Below, piece by piece: positions 1 to 64,000 of a stretch of 64,000 bases of DNA. The notes under the pieces are model-generated. The model made no database searches. It saw only the letters and a list, made by a program, of their open reading frames with translations, and was not told where the DNA came from. Source of the stretch: Longimicrobiales bacterium (lineage in GTDB: Bacteria > Gemmatimonadota > Gemmatimonadetes > Longimicrobiales > Gaopeijiaceae); assembly GCA_963664435.2 (NCBI GenBank), contig CAXXKM010000001.1:768001-832000 (forward strand), given 5' to 3'. How positions within the stretch are numbered: the stretch's first letter is position 1; every line of letters begins with the position of its first letter. The position numbers and the translations under genes are program-made.

Positions 1-747
1 ACGCTCAAGTTCACGCGCGACGGGGAGCACGTGATGACGCTCGGGCGCTTCGATGAAACGGGGGGCAGCAACGACCCGACGCTCATGGGCCGGCCAGCCG
101 AGATCTGGGTCGATCCCGAGGACAACGAGGTGTTCATCGCGGACGGATACGGCAATCGGCGCGTGATCGTGGTCGATGGCGAGAGCGGGGAGTACCTGCG
201 GCACTGGGGCGCGTACGGGGAGCAGCCGGACGACGACTATGAATGGGATCCGATGTCGGGAGAGCCGTCCCGCCAGTTCCAGACCGCGCACGGGATCGCG
301 GGGTCCCGGGACGGACTCATCTATCTCGCGGACCGGGCCAACAACCGGATCCAGGTCTTCCGGCAGGGCGGCGAATACGTGATGGAGAAGATCGTGCGTC
401 CGCTGTGCCCGCCCGAGGGCGATCCGCTGCCGGACTGCGGGGGTTCAGCGGCCTTTTCCGTCGGTTTCTCGCCCGACGAGGCGCAGACCTGGCTCTACGT
501 TGCCGACGGGGGGTCGCATGTGATTCTGGTCCTGCGCCGTTCGGACCTGGAGGTCGTGGATGAGTTCGGGGGTCCCGGGGTGGGTCCCGGAGGGCTCGGC
601 CGCCCGCACAACCTGTCCATTGATCCCCAGGGGAACATGTTCGTGGCCGAAGCGGCCGGGCCCATGGTGGTCAACGCTGCCGGAGACAGTGTCCAGGCCG
701 GGTTCAGGGCGCAGAAGTTCGCGGTGCGGGGGACGGAGGGGAGTTAG
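1..747 (+). CDS. NHL-repeat beta-propeller protein (PAL/amidating lyase-like), 5'-truncated by window edge
   Basis: Frame is open from base 1. NHL-type motifs VFIADGYGNRRV, HGIA..DGLIYLADRANNRIQVF and RPHNLSIDPQGNMFVAE. Confidence 0.85.
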   Translation, partial: TLKFTRDGEHVMTLGRFDETGGSNDPTLMGRPAEIWVDPEDNEVFIADGYGNRRVIVVDGESGEYLRHWGAYGEQPDDDYEWDPMSGEPSRQFQTAHGIAGSRDGLIYLADRANNRIQVFRQGGEYVMEKIVRPLCPPEGDPLPDCGGSAAFSVGFSPDEAQTWLYVADGGSHVILVLRRSDLEVVDEFGGPGVGPGGLGRPHNLSIDPQGNMFVAEAAGPMVVNAAGDSVQAGFRAQKFAVRGTEGS

Positions 748-814
748 GGCTAGGCGCTCGATAGAGATGACGGGATGGATGACTCGATAGGCGACTCAGT
801 ACGGAGCGCTGTAG

Positions 815-3691
815 ATGATTGATGGAGGCATTCCGAGGCGCTCGGCGGCGGCGGGTCTTGCGTTCCTGGCCCTGGCCGGTCCCGTTGGGCTCGTGGCGCA
901 ATCGACGGGTGGCTCGCCCGGGCTCGATCGGGTGCTCGCGTTCCCGGCGGCGGTGGCCGAAGAGCGGCTCGATCCCGACCGGGGCGCGATGGGAGCCTGG
1001 CAACGCATCCTCAAGCTCCGCACGACGGCGAGTCTGCTGCATGTGACCGCCCATCCCGACGATGAGAACTCCGGTATGCTCACGCTGGCAAGCCGCGGCT
1101 GGGGGGCGCGCACTGCTCTTCTGAGCCTGAACCGGGGGGAAGCCGGCGCCAATGCCATCGGTCCCGAGCTCTTTGACGGTCTGGGGCTGATCCGTACGCG
1201 CGAGTTGGTTCTGGCGGGCCGCTACTACGGTCTGGACGACCTCTATTTCACCACGGCCGTGGACTACGGCTACTCCAAGTCGGTGGAGGAGGCCTACCGG
1301 AGCTGGGACCGGGAGGCGGTCCTGGAGGACATGGTGCGGGTGATCCGGCTGAACCGGCCGCTGGTGGTGGTGGCCCGGTTCCACGGGTCGAGGCGGGACG
1401 GACACGGGCATCACCACGCGTCGGGATTGCTGACGCCGCAGGCGGTGGAGGCGGCCGCGGATCCGGGCCGGTTCCCGGACCAGATCGAGCAGGAGGGGCT
1501 TCGGCCGTGGCGGGTGCTGCGAACCTACCGCGGTGGAATTCGCGTGGATGAGTCCTTCCACGTGGAGGTGGACGCACGCGGAGAGAGTCCCTGGGTCGGT
1601 ACCAGCTTTCAGCGATGGGCCAGCCGGGGGCTCGGGCTCCAGCGCTCGCAGACGGCGGGACGGGTGCGCACGGGGGGCGGGCTCTATCGATATGAGTTGC
1701 GGGATGGGGGCGGGGGCGACGGGGGGGCGAGCCGGTACACGCGCGGGCGAGGCGATGAAGGGTTGCCCCCGAGCCAGGCCGAGGATTCCTTCTTTGCCGG
1801 TGTGGACACCTCGCTGAACGGGCTCCCCACCCTGCTCGGCGAGACGGCGAGCCCGGAGACCCGCGCGTTGCTGGCGCAGCTTCAGGGACTGGTCGATGAG
1901 CTCATCGCCGGGTTCGACTTCCGTGCCCCGGGGCAGTCCGTACCGAATCTGGTGCGGGGTCTCGGTCTGTTGCGCTCCGCGATTGAATCCTCGACGGCAG
2001 CGCCTGAGACACGGTTCCACCTGCGGCTGAAGGAACAGCAGTTCGAAGACGCCATCGCCGCCGCTGGGGGCCTTCGCGTGGAGGCGGGACTGCCGGGTGG
2101 AGCGGCAGGCGCGGTGGTGGTGCCCGGCCAGATCCTGGCGGCCGGAATCGCGGTCGAGGCGTCCGGAGCTGCAGGTGTTGGGGTCTCGGAAGCGCGGATC
2201 GTCGACCGGGCCGGGGCCGTGCTGGGCCGGACTTCCGGCTTTGCTCGCACGGGGAATGGTTTTGCGGCCGAGGCGGAGGTGCGCGTGCCCGAGGCGGACG
2301 TGCGCGTGCCCGAGACGGGCGCCGATGCGATGGCCGCCGCTCCCTACTTCGCGCGCGAAGGGCTCGCCCGGAACCACTACCAGGTGGCGGACTCGGCGGA
2401 CCTGCACCTTCCGTGGCGGCGACCCGCCCTGTCGGTTGCCGTCGACCTGGTTGTGGACGGGACGACCATGGTGTACACCGCCCCCCTCACCGCCCCCGTG
2501 CCCCGCCTGCCGTACGGGTCGGTGACGCGCCCGGTCGAGGTGCTGCCGGCCGTGTCGGTCGTGGTCGATCCGGCGGTGCGGGTGGTTCCGGTGGGCAGTA
2601 CGGGCGCGCCACCCGGCGACGCACGACCGGGCGGTCCCACCCCCACATCAGAGCGCCCCACCGCGCCGGTGAACGGACCACGGGACCGTCCCACCCCCAC
2701 ATCCGACCGCCCGGCCACCTCGGCGAACCGCCAGACCGCCCCCATCCCCATCCACGTGCGCGTTACCGCCAACACCGCCCCCCTCCCCGTCACGACCCGC
2801 CTGGAAGTCCCGGCCGGCTGGGCCGCCGCGCCCGCCACCGTGGCGCACGACTTCGCCCGCACGGGCGAGGTCGCCGAGGTGGCCTTCGAGGTCGCCCCGC
2901 CGGACGGGTGGGAGGGCGCCGCCACCATCGAGGCGGTGTCGCGGGCGGGCGGGCGCGAATACCGCACCGGCTACCAGACCATCGACCACCGCGACCTCCG
3001 GCTGGCGCGGCTGTGGCGCCCCGCCACCACGACCGTGCGGTCGGTACCCGTCGCCCGCCTGGACGGCGCGCGCGTGGGATACGTGATGGGGGTCGGCGAC
3101 GAGGTCCCCACCGCCATCGAGGCGCTGGGTGCACAGGTCGAAATGCTCGACGCGACCGCCCTCGCCGACCCCGCGTCGCTCACCGGACTCGACGCCATCG
3201 TGGTCGGCACCCGGGCGTACGCGGTGCGCGAGGACCTGCTGGAGCACAACCAGCGCCTGATCGAGTACGCGCGCGCCGGCGGCCACCTGGTGATCCTCTA
3301 CCAGACCCAGGAGTTCGTGCCCGGGGAGATGGCCCCCTACCCCGCCTCCCTCCCGCGCGGCGCGGAGGAGGTCTCCGAAGAGGACGCCGCAGTGCGCCTG
3401 CTGCAGCCGGCCCATCCGTTCATGACAACGCCCAACCGCATCACCGAAGCCGACTTCGACGGGTGGGTCGAGCAGCGCGGGTCCAAGTTCTTCACCGAGT
3501 GGGACGCCGCGTACACCCCGCTGGTGGAAACCCACGACCAGGGGCAGGCCCCGCAGGAAGGGATCTGGCTCACCGCCGAAATCGGCGGGGGCCACTACAC
3601 CTACCTGGCCCTCGCCCTGCACCGCCAGCTGCCCTACGGCGTGCCGGGCGCGTACCGCATCCTCTCCAACGTGCTCTCCCCGGGTCGCTGA
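815..3691 (+). CDS. PIG-L/LmbE-family deacetylase, secreted, with C-terminal Ig-like and glutamine-amidotransferase-like domains
   Basis: Signal peptide; AHPDDE and GHGHH metal motifs; NRGEAGAN and DYGYSKS; C-terminal RVGYVMGVGD..GTRAY..WVEQRG. Confidence 0.9.
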   Translation: MIDGGIPRRSAAAGLAFLALAGPVGLVAQSTGGSPGLDRVLAFPAAVAEERLDPDRGAMGAWQRILKLRTTASLLHVTAHPDDENSGMLTLASRGWGARTALLSLNRGEAGANAIGPELFDGLGLIRTRELVLAGRYYGLDDLYFTTAVDYGYSKSVEEAYRSWDREAVLEDMVRVIRLNRPLVVVARFHGSRRDGHGHHHASGLLTPQAVEAAADPGRFPDQIEQEGLRPWRVLRTYRGGIRVDESFHVEVDARGESPWVGTSFQRWASRGLGLQRSQTAGRVRTGGGLYRYELRDGGGGDGGASRYTRGRGDEGLPPSQAEDSFFAGVDTSLNGLPTLLGETASPETRALLAQLQGLVDELIAGFDFRAPGQSVPNLVRGLGLLRSAIESSTAAPETRFHLRLKEQQFEDAIAAAGGLRVEAGLPGGAAGAVVVPGQILAAGIAVEASGAAGVGVSEARIVDRAGAVLGRTSGFARTGNGFAAEAEVRVPEADVRVPETGADAMAAAPYFAREGLARNHYQVADSADLHLPWRRPALSVAVDLVVDGTTMVYTAPLTAPVPRLPYGSVTRPVEVLPAVSVVVDPAVRVVPVGSTGAPPGDARPGGPTPTSERPTAPVNGPRDRPTPTSDRPATSANRQTAPIPIHVRVTANTAPLPVTTRLEVPAGWAAAPATVAHDFARTGEVAEVAFEVAPPDGWEGAATIEAVSRAGGREYRTGYQTIDHRDLRLARLWRPATTTVRSVPVARLDGARVGYVMGVGDEVPTAIEALGAQVEMLDATALADPASLTGLDAIVVGTRAYAVREDLLEHNQRLIEYARAGGHLVILYQTQEFVPGEMAPYPASLPRGAEEVSEEDAAVRLLQPAHPFMTTPNRITEADFDGWVEQRGSKFFTEWDAAYTPLVETHDQGQAPQEGIWLTAEIGGGHYTYLALALHRQLPYGVPGAYRILSNVLSPGR
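2270..2311 (+). repeat. In-frame 21-bp tandem duplication
   Basis: GAGGCGGAGGTGCGCGTGCCC followed by GAGGCGGACGTGCGCGTGCCC (EAEVRVP/EADVRVP). Confidence 0.85.
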
Positions 3692-3702
3692 ACCCCTGAC
3701 CC

Positions 3703-5505
3703 ATGGCCCTGACCTCCCTCGACTGGATCGTCGTCGCCATCTACGGCGCCGTGGTCCTCGCCATCGGCTTCGGCATGGCGCGGCGTGCGAGCGGCAGCGT
3801 GGAGAACTACTTCATCGCCGGACGGTCACTCCCCTGGTGGCTGGCGGGCACCTCCATCGCCGCGACCTGGTTCGCCAGCGACGCGCCCCTCGCCACCGCC
3901 GCCCTGGTGCGCCAGCAGGGCATCTTCGGGAACTGGCTGTGGTGGTACGAGGCGGCCGGCATTCTCATGCTGACCTTCTTCTACGCCCGTCTGTGGCGCC
4001 GCGCCGGGGTCATCACCGACGCCGAGGTGATCGAGATCCGCTACGGCGGCGCGCCCGCCCGCATCCTGCGCGCCTTCTCCGCCGTCTACCAGGGACTGAT
4101 CAGGAACGCCGTGGTGATGGGCTGGGTCATGCTGGCGATGGTGAAGTTCAGCAGCGTGCTCCTGGGATGGGACCCCGCGCTCACCCTGACCGTCTGCGTC
4201 GGGCTGGCGCTGGCCTATACCGTGGCGTCGGGGCTCTGGGGCGTCGTGGTCACCGACCTGATCCAGTTCATCGCCGGCATGCTCGGCGCGCTGACCCTCG
4301 CCGGCATCGTGCTGAACCGCTTCGGCGGCCCCGCCGCCATGGCGGAAGCCATCCGGAACGTCCCACAAGCCCCTCCCGGCGCCCTCGACCTGGTGCCGAC
4401 CGCAGCCAACGCCTCCTCGCTCGAGATGGTGTCGTTCCTCTGCCTGATCGGCATCCTCTGGCTGAGAAGCGGACAGGGCGACGGCTACGTGGCCCAGCGC
4501 CTGTTCGCGACCCGGGACGAGCGTCAGGCGGTGAAGGCGTCGCTCTGGTTCGCCTTCGCCGGAACGGTCCTCCTTACATGGCCGTGGATCGTGGTCGGTC
4601 TCGGATCGCTGCTGGTCTTCCCGCCCGCGGCCATGGACGCCGCGCTCGCCGCCGACCCCGAGCTCGCCTACCCCATGATGATCCGCGACCTCATGCCCGC
4701 CGGGCTCAGGGGACTGATGGTCGCGACCTTCCTGGCGGCCTTCATGAGCACCATGGACACGCACCTGTGCTGGGGCGCGTCGTACATGGTCAACGACGTC
4801 TACCGGCGCTTCATGCGCCCCGGCCGCTCCGAGCGCCACTACGTCGCGGCCTCACGGGTCGCGGTCGTGCTGCTGGCCGGGGTCGCGGCAGTGGTGGCCT
4901 GGCAGATGGACTCCATCCAGCGCGGCTGGATCTACATCATCGAGATCACCGCGGGCATTGCGCTGGTCTGGCTCCTCAGATGGTACTGGTGGAGGGTCAA
5001 CGCCTGGGCGGAGATCGCCGCCATGGCCGGCTCGGTCGTGCTGGCCAACACCCGGGTGCTGCTCGGGCTGATCGAGCCCGTCGTCCCCGGCGCCGTGCTC
5101 CAGGCCGTCGACGTCATGTACGCGCCCGGGATGGACCTCGTTCGCGGCGTGATCATCCTGATCGTCTGCACCGTTCTCTGGGTAACGGTCGCCCTGGCGA
5201 CGAAGCCCGAGTCCGACGAGGTGCTGGACGGCTTCTACCGCAGGGTGCACCCCGGCGGCTGGTGGGACCGGGTCGCGCGCCGCACCGGCGTCACCACGAA
5301 CGACCCGTCGGCGGGCCGCATGTGGATGGGCTTCCTGCTCGGGGCGCTCTTCGTCTACGCCAGCCTGCTCGGCGTCGGTTATCTTCTGACCGGGAAGGCC
5401 ATCGCGGGCACGCTTCTTGTTGTCGTCTCACTGGGCGCGGGTGCGCTGGCGGTTCGGAGCGCGCACGCCAACGCCGGAGAGACTCCCGCGGGCACCGCGT
5501 CCTGA
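3703..5505 (+). CDS. Sodium:solute symporter family protein
   Basis: About 13-14 TM segments; YFIAGRSLPWWLAGTS, QRLFATRDE and AAFMSTMDT motifs. Confidence 0.92.
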   Translation: MALTSLDWIVVAIYGAVVLAIGFGMARRASGSVENYFIAGRSLPWWLAGTSIAATWFASDAPLATAALVRQQGIFGNWLWWYEAAGILMLTFFYARLWRRAGVITDAEVIEIRYGGAPARILRAFSAVYQGLIRNAVVMGWVMLAMVKFSSVLLGWDPALTLTVCVGLALAYTVASGLWGVVVTDLIQFIAGMLGALTLAGIVLNRFGGPAAMAEAIRNVPQAPPGALDLVPTAANASSLEMVSFLCLIGILWLRSGQGDGYVAQRLFATRDERQAVKASLWFAFAGTVLLTWPWIVVGLGSLLVFPPAAMDAALAADPELAYPMMIRDLMPAGLRGLMVATFLAAFMSTMDTHLCWGASYMVNDVYRRFMRPGRSERHYVAASRVAVVLLAGVAAVVAWQMDSIQRGWIYIIEITAGIALVWLLRWYWWRVNAWAEIAAMAGSVVLANTRVLLGLIEPVVPGAVLQAVDVMYAPGMDLVRGVIILIVCTVLWVTVALATKPESDEVLDGFYRRVHPGGWWDRVARRTGVTTNDPSAGRMWMGFLLGALFVYASLLGVGYLLTGKAIAGTLLVVVSLGAGALAVRSAHANAGETPAGTAS

Positions 5506-5562
5506 CCGCGCACGCGTTATTCGGATCAGTGACCGCGGCGGAGAGTACCAGCGATCTCATCC

Positions 5563-5618
5563 GGGGAAGCCATCCCGATGACCGAGGAACGATCCCAGTG
5601 AAGGAAGCCATCCGATGA
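5563..5618 (+). repeat. Three degenerate ~19-bp tandem copies of the RBS/start region
   Basis: GGAAGCCATCCCGATGA / GGAACGATCCCAGTGA / GGAAGCCATCCGATGA; the last copy holds the GH4 ATG. Confidence 0.7.
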
Positions 5619-7159
5619 AAGTCGTCCTGGTAGGCGCCGGAAGCCGCGAGTTCGGACCCGCCTCCATCCGCGACCTGCTGCTGAGCAATGCGCTCTGCGA
5701 GAGCGGGCTCGACATCGTCCTCATGGACCTCGACGCATCCGAGCTCCCCCGGATGAAGGCCTACGCGGAAGCCGTCGCCGAGCGCCTGGGCCGCTCGCCC
5801 CGGCTATCCGTCACGACCCGCCTCGCCGACGCGCTCCCGGGAGCCGACGCGGTCGTGATGGCCATCGAGCTCGACCGCTACTTCTACTGGGCCCAGGACT
5901 TCCACATCCCGCGCACCTTCGGCTTCCCCCAGATCTACGGCGAGAACGGCGGGCCCGGCGGGCTCTTCCACGCGCTCCGCAACATGGGCCCGTGCGTCGA
6001 CGTGGCGCGTGCGATGGAGGCGCACTGCCCGGACGCGTGGCTCCTCAACTACACCAACCCGCTCACCAAGCTGTGCGAGGCCCAGTCCCGGCTGACGGAC
6101 GTGCGCGTGGTGGGTCTCTGCCACGGGGTCTTTCACGGCATCGAGCAGATGGCCCGCATCCTCGGCGTCCCAACCGGACAGCTCGACGCCCGCGCCAGCG
6201 GCATCAACCACTTCACCTGGTTCGAGTCGGTGCGCGACCGCGAAACCGGCGAGGACCTCTATCCGCGCCTCAGGGAGCGCGAGCGCGAGGCCCACCTGCT
6301 GCACGACTGGGACGAGATCGCCCTCAGCCGCATCCTGTTCCGCGTCTTCGGCCGCTTTCCCAGCCCCGGCGCCAACCACATCGGCGAGTATCTGGGATGG
6401 GCGCAGGAGTTTCTCGGCAGCAGCGCGGTCCAGTTCTTCTACGATCCCGTCGAGGGCGCGCCCTGGGAGACCGGCGAGGTGCCGACCTGGATCTACAACC
6501 TCGCCGACCATCCCACCGACATGCCCGCGTTTCCGGGCGGCCCGGTGCCCCGCATGAAGCCGACCCGGGAGCAGAGGGCTGCCGCGGCCGAAGCGCGAGC
6601 GGCACGCGCGGGGGGAGATGCCGGAAACGCGGACGGCTCCGGGCGCACGGATGGAGGATCCGGGAACGGAATCGGCGCAGGATCGGGAGACGGAACCGGC
6701 GGCGGCTCCGGGGCCGACGCATCCCCGGGCAACGGACCGGCCTCGGTGGGCGGACTGGAGTTCCCCGGCCCCCTGACCCCCTCCGGCGAGCTGGCCGTCC
6801 CGCTGCTGGAGGGCATCCTGTGCGGTGTCGAGACCTATCTCGACGCGGTGAACGTCCCGAACCGGGGCCATGTCCCGGGCCTCCCCGACGGCTCTGTCGT
6901 CGAGGTGCCTGCGCGCGTGGACGCGAGCGGGCTCCATCCGCGGAAAATGGGACGGCTGCCCGAGGGGATCCTGTCGCTGCTGCGCACCCAGACCAGCATC
7001 CACCAGCTCCTCGTGGATGCCTTTGCGCGCGGATCCCGGCAGACCCTGCTCCAGGCGCTGATGCTCGATCCCACGACCCATTCCTACCGCGCCGCGGTCA
7101 ACCTCATCAACGAGATGTTCCGCGTGCAGGGGGATGTGCTGCCGGAGATGGGGTGGTAG
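5615..7159 (+). CDS. Glycoside hydrolase family 4 (NAD+/Mn2+-dependent alpha-glucosidase/alpha-galactosidase type)
   Basis: N-terminal VGAGS Rossmann motif; GENGGPGG, LNYTNP, GLCHG and GINHF; C-terminal ALMLDP. Confidence 0.92.
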   Translation: MKVVLVGAGSREFGPASIRDLLLSNALCESGLDIVLMDLDASELPRMKAYAEAVAERLGRSPRLSVTTRLADALPGADAVVMAIELDRYFYWAQDFHIPRTFGFPQIYGENGGPGGLFHALRNMGPCVDVARAMEAHCPDAWLLNYTNPLTKLCEAQSRLTDVRVVGLCHGVFHGIEQMARILGVPTGQLDARASGINHFTWFESVRDRETGEDLYPRLREREREAHLLHDWDEIALSRILFRVFGRFPSPGANHIGEYLGWAQEFLGSSAVQFFYDPVEGAPWETGEVPTWIYNLADHPTDMPAFPGGPVPRMKPTREQRAAAAEARAARAGGDAGNADGSGRTDGGSGNGIGAGSGDGTGGGSGADASPGNGPASVGGLEFPGPLTPSGELAVPLLEGILCGVETYLDAVNVPNRGHVPGLPDGSVVEVPARVDASGLHPRKMGRLPEGILSLLRTQTSIHQLLVDAFARGSRQTLLQALMLDPTTHSYRAAVNLINEMFRVQGDVLPEMGW

Positions 7160-7234
7160 CGGGAAGCGCGTGATGAAGCGTCACTTCCGTTTGCCGGATC
7201 GAGCCGCGGACAATCCGGGCGGGCGCATGACGCC

Positions 7235-7474
7235 GTGACCAGGAGACGCCCCCCGTATCGGCGCAGCCTTCATCACGATGTCGCCGTGATCCGCACCTAC
7301 AGCTACCGCTACCAGGGCGAGGTGGCGCGCGCGATCCTCGATGCGGCGGGCATCCCCTGCGTGCTGCAGGTGGACGACTCGGGCGGTTCCGAGATCGGCA
7401 TGGCGTTCGCGAACCCGGCCCGGCTGCTGGTCAGGGTCGAGGACCTGGAGCGGGCGGAGGAGCTCCTGGAGTGA
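7235..7474 (+). CDS. Small putative signal-transducing protein (DUF2007-like)
   Basis: EVARAILDAAGIPC and RLLVRVEDLERAEELL pattern. Confidence 0.7.
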   Translation: MTRRRPPYRRSLHHDVAVIRTYSYRYQGEVARAILDAAGIPCVLQVDDSGGSEIGMAFANPARLLVRVEDLERAEELLE

Positions 7475-7537
7475 GAAGCGGGGCCTCGCGGGATCGAGGC
7501 CGCTTGGCGGGAGCGTCCCGTTCCTCGGCCGAGCCGC

Positions 7538-8260
7538 CTACCGCACCGGGCGGGCGTACCAGCCGCCCCAGACGGCCTTCCACCGCCGGAAGAGCGCGAT
7601 GAAGAGCGGATTGGTCCAGACGAGGGTCTTCCACACGGGCCACTCGTCGAAGCGGCGACTGGAAGGTCTCACGCGCGGCGCCCGAATCACGCGAACACTG
7701 CCCCGCGTCTTCCGCGCCAGCTTCCTCAGCTCCGCGTAGAAGTCGGTATCCTCGCCCATCCAGACATCCTCCGGATAGCCGCCCACCTCGTCGAACGCTG
7801 ACCTGCGGCAGAACTGGGTGGCCCCCTGTACCAGCGGGATCACCGAGGCCAGCACCCGCCACGCCCGCAGGTGCAGCCGGACAACCAGACGCCGCGGATG
7901 GTGTTCGGTGTCCACGCCGCCGCCGAGGCACTGCGGATCGCCCATGGTCTCGTGAATGACCCCGAGGAGGTCGCGCGGGATGTGAACGTCCGCGTCCACG
8001 AAGACCAGCACCTCGCCCGAAGCACGGCGCGCCCCCGTGTTGCGCGCGCGGCCGATGCTCCGGACGGGTTCGTGGACGACGGTGGCACCCCTGTCCCGCG
8101 CGATGGCGGCGGTAGCGTCGGTGCTGTCGTTGTCGACAACGATGGTCTCGACGCCCACGCCGGATCGCGCGCGGACGTGATCCGCGGCGGCTCGGATGGA
8201 GTCGAGGGTGGCCGGGAGCCATGCCTCTTCGTTGTGGGCGGGGACGATCACCGAAATCAT
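7538..8260 (-). CDS. Glycosyltransferase family 2
   Basis: ISVIVPAHNEE, VVDNDSTD, ARNTG, VFVDAD (DxD) and GED motifs. Confidence 0.92.
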   Translation of the reverse strand: MISVIVPAHNEEAWLPATLDSIRAAADHVRARSGVGVETIVVDNDSTDATAAIARDRGATVVHEPVRSIGRARNTGARRASGEVLVFVDADVHIPRDLLGVIHETMGDPQCLGGGVDTEHHPRRLVVRLHLRAWRVLASVIPLVQGATQFCRRSAFDEVGGYPEDVWMGEDTDFYAELRKLARKTRGSVRVIRAPRVRPSSRRFDEWPVWKTLVWTNPLFIALFRRWKAVWGGWYARPVR

Positions 8261-8302
8261 GACACTCTGCCGCTTCCGATCGGCGCGCAGGCCGGGGTCG
8301 GA

Positions 8303-9775
8303 TCAGCGAATCGGCACCCGGACCCAGATCTGATGGGTCAGCACGGTGACATCCTGGAGAGTCAGCGCGCCCCGGGGCGCGGCGATGAAATCCGGGGACG
8401 CCGGTGCCGCCGCCATCTCCTCCTGGGGGAAGAACTCATCGATGCCCGGGAAGCCGGTACCCGACGTGATGCGGGTGCTCGAGTGCAACTCGAAGTCGCG
8501 GGAGCGGAAGTGGACCCCGAACGAGGGCGTCCACTCCGTCCACGCCTCGTCCTGATCGCGCGAAGTGGCTTCGACATGGTCGTCCTGCTCCAGATGATAG
8601 GCGTAGGACCGAGCCTCCAGGCCCAGCTGGAAACCGAACCTGTCGTAACGCTGTGATAACCCGGACCGCAAGACGACGTTGGAGAACGTGAAGTGGTTCT
8701 CGATCGTCATGTCCCCGATTTCCAGGACGCCCCTGGGCGTTTCCATGCGACGATCGGCCTCCTGCCAGGTGTGGCTCCAGATGGGCTGGTAGGCGACGTC
8801 GATGCCGAAGGAGGTCGACTTCCGGTGGCGCCCGATGCCGAAGCCCATCTCGTAGGCCCAGGTCGTTCCCGGGTCGCGCGGGATGTTCTGGATCTCGTAG
8901 TTGGGGATCTTGGGATGCGACTTGTGGTTCGCGGTCAGGGTCGCGCCGATGCGCCATCCTTCCGCCCCCAGCTGCCGGTCCCACTCGAGGTGCCCGCCCA
9001 GCGTGCGGGTCTTGTCCTCGTTGAGCTCTTCCCGGAACTCGAACGTGGGTTCCCAGGTGACGGTGTCCCGGGCGACGACGTCGGAGTAGTGCACCTCGTG
9101 CTCCATGGAGACCCGGTTGTGGATGAACGTGAGGCCGATGCGGTCCCGCTCTCCGTCACGGAAGACGCCCGCGCGCAGGTCGGTGACGGCGCCCTGCTGG
9201 TCAATGCGGTCGGCTCCCGCGTAGAGCTGGTCCACGCCGGTCATCATGTTGAGACCCGCCCGGAAGACGGCGAGCCCGACCGACCAGTCCGAGTCGGCCA
9301 GCTTCCGGCCGATGGCCGCGCGCCCGTACAGGTTGCGCGCCGACCGCTCCGACAGCCGCCCGGGCCAGAAGCCGCCCCGCCGACTGCCGCTCAGCTGCTG
9401 GAGCGCCACCGATGCCCCTCCGAACCAGGCGCCGTCGCGCAGGAGACCCGTGAAGGGGAAAGTCTTCCCGCCGCCGCCCTCGTCGGACACTCCGTAGAAG
9501 GTCGGGGCTCCGATGATGACGGACTCCTGGATGAACATGCCCTTCGCGGGATTCGACCAGAGGTCGGCGATCGAATCGTCCACGGCGATAGTCGTGCCGG
9601 CCATCCCAAGCGTTTCCGACGGTACGGTGAGGAACTGGTCGCCGCTCGCGACCGGGACGGTGCGGATGGGGATGAGCTGGGCGCTGAGCGGGGAGAAGGA
9701 AAGAAGGGAGGCAATCAGGATTGCGATGGGCGCCGGGATGCGATTCCGGGGCTTGCTGGTCTTATTCCGAGACAT
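8303..9775 (-). CDS. Secreted, probable outer-membrane beta-barrel protein
   Basis: Signal peptide ending PLSA-Q; alternating aromatic beta-strand pattern; C-terminal strand QIWVRVPIR. Start could alternatively be 9832. Confidence 0.65.
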   Translation of the reverse strand: MSRNKTSKPRNRIPAPIAILIASLLSFSPLSAQLIPIRTVPVASGDQFLTVPSETLGMAGTTIAVDDSIADLWSNPAKGMFIQESVIIGAPTFYGVSDEGGGGKTFPFTGLLRDGAWFGGASVALQQLSGSRRGGFWPGRLSERSARNLYGRAAIGRKLADSDWSVGLAVFRAGLNMMTGVDQLYAGADRIDQQGAVTDLRAGVFRDGERDRIGLTFIHNRVSMEHEVHYSDVVARDTVTWEPTFEFREELNEDKTRTLGGHLEWDRQLGAEGWRIGATLTANHKSHPKIPNYEIQNIPRDPGTTWAYEMGFGIGRHRKSTSFGIDVAYQPIWSHTWQEADRRMETPRGVLEIGDMTIENHFTFSNVVLRSGLSQRYDRFGFQLGLEARSYAYHLEQDDHVEATSRDQDEAWTEWTPSFGVHFRSRDFELHSSTRITSGTGFPGIDEFFPQEEMAAAPASPDFIAAPRGALTLQDVTVLTHQIWVRVPIR

Positions 9776-9831
9776 TTTTCCGAACCACGTTCTTGATGAT
9801 GAGTCTGCCCTCAGGCAGGTGGCGACGTACA

Positions 9832-9868
9832 TCCGAAGAGCGACCGGGAGGCCCGGTTTGTGACGGAT
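9832..9868 (-). promoter_or_regulatory. Putative ECF sigma promoter (GTCACA-N16-CGCT)
   Basis: Minus strand ATCCGTCACA-N8-CTCCCGGTCG, near-identical to the site upstream of the sigma gene. Confidence 0.65.
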
Positions 9869-9905
9869 GGCCGAAGGCCGGGCTTGAGGATGCAGGGGTG
9901 GGACG

Positions 9906-12283
9906 TCAGAACGTGACCGCGACCCCGATCACCGGCAGAAAGGGACGCTCCGCGAGCGGGGTCAGGGAATCCGCCCGCCAGGGTTGGAAGGCGTAGAAGA
10001 GGGCGTCGCGTCGTCGCAGGGCGTTGAGCACGCGCAGATAGGGGCGGACGCTCCAGTCATGGCCGCCCCACTGGGCGGTCAGCCGGGCGTGCAGTTCGAA
10101 GTCGAGGCGGAGGAAGTCGTCGTCCAGTCCCTCCAGAAGGGGCGAATCGGCGGCGACGGGACGCTGGGGCGGGGTTGCACCGGGGTCCGGCGGCGGTTCG
10201 GCGGGCGCGGCCGCCTCCTGGCCGAAACTCAGGGAGCGGAAGGGGATCGCCGTATACGGGAGGCCGGCGCCGTATGCAACGCGGAATTCCCCGCGCACCG
10301 GTCCCCAGAGTTCGCTCGACACTCCGGCGGTGAGCAGGTGGCGGCCGGCGAAGTCGCTGCTGTAGCCGGACAGGTCGCGGTCGGACCAGAACCAGGAGAG
10401 TCCGTATCCGAGCCAGATCACCTCTCTCTCGCCGGCGCTGCTCAGACGGAGGTCCACCCCGGAACTGCGGATCGATTCGCCTCCGCTGGATGCCGCCGCC
10501 AACCCCTCGTACCCCTTCCAGAAGCCGTGCAGCCCGAAGCGCACGCGCCCGGCCAGCAGCTGGTCCAGTGAGACCACAACGTGGTCGGCCCGGGCGACCG
10601 GGAGGAGCTGGGGCGCGGACAGGTCGGAGGACACGACCTCCTGGAGCGTGCGCTCGACCTCTACGTCCGGGGTGCGTGTGGGTTGGTGGTAGCGCCCGAC
10701 CGCCACGCTCAGGAGCGCGCGCGGGTCGAAGGCCCAGGCGAGACGGGCACGGGGCGCAAGGGCCAGGTCGCCATCCGGGAAGAGGTCGGCGCGCACGCCC
10801 GCGCGCAGCGTGACCTCCGGCGCGAGCAGTCGGACGGCGTCGACATGGAGGCCGGTGGTGGTGTGGGTGGCGTTGGTGCTGCTGCCCAGGCCAGCGGCTG
10901 GAGCGCGCGCGCCGTACTCCGCCTCGATGGAATTGTGGGACAGCCCGACGACCGTGCGCGCGGCGGGTCCGCCCCATTCCACTTCGGCGAGCAGACGGGC
11001 GCGCCGGTTGGCGGCGGTCGCAAGCAGCGGGCCGGCACGGGCACCGAGTCGGTACTCGCCGGCTGCAGCGGTAGCGAGGCGTCGTAGTCGCTGACGGCCG
11101 CCAGAGCACGTACGCGAGCGCTTCCGGTGGCGCCTTCGTAGCTGAGCGAGAGGGCGCGATTCGACCAGGTTGCGTCGTCGGGCGCGGCTTCGTAGTCGAG
11201 AAGCACCGCCTCGGAATTGCGGAAGGCGGTGATGCCCATGCGATGATCGTCGCGGGGTTCGTACTCCGCCGCGAGCAGCAGGTCCGAGTACCCGTAGGGA
11301 CGGTCGCCGCCCAGTGGTCCCGTTCCGACATCGTGTAGCCCGCGCGCCGAGGCGAGAAAGCCGCCCCGCGCGCCCAGCGGCCCCTCCACTGCGCCCGACG
11401 CGGTGAGCAGATCGATGGCCGCCGAGGCGCGCAGCCGGTCGCGGCGGGGTGAGCGGGTGCGAAGGTCGAGGATATGGGTCAGACCGCCGTCGTAGCGCGC
11501 CGGAGCTCCGCCCCGGTGGAGCGCGGCGGCCCCCAGCAGCGCCGGCTCGAATCCGGGCATCAGCCCGGCCACGTGAAACGGGGTGTAGACGGGCGCGCCG
11601 TCCAGCAGCACGAGCTTCATGTCGGCGGTGGAGCCCCTCAGGTAGAGCACGTCGGTGGCGCTGGCGGGATCGTTGCCGGGCAGCGCGCGCACCGCCGCGG
11701 CCAGCGCCGGATCCCCCACCCCGGGGGTCAGGTCGAGCGCCTGGATCTCCAGTTCCGGTATGGGCCGCGGTCGTCCGGGCTCGTCTTCGGTGGAACTCCC
11801 GCCTGGCAATCGGTCGGCCCGGACCTCGACCGGGTCGAGGCGCAGCGGCCGGCCGGTCAGCGCGAGGTCGACGCGCACGGCCGCGTCCGCTGCCAGGGTC
11901 ACTTCGACCGCGATCGCCTCGTACCCGGGATGGCGCACGCGAATGGTGACCACGCCGTGCCCGAGCCCGTCCAGGGAATAACGACCATCCTCGCCCGCCT
12001 GCACCCACCGGCGCCCCGCCGGCGTCTCGACCGCCAGCAGCGCGTGCGGGAGTACGCCGCTGCGCCCGCGGAAGACCCCGGTGACCCTTCCGTACACGGA
12101 AGCGCCCGCGGTGTCCGAGGCGCTCTGGGCGGGCACCCGCGCCAACCTGACCAACGAACCGGAGGATCCGGCGGCCGAGCCTGTCGGCAGGACGACTCCG
12201 GGCGGAAGTGCGGCAACGGCCGACGGAAGAATCCCGGTCGGCACCAACGCGCAGGCGAAGGCGACCCGCAACCATTGTTTCAT
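9906..12283 (-). pseudogene. TonB-dependent receptor with N-terminal carboxypeptidase-regulatory-like domain; frameshift near 11035
   Basis: The plug (LYLRGS..VLLDGAPVY..PARYDGGL) is in ORF 10709..12304; the barrel ending in VAVTF is in ORF 9906..12275, another frame. Could be a sequencing error. Confidence 0.8.
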
Positions 12284-12300
12284 GCCGGGGCCCCTGCCGC

Positions 12301-13218
12301 TCAATCCGGCACCTGGAACGTCACCAGGCTTCCGCCGTCGGCGACCCCGGTCGGTCCGGCCACCTCCACCCCGGCCGCGTCCACTACGAGGTACACGTCC
12401 CCGTTCACAATCAGCGTGGCCGGCACCACCCCGTCCGGCAGCTCAACCGCGACCGCGCCCGCAACGATGCTGGCCCTCACTTCCCCGCCCCCGTAGGAGA
12501 ACTCGCTGCCGGTCGCGGCCAGCACGCCGACGGCCCGGTCGGCGACCCGGCGCACGTCGATGACGGTGCCGGGCACGACGTTCTCAAGCCGCACGACCAC
12601 CGGTCCGCTCAGCACCTCCATCCGCCCCCCGACCTGGCCCGGCAGTTCCGGTCCCGGGGAGGTCGGCGGGGCCGGCGGCGCACCCCCGGAGAAAACCCGC
12701 GGGATCCATCCGTTGAACGGACCGGGAAGCGCGGAGAGCGCCCCCGCGCCGATGAGCACCAGCAGGGCCGCCCGTCCCAGCCAGCGGATCGTCCAGACAG
12801 TCCCACGCCCTTGTGTTCCCCGGACCGCATCCGGTCGACCGCGCCCGATCGGCTCGACCCGGGCTCCGGTTCCCGCAGCCACATCCGAGCGCCCGCGACC
12901 CGCGGCATCCTCCACCGCGCCCGATCCCGCATCTGCATCCGGTCGCCCGCGCCCGATCGGTACCACCGCGGCCGGCTCCGCTCCTGCCGCGCCCTCCTCC
13001 CCACCCCGCTCCGCTCCCGATTCCCCTTCCACCCGCACGTCCATCCCGATCGGCACCGCCAGCGCCGCCAGCGCCTTCTCGACCGACTCCGCGCGTGACC
13101 GGGCATCCTCCAGGGTCCGCGCACACGCGGCGCACTCGTCCAGATGGGCCAGCACTTCGGCCGCGACCGGCTCCCGGTCGCGCACCGCGAGAATCATCTC
13201 TTCCGTCAGGTGGATCAT
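12301..13218 (-). CDS. Membrane anti-sigma factor, ZAS/zf-HC2 type
   Basis: HLDECAAC (HxxxCxxC) near the N-terminus; single TM segment; 4-bp overlap with the sigma gene. Confidence 0.82.
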   Translation of the reverse strand: MIHLTEEMILAVRDREPVAAEVLAHLDECAACARTLEDARSRAESVEKALAALAVPIGMDVRVEGESGAERGGEEGAAGAEPAAVVPIGRGRPDADAGSGAVEDAAGRGRSDVAAGTGARVEPIGRGRPDAVRGTQGRGTVWTIRWLGRAALLVLIGAGALSALPGPFNGWIPRVFSGGAPPAPPTSPGPELPGQVGGRMEVLSGPVVVRLENVVPGTVIDVRRVADRAVGVLAATGSEFSYGGGEVRASIVAGAVAVELPDGVVPATLIVNGDVYLVVDAAGVEVAGPTGVADGGSLVTFQVPD

Positions 13219-13721
13219 CGTAACGCGTCCTCTTCAGACGGTCTCAGAAGTTCCAGAAAGCGGCGCTCGGCCCGGGCCAGCAGCGTGCCCACCGACCCGG
13301 GCGCAACACCGACCTCCCCGGCGATCTCGCGATAGCTGAACCCCGAGTATCGGAGCATCAGGATTTCCCGGCTTCGTCGAGGCATCCGTCCGAGCATTTC
13401 CCTCACTCGTTTCCGCTCTTGCTCGCGCTCCAGAGCGCGGTCGGTCTGCTCGGGCTCGGCCTCGTCCAGGGGATTGGAGGCCAGCAGCCGCTGGCGGTTC
13501 CGGGCCACTTTGTCGCCATCGAGTATCAGGTGCCTCGCGGTTGTGAACAGCCAGGCTGCGGGATCGGCGGGAGGCTCGTCGACGTTGCGTCGCCAAAGCC
13601 GCACCATCGCTTCCTGCACGATGTCCTCCGCCGTGTCCGGGTCTCCGCACCGGTACGTGCAGTAGCGCAGCAGCTTCGGCTTCAGTTGCTCGAAGATGTC
13701 GCGAAAGGCCTCTGGCTCCAC
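13215..13721 (-). CDS. ECF-family RNA polymerase sigma-70 factor
   Basis: Region 2 AEDIVQEAMVRLW..AWLFTTAR; region 4 YSGFSYREIA..GSVGTLLARA. Confidence 0.93.
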   Translation of the reverse strand: MEPEAFRDIFEQLKPKLLRYCTYRCGDPDTAEDIVQEAMVRLWRRNVDEPPADPAAWLFTTARHLILDGDKVARNRQRLLASNPLDEAEPEQTDRALEREQERKRVREMLGRMPRRSREILMLRYSGFSYREIAGEVGVAPGSVGTLLARAERRFLELLRPSEEDALR

Positions 13722-13752
13722 CCGAGCCGCTCTCCTTTGTGGCGTCTTGTCG

Positions 13753-13789
13753 TCCGGGAAACGACCGGGAGACGGAAAATGTGACGGAT
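13753..13789 (-). promoter_or_regulatory. Putative autoregulatory ECF promoter (GTCACA-N16-CGTT)
   Basis: Lies just upstream of the AAAGGAG RBS of the sigma gene; matches 9832-9868. Confidence 0.65.
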
Positions 13790-14000
13790 CAGCCCGCCGC
13801 TTCGGCGGCGTCCGGCAATCGACGTGGCCATCCCTCCGCGTCCTACTACCAGCGCTCGCCCGCCACCGTGCCCCGAGCGGCTTGCGGAAAACCTCCGGAG
13901 TGTAGAGCGTTCAGGTCGGCTCCCGGGAAGCCTTTCGCGCGGGGGCGGCCGACGCGGAGGTCTGGCCAGGGATGGGTGAACGAGGACGACACGGGGAACA

Positions 14001-16316
14001 ATGACTTTCTCTCGCAGGCGCGTCGTCAGTTCCCCGCCCCGCAGCCTCGCGTTCGCGGCGACCCTCGTGGCCGCCGCGTGCCTGGCCCCCGCGGCACTCA
14101 ACGGCCAGGTGCCAGCGGCCGAGCCCGCCCCGGCCGCGGACGAGTCCCGCACCATCCCCATCGTCATCCCGCGCATCTCCGGGCCCATCGAGCTGGACGG
14201 CATCGTTGACGAACCCGCCTGGGACGAGGTTGAGCCGTTCCCCGTCACCGTGTTCAGCCCCACCTACGGGGCGCCGCCCACCGAAACGACCGAGGTGCGG
14301 GTCGCGCACGACGACGAATACCTCTACGTGTCGGGACGACTGTACGACTCCGAGCCGGAGGCGGTCCGCACCAACACCTTCTACCGCGACCGCTACAGCG
14401 GCGACGATGGCCTGGCCGTCATCATCGACAGCTACAACGACTATGAGACCGGGGTCTGGTTCGTGACCAATCCGGCCGCAAACCGCATCGACCGCACGGT
14501 CTTCAACGATGCCCAGGTTGTGCCGCGCGCGGGGATGCCGTCGAACTCCGACTGGAACTCGTACTGGGACGTCGTCACCACCCAGAGCGACGAGGGCTGG
14601 TTCGCCGAGTTTCGCATCCCCTTCTCCACCCTCGGCTTCCAGGTCGAGGGCGACGAAGTGACGATGGGCTTCATCTTCTACCGCATCATCGCCCGCAAGA
14701 ACGAACGCCACACCTTCCCCGACCTCGATCCCCGCTGGGGCGGGATCGCCTTCGCCAAGCCCTCGCAGGCGCAGCGCATCGTCCTGCGCGGCGTGCAGCA
14801 GTCCACTCCCGTGTACGTGACGCCTTACGCGCTCGGAGGCCTGACGCAGACGCCGCGGCTCGCGGACGGTCCCATGGGCCCGGAATCCATCTGGGAAACG
14901 GACCAGAACCAGTCTCGCGAGCTTGGGCTCGACATCAAGTACGCCCCGACATCGAACCTGGCGCTGAACGTCACCGTGAACACCGATTTCGCCCAGGTGG
15001 AGGCGGACAGCGCGCAGGTCAACCTCGAACGCTTCGCGCTGTTCGTCCCCGAGAAGCGCCAGTTCTTCCAGGAGCGCTCGGCGACCCTCGATTTCAACAC
15101 CGGCGGGCCCTTCAACCGCCTCTTCTACAGCCGGAGGATCGGCCTCGACGACGGGGACATCGTGAGGATCTTCGGGGGCGTGCGCGCCGTGGGACGCGCG
15201 GGCGGCACGGACTACGGGCTCCTCAACATGCAGACCGCCGCCCACGGCGAGCGCTCCTCGGAGAACATGGGCGTGCTGCGGGTGCGCCAGCAGGTGCTGA
15301 ACCCGTACTCGAACGTGGGCGCGATGGTCACCAGCCGGCTCGGCACCCCCGGACAGGACAACATCGCCTACGGGCTGGACACCTCGCTCCGGCTCACCGG
15401 GGACGAGTATTTCCAGTTGCAGTGGGCGCAGACTTTCGACGAGGCCACCCCGGACGTGGACGGGCTGGCGACGGGACTGATCAAGGGCCGCTGGGAGCGC
15501 CGGCGCGACGTGGGGTTCACCTACACCCTCGACGCCTCCCGGGTGGGGGCGGACTACAACCCCGGACTCGGGTTCCAGCGTCGCAAGGGCTTCAGCTTCG
15601 GCGGCGTTGAGGTGGCGTATGGCCAGTTCATGGACGATTCGTCGGCGATGCTCCGCTCGCGGGGCGTGAGGCTCACCACCCGGCAGTTCTTCCGCAACTC
15701 GGACCGGACCACCCAGACGACATTCCTGAACCCGAAGTTCGAGGCCGAGTTCAGGGGCGGCCAGCGTCTGGATGTGGGGCTGGAGTCGCAGTACGAGAGC
15801 ATCCGGGATGCATTCTCCATCTCGGACGTGGAAGTGCCGCCGGGCGACTACTGGTTCCACGAGCTGAAGGCCAACTTCAACTTCGCGCGCAGCGAGAGCT
15901 TCCGGGGCCGCTACAGCGTGTCAGCCGGGAGTTTCTACGACGGCAGCCGGCTGAGCCTGTCGGTCGGTCCGATCTGGAACCTGTCGCGTTATCTGGAACT
16001 CGGCGCGGCGTATTCCGTCAACCGGATCGACTTCTCGGAGCGCAACCAGGCCACGACGACGCATCTGGCGCACCTGAAGGTGGAGGTGGCGCTCAACACC
16101 CACTTCGCCGTGAGCGCCTACGCCCAGTACAACGGAGTGGACGACCTGACCAGCCTCAACTCGCGTATCCGCTATCACTTCCGGGAAGGCACGGACCTCT
16201 GGATCGTCTACAACGAGGGACTGCTCACGGAGCGCGACGCCAACTTCATCCCGCGGACACCGCTGTCGACCGGGCGGTCGTTCTCGTTGAAGTACTCGCA
16301 GACGTTTTCGTGGTGA
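14001..16316 (+). CDS. Secreted CBM9-like/DUF5916 outer-membrane protein
   Basis: Signal peptide; IELDGIVDEPAW, WFAEFRIPFSTL and NTDFAQVEAD..VNLERF.LF.PEKRQFF.E..LFYSRRIG. Confidence 0.85.
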   Translation: MTFSRRRVVSSPPRSLAFAATLVAAACLAPAALNGQVPAAEPAPAADESRTIPIVIPRISGPIELDGIVDEPAWDEVEPFPVTVFSPTYGAPPTETTEVRVAHDDEYLYVSGRLYDSEPEAVRTNTFYRDRYSGDDGLAVIIDSYNDYETGVWFVTNPAANRIDRTVFNDAQVVPRAGMPSNSDWNSYWDVVTTQSDEGWFAEFRIPFSTLGFQVEGDEVTMGFIFYRIIARKNERHTFPDLDPRWGGIAFAKPSQAQRIVLRGVQQSTPVYVTPYALGGLTQTPRLADGPMGPESIWETDQNQSRELGLDIKYAPTSNLALNVTVNTDFAQVEADSAQVNLERFALFVPEKRQFFQERSATLDFNTGGPFNRLFYSRRIGLDDGDIVRIFGGVRAVGRAGGTDYGLLNMQTAAHGERSSENMGVLRVRQQVLNPYSNVGAMVTSRLGTPGQDNIAYGLDTSLRLTGDEYFQLQWAQTFDEATPDVDGLATGLIKGRWERRRDVGFTYTLDASRVGADYNPGLGFQRRKGFSFGGVEVAYGQFMDDSSAMLRSRGVRLTTRQFFRNSDRTTQTTFLNPKFEAEFRGGQRLDVGLESQYESIRDAFSISDVEVPPGDYWFHELKANFNFARSESFRGRYSVSAGSFYDGSRLSLSVGPIWNLSRYLELGAAYSVNRIDFSERNQATTTHLAHLKVEVALNTHFAVSAYAQYNGVDDLTSLNSRIRYHFREGTDLWIVYNEGLLTERDANFIPRTPLSTGRSFSLKYSQTFSW

Positions 16317-16326
16317 GGGGGTGCGC

Positions 16327-19300
16327 TCAGCGACTCCGCTGCCCCAGCGCCCCCGCCAGAACCACCGCCGCATGCACGGCCTCCCGTCCGCTTCCGTGCG
16401 CGATCTGGCTCCGGCAGCTGGTGCCGTCGGCGATGACCAGGGCGTCTTCGGCGGCCGCGCGCACCGCGGGGAGCAGATCCAGCTCCGCCATCGTCATCGA
16501 CAGCTCGTAGTGCTCGGCTTCGTAGCCGAAGGAGCCGGCCATGCCGCAGCAGCCGGACTTGATGACGTTGGGCTCGAGCCCGGGAATCCAGTTGATCACG
16601 CGCGGCGTGGCATCGAAGACGCCGAAGGCCTTCTGATGGCAGTGTCCGTGGATGAAGGCGGAGTCCGCGGGCGGCGACTGAAGATCCAGCCGGGGGCGAA
16701 CCCGTTCCTCGTCGCGGACGAGGAGCTCTTCCAGCAGCAGAGCGCGTTCGGCCACGGTCGCTGATTCAGCCCCGGGCAGCATCGCCGGAATCTCGTCCCG
16801 CAAGGTGAGCAGGCACGAGGGTTCGAGCCCGACGATGGTAGCATCGCGAACGCGTGGCGCCGAGAGCGCGTCCAGCAACCGCCGCGCCTCCGTGCGGGCC
16901 TCTTCCACCAGTCCGGCGTTGAGGTAGGTGCGACCGCAGCACAGGGGACGGGAACCGGTACGCGGCCCGGAGCCATTCGGGGGCCTGGAGCCATGCCGCT
17001 TCCGGGCACCCGCCCGAAGCCCCGGACCGGCACCTGCCGCACGCCCGGCCGCCGCTCCCGCTACCTCCACCCTGTATCCCCCCGCCGCCAGCACCTTCAT
17101 TGCCGCGCGCGCGTTCTCCGGTTCGAAGTATCGGCTGAACGTGTCCACCAGCAGCAGCACATCGGGCTCGCCCCGGCGGGCCGGAGGATTCCGGAAGGGC
17201 CTATTCGACCACCTCGGCAGCTCCCGCTCGCGGGCGATGCCGGTGAGCCGCTCGCCCACGCCCCGCAGCAGTCGACTCCGTCCGCCGATGTTGATCAGAG
17301 GCGCCAACCGCGAGCCGCGAGCCGCCAGCCGCGGCAGGTGCGCAAGCGCGAGATCCCGCGCGCCGGCAGGATGCTTCTTCCTGTAGTGGTGCAGGAATTC
17401 GACCTTCATGCGCGCCATGTCCACACCCGCCGGGCATTCGCGCCGGCACGCCTTGCAGCCGACGCACAGGTCGAAGACCTCCTTCATCTCCGGTGAGCGC
17501 ATCGCGTCGGAGCCGAGCTGACCGGTCAACGCCAGCCGCAGGGCGTTCGCGCGCCCGCGCGTGACGTGCTTCTCGTCGCCGGTGACGCGGTAGGAGGGGC
17601 ACATGGTCCCCGGGTCGGCCTTCCGGCACGCGCCGTTGTTGTTGCACATCTCTGCGGCGCCGGCCAGCCCGCCCCACCGGCTCCAGTCGAGCGTGGTCTC
17701 GAAGGGCTTGTGCGCGTAGCCGGGCCGGTAGCGCATGAGGCTGCGGTCGTCCATGCGCGGGGGGTCGACGATCTTTCCGGGATTCATGAACCCGCGTGGG
17801 TCGAAGGCCTGTTTCACCTCCCCGAATGCCGCTGCGAGGCGCCGCCCCATCAGCCCCTCGATGAACTCCGAGCGCACCAGCCCGTCGCCGTGCTCCCCGG
17901 AGTGCGACCCGCCCAGGTCGAGCACGACCTCGTGCACCTCGGAGGCGATGGCGCGCATGCGGCCCACGTCGGGCGCCTGCTTGAGGTTGAGGGACGGGCG
18001 CACGTGCAGGCATCCCACCGACGCGTGCGCGTACCAGGTGCCGTCGGCCCCGTGCCGGTCGAACACTTCGTTGACCCGCGCCCCGAACTCCGCGAGGCGC
18101 GGCAGCGGCACGGCGCAGTCCTCCATGAAGGAGACCGGCTTCACGTCGCCGGGGGACGACATGACGATGCTCAGTCCGGCCTTGCGCACGCCCCAGACCC
18201 GGGCCTGGTCCGCGGCGGTGAGCGCGCGCCGCATGGGCCCGCGATGGCCCAGATCGCCCATCAGCTGCTCGAGCCGGTTCAGCCCCTCTTGCGCGGCGCC
18301 CTCCCCGAACGCCGAGAACTCCACGACCAGCACCGCCCCTGGGTTGCCGGGGAAGACCCGTTCCACCACGGGGCGGAAAGTGGGGTTGGCGCACGCCAGG
18401 CGGAGGACGTTGTCGTCCATCAGCTCGACGGCGGTCGGGTCGAGGGTGACGATGTGCTGCACGGCATCGAGCGCGCTCTCCAGGTCCGGGAAGCGGCAGA
18501 TGCCCAGCAGGCGGTGCGGAGGCAGGCGGGCCAGGTCGAGCTCGAGCGAGGTGAAGAAGGCGAGCGTCCCCTCGGAGCCCACCAGCAGCGGCGCCAGGTT
18601 CAGCCCGGGACGCTCCAGGCGATGCAGGTTGTAGCCGGCGACGTGCCGGAGCACCTTCGGCACCCGCCGCGCCAGTTCAGCCGCCTCGCGCGTGCGGATC
18701 TCCCACATGCGGCGGGCGAGCGCGTGGTGCGCGCCTCCGTTCGCACCGCTCGCACTCCCCCCATCTCCCAGCCACCCCTCCGGCACCTCCCCGAAGCGGT
18801 GCGCGGTCCCGTCCGCGAGGATCGCCTCGATGGCCCGCACCCGGTCGGCCATGATGCCGTATCGGATCGAACGCGCGCCCGAGCTGTTGTTCCCGGCCAT
18901 CCCGCCCAGGGTGGCCCGGCTGGCGGTCGCCACGTCCACCGGATAGAAGAGCCCGTGCGGCGCCAGCCGGCGGTTCAGGTCGTCGAGCACCACGCCGGGC
19001 TCGACCCGCACGGTCTTCGCGTTCACGTCCAAGCGGGAGATCCCGCCCAGGTGCTTGCTGGTGTCGACCACCAGCGCCCGCCCCACCGCCTGCCCGCCCT
19101 GGGACGTCCCCGCCCCCCGCGGAAGCACCGGCACCCCTTCCTGCACGGCGATCTCGATCGCGGTCTTCACGTCCTGCACGGTGCGCGGCACCACCACCCC
19201 CACGGGCTCGATCTGGTAGATGGAGGCGTCCGTGCTGTAGAGCCCGCGACTCACCGGGTCGAAGAGCACCTCACCCTCCAGCTCGCGCCGCAGCCGGGCC

Positions 19301-19341
19301 GCGAGGGAGAGATCGCCGATGCGCGGACGGCGCTCAGTCAT
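16327..19341 (-). CDS. FAD-linked oxidase fused to Fe-S/CCG domains (D-lactate/glycolate dehydrogenase-like)
   Basis: YSTDASIY, RGAGTS, GSEGTL, SGEHGDG, CNNNGAC, CVGCKAC..CP, HGHCHQK and CCGMAG. Confidence 0.92.
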   Translation of the reverse strand: MTERRPRIGDLSLAARLRRELEGEVLFDPVSRGLYSTDASIYQIEPVGVVVPRTVQDVKTAIEIAVQEGVPVLPRGAGTSQGGQAVGRALVVDTSKHLGGISRLDVNAKTVRVEPGVVLDDLNRRLAPHGLFYPVDVATASRATLGGMAGNNSSGARSIRYGIMADRVRAIEAILADGTAHRFGEVPEGWLGDGGSASGANGGAHHALARRMWEIRTREAAELARRVPKVLRHVAGYNLHRLERPGLNLAPLLVGSEGTLAFFTSLELDLARLPPHRLLGICRFPDLESALDAVQHIVTLDPTAVELMDDNVLRLACANPTFRPVVERVFPGNPGAVLVVEFSAFGEGAAQEGLNRLEQLMGDLGHRGPMRRALTAADQARVWGVRKAGLSIVMSSPGDVKPVSFMEDCAVPLPRLAEFGARVNEVFDRHGADGTWYAHASVGCLHVRPSLNLKQAPDVGRMRAIASEVHEVVLDLGGSHSGEHGDGLVRSEFIEGLMGRRLAAAFGEVKQAFDPRGFMNPGKIVDPPRMDDRSLMRYRPGYAHKPFETTLDWSRWGGLAGAAEMCNNNGACRKADPGTMCPSYRVTGDEKHVTRGRANALRLALTGQLGSDAMRSPEMKEVFDLCVGCKACRRECPAGVDMARMKVEFLHHYRKKHPAGARDLALAHLPRLAARGSRLAPLINIGGRSRLLRGVGERLTGIARERELPRWSNRPFRNPPARRGEPDVLLLVDTFSRYFEPENARAAMKVLAAGGYRVEVAGAAAGRAAGAGPGLRAGARKRHGSRPPNGSGPRTGSRPLCCGRTYLNAGLVEEARTEARRLLDALSAPRVRDATIVGLEPSCLLTLRDEIPAMLPGAESATVAERALLLEELLVRDEERVRPRLDLQSPPADSAFIHGHCHQKAFGVFDATPRVINWIPGLEPNVIKSGCCGMAGSFGYEAEHYELSMTMAELDLLPAVRAAAEDALVIADGTSCRSQIAHGSGREAVHAAVVLAGALGQRSR

Positions 19342-19591
19342 GGGCGTCCCGGGCGCGCCGGGCGATGGCGCCGCCCGTCCGATGGCGGAAGTTGCCAACG
19401 GCAGATCTATCGGGCAGGCCGGCGGGCGCGTCGGTCACGTCGACGGCCATGGCCGGTCATGGGCCTGTCGGCGGCCGGGCCGCCCGCATCGGTGGTCAGG
19501 CATGGGCGCGCTTCATTAGCTTGCAGGGTTCGTCGCCGGGGGGTCGCCGCATTCTAATCCGTGGCCCTCTCCACGTCACCCGAGAGCGCGC

Positions 19592-20779
19592 ATGACCACA
19601 CGCAGCGGCCGGCACTTTCTCCAGCTTCCCGGCCCCACCAACGTACCCGAGCGCGTCCGGCGCGCCATGGACCGGGCGGTCATCGACCACCGCGGTCCGG
19701 AGTTCGCCGAGCTCACCCTCGCGGTCCTCGAAGACCTGAAACCCGTCTTCAAGACCGACGGCACCGTCTTCGTCTTCCCCTCGTCGGCCACCGGCGCATG
19801 GGAGGCGGCCCTGGTGAACACGCTCTCCCCGGGGGACGGCGTCCTGGCCTTCGACCGCGGCTTCTTCGCCGACAAGTGGGCGGAGGTGGCCGCGCGCCTC
19901 GGGCTCGACGTCGACCTGGTCCCCGGCGACTGGCGCGCCGGTGTCGAGCCGCAACTGGTCGAGGACAGGCTCCGCCGCGACACGAATGGCCGCATCCGCG
20001 CGGTGATGGTCGTGCACAACGAGACCTCCACCGGCGTGACCACCAACATCCCCGACATCCGCGCCGCCATCGACGCCGCCGGCCATCCGGCGCTCTTCAT
20101 GGTCGACACGGTATCCTCGCTCGCGTCCATCGACTTCCGCCACGACGAATGGGGCGTCGACGTGACCGTGACCGGTTCGCAGAAGGGGCTCATGCTCCCG
20201 CCCGGCCTCGGCTTCACCGCCGCCAGCGAGCGCGCACTCGCCGCGCGCCCGGCTGCCCGGCTGCCGCACTCCTACTTCAACTGGGATGACCACCTCGCGG
20301 CCAACGCCAGCGGCTTCTTCCCCTACACCCCCGCGACTACCCTGCTCTTCGGCCTGCGCGAGTCGCTCGCCATGCTCGCCGAGGAGGGGCTCGACCATGT
20401 GTTTTCGCGCCACCGGCGCTTCGCCGAGGCCACGCGAGCCGCGGTCGCCGCCTGGGACCTCGAGTGCTACAGCGTCAACCCGTGCGAGCACTCCAACTCG
20501 CTTACCGCCGTCACGCTCCCCGATGGCCACGACGCCAACGCCCTGCGCCAGGTCATCCTCAAGCACTTCGACATGAGCCTCGGCACCGGTCTCGGCAAGC
20601 TGGACGGGCGCATTTTCCGCATCGGTCACCTGGGAGACCTCAACGAGCTCACGCTCGCCGGCACGTTGGCGGGCGTGGAGATGGGACTGCGGCTTGCGGG
20701 AGTGCCCCACAGAAGCGGGGGCGTGAACGCCGCCCTCGACCCTCTCGCGATGACGAGCCAGCCTCCCGGGTCAGGATGA
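19592..20779 (+). CDS. Class V PLP aminotransferase (serine--glyoxylate aminotransferase-like)
   Basis: GRHFLQLPGPTNVP, HNETSTG, VDTVSSL, GSQKGLMLPPG (PLP Lys) and FRIGHLG. Confidence 0.92.
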   Translation: MTTRSGRHFLQLPGPTNVPERVRRAMDRAVIDHRGPEFAELTLAVLEDLKPVFKTDGTVFVFPSSATGAWEAALVNTLSPGDGVLAFDRGFFADKWAEVAARLGLDVDLVPGDWRAGVEPQLVEDRLRRDTNGRIRAVMVVHNETSTGVTTNIPDIRAAIDAAGHPALFMVDTVSSLASIDFRHDEWGVDVTVTGSQKGLMLPPGLGFTAASERALAARPAARLPHSYFNWDDHLAANASGFFPYTPATTLLFGLRESLAMLAEEGLDHVFSRHRRFAEATRAAVAAWDLECYSVNPCEHSNSLTAVTLPDGHDANALRQVILKHFDMSLGTGLGKLDGRIFRIGHLGDLNELTLAGTLAGVEMGLRLAGVPHRSGGVNAALDPLAMTSQPPGSG

Positions 20780-20780
20780 C

Positions 20781-20857
20781 TGATACTACGGCCCACTCAC
20801 CCATGATATCACTTGTATGGAATCATGATACTATGCCTGGCCCAAGAGTGATATCAC
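20781..20857. promoter_or_regulatory. Phased array of four TGATAYYA boxes
   Basis: TGATACTA at 20781 and 20826; TGATATCA at 20804 and 20849; spacing 23/22/23 bp in an AT-rich gap. Confidence 0.55.
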
Positions 20858-20870
20858 ACACCGGAGAGAG

Positions 20871-21860
20871 ATGATGTCCCGGAAGCACATTCTGGCGCCC
20901 GCGCTGATCGCCGTCGCCCTGTCCGCGTGCGCCCCCGGCGACGACACCGGCCCCGTGGAGATCCGCCTCGGACATGTGGGCGCCCCCGAGTCGCTCTACG
21001 ACATCGTCGCGAACGAATTCGCCGAGCGCGCCAACGAGCGCCTGGGCGAGGCCGGACGCGTCATCGTCTACGGCTCGAGCCAGCTCGGCGGCGACGACGT
21101 GCTGCTGCAGAAGCTCAGGCTGGGCACCGTGGAGATGTCGCTCCCCTCCACGGTAATGTCGTCGGTCATCGACGGCTTCGGTCTCTTCGAGATGCCGTAC
21201 CTGGTGCAGGACCGGGAACACATGAAGCGCATCGAGGAGGAAGTCTTCTGGGATCAGCTGGCGCCGCTTGCCGAAGCGGAGGGCTACCGCATCCTCGCGT
21301 TGTGGGAGAACGGCTTCCGCCACATCACCAACAACGCGCGCCCGATCCGTGGCCCGGAGGACCTCGCGGGCATCAAGCTGCGCACCCCGCGCGGGGTCTG
21401 GCGGGTCAAGCTCTTCCAGGCCTACGGCGCCAACCCGACGCCCATGCCGCTGGCCGAGGTCTTCGTCGCACTCCAGACCGGGGTGATGGACGGACAGGAG
21501 AATCCGCTCGCGCAGATCGCCTCGGCCAAGCTGCACGAGGTGCAATCGTATCTGTCGCTCACGGGGCACGTGTACACGCCCGCGTTCGTTACCGTGGGTG
21601 AAGCCCGCTGGCAGCGTCTGCCGGAGGGAGTGCGCGCCATCCTCGAGGAGACCGCGCGCGAGATGCAGGCGTTCGTGTACGAGACCGCGGCGCGCATGGA
21701 CGCGGAGCTGCTGGAGGAGCTGCGCGCCGCCGGCATCGAGGTGAACGAGGCCGACCGGGCGCGCTTCCGCGCCGCCAGCGACGCCATCTACGACGAGTTC
21801 GCGGAAGAAGTCGACGGGGGCGGAGAGCTGGTGCGACGGGTGGGGGAGTTGGCGGGCTAG
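20871..21860 (+). CDS. dctP: TRAP transporter substrate-binding lipoprotein (DctP family)
   Basis: Lipobox LSAC; WENGFRHIT, DLAGIKLR and ALQTGVMDGQENP. Confidence 0.92.
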   Translation: MMSRKHILAPALIAVALSACAPGDDTGPVEIRLGHVGAPESLYDIVANEFAERANERLGEAGRVIVYGSSQLGGDDVLLQKLRLGTVEMSLPSTVMSSVIDGFGLFEMPYLVQDREHMKRIEEEVFWDQLAPLAEAEGYRILALWENGFRHITNNARPIRGPEDLAGIKLRTPRGVWRVKLFQAYGANPTPMPLAEVFVALQTGVMDGQENPLAQIASAKLHEVQSYLSLTGHVYTPAFVTVGEARWQRLPEGVRAILEETAREMQAFVYETAARMDAELLEELRAAGIEVNEADRARFRAASDAIYDEFAEEVDGGGELVRRVGELAG

Positions 21861-21870
21861 CAGAGAGTCA

Positions 21871-21902
21871 TTATCATGTTTCATGAAATACTCTCATGAT
21901 AA
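21871..21902. promoter_or_regulatory. Palindromic operator-like sites over the antitoxin start
   Basis: TTATCATG...CATGATAA inverted repeat enclosing the TTTCATGAAA palindrome. Confidence 0.55.
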
Positions 21903-22209
21903 GCCGCGCAAGCGGCGCGTCGCCGAGCCTGTCCAGGTCTATCTGCGTCCGAGCGAAAAGGAGCGCCTCAAGCGACTGACGGCGGAACTGGACACCACCA
22001 AGTCCGATGTGCTGCGGCAAGGGCTGAAGGCCCTGGAGCTCCAGATCTCGGATCCGGAGCATCATCCGGTCCTGAGAATCATCGGGATGGTGTCTTTGCC
22101 CGATGACCCGGGGTTCGACATCGCGCGCGAGCACGACGAGTATCTCGCCGCCAAGGAGATCGCTTCCTGGTCAGATCATCCGCAGGAGCCGAAGCCGGAT
22201 TCCGAGTGA
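21883..22209 (+). CDS. Ribbon-helix-helix (CopG-like) antitoxin
   Basis: VQVYL..EKERL..L.....TKSDVLRQGL and C-terminal IAREHDEYL; overlaps the PIN gene by 4 bp. Confidence 0.78.
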   Translation: MKYSHDKPRKRRVAEPVQVYLRPSEKERLKRLTAELDTTKSDVLRQGLKALELQISDPEHHPVLRIIGMVSLPDDPGFDIAREHDEYLAAKEIASWSDHPQEPKPDSE

Positions 22210-22622
22210 AGGGCCTCTTCGTCGACACCAGCGCATGGTATCCTCTCGCCAACGACCGGCACCCCGATCATCGGGCCTTCGCCCGGAGTCTGCGCGCCGG
22301 GGTCCGGCGGGGCGCGAGAATCGTGACCACCAACATCGTGGTCGCCGAGGCTCACGCGTTGCTGATTCGTCGCGCCGGTCTCCACGCCGCATCCGCCTTT
22401 CTCAAAGCGGTTCGCGAAGCTCCGACCCAGGTCGAGTACATCACGCCGGAGCGCGAGGAGGCCGCGATCGGGAACTGGATCGAACGCTTCTCCGATCAGC
22501 CCTTCTCTCTCGCGGATGCCGCCAGCTTCGTGGTCATGGCCGAACTGGGCATCCGCGAGGCGCTGACCCTCGACCACCACTTCATGACGGCGGGCTTCAT
22601 CACGCTGCCGGCCCGCTGCTGA
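22206..22622 (+). CDS. vapC: PIN-domain VapC-family toxin
   Basis: LFVDTSAW, TTNIVVAE, SLADAASF and TLDHHF supply the acidic PIN residues. Confidence 0.9.
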   Translation: MKGLFVDTSAWYPLANDRHPDHRAFARSLRAGVRRGARIVTTNIVVAEAHALLIRRAGLHAASAFLKAVREAPTQVEYITPEREEAAIGNWIERFSDQPFSLADAASFVVMAELGIREALTLDHHFMTAGFITLPARC

Positions 22623-22632
22623 GGCTCGCCGA

Positions 22633-23610
22633 GTGTCAGGGCCAGCGACCTCGACTTCGTTGAAGCAGCCTGCCCCGGCGCTCCTGGAGCGGTACGCGCA
22701 AGCGGTATGCCCGGAGCGCGTGCGCCGGGATGTCCCTCTGGCTCCGCTGACCACCTTCCGAATCGGCGGTGCGGCCGACCTGTACTACCGTGCACGGACA
22801 AGCGAGGAGTTGTCCCGCGCGGTGTGTGTCGCACGCGAGATGGGCGTTCCGAGCTTCTTGCTCGGTCGGGGGTCGAACATCCTTGTGGGAGACGGGGGGT
22901 TTCGGGGTGTCGTCATCCGGAGCGACATCGCCACGCTGGAGTTCCGGCCCGGCGGAAGGGTGGTGGCGGGGGCGGGTCTCGACGTCTTTCCGAACCTCAT
23001 CAATGCGACGGTGGCGCGCGGTCTCGGCGGGCTTCATCACTTCGTCGGAATCCCGAGTACGGTCGGGGGGGCGGTCAATGGGAACGTCCACTTCCTTGCG
23101 GCCCCGCCTGCCCGCGACCGCACCGTGTTCTTGGCGGAGGTCATGGAGGGCGCGACGGTCCTTACTCCCGGCGGCGAGGTAAGGTATGAGGGCAGTCAGT
23201 ACTTCCGATTCGGCTACAACTCCAGCGTCCTCCAGGAAACCGGCGACGTGGTCCTGGATGTATCGTTGAAGCTTGTCCCAACGCCGCGCCCGGAACTCAG
23301 GAGGGTGATACGGGAGAATCTCGCCTGGCGCAACGAGCGATTCCCGGCCCTGTGGCTCTACCCCAACGCCGGATCCATCTTCCAGTTGATCGACGGGATC
23401 AATGCGGGTCTGCTGATTGACGAGTGCGGACTGCGGGGGCATGTCCACGGGGCGGCGCAGATCTCCCACAGGCACGCCAACATGATCGTCAACCTCGGAG
23501 GCGCGACCTCGGCAGAGGTGATGACCCTGATCGAGATGTCCCGCGAGGCGGTGGCCCGCGAGACGGGATACGAGCTCGAGACCGAAATCGAGTTCGTAGG
23601 CGAGTTCTGA
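22633..23610 (+). CDS. murB: UDP-N-acetylenolpyruvoylglucosamine reductase (MurB)-like FAD protein
   Basis: TTFRIGGAAD, LGRGSNILVGD, GIPSTVGGA, NAGSIF, HANMIVNLG and LETEI. Confidence 0.8.
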   Translation: MSGPATSTSLKQPAPALLERYAQAVCPERVRRDVPLAPLTTFRIGGAADLYYRARTSEELSRAVCVAREMGVPSFLLGRGSNILVGDGGFRGVVIRSDIATLEFRPGGRVVAGAGLDVFPNLINATVARGLGGLHHFVGIPSTVGGAVNGNVHFLAAPPARDRTVFLAEVMEGATVLTPGGEVRYEGSQYFRFGYNSSVLQETGDVVLDVSLKLVPTPRPELRRVIRENLAWRNERFPALWLYPNAGSIFQLIDGINAGLLIDECGLRGHVHGAAQISHRHANMIVNLGGATSAEVMTLIEMSREAVARETGYELETEIEFVGEF

Positions 23611-23619
23611 CCCGGGCGA

Positions 23620-24699
23620 TCAATTCCCGCGCAGGAGCCTGACCACCTCGCTGACCGTCATGCCGCCCACATCGCGCGCGCCCCCCGCTTCCCGGGCGGA
23701 CCCGATCGCCTGCTCGAAACGGCGTCTCTCGCTGTCCGCAAGCTCGACGATCCCGACCCCGGCCTCCCGCGCGAGCTCCAGGGCCTCGGCATCGACACGC
23801 TCGAACGCCATGGCTCCAGCCACGGAGAGAGCGTCATCCGCGGCTTCGTCGATCCAGGCCCGCTCTTCGGGAGACAGGGCCTCGTACGTCTCCTGGTTCA
23901 GGAGCAGGACAAACGCCAATCCGGATATGGGAAGCCACGTGGTGATGTAGGCGGCCGCCTCGTGAAGTCGGAATGCGACGATTCCCGACGGCCCGATGGC
24001 AACCCCGTCGATGACACCGGTGGTCAGGCTCTGGTGCAGCTCCGTGGCCGGCTGCATGAGGGCGCTGGCGCCGAGCGCTTCGATGAACGGGATGTCGCTC
24101 CGCGAGGACACGCGGATCTTGAGCCCGCGGATGTCCTCGAGCGTCCGCACCGGTGTCTCGCGGGTGAGGAGCACGGGCGGCGTGCTCGACCAGATCGCCA
24201 GAACCCTGGCCCGGAATTCCGGTTCCAGAACCGGCCAGGCGCGCGCGATCGACTCGGTGCACCCCAGCGCGGTCTCGCAGACCCCCGGATAGCCGATGAG
24301 GTCCGTTTTCGGAAAGAGGTCGGGCGTGTAGGCGGGGACGACGAGCGCGATATCGGCCACGCCGTTCAGGAGCATCGAGTACTGGGCGGGGAGCGACGAG
24401 TTCAGGATGCCGCTGGGGTATTGCCTGACCGTCAGCCGGTCGCCCGAGAGGTCCGCCAGCCTTTCGGAGAACGGCGTGAACACGGCTTCGTTCAGAACGT
24501 GATCCGCCGGCAGGAAATGCGCGAGCGACAACTCCCTGCCTTCAGTCGTACCCCCGCATCCCAGCGCAATCGACAATCCGGCTGCGAGCAGTCCATCGGC
24601 TGCCGGGACGAGGCTCCGGCTCACCTTCGCCACCTCAGGGCCCCCGCCGAGGCTGCGCTGCGTCCGGGACGCGGAGTGTAAGGATGTCCATGCCGCCAA
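23620..24699 (-). CDS. dctP: TRAP transporter substrate-binding protein (start uncertain)
   Basis: Lipobox-like ALGC; DIRGLKIRV and SLTTGVIDG. Confidence 0.85.
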   Translation of the reverse strand: MAAWTSLHSASRTQRSLGGGPEVAKVSRSLVPAADGLLAAGLSIALGCGGTTEGRELSLAHFLPADHVLNEAVFTPFSERLADLSGDRLTVRQYPSGILNSSLPAQYSMLLNGVADIALVVPAYTPDLFPKTDLIGYPGVCETALGCTESIARAWPVLEPEFRARVLAIWSSTPPVLLTRETPVRTLEDIRGLKIRVSSRSDIPFIEALGASALMQPATELHQSLTTGVIDGVAIGPSGIVAFRLHEAAAYITTWLPISGLAFVLLLNQETYEALSPEERAWIDEAADDALSVAGAMAFERVDAEALELAREAGVGIVELADSERRRFEQAIGSAREAGGARDVGGMTVSEVVRLLRGN

Positions 24700-24737
24700 A
24701 CTGGCGCCGGTGAGCCGGGGAACGCCAGATCATCCCC

Positions 24738-26032
24738 TCATCCGAACATGGCGTTGGGCAGAAGCGTGGCGAGACCGGGCAGCAGCGCGATCAGAATCAG
24801 CGTCGCGAGCATCGCAAGCCAGAACGGAACGATGCCCCGAAACATCGTCTGGACCGGCACGTCGGGAGCGACGCCCTTCACCACGAAGATATTGAGCCCG
24901 ACCGGAGGCGAGATCAGGCCCATCTCGAGCGTGATCACGATCATCACGCCGAACCAGATCATGTCGACGCCCAGGGACTCCAGAATCGGCTGAACCAGGG
25001 GCACGGTCAGCACGAGCATCGCGAAGCCGTCGAGAAAGGTGCCCAGCACGATGACATGGCCAGCACCAGCAGTACGACCTGTGCGCCCGAAAACCCCTGC
25101 TCGCTGACCCATTCGGAGGCGACAAAGGCGATCCCCGTGAATCCGAGAAAGACCTTGAACACGAACGCGCCGGACAGCACCAGGAAAGCGGTTCCTGTCG
25201 CCCGCAGCGTGGCGCTGACCACGTCGGTCACGGCGTTCCGGTCCACCGCACGCCGCGCAAACGCCGCGACCAGCGCCAGCAACGCGCCCACCGCAGCCGC
25301 TTCGACGGCGGAGAAGATGCCGGCGTAGATGCCGCCGATGGTCACCACGACGATGCCCAGGATCCACGTCGCTCGTCCCGTAGCTCTGAGACGATCCCGC
25401 CAGGGAACGGGTGCCGTCGCGTGGGGAGCCTTGTCCGGGTCGCGTCTCACGACGATCCAGACGGCGAGCACGAACAGAAGCGTGAGCAGTATCCCGGGGA
25501 ATACCCCGGCCATGAACAGGCGCCCGATGCTCTCTTCGGTGATAATGCCGTAGATGACCAGCCCCGCCGAGGGCGGGATCAGTATGCCGAGCGTTCCGCC
25601 GGCCGCGATGACGCCCGTCGCCAGCGAATCGTCGTACTTGTACCGTCGCATCTCGGGGAGCGACACGCGCCCCATGGTCAGAGCGGCGGCCAGCGACGAG
25701 CCCGACAGAGCCGAGAATCCGGCACACGCGACGATCGACGCGGACGCGAGGCTGCCCCGGACGCGGCCGAGCCAGCTGTGGGCCGCGCGATACAGGTCCT
25801 GACTCATCCCGGAGATCACCGCCAGGTTCCCCATCAGCATGAACAGGGGCAGGATGGTGAGGGAATACCGCGAGGCTACCGCGAACACCTCCCCCGCCAG
25901 CACCGGCACGACCGCGCCCGGGCGGATCGCGGCGACGCCCACGATCAGCATCGCGAGCCCCACGGGCACCCGGATCACGAGCAGCACCAGGAGGGCGAGA
26001 AATCCGAGCAGGGCGATGCTGCTTCCGTCCAT
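24738..26032 (-). pseudogene. dctM: TRAP large permease DctM with 1-nt frameshift near 25055
   Basis: GTLGILIPPS is in one frame; IWFGV..EMGLISPPVGLNIFV is in another. The junction GCC ATG TC ATC GTG lacks one base. Confidence 0.85.
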
Positions 26033-26571
26033 CAGTCTGCGGGCTCGTTGGGATCATCGCCGTGCCAGGTTGCGAACCCCAGAAACAGCTGGGACGCGAG
26101 CAGCAGTGCGTAGGCGGCAAGCGACGCGCCGAGCGCGTAATAGAACGGAATGTGGGAGATCGAGACGCTGGGGGTCGCGGCCCCGCAGGCAGCACCGCAA
26201 CTGCCGTGCACGAACAGGGCGTACGCGGCCGTGCCGGTCACGGCCACGCTCAGCAGGCGGGCGACGGCGTCCGTGATTCTGGTCAGGCGCCGTCCCGCAA
26301 CGCGCGCGATCAGGTTGACGCAGACGTGCGCGCCTTCCTGGGCCCCATAGGCGATCGCCGCCGCCACCACGACCGCGAGCGACATCGTGACGAGGTCCTC
26401 GGCCCACAGCAGCGAGTTGTTCAGGACGTAGCGCCAGAAGACTTCGGCCACGGTGACTGCGAGCAGGATCACGAGCGCGATCCCGCCGACGACCGCGAAC
26501 GCACCTCCGACGCGGCCGCAGTACGCCTCGGCCTGCTCGAAGCGGTCGCGATGCTGTTCGAAGAAGGTCAT
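26032..26571 (-). CDS. dctQ: TRAP small permease DctQ
   Basis: Four TM segments; VFWRYVLN..WAEDL..GAHVCVNL. Confidence 0.85.
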   Translation of the reverse strand: MTFFEQHRDRFEQAEAYCGRVGGAFAVVGGIALVILLAVTVAEVFWRYVLNNSLLWAEDLVTMSLAVVVAAAIAYGAQEGAHVCVNLIARVAGRRLTRITDAVARLLSVAVTGTAAYALFVHGSCGAACGAATPSVSISHIPFYYALGASLAAYALLLASQLFLGFATWHGDDPNEPAD

Positions 26572-26587
26572 GGCCTGGCAGCTTCGC

Positions 26588-28543
26588 TCACCCGTCCACG
26601 GGTCGCGCGAAGGCCACGAGCGCCGCGTCCGCGCCGCCCCCCGTTGCGATGACCACGAACTGGCGTCCCGACCGCGTCCGGTAGGTCATCGGGTTCGCGC
26701 TGGTGGGATGTGGCGTCGCGCCACGCCAGAGTTCGGCGCCGGTCGCCTTGTCGAACGCGTACAGGTACGGGGCGCCGCCGCCGAGGAACACCAACCCCCC
26801 CCTGGTCACCATTGCCCCCGGGTTGCCGAGCGTGCCCAGCCGCTCCGGCAGATCGACGCCGCGAAGCAGCGGGTGGGTGCGGATCTCCTCGCTCCCTTCC
26901 CCGAAGGGCACCTTCCACGCGATCTCCCCCGCGTTGAGGTCGACCGCCACCAGGTGCGCCCAGGGCGGTTTGGTGAGCGGGATCGGGCCGAGTTCGCTCT
27001 CCGGGGTCGGTGCCGCGCCCGGTCCGCCGGCCTCCCGGAACATCACGAGGGTCGCGCCATAGGGGCAGTTGTTGCTGTATGGGACGTCGACGCGCGGGTC
27101 GTCGCCCGCATTCGTGCAGATCTGGTTTGGGTCGGCCCTCTCTGTGGTCCGCACGTACAGGAGCCCGGTTTCCGGATCGAACGCCGCTCCGCCCCAGTTC
27201 GCCCCGCCGATCGTGCCCGGCCGCTGGAGCGTTCCCTGGAGGCTCGGGGGCGTGAAGAGCGGGCCCAGCCGGAAGCGCTGCATCTCGGCCACCGCGAGCG
27301 CATGGATCTCAGGTGTCAGGTCGTTCGCGTCTTCGAGCGACACCCCCTGGCTGCCGAAGGGCGGCGGCCTGGTCGGAAACGGCTGCGTCGGATGCAGCAC
27401 CTCGCCCGGGACGTCCGTCGACGTGTCCACCGGACGCTCCTCGATCGGCCACACCGGCTCGCCGGTCACCCGATCGAACACGTAGGTGAAGCCATGCTTC
27501 GAGACCTGCGCCACCGCGTCGATCTCGCGCCCGTCCACCGTGATCGTCACCAGGTTCGGCGCCGCGCCGAGGTCGTAGTCCCACACGCCATGGTGCACGG
27601 CCTGGAAGTGCCACCGCCGCTCGCCCGTGCGCGCATCGAGACACAGCAGCGACTCGGCGAACAGATTCACCCCCTTCCGGCGCCCGCCCCAGTAGTCGCT
27701 GCTCGACGTGCTCGTCGGCACGTAGAGGAGGCCCCGCTCGGCATCGAGCGACATCGGCCCCCACACGTTGGCGTGGCCGGTGTAGCGCCAGGACTCGTCC
27801 TCCCAGGCGTCGGCGCCGAAAGCGTCGCTCGATTGCGGGACGGTGAAGAACACCCAGCGCCGCTCGCCCGTGCGGACGTCGAACGCCTGCACGGTTCCGG
27901 GCGGGTCGAACCGGCGCTGCACCCCGTCGGGCACCCGGCTCCCCACGATCACCAGGTCCTCGAACACCACCGGAGGCGAGGTCTGGTCGAACTCGTAGCG
28001 GCTGACTTCGCGGCCATGCCCCTCGGTCAGCACGACGCTCCCGCCCTGGCCGAAACCCGTGTCCAGCTCACCGTTCGCGGCGTCGATCGCGTACAGGCGG
28101 TCGCGGCTGTTGAGGAAGACGCGCGCGTCGTCCCCGTCGCTCCACCAGGCGACGCCCCGGTGCTTGAAACCCGTCGGCCCCGCACCGACCGGTCCGCCCT
28201 CGTACGCCCGCGGGTCGAACGTCCAGAGCTCCGCGCCCGACTCGGCATCGAGCGCCACCACGCGCGTGTACATGGTGGAGAGGTAGAGAACGCCGCCGAC
28301 CAGGATGGGGGTCGCCTGGAAGGGGCCCGGCCGCGTGCCGTACTCCTCGAGGGGCGCCTCGTTCGGCTCCCATTCCCAGGCGATCTCCAATTCAGCGACG
28401 TTGGCGGCCGTGATCGCCTCCGCCGCCGAGTACTTGGTGTGCGCCTGGTCGGAGCCGACAAAGCGCCAGCCTGCCCCGGCGTCCGGTTGCGGGGTGCACG
28501 CGGCGGCGGCCAGCAGAGCCGCGATGGCAACAACTCGTCTCAT
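26588..28543 (-). CDS. PQQ-dependent dehydrogenase (glucose/quinate family), lipoprotein
   Basis: Lipobox AAAC; FQATPI, GHANVW, WHFQAVHHGVWDYD, GGANWGG and ANPMTY. Confidence 0.9.
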   Translation of the reverse strand: MRRVVAIAALLAAAACTPQPDAGAGWRFVGSDQAHTKYSAAEAITAANVAELEIAWEWEPNEAPLEEYGTRPGPFQATPILVGGVLYLSTMYTRVVALDAESGAELWTFDPRAYEGGPVGAGPTGFKHRGVAWWSDGDDARVFLNSRDRLYAIDAANGELDTGFGQGGSVVLTEGHGREVSRYEFDQTSPPVVFEDLVIVGSRVPDGVQRRFDPPGTVQAFDVRTGERRWVFFTVPQSSDAFGADAWEDESWRYTGHANVWGPMSLDAERGLLYVPTSTSSSDYWGGRRKGVNLFAESLLCLDARTGERRWHFQAVHHGVWDYDLGAAPNLVTITVDGREIDAVAQVSKHGFTYVFDRVTGEPVWPIEERPVDTSTDVPGEVLHPTQPFPTRPPPFGSQGVSLEDANDLTPEIHALAVAEMQRFRLGPLFTPPSLQGTLQRPGTIGGANWGGAAFDPETGLLYVRTTERADPNQICTNAGDDPRVDVPYSNNCPYGATLVMFREAGGPGAAPTPESELGPIPLTKPPWAHLVAVDLNAGEIAWKVPFGEGSEEIRTHPLLRGVDLPERLGTLGNPGAMVTRGGLVFLGGGAPYLYAFDKATGAELWRGATPHPTSANPMTYRTRSGRQFVVIATGGGADAALVAFARPVDG

Positions 28544-30795
28544 GAACCGGACTCCGATGGGGACCCGGACCCCGACTCCACGGCGTCATCCGGCGGGGAG
28601 CTGCCGGGCCCGGCCTCGAAGCGTCCCGCAAGCAGGTGTCGATACAGCTTGAGCGCGAGCCGCTCATCGAGCTCCTCCAGCCGGTGCCGGGCGACCGGCG
28701 TCAGCAACATCGTCTCGCAGGACTCGTCCGCGCTCACCGTGGGCGCCTTCTCATCGGTCGGGTGGACCGGCCAGATCGCATCGCCGGGGCCGTACTGCCG
28801 GACGCGCCTGCCCGCGGCATCATGGGCGGACGCCCGGCCGGAGGTCAGCAACTGCAGGCCCTCGCTCGACGCTCCCGGCCCCGCGAGGGCTTCCCCGGCG
28901 GCGTAGCGGCACGGCTCCAGCCAGATGCCCAGCTCGTTCATCAGGTCCTCGAAACGAATCTGGCGCTCCAGATGGCGCTCGAGGTCGTCGGCGGCGCGCT
29001 CGAACAGCGAGGCGCGCCGCTCGTCGACATCGCCGGCATGGGCCCTCCATGCCGCGATCACGGTCTCCTCGCAGTACTCCAGGGCACGGTCCGCATTCGG
29101 CTCGATCCGCACCGCGGCGAACTCCGAGGCCGGCAGGTTGCGCTCCAGACCGGTCCCGAGCTGTTCGGACGGCGCGCTCAGCACCACCTGCACCCCCGCC
29201 GCGTTCGCCGATCGCACGAACCTGGCAAGGACGCTCACCGCCGAGTAGTCGAAGCCCGAAACGTCCGCGAAATCCAGCACCAGGCAGGCCGGAACGGGAT
29301 CGCCGCCCAGCGATTCCTTGAGACGATCGGCCAGCGGATAAACACTTCCGAAGAAGACGTACCCGCGCAGCCGGTACCCGAGCACGCGCTCTCCTTCCTC
29401 GTGCAGGATGACGCGATCCGGGACGGAACGCGCCCGGGTGCTGCGGTGCTCGCGCGCGCTGAAGCGCGATTCGACCGGGTCCACGCGGCTCAGGCGCACG
29501 CTGAAGAACAGGAGCGTGGCCAGCATCCCGACGCCCACCCCCTCGAACAGCCCGAACGCGACGATGACCGCGCCGATGAGCACGAGGATGCCGTATTCGG
29601 ACCGCGGGAGCCGCTTCCGGGTCATCACGAGTCCCCGGTCCAGCATGCCGGCGCCGGCGAAGAACAGCATGCCTCCCACGAGCGGCACCGGGACCAGTTC
29701 CAGCATCCCGCCGCCCAGGAACATGGCGGCCGCGATGACGAGGGCGGTGACGACGCCGGTGAGACGCGTGGCGGCCCCGAACAGCTTGCTGCGGAGCGAC
29801 GCGGACACGATCATGCTCGCCGTCGTGCCGCCGCCGACACCCGCCACCACGTTGGCGAGCCCCGCCGCGCCGAACTCGCGGTCCCAGTCCAGGTCCTCGT
29901 TCGCGGCCATCTCCAGGCCGGCGAGGTTCATGATGACGACCACGAGGGCGACCAGCATCAGGGCAAGCAGGTTCGGGAGCTGGATGGCCATCGCCGCCCA
30001 GTCCACCTGCGCAAGATCCGTGGGCCCGAAGGCCGGCCACGGGCCGCCCTGCGAGGTGCTCGTCAGCAGCAGGCCCGCCTCCCTCGCCTCCTCGCCGGAG
30101 AGGCCCATGGCCGCGAGCACGAAATGGAACGCACCGACGCCCAGCACTACGCTGGCGGGAAGGATGAGCGGGTGGCCCCACCGCTTCAGCGCCACATAGA
30201 GGAGGATCCCGAACGCCGCCCCCGGAGTCCACTTCCAGAGTGCCGAGGGCTGCAGGAGCGCCGGGATCGCGCGCCAGTCCGGATCCACCCCCATCATGGA
30301 CATGGCGGCGAGGCACACGGCGACCCCGATTCCGGTGACGAAACCGCCCGCGACCGGGTAGGGGACGAAGCGCACGAGGTTGGCGAGCCCGTACCGCCCG
30401 ATCAGGAGAAAGCACACCCCGGTCGCGACCGCGCCGACCATGAGCGCCGCCACCGTGGTCGCGAACAGCGCCTCGCCCTCCGCCTGCATGGTGGCGCCGA
30501 TCAGCGCCATCACGATCACCAGCGCGGGAGACAGTCCCGATATCGCCCCGCGGAAGCCGCCGGCGAGCGCGACCACCAGGCAGGCCGCGAAGTTGCCGAA
30601 CAGGACCAGGCCCACGCCCTGGGAGGAATACGGAGCCAGCGCCCCGGAGAAGATGAGGCTCCCGAAGGCCACCTGGGAGGCCACCAGGCCCAGGCCCGCC
30701 GTGAAGCCGGCCGCCAGCGCTGGAACCGCCTTCGGCGACCGGATGTCCGCGTAGAACTCCGACGCGAGACTGCGGAGCGGGGATGATGCCGTCAC
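28540..30795 (-). CDS. SulP-family anion transporter with STAS and cNMP-binding-like domains
   Basis: Multi-TM; VRFVPYPVAGGF; STAS LRGYVFFGS..LDFADVSGFDYS; C-terminal cNMP-like region. Confidence 0.88.
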   Translation of the reverse strand: MTASSPLRSLASEFYADIRSPKAVPALAAGFTAGLGLVASQVAFGSLIFSGALAPYSSQGVGLVLFGNFAACLVVALAGGFRGAISGLSPALVIVMALIGATMQAEGEALFATTVAALMVGAVATGVCFLLIGRYGLANLVRFVPYPVAGGFVTGIGVAVCLAAMSMMGVDPDWRAIPALLQPSALWKWTPGAAFGILLYVALKRWGHPLILPASVVLGVGAFHFVLAAMGLSGEEAREAGLLLTSTSQGGPWPAFGPTDLAQVDWAAMAIQLPNLLALMLVALVVVIMNLAGLEMAANEDLDWDREFGAAGLANVVAGVGGGTTASMIVSASLRSKLFGAATRLTGVVTALVIAAAMFLGGGMLELVPVPLVGGMLFFAGAGMLDRGLVMTRKRLPRSEYGILVLIGAVIVAFGLFEGVGVGMLATLLFFSVRLSRVDPVESRFSAREHRSTRARSVPDRVILHEEGERVLGYRLRGYVFFGSVYPLADRLKESLGGDPVPACLVLDFADVSGFDYSAVSVLARFVRSANAAGVQVVLSAPSEQLGTGLERNLPASEFAAVRIEPNADRALEYCEETVIAAWRAHAGDVDERRASLFERAADDLERHLERQIRFEDLMNELGIWLEPCRYAAGEALAGPGASSEGLQLLTSGRASAHDAAGRRVRQYGPGDAIWPVHPTDEKAPTVSADESCETMLLTPVARHRLEELDERLALKLYRHLLAGRFEAGPGSSPPDDAVESGSGSPSESGS

Positions 30796-30859
30796 GGTTT
30801 CCTGCGAGAAGGCTCGCGGTTGCCAGAGTAGGAGGCTCGTGTCCGGGCAATCTACCCGC

Positions 30860-30965
30860 CGCCGTATATCGCGCCAACAAGACCGTCGTCTCGTGCCAGC
30901 AGAATGTCGTATCGGGCCGGCGAGACCGTCGTGCGACGCCGCTAGACCGTCGTATCGTGCCAGAG
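30860..30965. repeat. 4-5 degenerate 21-22-bp tandem repeats
   Basis: Consensus approximately AGACCGTCGTATCGTGCCAGC at 30880, 30901, 30923 and 30944, with a weaker copy near 30860. Confidence 0.75.
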
Positions 30966-30975
30966 AGAACCTCTC

Positions 30976-31710
30976 CTACCGGCGCCGCTTCCGGACGGGC
31001 AGGGTCCGGGCAGTCCGGATATTGCCGGCGGATCGGTCATGCGGCTCCCGCACCGGCCGAAGTCCCGGGCGCGCCGCCAATCGCGGGATGCGGTCCGGAT
31101 CGACCTCGTCCGCCGCCCGGGCCAGCCGCGCGCGCACCGATCCGGGCACCCTGTGCAGATCGCCGTCTCCGAAGGAAGTAAGCGCCTTCAGCGCACCTGG
31201 CGGATCGAATCGGTCGCCGAATACGGCGGCGGCCGCTCCCAGCGCCCGTCCCAGGCTGATGCCGCCCGACCGGAGGAGGGCATCGATGTCGAGGTAGTCC
31301 GCCGCGCGGGAACAGGTCTGGACCGCCTGGACGGTGGCGGCCGCAAGGTCCACCAGGGAGGCGACCTCGATGCCGGGCGGTTCGGCGAGGTCCGGACCCC
31401 CCACACGGTTGCGCACCACGCCGCCCGAGAACGAGATGCGCACGATTCCGCCGCGATCGACGATGCACGTGAGCGTGTCCCTGCCCCGCCGGATGACCTC
31501 GGCGTCGCGCAGGTAGGGGACCTTGTCGAGGAGCCGAAGAGGGTCGAATGCCTCCGTCGACAGGAAGCTGAAGTCCTCCGGTCTGCGATGGGCCATCCGG
31601 AGCGCGAGCGCGGCTCCGCCATGGAGGACGAACCCGCGTGGCGTGGTCCCGAGCTCCCCAAGCAGGCGCTGTTGATGATGGGAGAGAGTTTCCAGGAGAG
31701 GGTGAAACAG
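30976..31710 (-). CDS. AbiEii/AbiGii nucleotidyltransferase-family protein, probably catalytically degenerate; proposed CTG start
   Basis: FVLHGGAALALRMAHRRPEDFSF, ADYLDIDALL and LKALTSFGDGDL. Family-like sequence extends upstream of ATG 31596 to CTG 31710, which follows AAGGAGG. Confidence 0.72.
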   Translation of the reverse strand: MFHPLLETLSHHQQRLLGELGTTPRGFVLHGGAALALRMAHRRPEDFSFLSTEAFDPLRLLDKVPYLRDAEVIRRGRDTLTCIVDRGGIVRISFSGGVVRNRVGGPDLAEPPGIEVASLVDLAAATVQAVQTCSRAADYLDIDALLRSGGISLGRALGAAAAVFGDRFDPPGALKALTSFGDGDLHRVPGSVRARLARAADEVDPDRIPRLAARPGLRPVREPHDRSAGNIRTARTLPVRKRRR

Positions 31711-31872
31711 GAGGTGCCTCCTTGTCTTCCTGTGCTACGTTCCGTTACGGGACTTGCCTGGCGGGGTCCGCATATCAGGGACAGCAGGTCTGGAGCATCC
31801 GTGGCGCGCTGCCGGGTCCCCGGACGACGTTGCGCGGTGGAGTTGGTCGGAATCCGGCAACACGGGAGAGTA

Positions 31873-32448
31873 ATGTCGAAGAGGGCGCATGCCGAGAACC
31901 GGGATTCCGGTCGTGCCGGGGAGGCGAGAGGATCGCGCTCCGCCGTGATCGCGTTTGTGGCCACGGCCTTGGTGCTGCACGGAATCTTCACGGTCGCCCT
32001 CCCCGCGCTGATCCTGGGCCGAACCGAAGGCGTGGCGATGCTCCACCCGGACATCGGTCTCGCGCGCTGGCTGGGCGCCGGGCTAGCGGGCTTCGGCATC
32101 TACCTCTATCTGTGGTCGGCGGTGCAGTTGCTGCGTCGCCGGACGTCCGCCGTCCCCGGGAAGACCGCCGCCGCGCTCCTCACACATGGCTGGTACGGGC
32201 GCACCCGTCATCCGCTCTTGCTGGGCGTGGTCGCCATTCTGTTCGGGGAGACCGTCTTCTTCTCGTCGCTGGCCCTGCTCGGCTATGCGCTGGCGTACTG
32301 GCTGTGGCTCACCGTGTTCGTGACCGTGAGGGAGGAGCCGGACCTGCGTCGGACCTTCGGTGCGGACTATGATGCGTATTGCCGGGAGGTGCCGCGCTGG
32401 ATTCCGAGGGGGGGAGCGCGGCCGGCCTCCGCCTCTTCTTCGACTTGA
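31873..32448 (+). CDS. Isoprenylcysteine carboxyl methyltransferase/PEMT-family membrane protein
   Basis: LLTHGWYGRTRHP and EEPDLRRTFGADYDAYCREVPRWIP. Confidence 0.85.
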   Translation: MSKRAHAENRDSGRAGEARGSRSAVIAFVATALVLHGIFTVALPALILGRTEGVAMLHPDIGLARWLGAGLAGFGIYLYLWSAVQLLRRRTSAVPGKTAAALLTHGWYGRTRHPLLLGVVAILFGETVFFSSLALLGYALAYWLWLTVFVTVREEPDLRRTFGADYDAYCREVPRWIPRGGARPASASSST

Positions 32449-32511
32449 CCGCAGCGTGTCGATTCCGGATGCTGCCCGGATGATCGCACCCTCCCTTCCC
32501 GGAGAGCCTCC

Positions 32512-33093
32512 TTGCCCACACTGCCCGTGACCATTTGGCGCACCCGCTTCGAGCGCCTGCTCGAGGCCATCGTGCTCGTGCTCGTCGGGGCGCTGGCCGT
32601 GGTCGTCGTGATGGGCGTGGGTTTCCGCAAGTTCGGGGCGGCGCTGGTGTGGTACGACGAGGTGGCGTCGATTCTGCTGGCCTGGCTTACCTACTACGGG
32701 GCGGCGCTGGCGGCCCTCAAGCGCGCGCACATCGGGTTTCCCAACCTGGTGCGCCGACTGGGGCGGCCATGGCGGATCCCGGTCGTGGTCGCGGGAGAGG
32801 CGGTGGTGATCGCGTTCTTCCTGATCGCGGCGTGGGCGGGGTGGCGGGTGCTGGTCATCCTGGAGGGCTCCGGCATGGTGAGCCTGCCGTGGGTGCCCAC
32901 CCGGCTGACCCAGTCGGTCATCCCCATCGGGAGCGTGCTCTTCGTCATCGCGCAGCTGCTGAGCCTGCCGGAGATGCTGCGGGCCGGCGAGGTCGGGTCG
33001 CGCGAGGGAACCGGCGGCGGGTCGCCGGATGCGGGCGGCGGGGGCGCGACGGGCCCGGCGGCGGCTGGAGTCCCGAGCGAGGGCGGCCCGTGA
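32512..33093 (+). CDS. dctQ: TRAP small permease DctQ
   Basis: Four TM segments; WYDEVASILLAWLTYYGAALA..AHIG. Confidence 0.88.
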   Translation: MPTLPVTIWRTRFERLLEAIVLVLVGALAVVVVMGVGFRKFGAALVWYDEVASILLAWLTYYGAALAALKRAHIGFPNLVRRLGRPWRIPVVVAGEAVVIAFFLIAAWAGWRVLVILEGSGMVSLPWVPTRLTQSVIPIGSVLFVIAQLLSLPEMLRAGEVGSREGTGGGSPDAGGGGATGPAAAGVPSEGGP

Positions 33094-34373
33094 CCCTGCT
33101 GCTGATGTTCCTGGGGATGATCGCGCTGGTGACGATCAACGTGCCCATCGCGGTCGCATTGGGCGTCATCGCGCTGATCGCGATGGTGGTGACCTCGGGC
33201 GCCGCGGCCATCCCCAACGCCGGCCTCGTACTCTTCACGGGCGCCACCTCCTTCCCGCTGATCGCCATCCCGCTCTTCATACTCGCGGGCGCGATCATGA
33301 ACGCAACCGGGATCTCGCGCCGCCTGATCGCCTTCGCCTCCGCGCTTTTCGGCGCCATCCGCGGCGGGCTGGCGATGGTGTCCATCTCGGCGTCCCTCTT
33401 CTTCGCCGAGATCTCCGGCTCCGCGGTGGCGGACGTGGCCGCGCTCGGATCGATCCTGATCCCGGCGATGAAAAAGCGCGGCTACTCGACTCCGTTCGCG
33501 GCCGCGGTCACCTCCTCCTCGGCGACGCTCGCGGTCATCATCCCGCCCTCCATCCCCATGATCATCTACGGGGTGATGTCGGAGAGCTCCATCGTCGAGT
33601 TGTTCGTGGCCGGGGTCATCCCCGGCGTCGTCGGCGGCATCCTGCTGATGGCGGTGGCGTACGCGCTGGCGCTGCGGAACGGCTTCCCGGTCGAGCACGC
33701 CTTCCAGCTGCGCCGCGTATGGACCACCTTCCGCGACGCCGGCTGGGCGCTCCTCCTCCCCGTGATCATCCTCGGCGGCATCTTCACCGGGTGGGTCACC
33801 GCCACGGAAGGGGCCGGGCTGGCGGTGGTGGCCGCGCTGGTGGTGGGCGGGCTCATCTACCGGGAAATCGACCTGGCCGCGCTGCGCCGGGCCGCCCTCG
33901 ACGGCGGCGTGCAGACCGCCGTGGTCATGCTGCTGGTGGCCACCTCGGCGCTGCTGGGCGACTACCTCACCGAGGCCCAGGTCCCGCAGCGGGTGGCCGA
34001 CAGCATCATCGGCATCACCGAGTCGCGCTGGGCCATCCTCGCGCTGCTGAACGTCTTCTTCCTGGCGATCGGGCTCTTCCTGCACTCCGCCGCGGCCATC
34101 ATCCTGGTGGTGCCCGTGGTGATGCCGCTGGTGCACGCGGCGGGGATCGATCCGGTGCACTTCGGCCTGGTGGTGACCCTCAACCTGGGGATCGGGCAGC
34201 AGACGCCCCCGGTGGCCAGCGTGCTGGTGACGGCGTGCTCGGTGGCCAAGGCCGACATCTGGGACGTCAGCAAGGTGAACGTCTACTTCGTGGCGGTGCT
34301 GCTGGCGGTGCTGGTGATGGTCACCTACCTCCCCGCCGTGCCCATGAGCCTGGTGGAGCTCTTCTACCGGTAG
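33090..34373 (+). CDS. dctM: TRAP large permease DctM
   Basis: GTG start overlaps the dctQ stop; AIPLFILAG, ISGSAVAD, IIPPSIPMI and DPVHFG..IGQQTPPV. Confidence 0.92.
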   Translation: MTLLLMFLGMIALVTINVPIAVALGVIALIAMVVTSGAAAIPNAGLVLFTGATSFPLIAIPLFILAGAIMNATGISRRLIAFASALFGAIRGGLAMVSISASLFFAEISGSAVADVAALGSILIPAMKKRGYSTPFAAAVTSSSATLAVIIPPSIPMIIYGVMSESSIVELFVAGVIPGVVGGILLMAVAYALALRNGFPVEHAFQLRRVWTTFRDAGWALLLPVIILGGIFTGWVTATEGAGLAVVAALVVGGLIYREIDLAALRRAALDGGVQTAVVMLLVATSALLGDYLTEAQVPQRVADSIIGITESRWAILALLNVFFLAIGLFLHSAAAIILVVPVVMPLVHAAGIDPVHFGLVVTLNLGIGQQTPPVASVLVTACSVAKADIWDVSKVNVYFVAVLLAVLVMVTYLPAVPMSLVELFYR

Positions 34374-34439
34374 CGGAAGTGCTCACGTCTGCCATTTTGT
34401 CAGGTGGCAACCGGTGAGTCTGTTAAAGGAGGGAACGAC

Positions 34440-34619
34440 ATGAAGATCCTGAAGTCCTGGTGGCCGGTGTTCATCCTCGGAGCAATTGCTTCCTCCGGCG
34501 GCCTGCTCAACTGGTTCTGGGACCGGATCCCACCCGACGTGACGTTGGCCATCGCCGGGATCGGACTGGTCTGCGTGGTGCGGGGAATCGGCACGCGTTT
34601 GTTCCCGGGAGAGGACTGA
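34440..34619 (+). CDS. Small two-TM hypothetical protein (59 aa)
   Basis: Strong AAAGGAGG RBS; two hydrophobic segments. Confidence 0.6.
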   Translation: MKILKSWWPVFILGAIASSGGLLNWFWDRIPPDVTLAIAGIGLVCVVRGIGTRLFPGED

Positions 34620-34655
34620 ACCTTCGGGATCAGCCGGAATGGCGGACACGTCCTC

Positions 34656-35480
34656 TCAGATGGCCTGCTCGCGTACGATGCGCCGCACCCCCTCCTCGAG
34701 CCGCGCCAGGTAGTCGTCGAGGTGCTCCGCCGCGATGGGGTTGCCATGGATGGGCGCTACCCAGGACACGTCACGCGCTTCGACCATCTCCCGCAGCACC
34801 CCCATGAGCACTGCCGGATCCGCGTAGCGAAGCCAGATCAGCGTGTCGCGGTGGAAGGTGTAGATCTCCTCGCTCCGGAAGCCTTCCGGCAGCTGGCGCG
34901 AGGTCAGCCCCGTTTCGTCGTCGGCGTGGTGATAGCCGAAGCCGTCCGCGACGAAGAGCACGCGCGAGGCCCGGTCGTACATCCACGAGGTGTGGGAGCG
35001 GTCCGCGAGCGGCGGGTCGATGAAGTCGATCTCCCGTCCGGCCACTTCCAGGCTCCCCCCGATCCGGCTGCGGCGGGCATACGGAAGCCCCTGGATCTCC
35101 GGCTCACCGGACGAGGCCACGATCTCGAAATCGCCCCACCGGCGCCGGAACGCGGGAATGTTGCCGGAGTGCGGATAGTCGGAGTGGGACAGCACCAGCG
35201 AATGGATGCCTTCCCCGGCGGTGGCGCGCGAGATGCGGCGCACGAGGCTCTCGCGATGATAGAACGAGCCCGAATCGATGAGGATGTTCTTCTCCGCCGC
35301 GCGGATCAGGAACACGCTCACGTGGACGTTCCGCCCCGCGCCGAGCGGATAGTTCTCGGCGATCCAGGAGACGTCTCGCGTGAGCGCCACCTCCGGACCC
35401 GCGCCCGGCGCCGTGGCCATCGCCTGCTCCCGCGCCACGGAACTCTCGGCACGCCCGCCCGACCCCGCTACCCCGCTCAC
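34656..35480 (-). CDS. MBL-fold protein, FprA/ODP-like di-iron domain without flavodoxin
   Basis: LIDSG, LSHSDYPHSGN, LFVADGFG and APIHG; GTGA overlap with the upstream paralogue. Confidence 0.8.
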   Translation of the reverse strand: MSGVAGSGGRAESSVAREQAMATAPGAGPEVALTRDVSWIAENYPLGAGRNVHVSVFLIRAAEKNILIDSGSFYHRESLVRRISRATAGEGIHSLVLSHSDYPHSGNIPAFRRRWGDFEIVASSGEPEIQGLPYARRSRIGGSLEVAGREIDFIDPPLADRSHTSWMYDRASRVLFVADGFGYHHADDETGLTSRQLPEGFRSEEIYTFHRDTLIWLRYADPAVLMGVLREMVEARDVSWVAPIHGNPIAAEHLDDYLARLEEGVRRIVREQAI

Positions 35481-36280
35481 AACACCCCCGTCCGGCCACC
35501 GGTCGCCACCCGCTCCACGACCTCCTTCATCATCTCGAAGTAGCGCGGCACGTCGGCGCGAATCACGGGCCCGTGCGCGGAGGCGATCATCGCCGGGCGA
35601 TACCTCGCCAGCACCAGATCGATTTCCTTCTGCGTGCGCGCCACATCCACATACCGCATCCAGAACATGACCCGCCCGTGGAACTCTGCGTAGCGGTCCA
35701 CGTCCACGGGAGAGGAGAACTCGTCCGCGAACAGAAGCCCTTCCCCGTCCATCAGCGGCAGCCCCATCCAGTCGACCGGCAGGAGCATCCCCGAGGTCTC
35801 CTCGGTCATCCACATCGACATCGCCGCGTCCAGGAAGGCGGCGTCATGGAAGTGCAGCCGCTGCCCGCCCAGGTCGAGCGAGTCACCGGGGCCCACCTTG
35901 TGCGCGTCTTCCAGGTGATAGAGCTCGTGCGTCCTTCCGAAGCGGGGCGCAACCAGCGTCGCCCCGGGATGGCGCTCCAGGATGCGGAAGGTGTTGCCCG
36001 CGTGGGGAACGTCAGGGTGCGAGAGCGCCAGATAGTCGAGCGCGCGACCGTCCAGCACGGTCTCCAGGTCCGCGAGCATCTGCTCTGCCGCGGCCGGCGA
36101 CAAGGTGTCGAAGAGGAGCGTCCGCTCCCCTGCGAAAAGGAAGGCGTTCTGCGGGACGTGGATCTCGCGCCCGGGGCGATACCAGTGGGCTCCGCGATCG
36201 ACCAGGGACTTCGCGATCCCCGGCCGATCCGGCCCGAACTCCTGAATCCAGTGGATGCCGGGATGAATTTCTCTGGGCAT
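35477..36280 (-). CDS. MBL-fold protein, FprA/ODP-like di-iron domain without flavodoxin
   Basis: QNAFLF..LLFDT, LSHPDVPHAGN, LPVDWMG and ASAHGP. Confidence 0.8.
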   Translation of the reverse strand: MPREIHPGIHWIQEFGPDRPGIAKSLVDRGAHWYRPGREIHVPQNAFLFAGERTLLFDTLSPAAAEQMLADLETVLDGRALDYLALSHPDVPHAGNTFRILERHPGATLVAPRFGRTHELYHLEDAHKVGPGDSLDLGGQRLHFHDAAFLDAAMSMWMTEETSGMLLPVDWMGLPLMDGEGLLFADEFSSPVDVDRYAEFHGRVMFWMRYVDVARTQKEIDLVLARYRPAMIASAHGPVIRADVPRYFEMMKEVVERVATGGRTGVL

Positions 36281-36387
36281 GGCGCGTGTCGAGGAGGATG
36301 ACGCCTCTCCCATGAGAGGCACCCGAAGGTGCAATTGCACGAGCGCCGGCGCCAGAGGTGCGCCGGGTCCGGCCCGTCGCGGGGGCT

Positions 36388-37803
36388 TCAGGCCGCCTCA
36401 TCCTCCGCTCCGGTGGCCGGAATCCTCGCAATCAGCAGCGTGCACATGGCCGCCAGGATCAGAGAGGCCGCGGCCGGGAATCCGCCTCGCGATGCATCGC
36501 CGACCGGGGCAGCCGGCTCGAAGGCGGGCACCTGCTCCCAGTTCACCTGAGGGATCGCCGCGGCCGAGAACAGTGCCGGCTGGAAATGGGCCTTGAGGCG
36601 CTCGTGGTAGCGCCGGACCGCGTCCTGATAGGCGAGTTGGGCAGGCAGATCGGTGGAGGCGAGACGGTCGAGCGCAATTCGTGTTGCGACCGGCGGCACC
36701 AGCAGGGACCATCGGCCGGCCCAGTCGTCCCGTCGTGTCAGGACATCCCGGTAGGCGCGGGAGGCATCCCGGGCGGCCTGATCGCCCCGGTGATTCATCG
36801 CATAATACCAGGCCCAGGAGAACTCGTCTTCCGGGACGGTCCAGTCGCTCCACTGCGGGTAGTCCTCGAAGAAGGCTTCCATCGTCTCGGACGGCGGAAG
36901 ATCCCACGCCTCGTGATATCCCTGACGTTGGCGCACAGTCAGCTCCAGCGCCTCGGGCACGGGGTGCAGGATGGCGTTCGTCAGGCTCAGGACCGCCGGA
37001 GCCAGGAAGGTGAACGTCACCCACACCCCCACCAGGATCATCGCGTTGGCGGTTGAGGAGCGACGTCCGGCGGCGACGCCCACGCACAGCGCGAACCAGA
37101 AAAGGGTGTGCAGGGCGATCAGCGCGGCCGCCCAGCCCGCGTGGCCATCGCCTTCGATGCCCGTCAGCGATGCCCCGATCACCGCCAGTGACGTTACCAG
37201 GCCCCCAATGAGGATCACGCGCGCGCCGATCTTTGCGGCGACCAGCCGCCGGGGTCGGGCGAAGAGCCGCGCCATGTCCCAGGTGCCGCGCTCACGCTCT
37301 CCCGAAACGATGTCGTAGGTGACGGCAATGACGAAGAGGGGAAGCAGGGCGATGAGGATGAAGCTCAGATCGAGGCGCCCCGCGGCTGCGAGGCGCGGAT
37401 TCAGCGTCTCCTGCTCGTAGAGCTGTCCTTCGAGGGCCAGCAGCCTGATGCGCAGGCTGGCCGTCTCGACCTCCGCCCTGCCGCTTGCGAGCACCGACAG
37501 TCGGGATGGCGGCTGTGGTGCAGGAATGGCCAGGTAATACAACAACTCGCCCGCCTCGGTCGTCGGGGGATAGCGGGACATGAGATGGGCGAGCTGATCC
37601 CGGTAGGCGGTTTCGGCCGCTGCCGCGGCGGCCTCGGCCGTCTGGATTCTCAGGTTGCCCTGCCAGCTCGCATGGATGCCGAGCGCCAGCAGGAGAGCCG
37701 CCGCAACCGTTACGCCGCCGGAGCGGATCACCCGGGCGAGTTCAAGCCGAATGAGACGTACCCACGCTCTCGCGCTTTCAGACCCCACCTTGCCGGCTCT
37801 CAT
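36388..37803 (-). CDS. ABC-2-type permease, DUF3526 family
   Basis: LEGQLYEQETLNP..GRLDLSF, SGERERGTW and RQGYHEAWD..FSWAWYYAM. Confidence 0.82.
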   Translation of the reverse strand: MRAGKVGSESARAWVRLIRLELARVIRSGGVTVAAALLLALGIHASWQGNLRIQTAEAAAAAAETAYRDQLAHLMSRYPPTTEAGELLYYLAIPAPQPPSRLSVLASGRAEVETASLRIRLLALEGQLYEQETLNPRLAAAGRLDLSFILIALLPLFVIAVTYDIVSGERERGTWDMARLFARPRRLVAAKIGARVILIGGLVTSLAVIGASLTGIEGDGHAGWAAALIALHTLFWFALCVGVAAGRRSSTANAMILVGVWVTFTFLAPAVLSLTNAILHPVPEALELTVRQRQGYHEAWDLPPSETMEAFFEDYPQWSDWTVPEDEFSWAWYYAMNHRGDQAARDASRAYRDVLTRRDDWAGRWSLLVPPVATRIALDRLASTDLPAQLAYQDAVRRYHERLKAHFQPALFSAAAIPQVNWEQVPAFEPAAPVGDASRGGFPAAASLILAAMCTLLIARIPATGAEDEAA

Positions 37804-39231
37804 TTCGAGGGGCGGTCCACGCCCACGCGCGGCAGCCGCTTGCGACCCAGACCGAGGCCCGCGAGAGGAAGGGCGATCCACAGCCCCAGCGCGGCCAGCG
37901 AAAGAGGACGGTCGGCCAGGACCCGGCGGAGCGAGGGCGGGTCCGGCCGAAACACCGGGAACTGTGTCCAGCGCTCGCGCGCAATGCGCTGAGCGCGGTC
38001 GTTCTCGAAGTGGATCTCGTGGATGTGCAGGTCGTTCAGCCGCTGGATCATGTCGTAGCGATGGGCCTCGGCCTCGGCGCGGAACGCCTCCACAGCTTCC
38101 GGCCCGCTTCCCGCCGCCGCCATCGACAAGTCCCGCACCGCCAAATGGGGAGAGAGCAGCCCCAGCCACGCCATGACCCGGTCCTGCCTGCGATGAACGG
38201 CGAGCAGCTGTTGCTGATGCTCCTCGTTGATCCGGCTGGTGACCGCCTCTCCCTCGCGGCTTACCACTCCTGCCCAGTTGATCGGAAGCTCCTCGACCGA
38301 CGCCACCTGGTAGCGCGCCAGGTATTCGTCGCGCAGTGCACGGAAGAAGGGATCGTCCGGGTTGTGGCTGTCCCCCACCTGCCTCTGTGCTTCCTCCACC
38401 TCGGCGGTGAACTGGGAGCGCGACGGCAGGGGATGAAGCGCGGCCGCAAGGGAGGCGCCGAGGCGCGGGGCGGCAACGCACAGCACGACCCAGATGGCGA
38501 CGAGCTGGGCGAGAGCGGCCCGGGAAGAGGCTCTGCGCGACGAGACCCACACGGTAAGCAGAACCCACCCTGCCAGGTATGCCGCGTAGGTGGCCGCAAG
38601 CGCCAGCATCCGCGGGATCGAGGCCTGGTCCAGACCTTCGACGGTGACGAATGCGGCCGCGACCAGCCCGATCGGAAGGGCCGCCGCGAGGGCCGCGGCT
38701 CCGACGCCCAGCACCTTCCCCGCCATGATCTGCGCGGGAGTCGCGCCCTGGGCCAATAGTAGCGGAAGAGTCCCCTTTTCCCTCTCGCCGCTTACCGATG
38801 CGAATCCTGCGGCCACCACCAGCAACGGCACGAGCAGCCCCAGCACGGCGGCGCCCGAAACTCAGCATTGCAGTCGCGTGTCGCGCATCGCCGAAGCTGG
38901 CGCTGTTCTGCCGGTGCCCCTCCAGGTAGAGCGACGTCCCCGCGTAGGCGCCGACGCCCGGGTCGAAGAACGCCAGCGGTGCCTCTTCGCGGAAGACCAG
39001 GAACCCGTAGTGGATCACCCGGTGCGGATGCCGGTCCGGCTGCTCCGCCCACTGGCGATCGACCAGCGCCTGATAGCGGGCACGCTGTTCCGTCTCGCTC
39101 GCCGCGTGATGCCGGGCTCCGAGGACGGAGACGACACCCAGCGCGACGACGAGCCCCAGGAGGAACACGACGTAGCGATCCTCGCGCATCGCGCCAACCT
39201 GCCGCCGTGCGATCAACAGGACGTTGCTCAT
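37800..39231 (-). pseudogene. DUF3526-family ABC permease with frameshift near 38855
   Basis: N-terminal QPDRHPHRVIHYG..LEGHRQN is in one frame; LLVPLL..SGEREKGTL..GDSHNPDDP is in another. Confidence 0.8.
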
Positions 39232-39248
39232 CGTTGGGCGGGGCCCGT

Positions 39249-40679
39249 TCAGTCCGCTCCCCGCACCCGGCCGAGCCCCACCCCCGCGCCCGCGCCCGCC
39301 AGCAGGAGAAGTCCGCCCAGGACCGTGAGCGGAACACCCGCACGGCGTGTGACGTCGGTGGATTCCTCGTCCGCGAGACGGAACCTGGGCAGGTCGGGAA
39401 GGACGCTGGCGTCCATTTGCTCGCTGGCGAGGATTGCGGGCACGAAGAACTCCCGCCATTGCTCGGCGAACGCGCGCACCTGCGACTGGAAGCGGGCGAA
39501 ACGCGCGTCGCCCGTTCCCGCGGCGTCGATGAGCACCTCCTGCGCCAGGAGCGCCGGCGACAGGAATCGGTAACGGCGCACCAGCGCGATCTGCTCGGCG
39601 CGGCGTGCATCGTGTTCTCCCGTCACTTCCTCAAGGCGGCGGTTCACGGCGTCCGTGGCGGCCCAGGCGAGCGCGCCCAGGCCGGGCTCGTCGGCCACCA
39701 CGCCGCCCGCCATCTCCGGATGGTCCTCCAGATAGCGGGCGAGGAGTTCGCTGCGTTGGTTCACGGCGTCGTTGGAGGCCTCGCGCTGGGCGGTGACCAT
39801 CTGAACGCGGGAGGGCAGCGGGTGCAGCAGGCCCGACGCGATGTTGATGGCGGCCGGCAGCACCACCACCAGAACCAGCCACGCGCCCACCAGCACGGTG
39901 GCGTTCCACGCGGAGGATCGCCGCAGGGTGTTCACCCACGCCGCGAGCACGAACCAGAAGAGCGCGTAGGTGACCACCGTGGCGCACCAGAGAAGCACCT
40001 GGCCAGGCGAACCGAAGCCCCCCGTGACCAGAATGCCGAGCAGCGAGGCCGCCAGCACCATGCCCACGACCAGCAGTGCCCGGAAGGCCAGCTTCGCGGT
40101 CACGACGCTGCGGGCCGACACGGGCTGCGAGAGTGTCAGGGCCAGGGTTCCCTGCTCGCGCTCCTCGGACAGAACGTTGTAGCTGAGCGCCAAGACCAGG
40201 AGCGGCAGAAGGTAGATCACCACGAACGCCAGGTCGAAGCGCCCGACCATCAGGTTGAGGGGATTCTCGACCTCGCCGTTCTGGTGGAAGGACGACTCGT
40301 TGGTGTAGATGTTGACGTCGTAGTAGTACGGCAGGAGATCGCTCTGACCGACCGCGAGAGCCGTCAAGGGACCCGGTTCGAGCACCGCGGTGTGGCTGCC
40401 GCGGGCCCCACCCAGCACGTTGGGAGCGCGGGGATCGGCGAAGCGCGACGCCGGCTCGGCGCCGTTCTCGATGGCGGCCAGTTCCTGCTCGATGGCACGG
40501 ACGCGCTCGACGTTGTCGGTCTGCACGGCCTCCACCGTGCGCTCCTGAAACCGCATCCAGACGACGCCGTTGGCCAGCGCGTAGACGAGAAGGACGGCGA
40601 AGAGCCCAAGCACGATGCGGAGCGCCCGATCGGCCATGAGCAGACGCCATTCGTTCCGGAGGACGGTGCGCGCGGTCAT
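39249..40679 (-). CDS. ABC-2-type permease, DUF3526 family
   Basis: LAVGQSDLLP, ENPLNLMVGRFDLAFV..LLPL and LSEEREQGTL. Confidence 0.88.
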   Translation of the reverse strand: MTARTVLRNEWRLLMADRALRIVLGLFAVLLVYALANGVVWMRFQERTVEAVQTDNVERVRAIEQELAAIENGAEPASRFADPRAPNVLGGARGSHTAVLEPGPLTALAVGQSDLLPYYYDVNIYTNESSFHQNGEVENPLNLMVGRFDLAFVVIYLLPLLVLALSYNVLSEEREQGTLALTLSQPVSARSVVTAKLAFRALLVVGMVLAASLLGILVTGGFGSPGQVLLWCATVVTYALFWFVLAAWVNTLRRSSAWNATVLVGAWLVLVVVLPAAINIASGLLHPLPSRVQMVTAQREASNDAVNQRSELLARYLEDHPEMAGGVVADEPGLGALAWAATDAVNRRLEEVTGEHDARRAEQIALVRRYRFLSPALLAQEVLIDAAGTGDARFARFQSQVRAFAEQWREFFVPAILASEQMDASVLPDLPRFRLADEESTDVTRRAGVPLTVLGGLLLLAGAGAGVGLGRVRGAD

Positions 40680-40680
40680 G

Positions 40681-42087
40681 CTAACCCACCTCCGCGCGCC
40701 GTACCCGCGCCACGGCCGCCAGGATGGTCCCGACCAGCCACGTCCCCAGAACCAGGATCGACAGGATGCGGTTGCCCAGCACCCAGCCCAGCGTCGGGGC
40801 GGCGTACTGGAGCGGCGGCGTCTCCTCCCAGAGCTCGGGGCCGGCCAGGTAGACCTCGCCGGTGCGGGAGTTCTCGGCCAGGTCGCCGTTCATCCGCCGC
40901 ATCAGATCCCGGCGGTACGCCTCCGCGGCCGTCGCAAAGTGCCGATGCTGCTCTACATCGGTCCCGGCCAGTCCCATCGACAGCGTGCGCACCGCCAGCA
41001 ACGGCGCCACCACCGCGAGCGTCTCGTGCACGGCGCCCTGGCGCTCGAAGGTGTCCCACAACGCGCCGTAGTTGCGGTCGAAGATCCGATTGCCGAACTC
41101 CTCGCTCTCCTGCAGATAGACAGCCACCGCATTCACGGGCAGATCCTCGACCCGCTCCGCTCCGTGCTCGGCCAGCAGGCGCGCGGTCGACGCGTCCCGG
41201 TCCGCCCGGTGGATGTCCTCCACGCCGGAGGCCATCTCGCGTTCGATGTTGCGGGCGAACTCGATTGCCGACGGCGTCGGGTGCAGCCACTTCGACAGAT
41301 CCACCGCGACACGAGGCGCCACCAGCCCGTTCACCACCCACACGCCGAGCAGGATCACCAGCGCGGTGCGCGCGGTGCGCGCCCAGGCGGACACGGCCAG
41401 GGAGAGCGCCAGGAACGCGGTGAAGTAGGCAAGGTAGACGGCGGCCAGGACGGCACTGCGGGCAATCGGGGATGCCGCGGGACCGGGGCTCCCGACAACC
41501 AGGGCCGCCGCGCCCACCAGTGCCGCCGGAACCAGCAGCAACGCCAGCGCCCCGGCGACGCCCAGCGCCTTTCCCAGAGCCAGCTCTCGCCGGCCGATTC
41601 CGGTGGCCAGCAACTGGCGCAGCGTGCCCCGCTCCCGCTCGCCGGCGAGCGCGCCGAAGGTGAGCAGGATGATGAGCAGGGGCACGAGGTGCTGCAGCAC
41701 CTGCGCCGCCGTCAGTACCCCGATGCGCTGGGCTGCCGTTGCATCCTGCGCCGGGCGCAGAAGGAAGTCGTTCTGCCGGTGCGCCTCGAGCCAGACCGAG
41801 GTGCCGGTGTAGGGATCGACGCCCTCGTCGACAAAGGACAGCGCCAGCCTCGGCTTGAACGCGTACACGCCGTAGTGGGCCGCCGAATGGGGATTCTTCT
41901 CGCCCTGCGACTCCCAGTGGTCGCGGGCGGTGTCCTGCGCCGCTGCGTGCTCCTGCTGCGCGCTGCGTGCCTGAACCCACCCGTGGCCCAGGGAAACCAG
42001 CAGGAGCGCGCCCACCAGGACCGAGCACCAGCGGAAGCGCCCGTCCCGGAGGATGTCCGTGAACTCCTTGCGTACTATGTGCTTCAT
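40681..42087 (-). CDS. ABC-2-type permease, DUF3526 family
   Basis: QGEKNPHSAAHYG, WLEAHRQN, GERERGTL and SMGLAGTD..H..F..AE.YR. Confidence 0.88.
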   Translation of the reverse strand: MKHIVRKEFTDILRDGRFRWCSVLVGALLLVSLGHGWVQARSAQQEHAAAQDTARDHWESQGEKNPHSAAHYGVYAFKPRLALSFVDEGVDPYTGTSVWLEAHRQNDFLLRPAQDATAAQRIGVLTAAQVLQHLVPLLIILLTFGALAGERERGTLRQLLATGIGRRELALGKALGVAGALALLLVPAALVGAAALVVGSPGPAASPIARSAVLAAVYLAYFTAFLALSLAVSAWARTARTALVILLGVWVVNGLVAPRVAVDLSKWLHPTPSAIEFARNIEREMASGVEDIHRADRDASTARLLAEHGAERVEDLPVNAVAVYLQESEEFGNRIFDRNYGALWDTFERQGAVHETLAVVAPLLAVRTLSMGLAGTDVEQHRHFATAAEAYRRDLMRRMNGDLAENSRTGEVYLAGPELWEETPPLQYAAPTLGWVLGNRILSILVLGTWLVGTILAAVARVRRAEVG

Positions 42088-42096
42088 CGTCGTCTC

Positions 42097-42864
42097 CTAG
42101 TCGTGCATGTGCTTCAGATAGATGCGCTCGAGATCCGCGTGGCCGATCTCTTCGGTGCCCATCTCCGTGACCAGGCGTCCGTAGCGCATGATGCCCACGC
42201 GCGTCCCGGTCTCCTTGGCGCGAAACAGATCGTGGGTCGCCATCAGCACCGCGACGCCGCGATCCTTGAGCCGTTCGATCAGCTCGGAGAACTCGTTGGA
42301 GGCCTGCGGGTCGAGACCTGAGGTCGGCTCGTCGAGAAGCAGCGCGTCGGCCTCCTTGGCGATCGCGATCGCGATGCCGACCTTCTGCCGCATGCCCTTG
42401 GAGTACCCGGACACGCGGTCCTGGACCGCGGCGCGCTGAAGTCCCGCTTCGACCAGGATGTCGGTGAGCCGGTCCGGGGACAGGGATCCCCTCCCGCCCA
42501 GGGCGGCGAAGTACTCCAGGTTCTCCAGGCCGCTCAGGTTGCGGTAGAGCATGACCTGCTCGGGGATGTACGCGATCCGCTGTTTCGTCTCGCGGTCGTG
42601 GGCGGCCACGTCCAGGCCGGCGATCAGCGCATGTCCGGACGTGGGCGCCACGAATCCGAGGAAGAGGTTGATGGTGGTGGTCTTGCCCGCCCCGTTGGGG
42701 CCGAGGAGGCAGTAGACCTCTCCGGGCGCTATGGCCAGGTCGAGGGAGTCGAGGGCCCGGGTCGCGCCGTAGTTCTTGCTGAGGCCTCGGGCTTCGAGAA
42801 GGGGCGTGCGCCCATTCCCGGATTCGGCGACGTGCCGAGATGCGGGCGTCTGCATGGATTCCAT
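42097..42864 (-). CDS. ABC transporter ATP-binding protein
   Basis: Walker A GPNGAGKTT; signature YSKGMRQK; Walker B LLLDEP; switch ATHD. Confidence 0.95.
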   Translation of the reverse strand: MESMQTPASRHVAESGNGRTPLLEARGLSKNYGATRALDSLDLAIAPGEVYCLLGPNGAGKTTTINLFLGFVAPTSGHALIAGLDVAAHDRETKQRIAYIPEQVMLYRNLSGLENLEYFAALGGRGSLSPDRLTDILVEAGLQRAAVQDRVSGYSKGMRQKVGIAIAIAKEADALLLDEPTSGLDPQASNEFSELIERLKDRGVAVLMATHDLFRAKETGTRVGIMRYGRLVTEMGTEEIGHADLERIYLKHMHD

Positions 42865-42941
42865 CTCTCGTGTTGGGTGCGCCCTCGCGGACGCAACCAT
42901 CGACAGGGGCGGCCGACGGACGGGTCGGCCGGAGGACTCTG

Positions 42942-43259
42942 CTAGAGAGAGATGAAGAGAGGCGGGGCGCGGCTTCGGCGAGGGGTGAGATGAACGATCC
43001 GGGGAACGAACCGGCGCCCGCGGAACGCGGGAGTCCGCACCAGACTCGATCCCCCGAGGCTCGGAGTACCCGAGGCGATGGTCGGTCCAGGGTTGTGGAC
43101 GACCTGGCACACGGAACACGCGCCCGGAGAATCGGGGCCGTCACCGTGGGTGTGGGAACCTTCCGTGGAGTTGACGAGGAGGAGGAAGAGGATGACCGCC
43201 AGTCCGGTCACCGCACGCACGCGCTCCCGAGATCTCGCTGGATCAAACAGGTGCGCCAT
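42942..43259 (-). CDS. Putative regulatory leader peptide (DUF2946/CruR-like): signal/TM, HTH + CxxC, C-terminal RAPP
   Basis: 105 aa; GGAGG RBS; hydrophobic N-terminus; SHTHG..CSVC..H; ends RSRAPPLFISL. Confidence 0.78.
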   Translation of the reverse strand: MAHLFDPARSRERVRAVTGLAVILFLLLVNSTEGSHTHGDGPDSPGACSVCQVVHNPGPTIASGTPSLGGSSLVRTPAFRGRRFVPRIVHLTPRRSRAPPLFISL

Positions 43260-43336
43260 CGTTCGCTCCTCCACCTCGCGGACTCCCCATCCACCCACTC
43301 GACCGTCTCCCGGACGTTCGGGACGCGCCGGACGCT

Positions 43337-43365
43337 ACCGTAGCGCGCTGGTCCGGAGAGGTCAA
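43337..43365 (-). promoter_or_regulatory. Putative sigma70 promoter for the leader/ABC operon
   Basis: TTGACC-N17-TACGGT on the minus strand; palindrome CGCTAC-C-GTAGCG overlaps the -10. Confidence 0.55.
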
Positions 43366-43472
43366 TACATGGGCGGCGCCACACGCGGTTGCCCCGACCT
43401 CACCCAAACCCGTTAGATTCATCGAGGTCCGGGCCGCAGGTCCGGCCGGTTCACCCGGAAGACAGGACGACC

Positions 43473-44021
43473 ATGAACGTTGCCGCCGCCATCCTGCTCG
43501 CCACTTCCGCGCTGCACGCCAGCGGCGCGACCCAGGAACCCATGTCCACGGGTCCCTCGCACGCCGGCTACAGCGACGCCGTGACCATGCGGCACTCGCA
43601 CGACGGGCCCCACGGCGAGGACCTTCTCCGCATCGAGCAGATGATCCGCTGCACCTGCGGATGCCTCATGGACACCCACATCTGTCAGTACCAGATGCAG
43701 TGCGCGGAATCCCCGCTCTACACTCAGCGCATCCTGGCGGCGCTGGAGGCGGGCGAGACCGAGGAAGTCATTCTCGCCGGCTTCGTCGCCGACTTCGGCG
43801 CGGACATCATCAGTTCGCCCCCGGTGGAAGGCTTCAACCGGGTGGGCTATTTCATGCCCGCGGTCGCGATCGTCTTCTCGGGCCTTCTCATCGGGCTGTT
43901 CGTGCGCAGAAACGTGGCCCGGGGACGGAGACGCGCGCCGGTGGTGGCGTCGGATATCTCCGACAAGGACTGGGAGCAGCTGCGCAAGGAGATGAAGGCG
44001 CTGGAGAAGGAAGACTGGTAG
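43473..44021 (+). CDS. CcmH/CycL-like cytochrome c biogenesis protein
   Basis: Signal peptide; IRCTCGC; AGETEEVILAGFVADFG..I.SSPP..GFN..GY.MP; one TM segment. Confidence 0.7.
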   Translation: MNVAAAILLATSALHASGATQEPMSTGPSHAGYSDAVTMRHSHDGPHGEDLLRIEQMIRCTCGCLMDTHICQYQMQCAESPLYTQRILAALEAGETEEVILAGFVADFGADIISSPPVEGFNRVGYFMPAVAIVFSGLLIGLFVRRNVARGRRRAPVVASDISDKDWEQLRKEMKALEKEDW

Positions 44022-44087
44022 GCCGGCGGAGCCCCTGAGGGCCGCACGGCCCAGCCGTCTCACCAAAGCCCCGGATCCCGGAACCCG

Positions 44088-44522
44088 ATGCCCGAACCCC
44101 AGAACTACGCCAATCACGCCAAGCGTCCTCCCCGGCTGTTTCTCGTGGCGTGGTTCGCCGCGACGGCCGCGGCCGCGAGCTTCCTCTTCCGACTTTTCGC
44201 CGACTTCAGCGTCGAGACCCTGGCGCTGTTCCTCACCGCGGGTGGGGCCTCGGTCGGAATCATGTTGGCGCGCCGGTTCGCCCTGGGCGTCCAGGACCGG
44301 GTCATCCGCCTCGAGGAGCGCCTGCGCCTGGAGAGACTCCTTCCGGACGAGCTGAAGGGCCACGTCGAGGAGCTGACGACGGATCAGCTGATCGGGCTGC
44401 GCTTTGCTTCGGACGCGGAGCTGCCCGATCTGGCGCGCCGGGTTCTGGATGGCGAGCTGACGGACCGGAAGGCGATCAAGCAGGCCGTAGAGGACTGGCG
44501 GGCCGACCACCAGCGCATCTGA
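44088..44522 (+). CDS. DUF6526-like membrane protein
   Basis: QNYANH, QDRVIRLEERLR, QLIGLRFASDAEL and IKQAV..WRAD..R. Confidence 0.72.
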   Translation: MPEPQNYANHAKRPPRLFLVAWFAATAAAASFLFRLFADFSVETLALFLTAGGASVGIMLARRFALGVQDRVIRLEERLRLERLLPDELKGHVEELTTDQLIGLRFASDAELPDLARRVLDGELTDRKAIKQAVEDWRADHQRI

Positions 44523-44535
44523 TTCGCAGGCCGTC

Positions 44536-45225
44536 GTGAGCCACCCCCAGTGCTGCGGGCTCGAACGGCAGTTCGACGACGGCCACGCGGAGCGCAACCT
44601 GCGCCGATACCGCCGCAAGGGACCGGCCAAAGCGACCCGCTGGCTGCTGGGGGCCCTCTCCGAGGACGGCGTCGCGGGCCGCACCTTCATCGACATCGGC
44701 GGGGGCATCGGAGCCATCCAGCATGAGCTGATGGCGCGTGGCGCCGCCGGGGGGACGCATTCGGACGCGGCTCCGGCGTTTCTGCGCGCCGCGCGCTCCG
44801 AAGCCGAGGCCCGGGGCTATGCCGACCGCATTCGCTACGTGGACGGCGATTTCGTGGAGCGGGCAGGCGAACTCCCCGCCGCCGACCTGGTGACCCTGGA
44901 CCGGGTGGTGTGCTGCTATCCCGACATGCCGGCCCTTCTGGGCGCGGCGGCGCCTCTGGCGAAGCGGACGCTCGGGCTGGTGATGCCGCATGGCGGACCG
45001 CTGGCGCGCTTCGGCGTCGGGCTGGTCAACTTCATCCAGCGCCTCAGGCGGCATCCGTTCCGGGTCTTCGCGCACGAACCTGCCGCGGTGGAGGCGGTGC
45101 TGGAGAGCCATGGGCTCGCGAAGCGATTCGAACGCGCCGGCGTGGTATGGCGGGTGTTGGTCTTTACCAGGCCGAAGACCGGCCGGATCCGAGCTTCAGA
45201 CGAAGGCTGTTCAGGACCACGCTGA
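44536..45225 (+). CDS. Class I SAM-dependent methyltransferase (BchM-like)
   Basis: IDIGGGIG motif [20 protein letters not shown]. Confidence 0.82.
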
Positions 45226-47461
45226 CGCTCGAGAACGCCATTGCCAGGGCGGCCAGAACCGGGTGCAGCTGGCTGCTGGCGGCGGCCACCGGAATAAGCG
45301 CCACATTGTAGCCGAAGGCCCAGAAGAGATTCTGGCGAATCGTACGCATGGTGGCGCGCGATAGCTGGATGGCGTCGTTCACTCCGACCAGATCATCCCG
45401 CATCAGGGTGATGTCGGCGCTCTCGATGGCCACGTCGGTCCCGGTCCCTATGGCGATGCCGACATCCGCCCGCGCCAACGCGGGTGCGTCGTTGGTGCCG
45501 TCGCCCACCATGGCGACCGTTGCGCCCGTTTCCTCCTGAAGCGCGCTCACCACCTCGGCCTTCTCGCGCGGCGGCACGCCGGCCCGCACCTCCTGGATGC
45601 CGGCCTCGTCGGCGATGGCGGCGGCGGTCGGGGCGTTGTCGCCGGTGACCATGACCACGCGCATTCGCGTTCGCAGGTTCTCGATCGCGTCACGGGCACC
45701 CGGCTTGAGTTCGTCCGCGATGGCGATCAGGCCCATCGCGCGCCCGTCGACCGCCACCCAGACCACCGTATGCGCCCGCGCCTCCAGGCGCTCCGCCTCC
45801 GCTGCGAAACCGTATCCGTGACTGCCGTGGACGCCCGCGAACTGCTTCTTCCCCACCACCACCCGATGGTAGTCCACCGTGGCGACCACGCCGTATCCGG
45901 GAACGGCCTCGAAGTCGCGCGGAGGCTCCAGTGCGATCCCGCGCGCCTCCGCCTCCCGCACCACCGCGCGCGCGAGCGGATGCTCGCTGCCCCATTCGGC
46001 GGAGCCCGCCATCCGAAGGATCTTGCGCGGGTCGCTTCCCACCACCGCGCGCACCGCCGGCTTGCCCCGGGTGATCGTGCCGGTCTTGTCGAGCACCACC
46101 ACCCGCAGCTGCCGGGCGAGTTCGAGCGCCCCGCTGTTCCTGAACAGGATGCCCTTCCCCGCCCCCAACCCCATCCCGACCATGACCGCCGTGGGGGTCG
46201 CCAGCCCCAGCGCGCACGGGCACGCGATCACCAGCACGGCCACCATCCGGATCAACGCGGCCGGAAAGCCGGCGCCCGCGGCCATCCACCACACCAGGAA
46301 GGTGCCGACCGCGATCGCGATCACGATCGGCACGAAGATCCCCGCCACCCGGTCGGCCAGCCGCTGCACCGGCGCCTTGCTGCCCTGGGCCTCGCGAACC
46401 AGGCGCACAATCCCCGCCAGGGCGGTGTCGGCGCCCACCCGGGTCGCGCGCACCTGCAGCAGACCCTCGTGGTTGAGGGTGCCGCCGATCACCTCCACCC
46501 CCGGCTCCTTGTCCACCGGGAGGCTCTCGCCGGTGAAGGTGCTCTCATCCACCGAGGACCGCCCGTCGAGCACGACGCCGTCCACCGGAATCCGCTCGCC
46601 GGGCCGCACCAGCACGACCTGGTCCACCTGTACCCGGTCGACCGGCACTTCCCGTTCCTCCCCGTCCGCGAGAAGGGTCGCCGTGCGCGGGCGCAACGCC
46701 ATCATCCGGCGAATGGCGTCGCCGGTCTCGCCCCTGGCTCGAACCTCCAGCCACTTGCCCAGCTTGATGAGCGTGATGATGGCCGCGGCCGTCTCGAAGT
46801 AGACGTGCTCGCCCAGCGTCGTCACCCCGAGGGTGAGCGCGACCGTCACGGCCACGCTGTAGAAGAAGGCCGCCGAAGACCCCAGCGCCACCAGCACGTC
46901 CATGTTGGCGCCGCGATTGCGCAGCGCCTTGAAGGACCCCGTGTAGTAGCTCCGCCCAACGTAGAACTGGACCGGAGTCGCGAGGACGAGGAAGGCCCAG
47001 TTCACCCATGGCGCGTGCGCCCACGCGCCCACCAGCCCGAAGTCGCGGGCCATGCTGGCCAGGAAGAGGGGCAGGGTGAACGCGAGCCCGGTGCGGAACT
47101 CGCGGGCGTGGCGGTCGATCTCGCGTGCGCGGGCCTTCGCCTCGGCGTCCTCCGCCGCTGCCCCGGAACCCCCGTCCTCCGCCGCCACCGCTTCGGTGAC
47201 CACCCCGTAGCCGGCCTCTTCGATGACGCGCGTCACCTCGGCGGGGGTCACGGCGTCGGGCAGGTACTGGATGGTCGCGCGCCCGGAGGCGAAGTTCACG
47301 TCCGCGCTCACCACCCCGGCGACGCCCGCGCGCAGGACGTTCTCGATCGTGGCCGCGCAACCCATGCACGACATCCCCGTGACGGGAAGCTCCAGCCGGG
47401 TGGGCGCGGCGCCATCGCCCGCGGGGCCGGAGGGTGGTGCGGTTCGGCTTGCAACCGACAA
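45164..47461 (-). CDS. copA: Cu(I)-type P1B heavy-metal ATPase
   Basis: HMA GMSCMGC; TGES; CPC; DKTGT; SEHP; GDGTND; YN..P and MAFSS. Confidence 0.93.
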
Positions 47462-47624
47462 GGGTCACCTCGTTTTCGCGGTCTGTTCGCGACTGCCGCA
47501 GTCGCTTGCACGACGCGATGCGCTGGCGTAGCGCGCGAAGACCGAAAATGTTCACGTAAACTTTCACCGGGATCCGGAACAAGCCAATCCCGACCTTCAC
47601 GCATTCTACCCCGATTACACCGAT

Positions 47625-48473
47625 ATGTCCTTCACCACGCTTGTAACCTCGGACGAACTGTCCCGGCACCTCGACGACCCCGACTGGGTGATCCTCGACT
47701 GCCGCTTTTCCCTGGTCGACGCGGAACACGGCCGGCGCGCGTATGAGGAGGGGCACGTCCCGGGCGCCGCCTATGCGCACCTGGAAGAAGATCTCTCCGG
47801 TCCCATCCTCCCGGGCGTGACCGGTCGCCACCCCCTTCCCGAGGTCGCCGATTTCGCGCGCACGCTCGGCTCCTGGGGCGTGGACGAGCGGGCCCAGGTC
47901 GTGGTCTACGACGACATGGGAGGCGCCATGGCGGGACGGCTCTGGTGGATGCTCGGGTGGGTCGGCCACGACGCCGTCGCCCTGCTCGACGGCGGCTGGC
48001 AGCGCTGGGGCGGCGAGGGGCGGCCAGTCACGGCGGAACCTGGCGCGCGGCCCTCACGTGTCTTCAGGGCGGCACCGCGACCCGAGCGTCTCGTCCCCGT
48101 GGCCGAAGTGCTGGACCGCCTGGGCGACGCCTCCATCCCCCTCATCGACGCGCGCGCCGGCGAACGCTACCGCGGCGAGGTCGAACCGCTCGACCCGGTG
48201 GCGGGCCACATCCCGGGAGCGGTGTGCGCGGCCTTCGAGGAAAACCTCTCGCCCGACGGGACCTTCAAGTCCCCCGAGCAGCTCCGGCAGCGCTTCCGGG
48301 CCATCCTCGGCGACACGCCCCCGGAGGACTCGGTGTCCTACTGCGGCTCCGGCGTCACCGCGTGCCACAACCTGCTCGCCATGGAGCACGCGGGGCTGAC
48401 CGGCGGACGGCTCTACGCGGGCTCCTGGAGCGACTGGGTCACCGACCCCGACCGTCCGGTCGAACGCGGCTGA
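47625..48473 (+). CDS. sseA: Double-rhodanese sulfurtransferase (3-mercaptopyruvate type)
   Basis: GHVPGA, GRHPLP, LDGG, GHIPGA, active-site YCGSGVTAC and YAGSWSDW. Confidence 0.9.
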   Translation: MSFTTLVTSDELSRHLDDPDWVILDCRFSLVDAEHGRRAYEEGHVPGAAYAHLEEDLSGPILPGVTGRHPLPEVADFARTLGSWGVDERAQVVVYDDMGGAMAGRLWWMLGWVGHDAVALLDGGWQRWGGEGRPVTAEPGARPSRVFRAAPRPERLVPVAEVLDRLGDASIPLIDARAGERYRGEVEPLDPVAGHIPGAVCAAFEENLSPDGTFKSPEQLRQRFRAILGDTPPEDSVSYCGSGVTACHNLLAMEHAGLTGGRLYAGSWSDWVTDPDRPVERG

Positions 48474-48530
48474 GGGGTCCGCGCCCGTTTCGACGCGGCG
48501 CGGCTCGACCGGAGGCGCCCCACCGGCAGC

Positions 48531-48600
48531 AAGAGCCCTCACCGGGACCGAGCACCCTCACCCCGGATCGAGCACTCTCACCCGGGCCCGAGCACCCTCG
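48531..48600. repeat. Tandem ~20-bp repeats copying the PLD gene stop region
   Basis: CGAGCACCCTCACCCCGGAT / CGAGCACTCTCACCCGGGCC / CGAGCACCCTCG, plus a degenerate copy at 48531. Confidence 0.8.
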
Positions 48601-49720
48601 CCACCCGTCTGGCGACCCGGATCGGCATCGCGCGCAGCGCTCTCCCCAGCCTTCCCGCTCCGGAATCGCCATCGTCCTCGAACCGGCGCGAGGCTCGCAG
48701 ATCCGGTTCCAGCACCCGGCGGCGGAACGCCTCGATGACCTCCCTCGACCGGAACACGGCCACGACCTCGGCCAGAAACCCGTTGTAGCTCATCAGGTCA
48801 AAGTTGGACGATCCAGTCACGAGCGTTCCGTCGTCGATCAGCATGCACTTCATGTGGATCATGCCACCCTCGAACAGCCAGACCTCGAAGCCGGCCCGCG
48901 CCGCCATCGCCAGCAGGTACTTCTGCAAATAGGCCTTGTTGTTCGAGCGCGGCGTCACGATCCGAACCCGGATGCCACGCGCTGCGGCGGCCGCCAGGTG
49001 GTCCGTGAAGGGCGGGCTCACGTACGGGCTGATGACGTCGATCGAACGCTCGGCGGCATCGATGAGCCCGAGAAGGTCGCGGTATTCCGCTCGGTTGCCC
49101 GCGCCCGGCAGCAGGTGCAGGTCCAGTTCCCGCTCAGGGAAGGAAGCGCGCCCGCGCTCCGAACGTCCCTCCCACGAGGACTCGAAGTCCCGCCTGAGAA
49201 AGCGCGCGACCTCCGCATCCTCGACCCGCACCATGAGATCGTGCCACGCGAAATTGTGCTCCGAGAAGTTGATGCCTCCGATGTAGGACACGCGGTCGTC
49301 GAAGAGGATGAGCTTCTTGTGGTCGCGGTTGAGGAAGTGCTGGCCGAGGATGCCGAACGGGCGGCCGAAGCGCACCCCCACGCCTCCCGCGCGCAGCAGG
49401 CGCACCAGCCGGCCCGTGTTGCGCACCTCCGCCCGAAACGCGGGATCGAAGAGCGTTCCGGGCATGGCGATCCAGCGGTCGTTCTGGTTGGCGCGCGTAT
49501 ACGAGTCGACGAGCAGGCGGCGGTCGGGAGCAGGGGCGTCGAGCAGGGCGTCCGAAAGCGCCGTCCCCACCCAATCCCCCTCGAACGAGTAGGTCTGGAT
49601 GAAGGCGTATTCGCGCGCCGCGGCCAGGTCGGCCTGCACCGATGCCCAGACCGCCTCGGAATCGACCAGAACCTCGGCTCGTGCGTCGCCTCGCGGGAGG
49701 CGCACACCGTCGTTGGGCAT
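48578..49720 (-). CDS. Phospholipase D-family protein (cardiolipin synthase-like)
   Basis: Two HKD motifs: DHKKLILFD..YIGGINF and IHMKCMLIDD..GSSNFD. Confidence 0.9.
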   Translation of the reverse strand: MPNDGVRLPRGDARAEVLVDSEAVWASVQADLAAAREYAFIQTYSFEGDWVGTALSDALLDAPAPDRRLLVDSYTRANQNDRWIAMPGTLFDPAFRAEVRNTGRLVRLLRAGGVGVRFGRPFGILGQHFLNRDHKKLILFDDRVSYIGGINFSEHNFAWHDLMVRVEDAEVARFLRRDFESSWEGRSERGRASFPERELDLHLLPGAGNRAEYRDLLGLIDAAERSIDVISPYVSPPFTDHLAAAAARGIRVRIVTPRSNNKAYLQKYLLAMAARAGFEVWLFEGGMIHMKCMLIDDGTLVTGSSNFDLMSYNGFLAEVVAVFRSREVIEAFRRRVLEPDLRASRRFEDDGDSGAGRLGRALRAMPIRVARRVARVLGPG

Positions 49721-49723
49721 CTT

Positions 49724-51196
49724 CTAGAAGAGCCCCTGCAGCCAGAGCACCACGAACGCGCCGTAGAATACCGACGTCGCGACCAGCGCGACCCTGCGCC
49801 ACATCGGTGGCCGAATCTCCTCCGGCAGGAAACGGGTGTTGATGTACAGCAGGTGGAGCGAGGAGATCACGAAGACGATGCCCGCCATGTTGGCGCCCAG
49901 CTGCAGCAGCACGATCGGCTGCGCCAGCCCCAGGCCGACGATCCCCCAACCGGCGATCCCCACGAGCACCGTGTAGTAGACGAAGCGCACATCGCCCCCG
50001 CGCCAGCGCCGCACGCGCCGGGACCCAGTCCACAGGATGTCGGTGATGGCGCGCGTCATTCCGTCGACGATGTCCAGTTGCGTCTTGAACAGGATCCAGA
50101 CCCCCATCAGAGCGATGATGCCCCCGAAGAGGGCGCCCGCCCGCGTGGCCATGGCGTCGGCCAGCGCCGCCGCAACCGACAGGCCGCGGATGTCGGTGCC
50201 GCCCTCGATGAAGGTCACGTAGAGGACGGCGGGCAGGATCATTCCCAGCAGCGCGCCCCCGAAGTAGACCCCCCACTGGTCGGCGCGCACGATGCGCCAC
50301 CACCCCCGCCACCGCCCCAGGGCGTCCGGGGTAGGATCGAAGATGTAGCCGGTCGGGGCCAGGCGCACCTGCTTCCCCCCCACCGCGGCCGGAATGTAGC
50401 CCACCACGCTGCCCATCCCGTACCCCTTGTCGCGCGCCCAGTTGGAGAGGGTCAGGTTGGTCATGCCACCCGCGCCCGAGTAGGCCGCGAAGGCCCCGAT
50501 CAGGAAGAAGTCGGCGCCCGCCGGCATGAAGCGGAACGCCCCCTGCGCCGGGTCGTAGCCGACCAGCCCCGCCGCCCCCGCGACCCATGTCTCCGGGGCC
50601 ACGAACATGAGCGCCAGCACCAGGAAGGTCCCGAGGATCGCCACCACCAGGATCCAGTTCAGGATCTCAAGCGTCCGTTCGATGCGCCGCCCGAAGAGCA
50701 GGATGGCGACGCACAGGACGAACGTCCCCACCCCGAAGGCATGCACCAGACCGGCGTTCTCCGGCCCCGCCAGGTCGCGGAACACCAGGAAGAACACCGC
50801 GCCCGCCGCCGTGCCCGCCCAGGCCGGCCATCCCAGCTGCAGGAAGTAGAGCAGGGCGTAGACCACCGCCCAGAACGGCGCCGCCGGCCGCGTGCGCATG
50901 AAGCCGGTGAAGACGGGCTCGCCGGTGGCGATGGTCCAGCGCATGAGCTCGGTGTTGAACACGGTCTGCAGGAAGGTGGCGACCAGCGTCACCCACAGCA
51001 GCACCAGGCCGTAGCGCACGAAGGCGGAGGGGCCCAGCAGGAATTCGCCGCCCCCGATGGAGGCGCCCAGCACGATCACTCCGGGGCCCACGACCCCCAT
51101 CCACGCCAGTCCCCGGGGCCGGGGCGGGACCGGCAGCTCGGCGCTCCGGAAGGGAGCCAGGCCGGTCCGCGATTCGGGGGTCTGTCGTTCAGGCAC
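49724..51196 (-). CDS. Nramp-like (YcsG-type) APC-fold transporter
   Basis: VGPGVIVLGASIGGGEFLLGP, RWTIATGE and RDKGYGM; about 11 TM segments. Confidence 0.75.
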   Translation of the reverse strand: MPERQTPESRTGLAPFRSAELPVPPRPRGLAWMGVVGPGVIVLGASIGGGEFLLGPSAFVRYGLVLLWVTLVATFLQTVFNTELMRWTIATGEPVFTGFMRTRPAAPFWAVVYALLYFLQLGWPAWAGTAAGAVFFLVFRDLAGPENAGLVHAFGVGTFVLCVAILLFGRRIERTLEILNWILVVAILGTFLVLALMFVAPETWVAGAAGLVGYDPAQGAFRFMPAGADFFLIGAFAAYSGAGGMTNLTLSNWARDKGYGMGSVVGYIPAAVGGKQVRLAPTGYIFDPTPDALGRWRGWWRIVRADQWGVYFGGALLGMILPAVLYVTFIEGGTDIRGLSVAAALADAMATRAGALFGGIIALMGVWILFKTQLDIVDGMTRAITDILWTGSRRVRRWRGGDVRFVYYTVLVGIAGWGIVGLGLAQPIVLLQLGANMAGIVFVISSLHLLYINTRFLPEEIRPPMWRRVALVATSVFYGAFVVLWLQGLF

Positions 51197-51500
51197 GGGT
51201 CACCGCCCTCTGTTTCGGTTTGACCGCGAATCGGCAACAGGACGCACGGCGTCCCAAATCTTGCACTCGGGGCCGTTCTGGTACATCATTGGGGGCAACC
51301 GGGGTCGGATGCGACCCCCAGAGCCAACGGGCCTTCCGGCCCAGCTTCGAACGGGGTCGAACCCAGCCAAGCCGTTTTCTTGACGAACACTCGGCCCCTT
51401 CTCCGCTTCCGTCTCGCCTCCGGCTGCCCCGGCGGCTTTCCGCGCTGACGCCAACTCGGCGGAGTCGCCCGCGCCCCTTCAGGTCCACGGCCAAGGACTG

Positions 51501-53300
51501 ATGCAACCCACGGACGTCAGCAACCCCGACTACTACCACAAGGTGGTAGACTGCCAGTGGGGCTGTCCGGCCCACACCAACGTTCCCGAGTACATCCGGC
51601 TGATCGCCAACGGTCGCTACACGGATTCGTACTGGCTGAACCGGTCGTCGAACGTCTTCCCGGGCATCCTGGGCCGCACCTGCGACCGTCCCTGCGAGCC
51701 CGCCTGCCGGCGCACCCGCATCGACGGCAAGCCGGTCGCCATCTGCCGCCTGAAGCGCGTGGCCGCCGACCTGCGCGATCCGACCGACGACCGCCTGCCC
51801 GAGATCCCCGCGGTCAAGAACGGCAAGCGCATCGCCCTGGTCGGGGCCGGCCCGGCGTCGCTCACCGTGTGCAACGACCTCATGCCGCTCGGCTACGAGT
51901 GCGTCATCTTCGAGGCGCTCGACCGTCCCGGCGGGCTCATGCGCACCAACATCCCCGCCTTCCGGCTCCCGTGGCAGGTGCTGGACGAAGAGATCGACAT
52001 GATCCTCGACATGGGCGTGAAGGTCCACTACAGCACGCGCATCGAGTCGATGAAGGCGCTGCTCGAGGAGGGCTACGACGCCGTCTTCGTGGGCACCGGG
52101 GCTCCCAAGGGCAAGGAGCTCAACATCCCGGGCCGCCAGGAAGCCGCCGACAACATCCACATCGGCATCGAGTGGCTGGAGTCGGTGCACTTCGGGCACG
52201 TGGACTCCATCGGCGAGCGCGTGCTGGTCATCGGGGTGGGCAACACGGCGATGGACTGCTGCCGCTCCTCGAAGCGCCTGGGCGGCGTCGACATCAAGGT
52301 GATGGCGCGCAAGTCGCGGCCGTACTTCAAGGCGTCGCCGTGGGAGCTCGAGGACGCCGAGGAGGAGCTGGTCGAGATCGTCGAGAACTACTCCCCGAAG
52401 CGCTTCGTGCTGGAGGACGGCAAGCTCGTCGGGATGGAGTTCGAACTCGTCAGCTGGCACGAGGACGAAGAGAGCGGCCGGCTGAAGGCGACCGTCCACG
52501 GCACCGAGATCCTCCCCTGCGACGACGTCATCCTCGCCATCGGCCAGGACAACGCCTTCCCCTGGATCGAGCGCGACATCGGCATCGAGTTCAACCACTG
52601 GGAGATGCCCGAGGTCGACCGAACGACCTTCATGACCAGCCGCGAAGGGATCTTCGTGGGCGGCGACGCGGCCTGGGGCCCGGAGAACATCATCTGGGCG
52701 GTGGAGCACGGCCACCAGGCGGCCATCTCCATCCACAACTACTGCCAGGGACTGTCCCTGACCGAAGACCGCCCGCCCCAGGACCACAACCTCATCTCCG
52801 CCAAGATGGGGATGCACGAGTGGGCCTACTCCAACGACTACAATCCCTCGGCGCGCCAGAAGATGCAGCACGTCGAGCTGGTGCGCCGCTTCGAGGAGCT
52901 CTCCATCGAAGTGGAGATGGGATTCGACGCCGAACAGACCGCGCGTGAGGTGGAACGCTGCCTCAACTGCGACATCCAGACCCACTTCGAGGCGAAGCTG
53001 TGCATCGAATGCGACGCCTGCATCGACATCTGCCCGGTGCACTGCCTCACGATCACCGTGAACGGCGATGAGCCCGATCTGCGCAGCCGCCTCATGGCCC
53101 CCGCGGAGAACCTCACCCAGGATCTGATGGTATCAGAAGGACTCCCCCAGACCGGACGCGTGATGGTGAAGGACGAGGATCTCTGCGTCCACTGCGGACT
53201 CTGCGCGGAGCGATGCCCCACGGCGGCGTGGGACATGCGCAAGTTCGAACTGTTGATCCCCTACGCGGGGCAGGAAGCGGCATGCCCGAGCCACGTCTAG
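51501..53300 (+). CDS. GltD-like NAD(P)H/FAD oxidoreductase with C-terminal 2x[4Fe-4S] ferredoxin domain
   Basis: CQWGCPAH, GRTCDRPCE..C, GAGPAS, GVGNTAMDC, CIECDACIDICP and CVHCGLCAERCP. Confidence 0.9.
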   Translation: MQPTDVSNPDYYHKVVDCQWGCPAHTNVPEYIRLIANGRYTDSYWLNRSSNVFPGILGRTCDRPCEPACRRTRIDGKPVAICRLKRVAADLRDPTDDRLPEIPAVKNGKRIALVGAGPASLTVCNDLMPLGYECVIFEALDRPGGLMRTNIPAFRLPWQVLDEEIDMILDMGVKVHYSTRIESMKALLEEGYDAVFVGTGAPKGKELNIPGRQEAADNIHIGIEWLESVHFGHVDSIGERVLVIGVGNTAMDCCRSSKRLGGVDIKVMARKSRPYFKASPWELEDAEEELVEIVENYSPKRFVLEDGKLVGMEFELVSWHEDEESGRLKATVHGTEILPCDDVILAIGQDNAFPWIERDIGIEFNHWEMPEVDRTTFMTSREGIFVGGDAAWGPENIIWAVEHGHQAAISIHNYCQGLSLTEDRPPQDHNLISAKMGMHEWAYSNDYNPSARQKMQHVELVRRFEELSIEVEMGFDAEQTAREVERCLNCDIQTHFEAKLCIECDACIDICPVHCLTITVNGDEPDLRSRLMAPAENLTQDLMVSEGLPQTGRVMVKDEDLCVHCGLCAERCPTAAWDMRKFELLIPYAGQEAACPSHV

Positions 53301-53302
53301 AT

Positions 53303-55153
53303 ATGGCTGACCGGACCAACGACTTCGCGTTCAAGATCGGGACCGTCAACGGGACGGGGTCGGCGAGCGCGAACGGCCTCATCATGCAGGCGATCTTCCG
53401 CATGGGAATCCCCTGTACCGGCAAGAACGTCTTCCCCTCCAACATCCAGGGGCTCCCGACCTGGTACGAAGTCCGCGTGAGCGGCGACGGCTACTCGGCG
53501 CGCACCCCCGAATTCGACCTCATCGTGGCCATGAACCCGGCCACCTACGAGCGCGACATCGCCGACGTGCGTCCGGGCGGATACCTGCTGCACGACTCCT
53601 CCTGGCCCATGGCGAAGGAGTTCCTGCGCGACGACATCAACTTCCTGGGGGTCCCTCTGGGAGAGATGTGCGTGCGGGAGTTCAAGGGCGCGCGCGTGCG
53701 CATCCTGATGAAGAACATCGCCTACGCCGGGGCGCTGGCCGCGCTGCTGTCGATGGACCTGGACGTGATCCGCAGGATGATCCGCGAGAAGTTCGCGGCG
53801 AAGCCCAAGCTCATCGGCTCCAACTACAAGGCGATCGAGCTCGGCTACGACTACGCGATGGAGCACTTCGACTGCCCGCTGCCCATCCGGCTCGAGACGA
53901 TGGACGCGACCTCGGACCATGTGCTCATGGACGGCAACACCGCGGCCGCGCTCGGCTGCGTATTCGCCGGGGCGACGGTGGGCGCGTGGTACCCGATCAC
54001 GCCTTCGACCTCGCTCATGGACGGCTTCCAGCGCTTCTGCGAGCGCTTCCGCAAGGATCCTGAGACCGGCGAGCGCAACTTCTTCATCGCCCAGGCCGAG
54101 GACGAACTGGCGGCGGCCGGCGTGGTGGTGGGCGCGGGATGGGCGGGCGCGCGCGCCTTCACCCCGACCAGCGGCCCGGGCATCTCGCTGATGAGCGAGT
54201 TCATCGGGCTGGCCTACTACGCGGAGGTGCCGTCGGTCTTCGTGGACGTGCAGCGGGTAGGGCCGTCGACGGGCATGCCGACCCGGACGCAGCAGGGCGA
54301 CATCGCGGCGGTGGCGTACGCCTCGCACGGCGACACCAAGCACATCGCGCTCTTCCCGGCCAACCCGGAGGAGTCGTTCCACATGGCGGTGGAGGCCTTC
54401 GACCTCGCCGAGCGCTTCCAGACCCCGGTGTTCCTGGTGCAGGACCTGGACATCGGCATGAACGACTGGATGATCCCGAAGCTCACCTGGGACGACAACT
54501 TCGCGCCCGACCGCGGCAAGGTGCTCGGGGCCGACGAACTCGAGCGGATCAAGAAGTTCTACCGCTACATGGATGTGGACGGCGACGGGATCCCCTACCG
54601 CTCGCTTCCGGGCGTGCATCCCAAGGGTGCGTACTTCACGCGCGGTTCGGGACACACCAGCCGCGGTACCTACACCGAGGATGCCGACGAGTACACCGAA
54701 GTGATGGACCGGCTGCGGAAGAAGATCGACTCGGCGGCGAGCGAAGTGCCCTCCCCGGCGATCGAGATGCGCGAGGGCGCCGGCATGGCGCTGGTCACCA
54801 TCGGTTCTTGCGACGGGGCGGTGCGCGAGGCGGCCGACATCCTGGAGAGCCAGGGCGTGCCCGTGGACTACATGCGCGTGCGCGGCTTCCCCTTCGACCC
54901 GCTCGTGCGTGAATTCCTGGACGCGCACGAGCTCAACTTCGTGGTGGAGCAGAACCGGGACGCGCAGCTGAAGAGGTTGCTGGTGACCGAGACCGAGGTC
55001 GACCCGGCCCGCATCCATTCGGTTCTGGACTACGGGGGTTTCCCGTTGAGCGCGGCCTTCGTAGCGGGCGAGGTGAACGAGCGCCTGGGCCTCACGCCCG
55101 ATGACAGGAAGTTGCGGCCGGCGGCGGAGCGGCCGGAAGGAGCGGTGGCATGA
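53303..55153 (+). CDS. korA: 2-oxoacid:acceptor oxidoreductase alpha subunit
   Basis: NGTGSASAN, WYPITPST, QAEDEL, TSGPG and QRVGPSTGMPTRTQQGD. Confidence 0.92.
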   Translation: MADRTNDFAFKIGTVNGTGSASANGLIMQAIFRMGIPCTGKNVFPSNIQGLPTWYEVRVSGDGYSARTPEFDLIVAMNPATYERDIADVRPGGYLLHDSSWPMAKEFLRDDINFLGVPLGEMCVREFKGARVRILMKNIAYAGALAALLSMDLDVIRRMIREKFAAKPKLIGSNYKAIELGYDYAMEHFDCPLPIRLETMDATSDHVLMDGNTAAALGCVFAGATVGAWYPITPSTSLMDGFQRFCERFRKDPETGERNFFIAQAEDELAAAGVVVGAGWAGARAFTPTSGPGISLMSEFIGLAYYAEVPSVFVDVQRVGPSTGMPTRTQQGDIAAVAYASHGDTKHIALFPANPEESFHMAVEAFDLAERFQTPVFLVQDLDIGMNDWMIPKLTWDDNFAPDRGKVLGADELERIKKFYRYMDVDGDGIPYRSLPGVHPKGAYFTRGSGHTSRGTYTEDADEYTEVMDRLRKKIDSAASEVPSPAIEMREGAGMALVTIGSCDGAVREAADILESQGVPVDYMRVRGFPFDPLVREFLDAHELNFVVEQNRDAQLKRLLVTETEVDPARIHSVLDYGGFPLSAAFVAGEVNERLGLTPDDRKLRPAAERPEGAVA

Positions 55154-56205
55154 CCTACATCCCCAAGCCCGCAGTCAGGCATCCCGGCCTCGGCGCCAAC
55201 GAGCTCGGCCTGCACATGCGCGACTACGAAGGCACAATCTCGACCCTGTGCGCGGGGTGCGGCCACGACTCGGTCACGGCCGCGGTCATCCAGGCCTTCT
55301 ACGAGCTGTCCATCCCGCCGCACCGCATCGCCAAGATGAGCGGCATCGGCTGCTCGGCGAAGACGCCCGCGTACTTCGTGGAGCAGGCGCACGGCTTCAA
55401 CGGGGTGCATGGGCGCATGCCCGCCCTCGCCACCGGAGCCAACGCCGCCAACCGGGACCTGTACTACATCGGAATCTCCGGCGACGGCGACTCGCTCTCC
55501 ATCGGCCTGGGCCAGTTCTGCCACGCGATCCGCCGCAACGTCAACATGCTGTACGTGCTGGAGAACAACGGAGTCTACGGGCTCACCAAGGGCCAGTTCT
55601 CCGCCTCGGCCGACATAGGCTCGCGCTCCAAGCGCGGCGTGCCCAACAAGAGCGAGCCCATCGACCCGGTGGCGCTGGCGCTGACCCTGGGCGCCACCTT
55701 CGTCGCCCGAGGCTTCTCCGGTGACAAGCAGCAGCTCATCCCGCTGCTCAAGGCGGGGCTGATGCACAAGGGCTTCGCCTTCATCGACGTGATCTCCCCG
55801 TGCGTCACCTTCAACGACCACGTCGGGTCCACGAAGAGCTACCTCTACACGCGCCACCACGGACACGAGCTCGTGCCCGTGGACTTCGTGCCCATCCGCT
55901 CGGAGATCTCCGCGCCGTCCGACAACGGTGGCCGCACCTCCATCACCATGCACGACGGCAGCATGGTGCGCTTCCGCAAGGTGCCCGAGGACTACGATCC
56001 CACCGACCGCCTGTCCGCCTACGAGCACTACCGCTCCCTGCAGAACCGTGGCGAGGTGGTGACCGGGCTCCTCTACCTGGACCCTTCAGGCGAGGACATG
56101 CACGACGACAACGCAACCACCTCGACGCCGCTGTCAGAAATGTCCCACGAGGACCTCTGCCCGGGCAGCGAGCAGATGGACGCGCTGATGGAGGAGTTCA
56201 GGTAG
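55150..56205 (+). CDS. korB: 2-oxoacid:ferredoxin oxidoreductase beta subunit
   Basis: LCAGCGH, SGIGCS, HGR, TPP motif GDGD..NNGVYGLTKGQ and SPCVTFN. Confidence 0.93.
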   Translation: MTYIPKPAVRHPGLGANELGLHMRDYEGTISTLCAGCGHDSVTAAVIQAFYELSIPPHRIAKMSGIGCSAKTPAYFVEQAHGFNGVHGRMPALATGANAANRDLYYIGISGDGDSLSIGLGQFCHAIRRNVNMLYVLENNGVYGLTKGQFSASADIGSRSKRGVPNKSEPIDPVALALTLGATFVARGFSGDKQQLIPLLKAGLMHKGFAFIDVISPCVTFNDHVGSTKSYLYTRHHGHELVPVDFVPIRSEISAPSDNGGRTSITMHDGSMVRFRKVPEDYDPTDRLSAYEHYRSLQNRGEVVTGLLYLDPSGEDMHDDNATTSTPLSEMSHEDLCPGSEQMDALMEEFR

Positions 56206-56220
56206 AGGGAAGGTACTGGC

Positions 56221-57036
56221 TTATTCCTCTCCCGCGTCTTCCATCCGCGCCGGTTTGCGAGTGATGGACTGCTTGAGTGCGTCCAGATTCGCGTTGACGA
56301 CTGCCTTCACCAACTCGAAGTCCGCCTCACTCAATGGGATCGGGATTCTCAGGACAGCCTGACCCCCGCTCATGAGCGGGATATTCAGGTCCCAATCCTT
56401 CGTTGTCGCCGCATCCGTTGACGGCATGGGCCGGTCAGCGGTCCTCGGGCTGCTCTCGGGTTCTTCTGCAGCGGGATCGGGTTCCGGTTCGCCGGGGTCT
56501 GATGCGTCGCTGCCACCCGAAGGCGCATCGCGAACGCCATCATCAAGCAGGTTGGCGAACTCCAGGGTATCCCGGAAGGTAGCGCTGAAGCCGTCGATCG
56601 CCTTCCGATTAAACCCACGATTCGCCAATTCCCATCGAATCGTGCTGTCAGAAGGCAGCCGCCGATTCCCTTCCCACTTGTCCCAAAGCTGCGCGTGGAT
56701 CGATGGAGCCAGCGCCGCTTCCTGACATGCCTTGACCCACTCTGGGTCATCACGGTCCTTTAGCACCAGCACCTTGCCGATGTCCGAGAGCCACACCACC
56801 CGCTGTTGGCCGCTCCCCTTCTCCTCCAAGAGGCCGTAGTGTCTCAGTGCCGCGAGTATTCGTTGTCCTAGACCGCTCCTGCGGGTGTAACCCCAGTGGT
56901 CCAAGACGGTTGCGACTGGGACTTGGTTAAGATCCTCTTTGTTGTAGAGGATCTCAGTACGCCGGATCGCTTCCTCCAGCGTAATCGCCGGGTGTTCCGG
57001 GCTCCGGGTTCTCGTCGTCTTCGTCGTGTCAGGCAT
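56221..57036 (-). CDS. Hypothetical protein with winged-helix-like N-terminal domain
   Basis: 271 aa; AT-richer codons; HPAITLEEAI..WGY..LAALRHYGLLE; acidic/Pro linker; small C-terminal domain. Confidence 0.65.
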   Translation of the reverse strand: MPDTTKTTRTRSPEHPAITLEEAIRRTEILYNKEDLNQVPVATVLDHWGYTRRSGLGQRILAALRHYGLLEEKGSGQQRVVWLSDIGKVLVLKDRDDPEWVKACQEAALAPSIHAQLWDKWEGNRRLPSDSTIRWELANRGFNRKAIDGFSATFRDTLEFANLLDDGVRDAPSGGSDASDPGEPEPDPAAEEPESSPRTADRPMPSTDAATTKDWDLNIPLMSGGQAVLRIPIPLSEADFELVKAVVNANLDALKQSITRKPARMEDAGEE

Positions 57037-57076
57037 CTCATGTCCCCATTTGCGTTAAGGAGTCGCGCATAGATGA

Positions 57077-57105
57077 AACATGGGATACCTCGGCGTGTAT
57101 GTCAA
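57077..57105 (-). promoter_or_regulatory. Putative sigma70 promoter for the 56221-57036 gene
   Basis: Minus strand TTGACA-N17-CATGTT; the -10 is weak. Confidence 0.45.
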
Positions 57106-57125
57106 GATAGTCTAGCTTGCCGTTC

Positions 57126-57154
57126 TTGACACGGTATCACAGTTTTGCTAAGAT
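57126..57154 (+). promoter_or_regulatory. Near-consensus sigma70 promoter facing right
   Basis: TTGACA (57126-31), N17, TAAGAT (57149-54), with extended -10 TG at 57146-47. Confidence 0.75.
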
Positions 57155-57261
57155 AGTAGTGATCGCAGGCCGATCCGAGACACGTCAGGAGAACATCGAG
57201 ACAGGTGAATCTGCTCCCAACCCTCTTAAGCTGAAAACGAAGGAACTGCGATGTCCTCACC

Positions 57262-57606
57262 TCAAGAACCCAAAGCGTGCGCTGGGTGTGCCTCGGCCTC
57301 TGGATTGGCTAGTGTCTCTATCCGGTCGACTGCGCCAGTAGTCGTCGCTTCGCGCATCTGGTGCCAGAGATCCCAGGCGAGCTGGGCTGTTAGCCAGAAG
57401 CCTGCGGACACGGCGAACATCTTCTCAAGGCGAAGCGCCGTGTCCGGAGTTACGCCTCGGCGCCCGTTGATGATCGCGTTCAAACGCTGGAAGGACATAC
57501 CAAGCGCCTGGGCAGCCTTGGTCTGCGTGAGGCCGTGCTTGCGTAGGACCCTCGCTAGATGCACGCCGGGATGCGTTGGGGGGCGGTATTTCGGCAACCG
57601 AATCAT
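57262..57606 (-). CDS. higA: HigA-family antitoxin (XRE HTH)
   Basis: PPTHPG..LTQTKAAQALGMSFQRLNAIINGRRGVTPDTALRL..FWL..Q..WDL. Confidence 0.93.
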   Translation of the reverse strand: MIRLPKYRPPTHPGVHLARVLRKHGLTQTKAAQALGMSFQRLNAIINGRRGVTPDTALRLEKMFAVSAGFWLTAQLAWDLWHQMREATTTGAVDRIETLANPEAEAHPAHALGS

Positions 57607-57633
57607 GGAATCTTCCTTTGGGGAATCGCTACC

Positions 57634-57924
57634 GTGATCGCGTCATTCGCCAACAAGGGGACAGAGAATGTCTTCGACGGAGAGAACACAAAAGCTGCGC
57701 GAAAGGTTTGCCCCACGGATCTCTTCCCCGCCGCCAAGGAGGCGCTGGACGCACTGAACTCCGCGATGAGCCTCCAAGATCTCAAGGGCCTTGGGTACGG
57801 ACTTCATAAACTGCACCGTGAGCGATCGGGGCAGCTGGCCATCAAGATCAACAAGCAATATCGAGTCTGCTTCGTTTGGGCTTCCGATGGTCCGACGGCA
57901 GTGGAGATCACTGACTACCACTAG
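57634..57924 (+). CDS. higB: HigB-family (RelE/ParE) toxin
   Basis: GTG start; IASFANKGTE.VFDG..KAARK, GQLAIKINKQYRVCFVW and C-terminal VEITDYH. Confidence 0.88.
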   Translation: MIASFANKGTENVFDGENTKAARKVCPTDLFPAAKEALDALNSAMSLQDLKGLGYGLHKLHRERSGQLAIKINKQYRVCFVWASDGPTAVEITDYH

Positions 57925-57931
57925 GATCCGG

Positions 57932-57976
57932 GTTCTCTTGAGAACGTAGTATAACGTAGCCCGTGCTATGTGTCAA
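57932..57976 (-). promoter_or_regulatory. Near-consensus sigma70 promoter facing left, with a palindrome at the predicted start site
   Basis: Minus strand TTGACA (57976-71), N17, TATACT (57953-48); GTTCTC-TT-GAGAAC at 57932-45. Confidence 0.75.
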
Positions 57977-57989
57977 AACGGGCTTGCCG

Positions 57990-59492
57990 TCATTCCGCCG
58001 TTGCTTTTCCGTCCCCGTACACGAAGCGCTCCACCTCGCCGTGCACGCGCTCGACCGTGTCGGCCGAGGGTCCTGCGGTGACGCGCGATACGGCGAGGGC
58101 CACCGCGAAGTTCGCCGCGAGCCCCCAGAGCCCGCCGTGGACGCCCATCGGGTTCGGATTGAGCAGGAGGGACCACCACAGGGTGGCCACGCCGGCGGCC
58201 AGTCCGGCCAGCACGCCGGCCTTGCTGAGCGAGCGGCCGCCCGGGAAGCACACCCCGATGATGGCGGGCAGCAGCTGCAGGGCGCCCGAGCCCGACAGGT
58301 TGATGATGCTCACCAGCAGGGCGCTCTCCTGCAGCGCCAGCCAATAGGCCAACCCCAGCAGCGCCAGCACGATGCCCTGGCCGACGCGCACGTAGTGCCT
58401 CTGGCTCGCGTCGCGAACGAGGTAGCGCTGGTATACGTCGCGCGTGAGCACCGTCATGTTGGCGTGCAGGATGGAGTCGAGGGTGGACATGGCGGCGGCC
58501 GCGGCGCCGGCCAGGATCAGGCCGGTGAGCCATGGGGGCGCGAAGGAGAAGAGCAGCTCAGGGAAGATGCGGTCCGCCTGGGCGAGGTCGGGCAGGACCA
58601 GCGCGCCTCCGAGACCGACCAGCGCGGCCGGGATATACAGCGTCATCAGGTAGATGGGCGTAGTAGCCCCCAGCAGCTTGAGCGTCCTGCCGTCCACCGC
58701 CGTGTAGTAGCGGATCATCATGTGGGGCTGCAGGACGATGCCGAAGGACAGCGTGATGACCATCCCCACCCAGATTCCGGGCGTGAAGAGGCCTTCGGGG
58801 CCGGGCAGCGTGAGCAGGTCGGGGCGTTCGCTCGCGACCGCTCGCCACAACTCGAGCGGACCCCCGAACAACTCGAAGGAGAGGACGAGCGCGCCCGCCC
58901 ACACCGCCACGTACATCCAGACGCCCTGCATGACGTCGGTCCAGTAGACGGCCCGCAGCCCGCCGATCGCCAGGTGCACCGCCGCCACGGCCAACATCAC
59001 GAACACGCCCACTTCGAACGAAATGCGCCCGTCGGAGGCAACTTCCACGATGTAGCCCAGCGCGAGGGCCTGCACCTGGATGTAGAGGATGGTGAAGAGT
59101 ACCGAGAACAACGCGATCGCCACCCGCACCGCCTCGGATTCGTAGAAGTCGGCCAGCATGTCCGCCGGGGTGATGTAGCCGAACGTCTTGCCCAGCGCCC
59201 AGATGCGGGTGCCGACGACATAGGTGATGGCCCCGACCAGCACCGTCCACGCCCCGGCGGCCCAGAACCCGATGCCGTGGGTGTAGAAGAACCCGCCCGA
59301 CCCCAGGAAGGCGAAGGCCGAGTGGAAGGTGGCCACCACCGTGAGGTAGAGGACAACGAAGCCGGTGCCCCGCCCGCACAGCAGGAAGTCCTCCAAGTTC
59401 ACCGACATGTGCCGGTTGGCCACCACCGCCACCCCGAGCGTCACCAGCAGATAGATGAAGATCAGGCTGGTGGCGACGACCCAGGTTTCCAT
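57990..59492 (-). CDS. Sodium:solute symporter family protein
   Basis: TFHSAFAFLG, GGLRAVYWTDVMQG and AAAMSTLDS; multi-TM. Confidence 0.92.
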   Translation of the reverse strand: METWVVATSLIFIYLLVTLGVAVVANRHMSVNLEDFLLCGRGTGFVVLYLTVVATFHSAFAFLGSGGFFYTHGIGFWAAGAWTVLVGAITYVVGTRIWALGKTFGYITPADMLADFYESEAVRVAIALFSVLFTILYIQVQALALGYIVEVASDGRISFEVGVFVMLAVAAVHLAIGGLRAVYWTDVMQGVWMYVAVWAGALVLSFELFGGPLELWRAVASERPDLLTLPGPEGLFTPGIWVGMVITLSFGIVLQPHMMIRYYTAVDGRTLKLLGATTPIYLMTLYIPAALVGLGGALVLPDLAQADRIFPELLFSFAPPWLTGLILAGAAAAAMSTLDSILHANMTVLTRDVYQRYLVRDASQRHYVRVGQGIVLALLGLAYWLALQESALLVSIINLSGSGALQLLPAIIGVCFPGGRSLSKAGVLAGLAAGVATLWWSLLLNPNPMGVHGGLWGLAANFAVALAVSRVTAGPSADTVERVHGEVERFVYGDGKATAE

Positions 59493-59569
59493 CAGCGGGT
59501 GACTCCGGCGCGACCACGCGACCGCGCAGGACGGCTACGGGCTCGGCCCTGATCTGCGGAGCGGGTCAC

Positions 59570-59803
59570 CTATAGCCCCCGCCGATAGGCCCAGATCAGC
59601 ACGCCGATGAGCACCGTGTAGACCACGAAGAGGGCGACGTAGAAGAACGGGAGCCCGAGGAAGGTCGGCTCGATCCGGTTCAGCACCCTGTGCGTCACCG
59701 GCGGCATCGCCAGCATGAAGAGCGCGACGAACGCGACGATGGCGATGCGCCCGTTGCGGGTGCGCGGCCGGAAATGGCTGCGGGGAGTGTCGGGCCTGGA
59801 CAT
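59570..59803 (-). CDS. Small two-TM symporter accessory protein (DUF3311-like)
   Basis: NRIEPTFLGLPFFY between two TM segments; directly upstream of the symporter. Confidence 0.75.
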   Translation of the reverse strand: MSRPDTPRSHFRPRTRNGRIAIVAFVALFMLAMPPVTHRVLNRIEPTFLGLPFFYVALFVVYTVLIGVLIWAYRRGL

Positions 59804-59856
59804 GGCGGGCAAGATGCCCGCGAAGAGGGCGGCGGGCAAGCACGCCCGCCCGCCCC

Positions 59857-61032
59857 TCAGTTCAGCAGCATCGGCTGACCCAGCAGCCTGCCCGGGTCGG
59901 CTCCCGGCCTGGGAACGAACTTCTGCACGTGCCCGCCGTTGTAGGAGGCTACGTAGAGGTTGCCCTCCTGGTCGACGGCCGCCTGGTGGGGCAGCACCAG
60001 CCCGCCCGCCCACGGCGGCCGGCCGATCGCTCCCGCCTCGCCGTACGCCCCCCAGGTGTCCTGCAGCCGCCCGTCGCGGTCGTACCTGAGCAGCCGGTTG
60101 AGGGTCGCGTCCAGCACCCAGACGGCGTGGCTCTCGTCAATGTAGATGTTCACCGGGTCGAAGATGTCGGGCCACTCCTCGATGAACTCCCCGTCCTCGG
60201 TAAACACCTGAATCCGGCTGTTGCGGCGATCCGCCACGTAGACGCGCCGGTCCGCGTCCACTGCGATGCTGTGCAGCAGGTTGAACTCCCCGGGTCCGTC
60301 CCCCGGCCTGCCCCACTCCATCAGGTACTCGCCCCCGGCGCTGAACTTCACGACCCGGGTCTTCCAGTAGCCGTCCGCCACGTAGAAGCTCCCGTCCGGC
60401 AGGAAGGCGATGTCGGCCTGGCGCCCGAACACGTACGGCTCATCGTTGGCCCGCGCTTCCTCCATGGTCTCGGGATAGTTCGCGCGCCCGATCTCCATCA
60501 CCAGCTCGCTGCCGTCGTTGGTGAACTTGTAGATCTGCATGCGGCGGTTGTCGATGACCCAGACGTGCCGCTCGGGATCGTAGGGGCTGATGTAGACCGT
60601 GTGCGGCTCGCGCATGATCGAGTCCCACTGGCTCCAGTTCTCGATGATGTTGCCGTTGCGGTCGACCACCACGATGAAGTTGCCCGGGCGCGCCTGCTCC
60701 GCCCAGGGCCGGTCGTCGTCGAAGTCCACCGGCAGGTCGCCCCGGGTCACCACGATGATGCGGTCGGGGTTGTCCACGGCCACGCCTGCGACACGCCCCC
60801 AGGTCCACTCCTCGTCGTGGCTGGCCGCGGCCTTCCACCACCCCTCCACCACCTGGTAGTGACCGGTGCGGTCGTCGCCCCCCTTCGGGCCGCCGGCCTC
60901 CGCGGTTGCGGACGATGCCTCCGGGGCGGGGCCGCAGCCCGCGAAAACCGCCAGCAGCGCGACCGCTGTCCACCGGCGCCGCAATGCCCGCGACCGTCCA
61001 TCGCCCGACGTCTGAAGTGAACCCATCCTCAT
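59857..61032 (-). CDS. NHL-repeat (PAL-like) beta-propeller lipoprotein
   Basis: Lipobox FAGC; FYVADGYWKTRVVKF and PGEFNLLHSIAVD..VYVADRRNSRIQVF. Confidence 0.85.
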   Translation of the reverse strand: MRMGSLQTSGDGRSRALRRRWTAVALLAVFAGCGPAPEASSATAEAGGPKGGDDRTGHYQVVEGWWKAAASHDEEWTWGRVAGVAVDNPDRIIVVTRGDLPVDFDDDRPWAEQARPGNFIVVVDRNGNIIENWSQWDSIMREPHTVYISPYDPERHVWVIDNRRMQIYKFTNDGSELVMEIGRANYPETMEEARANDEPYVFGRQADIAFLPDGSFYVADGYWKTRVVKFSAGGEYLMEWGRPGDGPGEFNLLHSIAVDADRRVYVADRRNSRIQVFTEDGEFIEEWPDIFDPVNIYIDESHAVWVLDATLNRLLRYDRDGRLQDTWGAYGEAGAIGRPPWAGGLVLPHQAAVDQEGNLYVASYNGGHVQKFVPRPGADPGRLLGQPMLLN

Positions 61033-61195
61033 GACTCCCTCCTCGGACCGTAATCCTGCCCGGCCAGCCGGATATGGTTGTATGGCTCGGCGATATCGCA
61101 ATATGGCTCCTTGCCGTCTCGGCGCGGCCCGGAAACGAACCGACCCCGGAGCCGGCAAGCCCCGGGGTCGGCGCATCTGAACCGTCCGGCCGTCG

Positions 61196-62674
61196 CTAGA
61201 AGTTGACGGGCCGCGTCGCCGGATCACAGAGCGTGCCCCGATCGGCGATGGTCACGTTCTCGTTCAGGTGGAACTCGTTCTCGGGCATGAGGAAGCGGAC
61301 CCCGCCCTGCAGCTGATGGCCGCCGCGCAGCGTCGCGCCCACGTCCCTCGGGAACCAGAGCAGATCCGGATTCTGGAGCTTGGTCATGAAGTAGCGGGCC
61401 TCCAGGAACAGTGCCCGGCGCCGTTCCTCGATGATCATGTAGCGGATCTCCTCGGCGTCCCCCGGATTCGCGTAGGTCACCAGCGGAAGCCCGTCGGCAG
61501 TCCGGAGTTCGTTGACCAGGTCGATCGCCCTCTGGCCGCCCTCGACCTCGGCGCGAATCAGGACCATCTCCTTCCAGTTGATAAGGGGGATGTCCGCGCC
61601 TTCCTCGTCGTACTTCGCGTTGACGAAGGACTCCACCCCGACGCCCTGGATCTCCGCCTCCATGTGCTGTACCCGCGTGTCGGGTACCGCGCCATCCTCG
61701 TCCATCATGCGGTGTGCGCCCGCCGTCCGGATCGGAATGCCGTCGTCCCGGATCGCCCGCCCGTCCGGCAGGATCCCGAGGTTGAGATAACCGGTGAAGG
61801 GGATCACATCGGGCCAGGGCTGGCCGGTCACCGGGTTGGCCGGGCCCTCCCACCAGTCGATCACGTCGTACAGCTCGCCGTAGTGAATGAAGGTGCCCGC
61901 GTAGAAGGGCTTGTTGCGCCGCACCGGGTCTCCTCCGTCCCGGGTGACGTACGCGGCGAATCCCTGCGGCACCTGCTGCGCGTCGGCCAGCGCGCCCGAG
62001 CCGTCGCCGGCCATCCAGCGCACCTGCGCCCGCAGCCCGTAGGCCATCGCCTGGGCGCTCGAGGCGATTCCGAAGGGCATCTCGAAGTCCCCCGAGCTGC
62101 CGATCTCGCCGAGCGCCCGCGTGAGACGATCCTCGGCCATGCCCAGCGTTTCCGCGGGCGTCATCAGCGAACCGCCGTCGACCGCCAGCTCGCACATCGT
62201 GGAGCCCATCAGGCTGAATACGGCCCCCTCGTAGAGGGAAGCGATCGCCAGATACCGGGCGCGGTTGGAGACCTGATCGGCGGTCCACTCGTTCTCGAGC
62301 TTGTCGTGCAGCCCGGCGGCGAAGCTGCGCGCGGTCATGAAGTCGAGGAATCCGAATTCGTAGTTGTACTGGAAGTGTCCGCAGTCGGTCCCGCCGCTGC
62401 AGAGATAGACTTCACCGCCGTCTTCGCGGCCGTGAATCTCCCATACGTAGTCGTTGTAGGTGTTCTGGAAGTGGGTAATGATGGTGTTGACCTGCGTTTG
62501 GGCGCCCGCCGGGTCGATAAGCGCCTCGTCGGTCAGCTGGGCGGGCAGATCGACCTCCAGCACGTCGCTGCAGGCGCCGAGAACCGTGAGGCAGGAACCG
62601 GCTACCAGGACGGCGAGCGTTCGCCGCATCCAATGCGCGGTGCGCGCGAAATCAAAGAAGTTCTTCATATTCAT
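61196..62674 (-). CDS. RagB/SusD-family lipoprotein
   Basis: Lipobox LGAC; EMVLIRAE, LVNELR and EERRRALFLE; downstream of the SusC-like gene. Confidence 0.85.
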   Translation of the reverse strand: MNMKNFFDFARTAHWMRRTLAVLVAGSCLTVLGACSDVLEVDLPAQLTDEALIDPAGAQTQVNTIITHFQNTYNDYVWEIHGREDGGEVYLCSGGTDCGHFQYNYEFGFLDFMTARSFAAGLHDKLENEWTADQVSNRARYLAIASLYEGAVFSLMGSTMCELAVDGGSLMTPAETLGMAEDRLTRALGEIGSSGDFEMPFGIASSAQAMAYGLRAQVRWMAGDGSGALADAQQVPQGFAAYVTRDGGDPVRRNKPFYAGTFIHYGELYDVIDWWEGPANPVTGQPWPDVIPFTGYLNLGILPDGRAIRDDGIPIRTAGAHRMMDEDGAVPDTRVQHMEAEIQGVGVESFVNAKYDEEGADIPLINWKEMVLIRAEVEGGQRAIDLVNELRTADGLPLVTYANPGDAEEIRYMIIEERRRALFLEARYFMTKLQNPDLLWFPRDVGATLRGGHQLQGGVRFLMPENEFHLNENVTIADRGTLCDPATRPVNF

Positions 62675-62708
62675 CTGTCCTCCGACAGTATTCGTTCCCG
62701 GAAACAAC

Positions 62709-64000
62709 TCAGAAGGTGACCCGCAGCTCGAGGTGCATGCTGGTGAGCGGTGCCATGAGCCGGTGGTTGGCGCTCCCGAAATCGGATGTGCCCATCTCGG
62801 GATCCAGTACCGGAAGACCGGGATTCCCCGCCTGCGTGCCGAGGAAGTTCCCCACCTCCTTCTGCCGCTGCCAGATGGTCAGCAGCTCGCGGCCCGAGAA
62901 GGACATGGACGCCCGGTCCGCCCCGATTCGATTCGCCATCGCCTCGGTGAAGTTGTAGCGGACTCCGACCTCGCGCAGCTTCCAGAAGTCGGCGTCGAAG
63001 TACCCCCAGGTCGCCTGGGAACGATAGCGGTCGCCCGCGACCCAGACCGGGTCGCACTCGCAGCGGGAGTCGTAGCTGTTGTTGTAGCGGTGCCCCCACT
63101 CCTGGGCCCCGTCCAGCCCGACCTTGCCGTAGCCGCCATCCGCCAGGATGTGGATGGAGACGGCGTTGTCGAGAAGACTGATGCTGGGGTTGACGGAGAA
63201 CCTGTATGGGAAGAAGGCCGGCCCCGCCATGATGTTGTATCCGGCGTCGCCACAGGGAACGACGGGACCGCCAAGGACTACGCCATACTGGTCGGTGGGC
63301 CCGGTGCCGGAGGGAACGGTGGCCGGAGTGCCGTCGGGACCCACGATCACACCCGCGTCGCACATGGCGCTCACGTTCTCGCCGTACGCGTTGCGGACAG
63401 GACCGTTGGGGTCGAACTGGGCCGACATCACGTAGTACCGGGGTTCGGAGTAGTTCGGGTACGGCAGCCCGATCCGGATCTCGCGCGTGCCCGCGAAGCT
63501 CCCCAGGTCCTTGATCCGGTTCATGACGTAGGATCCGGTGAGGCCCAGGTTGATGGAGAGGCCGGGTCGCTCGTAGAGCCGGGTGTTGACCGAAGCCTCC
63601 CACCCCCAGTTGTCGATGCGGCCCAGGTTGCGCTGGGTGAATCCGCCGAAGCCGAGGCTGGGCGGCAGCGGCACGGCCAGGAGCGCGTCCTCGTTCTTCT
63701 GGTCGAAGTAGGTGAACTCGGCCGAGACGCGGTCGTCCAGCAGCGCGACGTCGAACCCGACTTCGAGCTCGGTGCTGCGCTCGGGACCCACCGCGGGGTT
63801 GCCCGGGTTGCTCGGATCGAGCGCCGTCGTCCCGCCGGCCCCGGGGATGACGCTGTACTGGTTGGTGCCGGCAAAGGCGTCCGGCTGCCGGCCCGCCTGG
63901 CCCCACGCTCCGCGCAGGCGGAACGAGTTGATCATGTCGAAGTTCCAGAAACTCTCCTCGGAAATGACCCAGGTGGACGAGACCTTGGGATAGGTCTCCG
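62709..64000 (-). CDS. SusC/RagA-type TonB-dependent receptor, 5'-truncated by window edge
   Basis: FRLRGAWGQAG.QP, GNPAVGPERSTELEVGFD, NLGRIDNWGWE, FWKLREV and terminal RVTF. Confidence 0.9.
   Translation of the reverse strand, partial: ETYPKVSSTWVISEESFWNFDMINSFRLRGAWGQAGRQPDAFAGTNQYSVIPGAGGTTALDPSNPGNPAVGPERSTELEVGFDVALLDDRVSAEFTYFDQKNEDALLAVPLPPSLGFGGFTQRNLGRIDNWGWEASVNTRLYERPGLSINLGLTGSYVMNRIKDLGSFAGTREIRIGLPYPNYSEPRYYVMSAQFDPNGPVRNAYGENVSAMCDAGVIVGPDGTPATVPSGTGPTDQYGVVLGGPVVPCGDAGYNIMAGPAFFPYRFSVNPSISLLDNAVSIHILADGGYGKVGLDGAQEWGHRYNNSYDSRCECDPVWVAGDRYRSQATWGYFDADFWKLREVGVRYNFTEAMANRIGADRASMSFSGRELLTIWQRQKEVGNFLGTQAGNPGLPVLDPEMGTSDFGSANHRLMAPLTSMHLELRVTF

Follow-up and report, generated by a model that had tools for sequence, protein, structure and literature searches.

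In the window (the whole stretch of DNA analysed here, 64,000 nucleotides), an operon for an ABC ATPase and four DUF3526 permeases is headed by a leader open reading frame of 105 residues (42942..43259; all features of this cassette are on the minus strand). Judged from the sequence, this is a genuine and conserved member of a known leader family. The operon that it heads is uncharacterised, the output is probably translational, and zinc is suggested by comparative genomics. It is an evenly balanced question whether the complete reading is correct, namely that a cis-acting arrest leader of the DUF2946 (CruR/CutF) type would activate this DUF3526 operon under scarcity of a divalent metal, zinc being the most likely one.

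The leader starts with an export-signal-like N-terminus (residues 1-34; 43158..43259), comprising a basic n-region, a hydrophobic stretch at residues 16-30 with a mean Kyte-Doolittle value of 2.53, and a putative cleavage site after TEG. In the AlphaFold model, residues 7-34 form a confident helix (pLDDT about 90) and the chain beyond residue 55 is unstructured; no metal site was resolved in this model (pTM 0.31). An HxH motif formed by H36 and H38 (HTH, residues 36-38; 43146..43154) is conserved in the homologues: it is present in 35/35 Gemmatimonadota-type and 38/38 Acidobacteria-type leaders with CxxC. The CxxCxxxH motif consists of C48, C51 and H55, CSVC being residues 48-51 (43095..43118). 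After 45 intervening residues, the RAPP arrest motif (residues 97-100; 42960..42971) is located five residues before the stop. It is preceded by Ser, and SRAPP is conserved in 37/37 Gemmatimonadota-type and 36/38 Acidobacteria-type leaders. The ribosome-binding site of the leader, GGAGG, lies 8 nt before the ATG (43268..43272). The hydrophobic N-terminus, the HTH and CSVC..H ligands, the linker of about 45 residues before RAPP and this ribosome-binding site had all been named in the initial annotation, and each was found at the positions given here.

The same annotation proposed a check with the DUF2946 profile (Pfam PF11162). The leader passed it narrowly, with 24.6 bits for a cut-off of 23.7 (E 4.4e-5). 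In a six-frame search of the whole genome the leader scored 23.1 bits, just below the cut-off, and no other DUF2946 match was found; none of the 12 homologous leaders scanned was above the cut-off. The genome contains 39,302 stop-to-stop frames of at least 60 residues. RAPP is within the last 15 residues in 130 of them, three of which have CxxC 44-46 residues upstream of RAPP, and a signal-like stretch, judged by eye, occurs among these three in the leader only. A profile of 75 leaders detected no second leader in the window's own genome (best other E 0.28). Three near-identical stretches of this genome (C1:727974-728333, C3:1160221-1160580 and C3:573817-574176) are probably a repeated mobile element. 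The filters for CutF-like proteins (Ozturk 2023) are a length below 150 residues, PP in the last 15 residues, a signal peptide and a same-strand neighbour within 1000 nt; the leader has 105 residues, PP at 99-100, a signal-like N-terminus and such a neighbour at 86 nt. The sequence features of the DUF2946/CruR family are all found together: the PF11162 score, CxxC, a C-terminal RAPP, the spacing of 45, an N-terminal signal-like helix and the position as first gene of an operon. The peptide is thus very probably a functional leader of the DUF2946 type.

For the survey upstream of DUF3526 operons, GTDB genomes were scanned with permease A. The scan confirmed 162 places; the best 80 were kept, mostly from Longimicrobiales/Gemmatimonadota or Vicinamibacteria/Acidobacteriota, and 77 were scored for a leader, since three had no upstream DNA. 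Among these best 80 of 162 loci, a RAPP-ending leader precedes 74/77 operons in two phyla, and CxxC is kept in 72/74 of the leaders; RAPP is present in 74/74 by selection, because it defined the leader set. This survey had been suggested beforehand, and lack of conservation of CxxC or RAPP had been named as an argument against an arrest peptide; both motifs proved to be conserved. In three Acidobacteria-type loci the operon has no RAPP leader and directly follows a different gene. Compared with the window peptide, Gemmatimonadota-type leaders have a median identity of 45% and Acidobacteria-type leaders one of 20%. The CxxC-RAPP spacing is 45 in the window and in 34 Gemmatimonadota-type leaders, and 42 in 38 Acidobacteria-type leaders, just outside 45 ± 2. 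The linker sequence between the two motifs is not conserved, although its length is fixed at one of these two values. As natural variants, one Cys is lost in L070 and L128, and RDPP replaces RAPP in L149.

These variants would suit a peptide whose metal ligands do not control the stall, either a secretion monitor or just a small metal-binding protein that is exported. The fixed spacing across a non-conserved linker, the predicted lack of structure after residue 55 and the behaviour of Streptomyces lividans proteins, 7/7 tested ones with a C-terminal RAPP/RGPP being stalled according to the accessible part of PMC12992588, make this explanation extremely unlikely. By analogy with CruR, stalling at RAPP can be expected with good confidence in the leader.

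The operon was found in 35/301 sampled genomes of the phylum, and 31 of these 35 match the leader profile. Among the remaining four, G305 has an RGPP leader recognised by motif, G007 is cut by the end of a contig, and no leader is present in G226 or G302. Ten of the 12 plasmid records were examined: a CxxC + RAPP/RGPP leader is present in two (Comamonas and Chondrinema), two Hymenobacter loci have an RGPP peptide without CxxC, and no leader was found in six. Several leaders may also be clustered: three or four with CxxC and RAPP/RGPP are located within 1.5-5 kb, on both strands, in L094:3702-5078, L112:3716-5096 and L124:2-5084, and one of those in L094 precedes only an apparent end of a TonB receptor gene. 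Paralogous leaders also occur at L238, L239 and L248; the operons behind them encode a Pyr_redox_3 oxidoreductase and a Gate-domain membrane protein, in most cases preceded by a TonB receptor.

The promoter, leader and operon form a cassette (36285..43387), which is missing as one block in three genomes of the same genus (G001, G009 and G011): ccmH is kept, and the promoter and leader are gone together with the operon. In other words, the leader, as judged from these comparisons, travels with the operon. A CcmH-domain gene and a copper P-type ATPase gene (copA) are indeed near the operon in the window, as noted in the initial annotation. Their use as a hint of copper was not borne out: among the best 80 of 162 loci, the two genes flank 8/80, all at ≥91% permease identity, and they stay when the cassette is gone. 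The copper argument from this pair was therefore rejected; on the evidence of these genomes, the neighbourhood is genus synteny and incidental. The CcmH-domain protein (window 43473-44021) has a His-rich N-terminal stretch and a CxCxC..C..C pattern and is encoded divergently from the leader, followed by DUF6526 and methyltransferase genes. Its conservation within the genus does not depend on whether the cassette is present.

A sigma70-like promoter candidate, with TTGACC at -35, a 17-nt spacer and TACGGT at -10 (43337..43365), is visible inside the cassette. The claim that the leader has its own promoter thus stands in a weaker form: the pattern is strict in 14/37 and loose in 25/37 Gemmatimonadota-type upstream regions, but a consensus scan called 0 promoter sites, this candidate included. 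The scan also gave 0 terminator sites; therefore, no intrinsic terminator was found. In many of the Acidobacteria-type loci L084-L130, a promoter-like site of the form TTGACG..TA(C/A)AAG ends, by eye, about 6 nt before the leader ATG, which suggests a leaderless mRNA. AT-rich palindromes are situated just 5' of the leader in L098:4600-4800, possibly a Fur-family box on top of leader control. In the 215 nt before the window leader, a search for a Zur box found no AT-rich palindrome, and the best match to the Caulobacter core had 6/12 mismatches; since the genome has three Fur-family genes, a box of another type may exist. In the single RNA-type run holding any of the stretch (share 0.07, contigs only), pieces about 90% alike cover transporter genes and none covers the leader. 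Because leaders diverge fast, this missing cover is uninformative.

The first gene after the leader encodes the ABC ATPase (PF00005; 42097..42855). Its start is the ATG at 42855, which is invariant in the homologues; the ATG at 42864 was rejected, being out of frame in many of them. Permeases A (40681..42087), B (39249..40679), C (37800..39231) and D (36388..37803) follow, each with ABC2_membrane_2 and DUF3526 domains by Pfam. The operon has no gene for a binding protein: the cassette consists of the leader, the ATPase and the four permeases. There are no NCBIfam names for the leader or the permeases. Conserved His motifs occur in permeases A and C, ahead of the second membrane helix; those of permease A are His-rich and extracytoplasmic. 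The model of permease A (pLDDT 83) has a NosY-like fold. Its best solved match is NosY (PDB 7o0y; Z 21.0, rmsd 3.4 Å over 253 residues; next match Z 16.3), and every one of the 6 Foldseek matches at E ≤ 0.001 is a NosY chain.

Comparison with four intact homologues shows a frameshift in permease C near 38851. The frameshift is shared by runs X2 and X3, which may be the window's own source, and run X6 has the intact form; it looks like a strain-level break. The pair of permeases C and D may be decaying after loss of its own TonB receptor. No orthologue of the operon-linked TonB receptor was found by tblastn in the window's own genome, which is 96% complete, and the same search gave no COG0523 match. 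At other loci (L043:9030-11444, L148:7387-10086, L147:4185-9881), a TonB receptor separates permease B from permease C, or receptor, C and D form an operon of their own behind a second leader. The four permeases therefore look like two modules.

The intergenic region between leader and ATPase is 86 nt long and predicted to be mostly paired. In the predicted fold of the window, the F-I-S codons after RAPP (the downstream anti-SD arm, 42947..42956) form the 5' side of helix P1, and the ribosome-binding region of the ATPase (42860..42869), in which GAGAGA is invariant in the alignment, forms the 3' side. This junction encloses two hairpins, P2 (42910..42931) and P3 (42875..42898), and has a z value of only -1.6. 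An upstream copy of the anti-SD sequence is present in the H-L-T codons, 7 codons before RAPP (42985..42992). The loci for the RNA alignment were chosen by the presence of both pairing motifs, which brings a risk of circularity; of the Gemmatimonadota-type leaders, 35/36 had both, and the remaining one, L101, also folds into P1. The alignment has 36 rows, 35 of them distinct. Its consensus structure reaches 97.3% pairing, compared with 30-55% for slid partners, and P1 is 98.2% paired across the 35 distinct rows. Compensatory changes are seen in P2 and P3. P1 is almost invariant, with a two-sided change in 1/8 pairs, so that its support comes from codon bias more than from covariation. The Ser codon in the anti-SD arm is TCT in 34/36 leaders, compared with 20/358 of their other Ser codons and 2.1% genome-wide. 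The probability of P1 has a median of 0.79 for the real sequences and 0.05 after synonymous recoding, the real value being higher in 34/36. At the upstream copy, the His codon is CAT in 27/29, compared with 38/191 other His codons.

Since, in the Gemmatimonadota-type loci, pairing between the codons that follow RAPP and the ribosome-binding region before the ATPase is apparently under codon-level selection, and a second copy is placed before RAPP, the output is probably translational. An anti-SD output is considered likely. The conserved element seems to be an anti-SD helix, that is, a translational coupling like those of CutF and SecM, more than a Rho terminator. A related pairing was seen for paralogous leaders before TonB receptors: 4/5 folded (L239, L241, L244 and L246; not L242) pair GTCTC at a Val codon with GAGAC, in place of the ATCTC-GAGAT pairing seen at the DUF3526 operons.

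Rho-dependent termination as in CruR, with the stalled ribosome hiding a rut site and the helix being secondary, would be suggested by the CruR precedent itself, by the presence of Rho in the genome and by C-rich 78-nt windows round the 3' end of the leader (C/G 2.1, compared with 1.0-1.4 on the flanks). However, this C-richness follows from the Pro codons and the anti-SD sequences, and the short, mostly paired intergenic region is unlike an unstructured rut site. Rho-dependent termination as the main output, with the helix secondary, is thus quite unlikely. A contribution of Rho may nevertheless exist: an untranslated ATPase gene would invite Rho, so the two modes can act together.

In the anti-SD model, transcription of the operon would start at the promoter ahead of the leader. 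On ribosome-free mRNA, the codons after RAPP are predicted to pair with the ribosome-binding region of the ATPase across the two conserved hairpins, and the ATPase would remain untranslated. A stalled ribosome has a footprint that reaches 12-15 nt past the P site. Therefore, the downstream anti-SD arm would be covered upon stalling. The median unpaired probability of the SD region was 0.08 in the free mRNA and rose to 0.41 when the stretch under the stalled ribosome and everything upstream of it were taken out of the fold. The gain in opening energy was 2.0 kcal/mol in the window (median 5.3). Acidobacteria-type loci showed no consistent opening, with a median of 0.6 kcal/mol and more than 2 in 12/37.

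The upstream copy would have to be blocked as well. It dominates over the downstream copy in 17/36 leaders and is the weaker one in the window (-10.6 versus -15.2 kcal/mol). When it was left free in the stalled state, the SD stayed shut, with a median unpaired probability of 0.01 (0.07 in the window), in a calculation that ignores the bulk of the ribosome. Opening thus needs steric exclusion or a queued second ribosome, and by either route the ON state should go with stalling in these models. When ribosomes only pass or terminate, the upstream copy might re-lock the site, so that only long stalls would open it.

The stall itself would leave the P and A sites occupied by the two RAPP Pro codons, as observed by toeprint for CruR in vitro (PMC12992588, accessible part). 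Once RAPP has reached the peptidyl-transferase centre, the cluster of HxH, CxxC and H would be 45-60 residues back, out of the tunnel and probably in or beyond SecY. Binding of metal at this cluster would then release the stall, the helix would re-form and uptake would be shut off; this polarity is taken from CruR and from the uptake-like behaviour of the operon. Relief of the stall by metal is, by the same analogy, probable.

The identity of the metal was approached through the distribution of ZnuA. Among the 301 genomes of the phylum (144 with ZnuA), ZnuA is found in 1/35 operon-bearing genomes (G234 alone) versus 143/266 without the operon; the Fisher p value of 1.4e-9 is overstated, since kin are not independent. 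Neither operon nor ZnuA is present in 123/301. The family PF01297 also includes Mn/Fe binding proteins. No ZnuA match was found in the window's own genome. Its genus has 8 operon genomes without ZnuA and 2 operon-less genomes with it, and the two kinds of genome likewise occur together within genera g60, g88 and g65; in genus g20, 6/7 operon-less genomes are also without ZnuA. Four genomes without a DUF3526 operon (G001, G009, G162 and G283) have instead an operon of an outer-membrane-type gene, ZnuA and ABC-3 under a different RAPP leader with another Cys/His pattern. A second leader type (ExxHDP..C..HxH..C, RAPP) heads operons of this composition in L230-L233; for L231 and L232, pairing was seen between its stop region and the SD of the next gene. 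Because the operon almost never occurs with ZnuA in the genomes searched, a zinc-starvation switch is probable rather than a copper switch. Zinc, rather than copper or another metal, is slightly favoured by this comparison.

The TonB receptors and leaderless operons were considered in addition. For all five stand-alone receptors that were tested and follow paralogous leaders, ZnuD is the best match, below the cut-off, and for the seven tied to DUF3526 operons it is the siderophore-receptor model; none of the 12 tested matches a copper receptor model best. In L143:7050-7216 and L144, leaderless Gemmatimonadota DUF3526 operons have a palindrome before the ATPase. Two COG0523 genes are near the operon in L143. 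The palindromes before the leaderless operons L133, L134, L137, L139 and L143 were weighed lightly, as no shuffled sequences served as a control and such palindromes are common in AT-rich DNA.

The same switch might respond to copper, the DUF3526 complex being a NosFY-like machine that handles periplasmic copper. NosDFY is part of a copper-delivery system. Since permease A folds like NosY, copper retains some probability; both characterised members of the leader family sense copper through Cys motifs, and copA and the CcmH-domain gene are close by. A common fold shows no substrate, however, and the sparse flanking by ccmH/copA, the receptor matches and the near exclusion with ZnuA all oppose this reading, which is therefore unlikely. 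The initial annotation had carried the logic of CruR over to an ABC/DUF3526 system. What holds of this is a DUF2946/CruR-type leader conserved with the operon; the output seems to be an anti-SD helix more than a Rho terminator, and the comparative evidence leans to zinc.

The direction of transport is connected with the polarity of the switch. With the polarity of CutF, periplasmic metal would prolong the stall, turn the operon on and let the ABC-2 complex export or detoxify the metal. CutF itself combines a signal peptide, a stall and an SD-hiding stem-loop, ABC-2/type V folds are mostly exporters among the structural matches, and the operon lacks a binding protein. On the other hand, a TonB receptor adjoins the distant operon in 9/10 plasmid records examined, which points to uptake; the operon exchanges with ZnuA importers, and RAPP with the 45-residue spacing is of the CruR type. 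A switch of CutF polarity is thus very unlikely, and uptake under metal scarcity is the preferred reading.

A more far-reaching proposal, which we regard as doubtful, is that a zinc-sensing arrest peptide controls an exporter-fold ABC complex (type V, NosY-like) that imports zinc without a separate binding protein, via its own extracytoplasmic His motifs, and replaces ZnuABC; owing to the two anti-SD copies, the site would open only with a queued second ribosome, a threshold inherent in the mRNA. The near exclusion with ZnuA predicts such a binding-protein-free, exporter-fold complex doing the job of ZnuABC, and the paired anti-SD copies give a sharp prediction on how stall length is read out. 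Both characterised DUF2946 leaders sense copper, and in surveys other metals are no more than conjecture; this locus is a testable candidate for a zinc-tuned member. It also gives a functional handle on DUF3526. The class of switch is already known, and the target operon is uncharacterised.

In the literature searched, neither a paper on DUF3526 or PF12040 nor a zinc-sensing arrest peptide was found. Within the available text, the term ABC does not occur in the main text, figures aside, of PMC9426467, PMC9973294 or PMC10987492. The accessible supplements of PMC9426467, including Table S1, have no Gemmatimonadota, Acidobacteria or DUF3526 entry, and those of PMC12992588, file 10 aside, no DUF3526 or PF12040 entry.

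When the known systems are compared, NosFY of NosDFY (PDB 7o0y) resembles the permeases in the membrane part, which has a NosY-like fold. The DUF3526 permeases differ in about 200 extra residues including DUF3526, in their heterologous pairing and in the lack of a NosD-like gene in the cassette. In Caulobacter crescentus, according to the accessible part of PMC4176598, Zur represses znuGHI, which encodes an ABC-2 ATPase and two permeases, lies next to a TonB receptor and, as here, has no binding protein; phenotypes are given there for znuK and znuL. The difference is that Zur controls znuGHI at transcription, not through a leader. The Caulobacter (C. vibrioides) control matches DUF3526 (PF12040) and not ZnuA, and is the only control with DUF3526; we infer that znuH and znuI encode DUF3526 proteins. 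In the Novosphingobium locus L137 the layout is divergent like that of znuGHI, with a palindrome 3/12 mismatches from the core of the published boxes. An exact metagenome search with the published Caulobacter znuK box gave no DUF3526 permease in 35 stretches; thus, the link to znuGHI stayed indirect.

Among arrest peptides, ApdA, ApdP, the RQH family and the S. lividans set are likewise short exported frames that carry RAPP close to the C-terminus and precede a gene of the same orientation, but in the accessible parts of PMC10987492 and PMC12992588 they mostly monitor Sec/YidC. CutF of Rhodobacter capsulatus has an exported leader, a Cys motif and a Pro-rich end, and its stall opens an mRNA structure that hides the SD of the next gene (PMC9973294; bioRxiv 10.1101/2025.02.05.636593; accessible parts); some CutF-like proteins are proposed to sense other metals (PMC9973294, available text). 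As far as these sources go, CutF carries CxxxC, ends in polyproline, requires EF-P, stalls more with copper and induces a detoxifying oxidase, whereas the window leader has CxxC and RAPP, and its anti-SD sequence lies inside its own last codons, in two copies. CruR (Bp2923) of Bordetella pertussis is the copper-sensing prototype of DUF2946/PF11162 and acts by Rho-dependent termination (PMC9426467, accessible part). CruR and the window leader are both the first gene of their operon and share an export signal, CxxC, 45 intervening residues and a C-terminal RAPP, and in both stalling is probably the ON state for uptake. The target differs, being a TonB receptor for CruR and an ABC ATPase with DUF3526 permeases here, and the window leader has the additional HxH and His ligands. 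In CruR, as far as the source is available, the intergenic region is 162 nt with a mapped rut site; here it is 86 nt, structured and closed by a conserved anti-SD helix, and the metal is probably zinc.

Follow-up and report, generated by a model that had tools for sequence, protein, structure and literature searches.

By the usual description, the genes of a type II toxin-antitoxin pair form an operon. How, then, would a toxin gene and its antitoxin gene be expressed and controlled if they pointed away from each other? In the stretch of 64,000 nucleotides from a Longimicrobiales bacterium that was analysed here (the window), higA (-) and higB (+) are divergent with 27 bp between their start codons, and an inward-facing sigma70-like promoter lies beyond the 3' end of each gene (Table 1). 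An earlier note made from the sequence alone had proposed this layout and had placed both genes correctly; their products score above the cut-offs of TIGR02607 and PF05015, and the two outer near-consensus promoters, beginning at 57126 (+) and 57976 (-), were recovered by our scan. They are the only two promoter-like sites between 55000 and 60000 (shuffled sequences give 0.8 +/- 0.9). The whole 4.51-Mb genome has 46 sites that match the promoter consensus at 10 or more of 12 positions, so about 0.009 are expected per 850 bp. Computed from assumed start sites at 57161 (+) and 57941 (-), the predicted transcripts overlap reciprocally by about 780 nt, the same figure as in the earlier note.

Table 1. 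Features of the divergent higA/higB locus and its flanks (positions within the window)
Feature	Position	Strand	Remarks
2-oxoacid:ferredoxin oxidoreductase beta subunit	55150..56205	+	PF02775; conserved left flank of the variable site in the genus
orf271	56221..57036	-	belongs to a large family without annotation; P_L lies in its control region
Promoter-like site for orf271	57077..57105	-	TTGACA-17-CATGTT; back-to-back with P_L
P_L	57126..57154	+	TTGACA-17-TAAGAT; would drive higB through antisense higA; without a clear HigA operator
Candidate leader	SD-like 57240-57244; frame 57251-57637	+	SD-like AAGGA and 128-codon frame antisense to higA; stop overlaps higB start (GTGA)
higA	57262..57606	-	HTH antitoxin, 114 aa; TIGR02607, 81 bits (cut-off 47.7)
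Spacer	57607..57633		27 bp; two back-to-back ribosome-binding sites
higB	57634..57924	+	toxin, 96 aa, GTG start; PF05015, 34.4 bits (cut-off 27)
P_R	57948..57976	-	TTGACA-17-TATACT; probable ancestral higBA promoter, now predicted to drive higA through antisense higB
Predicted HigA operator	57949..57969		overlaps the P_R spacer and -10
Sodium:solute symporter	57990..59492	-	PF00474; right flank

The hig pair and orf271 make up a lower-GC stretch (53-63%, versus 65-73% in the flanks) that lies between the symporter gene and the oxidoreductase gene, which we take to be korB-like. These two flanking genes are possible sources of - strand and + strand read-through, respectively. Comparison of the module with plasmids, phages and viral contigs found no match. 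The spacer between the hig genes is 27 bp long in seven loci and 26 bp in G011, and predicted pairing to the anti-SD sequence ranges from -4.8 to -9.8 kcal/mol for higB and from -4.1 to -4.9 kcal/mol for higA. Among nine RNA segments folded around the leaders and the junction, none clearly beats its shuffles (best z = -1.9, at the korB end). The korB-symporter junction is itself a variable site (56206-57989 of the window, and L031-L046). It may be empty (19-72 bp) or hold the hig pair, a 248-aa gene or a 391-441-aa gene; an IS-like ORF occurs there in G011, and a pair that we label from sequence reading as methyltransferase-like and endonuclease-like occurs there in G017.

The layout is, to near certainty, real and fixed. 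The genus, one of uncultured bacteria, is represented by 19 genomes, and the region could be taken from 15 of the 18 besides that of the window (G000), the remaining three having no useful match. The divergent junction is present in seven of the 19, and thus in six other genomes of the same genus, as well as on metagenome contig L170, whose divergent HigB is 96% identical. Four of the seven have an intact higB (G000, G002, G007 and G009), and in three it is cut short (after about 59 codons in G001, about 4 in G005 and about 8 in G011). G004 has a decaying higA alone and G014 a short remnant; the pair is absent from the site in G003, G008, G010, G012 and G016, and G006 and G017 are not comparable there. 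Of 250 further genomes from the class, 4 contain the junction DNA, and these four belong to this genus. We also classed the best 190 HigB loci, taking 30 from one match list and 80 of 117 and 80 of 207 from two more. Six are divergent (the window, G002, G007, G009, L170 and L077), of which L077 is a close-clade record that is not counted as independent. None of the other 184 is divergent: 179 are ordinary co-directional higB-higA operons, and five have no detected higA. Two unpublished genomes, G056 and G108, enter only the genome-search tallies, and no claim depends on either. In trees of about 100 columns with a midpoint root, the inverted HigB proteins (6 rows) form one group with support of 100/99 and a long stem, and the HigA proteins of the site (9 rows) likewise form one group (100/100, long stem). 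The inversion arose once and was then fixed.

A misassembled contig, which had been named as a possible refutation, is not the explanation: contigs from runs X1, X5 and X8 (three studies) bridge the junction and the six other genomes match. Because X1 is perhaps the source of the window and X8 carries L170-type substitutions, the bridging runs are not independent. By their listing, X6 and X8 are sponge metagenomes. A phase-variable segment would be expected to have inverted repeats at its ends and to occur in both orientations. A rare flipped state is conceivable, since rare variants are lost from contigs, and yet the orientation is the same in eight loci, no strand-changing joint is listed in four runs, and there are no inverted repeats at the breakpoints, where no exact inverted match between the two junctions exceeds 5 nt in five loci. 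We regard either misassembly or an invertible segment as extremely improbable. One joint in X8 (57937-58012) was considered as a promoter deletion and rejected in favor of a diverged stretch, because L170 has the identical substitutions yet keeps the promoter. Two further X8 joints fall inside the module (56529-57413 and 57595-58014).

Which of the two genes moved is suggested by the right promoter. A 21-bp palindromic operator matrix with the consensus ATAGCATG-N5-CATGCTAT, trained solely on 115 upstream regions of ordinary higBA operons, ranks the site over the P_R spacer and -10 as the top of 4.51 million genome positions (15.7 bits). The corresponding sites in L170, G002, G007 and G009 score 14.1-16.5 bits, and ordinary sites have a median of 22.8 and a lower quartile of 4.7. 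At a width of 17 bp the P_R site is not unique, with 165 positions scoring equally well. A motif search with an even-width (20-bp) palindrome missed the register of the operator, and odd widths were used instead. P_R itself matches the promoter consensus at 11-12 of 12 positions in all five loci with an intact higB, and no match to it was found in the loci where higB is broken. Since P_R carries this predicted operator palindrome, it is probably the ancestral autoregulated promoter, and higB would have been flipped between P_R and higA, so that it is now inverted relative to both. This in-place inversion within a minus-strand operon, which the earlier note had offered as its alternative origin, is supported by the operator, by the single-group trees and by the absence of divergent pairs among the 184 other loci. 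Of 64 distinct ordinary higBA promoters of this subfamily (L078-L231), 44 have a -10 whose end is 6 nt ahead of the start codon, a position that suggests leaderless toxin mRNAs.

No comparable operator is seen on the left. The best operator score in that control region is 3.5, a value reached by 1591 genome positions. With a promoter-spacer matrix, P_L ranks first and P_R second among 71 promoter-like sites of the genome, although both scores are low (2.8 and -0.7, against an ordinary median of 16), and the left promoters of G007 and G009 score -3.7 and -8.4. P_L may still carry a weak HigA operator.

The same earlier alternative held that the inversion had silenced higB. The locus would then be a decaying or defused pair, and the conservation of the toxin argues against this. 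Among the four intact genomic copies, higB has dN/dS values of 0.10-0.18 at dS of 0.43-0.86 (bootstrap upper limits 0.18-0.38 for three pairs), compared with 0.05-0.15 for korB. The predicted HigB model (pLDDT 93) has a TM score of 0.81 to Proteus vulgaris HigB (PDB 4mct), and H58, D94, Y95 and H96 align with H54, D90, Y91 and H92 of that RelE-fold toxin, residues that are termed critical in PMC5027501. The ribosome-binding site is also kept. Because these residues are kept and dN/dS is far below 1, higB does not appear to be silenced, and since the intact copies descend from one inversion, we infer that purifying selection on higB postdates it. A silenced gene would fit the loss or breakage of higB in five of nine genomes with any trace of the pair (G001, G004, G005, G011 and G014), which shows that the module is dispensable, and it would fit a clade homologue in the database (P0004) whose terminal His is changed to Asp (H96D) and which is possibly attenuated. 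Even so, silencing seems a very unlikely account of the intact loci.

The antitoxin is likewise conserved, with dN/dS of 0.04-0.31 over codons 2-86, one near-identical pair aside; both higA and higB are under purifying selection. higA persists without an intact higB in G001, G004, G005 and G011, and the reverse was never seen, a pattern that would be expected of a harmful toxin, in a sample that is small and related. A predicted HigA2-HigB complex scores 0.90 (best control 0.02; the mark is reached by 116 of 157 solved pairs versus 2 of 215 mismatched pairs), with contacts agreeing to at least 95% and a partner pLDDT of 93; because similar complexes have already been solved, this score expresses likeness and is not proof of binding. 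Both proteins are very probably made. In G004 a higA from this clade survives as an orphan with a very long branch in the tree (L261, G004:C41:298456-298740). It now follows the symporter gene directly, in the same orientation, and neither higB nor either promoter is left. The window's genome also has a second, ordinary co-directional higBA pair (L260, G000:C2:221030-221577; 38% HigB identity) and three further HigA-like genes, so that cross-talk is possible.

If higA is read from P_R, what reads higB? P_L is the candidate, and its surroundings suggest that it was captured. It lies back-to-back with a promoter-like site for orf271 whose -35 and spacing are identical in G000, L170, G007 and G009, and a 39%-identical orf271 homologue (L253) likewise has a divergent promoter-like site, there facing what is presumably an IS1-family transposase-like gene. 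The orf271 family has 4188 representatives at E <= 0.001, and orf271 has dN/dS of 0.14-0.19. Its product has no hit in Pfam or NCBIfam, PADLOC gives none for orf271, higB or the antisense frame described below, and the nearest Atlas cluster with a family (DUF5343 in 42% of its members, score 0.90) is a lead only. Of the 12 hexamer columns of P_L, 8 do not vary among G000, G007 and G009, compared with 1 of the 17 spacer columns. A scan of 5.9 kb in G007 likewise finds the two outer promoters and no others; in G009 P_L is weak (8 of 12) and fails the promoter scan. P_L is present in four loci, all with an intact higB, and absent from four, three of which have a broken higB. The exception is G002, which has an intact higB and has lost both P_L and the leader start, and whose higB needs korAB read-through, a hidden promoter or a recent deletion. 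We think it likely that both outer promoters are used, and their conservation supports the reciprocal antisense leaders that were predicted for the two mRNAs.

The inversion could instead have been tolerated and have produced no real circuit. Under this explanation higA is expressed from P_R and higB by low-level transcription from P_L or korAB read-through, the pair acts as an ordinary addiction module, and antisense overlap and collision matter little. G002 would then keep its higB without P_L for a simple reason, and korB and the symporter gene do converge, 19-72 bp apart at empty sites. The pairing of P_L with the orf271 site also means that its conservation may serve another purpose, and the searches found no RNase III that would act on RNA duplexes. 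However, P_L has no other gene to drive here and occurs with an intact higB in four of four loci, and two facing near-consensus promoters are unlikely to be independent. A start codon is also found exactly 128 codons before the start of higB in five loci despite differing flanks. We therefore consider a merely tolerated inversion to be unlikely, although it is the most substantial of the competing readings.

A second possibility is that higB, and perhaps higA, is transcribed from hidden non-consensus promoters inside the partner gene near the junction, with only a short overlap between the transcripts and some other use for P_L. In the Ecl18kI restriction-modification system, the toxic gene is read from a promoter within its partner gene that could not be predicted from sequence (PMC2760811), and inner promoters here would account for G002. 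Scans of G000, G007 and G009 give no match to the consensus within higA or higB, and inner promoters would leave the conservation of P_L and of the leader start unexplained. They appear improbable.

The start codon mentioned above opens a reading frame that the earlier note had not claimed. The frame runs antisense to higA. All seven loci whose higA is full-length have it open, and in the decayed G011 it is closed. Its start lies exactly 128 codons before the stop in five of the seven (ATG in G000, L170, G009 and G007, GTG in G005), and an SD-like pairing of about -5 kcal/mol precedes it in G000, L170 and G009. Of 82 ordinary higA genes with at least 55% GC, 9 have this register open and 3 have it open with a start. 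The GTGA overlap with the toxin gene is automatic, because higB begins with GTG-ATC. Synonymous redraws leave the frame open with P of 0.16-0.28. A third-position T, where it would create a stop, is found in none of 10 risk columns versus 32 of 74 others (p = 0.006); conditioned on G000 the comparison is 16 of 57 others (p = 0.05, borderline), and higB, as the uncoupled control, leans the same way (1 of 9 versus 25 of 63, p = 0.09). We put the chance that this leader is translated at about even. A matching coupled leader for higA was rejected, since the frame that ends on the higA start is closed in five of five loci. The exact antisense frame of higB was also set aside; it is open in four of five loci and also in 35 of 82 GC-matched ordinary loci. 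Weak terminator-like hairpins, near chance in number, are seen in the higA leader in three loci (G000, L170 and G002) and in the higB leader in one (G007); neither is common to all loci.

Two factors of the host bear on how such overlapping mRNAs would interact. A search for RNase III (TIGR02191) was negative in all 19 genomes of the genus and in 120 of 121 genomes of the family, the remaining one being positive; the control search was positive in 9 of 14 known genomes. Searches of G000, which is 96% complete, with PF14622 and PF00636 also found none. Cleavage of the RNA duplex is consequently an unlikely mechanism, which leaves polymerase collision and masking of start sites. A lack of RNase III across a whole family would be unusual for bacteria and would touch rRNA processing and antisense control; a literature search on such a loss in a presumed phylum gave no relevant paper. 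Rho was found in the genome, and its presence would leave an untranslated leader of 475 nt, like the one predicted for higB, vulnerable.

The earlier note read the locus as a potentially bistable, excludon-like switch in which mutual repression would separate toxin-on from antitoxin-on cells. Full reciprocal overlap and face-to-face promoters suit such a switch, and the two leaders would cover both ribosome-binding sites. The overlap stands as a prediction from the assumed start sites, but the RNase III step on which excludons usually draw is probably absent, and the clear HigA operator at P_R only makes the circuit asymmetric and points to negative feedback rather than a toggle. A toy rate model does not discriminate: of 150 random parameter sets, 4 were bistable when HigA feedback was left out and 2 when it was included. 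A bistable switch is, in our judgment, rather improbable.

The reading that we prefer is an antitoxin-first loop, to which, on the basis of sequence, we give slightly better than even chances as a whole. HigA would repress P_R through the predicted operator. P_R would make an antitoxin-only mRNA with a leader of about 335 nt that is antisense to all of higB, and P_L, borrowed from the orf271 control region and not clearly under HigA control, would make a toxin mRNA with a leader of about 475 nt that is antisense to higA. Ribosomes would probably cross this leader on the 128-codon frame, which would shield it from Rho, and reinitiate at higB. At low levels of free HigA, as in a new cell, after loss of the antitoxin or with an excess of toxin, P_R would fire and HigA would be made, and the same firing would hold down the output of P_L by polymerase collision and by masking of the higB start. 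Once HigA has built up, P_R would shut and toxin could be made. The result would be a self-limiting negative-feedback loop that operates without RNase III.

The inversion may also change the consequence of derepression by the toxin. PMC12266136 reports that P. vulgaris HigB derepresses its own operon about 2.5-fold, and PMC6393540 reports full derepression by GraT through its N-terminal tail, which the HigB of this locus does not have. With higB inverted, derepression would yield only antitoxin, together with an RNA and a polymerase stream that oppose the toxin gene. Low HigA or excess toxin would thus push toxin synthesis down, and ample HigA would free P_L.

Several known systems share parts of this arrangement. 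HigBA and GraTA (P. putida GraTA, PDB 6f8s) have the same proteins, HigB fold, catalytic residues and HTH antitoxin, and a palindromic operator over the promoter, but they are co-directional; here the toxin faces away and the operator-bearing promoter can make only antitoxin. The proteins are members of the family, and the locus, which is not a co-directional toxin-first operon, is not a standard higBA. Alike in logic is the control of the Ecl18kI/SsoII restriction-modification genes (PMC2760811), where divergent genes have face-to-face promoters and the protective protein represses its own promoter, freeing that of the toxic gene. The divergent genes and facing promoters are found here at the level of sequence, as is a clear operator for the protective protein at P_R, with a weak site at P_L possible. 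In the Ecl18kI system the start sites are about 50 bp apart with one at the start of the partner gene. Here the promoters are placed outside both genes, past their 3' ends and about 780 nt from each other, and each mRNA would span the partner gene from end to end. The two systems have no related proteins, higA and higB taking the places of methyltransferase and endonuclease genes, and the locus is an analogue in logic.

Excludons and noncontiguous operons (PMC7154746, PMC12288877) share with this locus an mRNA that codes for one gene and is antisense to another, as well as collision, the likeness here being drawn from the promoters. The cases described there join antagonistic neighbors and rely largely on RNase III, which is common in excludons and not obligatory; here a single cognate pair would be joined, with reciprocal overlap along the full length of each gene, and the searches for RNase III in the genus were negative. 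The hicAB locus of E. coli and toxTA of H. influenzae have an antitoxin-only promoter that the antitoxin represses and a separate toxin promoter that it does not repress (PMC6957337), as we infer here; unlike here, those genes are co-directional with tandem promoters and no antisense overlap. In the 'type IIb' relBE2-asRelE2 system of M. tuberculosis (PMC9325379), a type II toxin mRNA is also under a cis-antisense RNA, but that RNA is separate and acts via RNase III, whereas the antitoxin's own mRNA would serve here. A Synechocystis toxin-antitoxin operon is covered by the transcript of a neighbor in an excludon-like manner (PMC4963859), and gene orientation is not addressed in the accessible part of a marine toxin-antitoxin survey (PMC12654330). 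A full-text search gave no divergent higA/higB pair in titles or the beginnings of abstracts, within a scope that excludes most subscription journals and supplements, where toxin-antitoxin tables might list such loci.

The proteins of this locus are thus ordinary and its control logic has precedents, while its architecture appears to be new, confined to one genus and often lost. Finders that require co-directional genes would miss or split such a pair. One inversion in place can uncouple the transcription of a toxin from that of its antitoxin, and yet selection keeps the locus. Its wiring would match the establishment control of restriction-modification systems and would have been reached independently. 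The 850-bp module offers a natural test bed for long-range transcriptional interference and for antisense control without RNase III, and it is a candidate example of how a translated antisense leader can arise. In the strongest form of this idea, which we hold only tentatively and think rather doubtful, toxin synthesis depends on ribosomes that translate a selected 128-codon antisense frame and restart at the toxin start; the toxin and antitoxin mRNAs would be mutual full-length antisense RNAs with no detectable RNase III, and antitoxin transcription would in this way block toxin translation. If this is true, a single inversion made a new kind of regulatory device out of an operon and added an overlapping reading frame to it.
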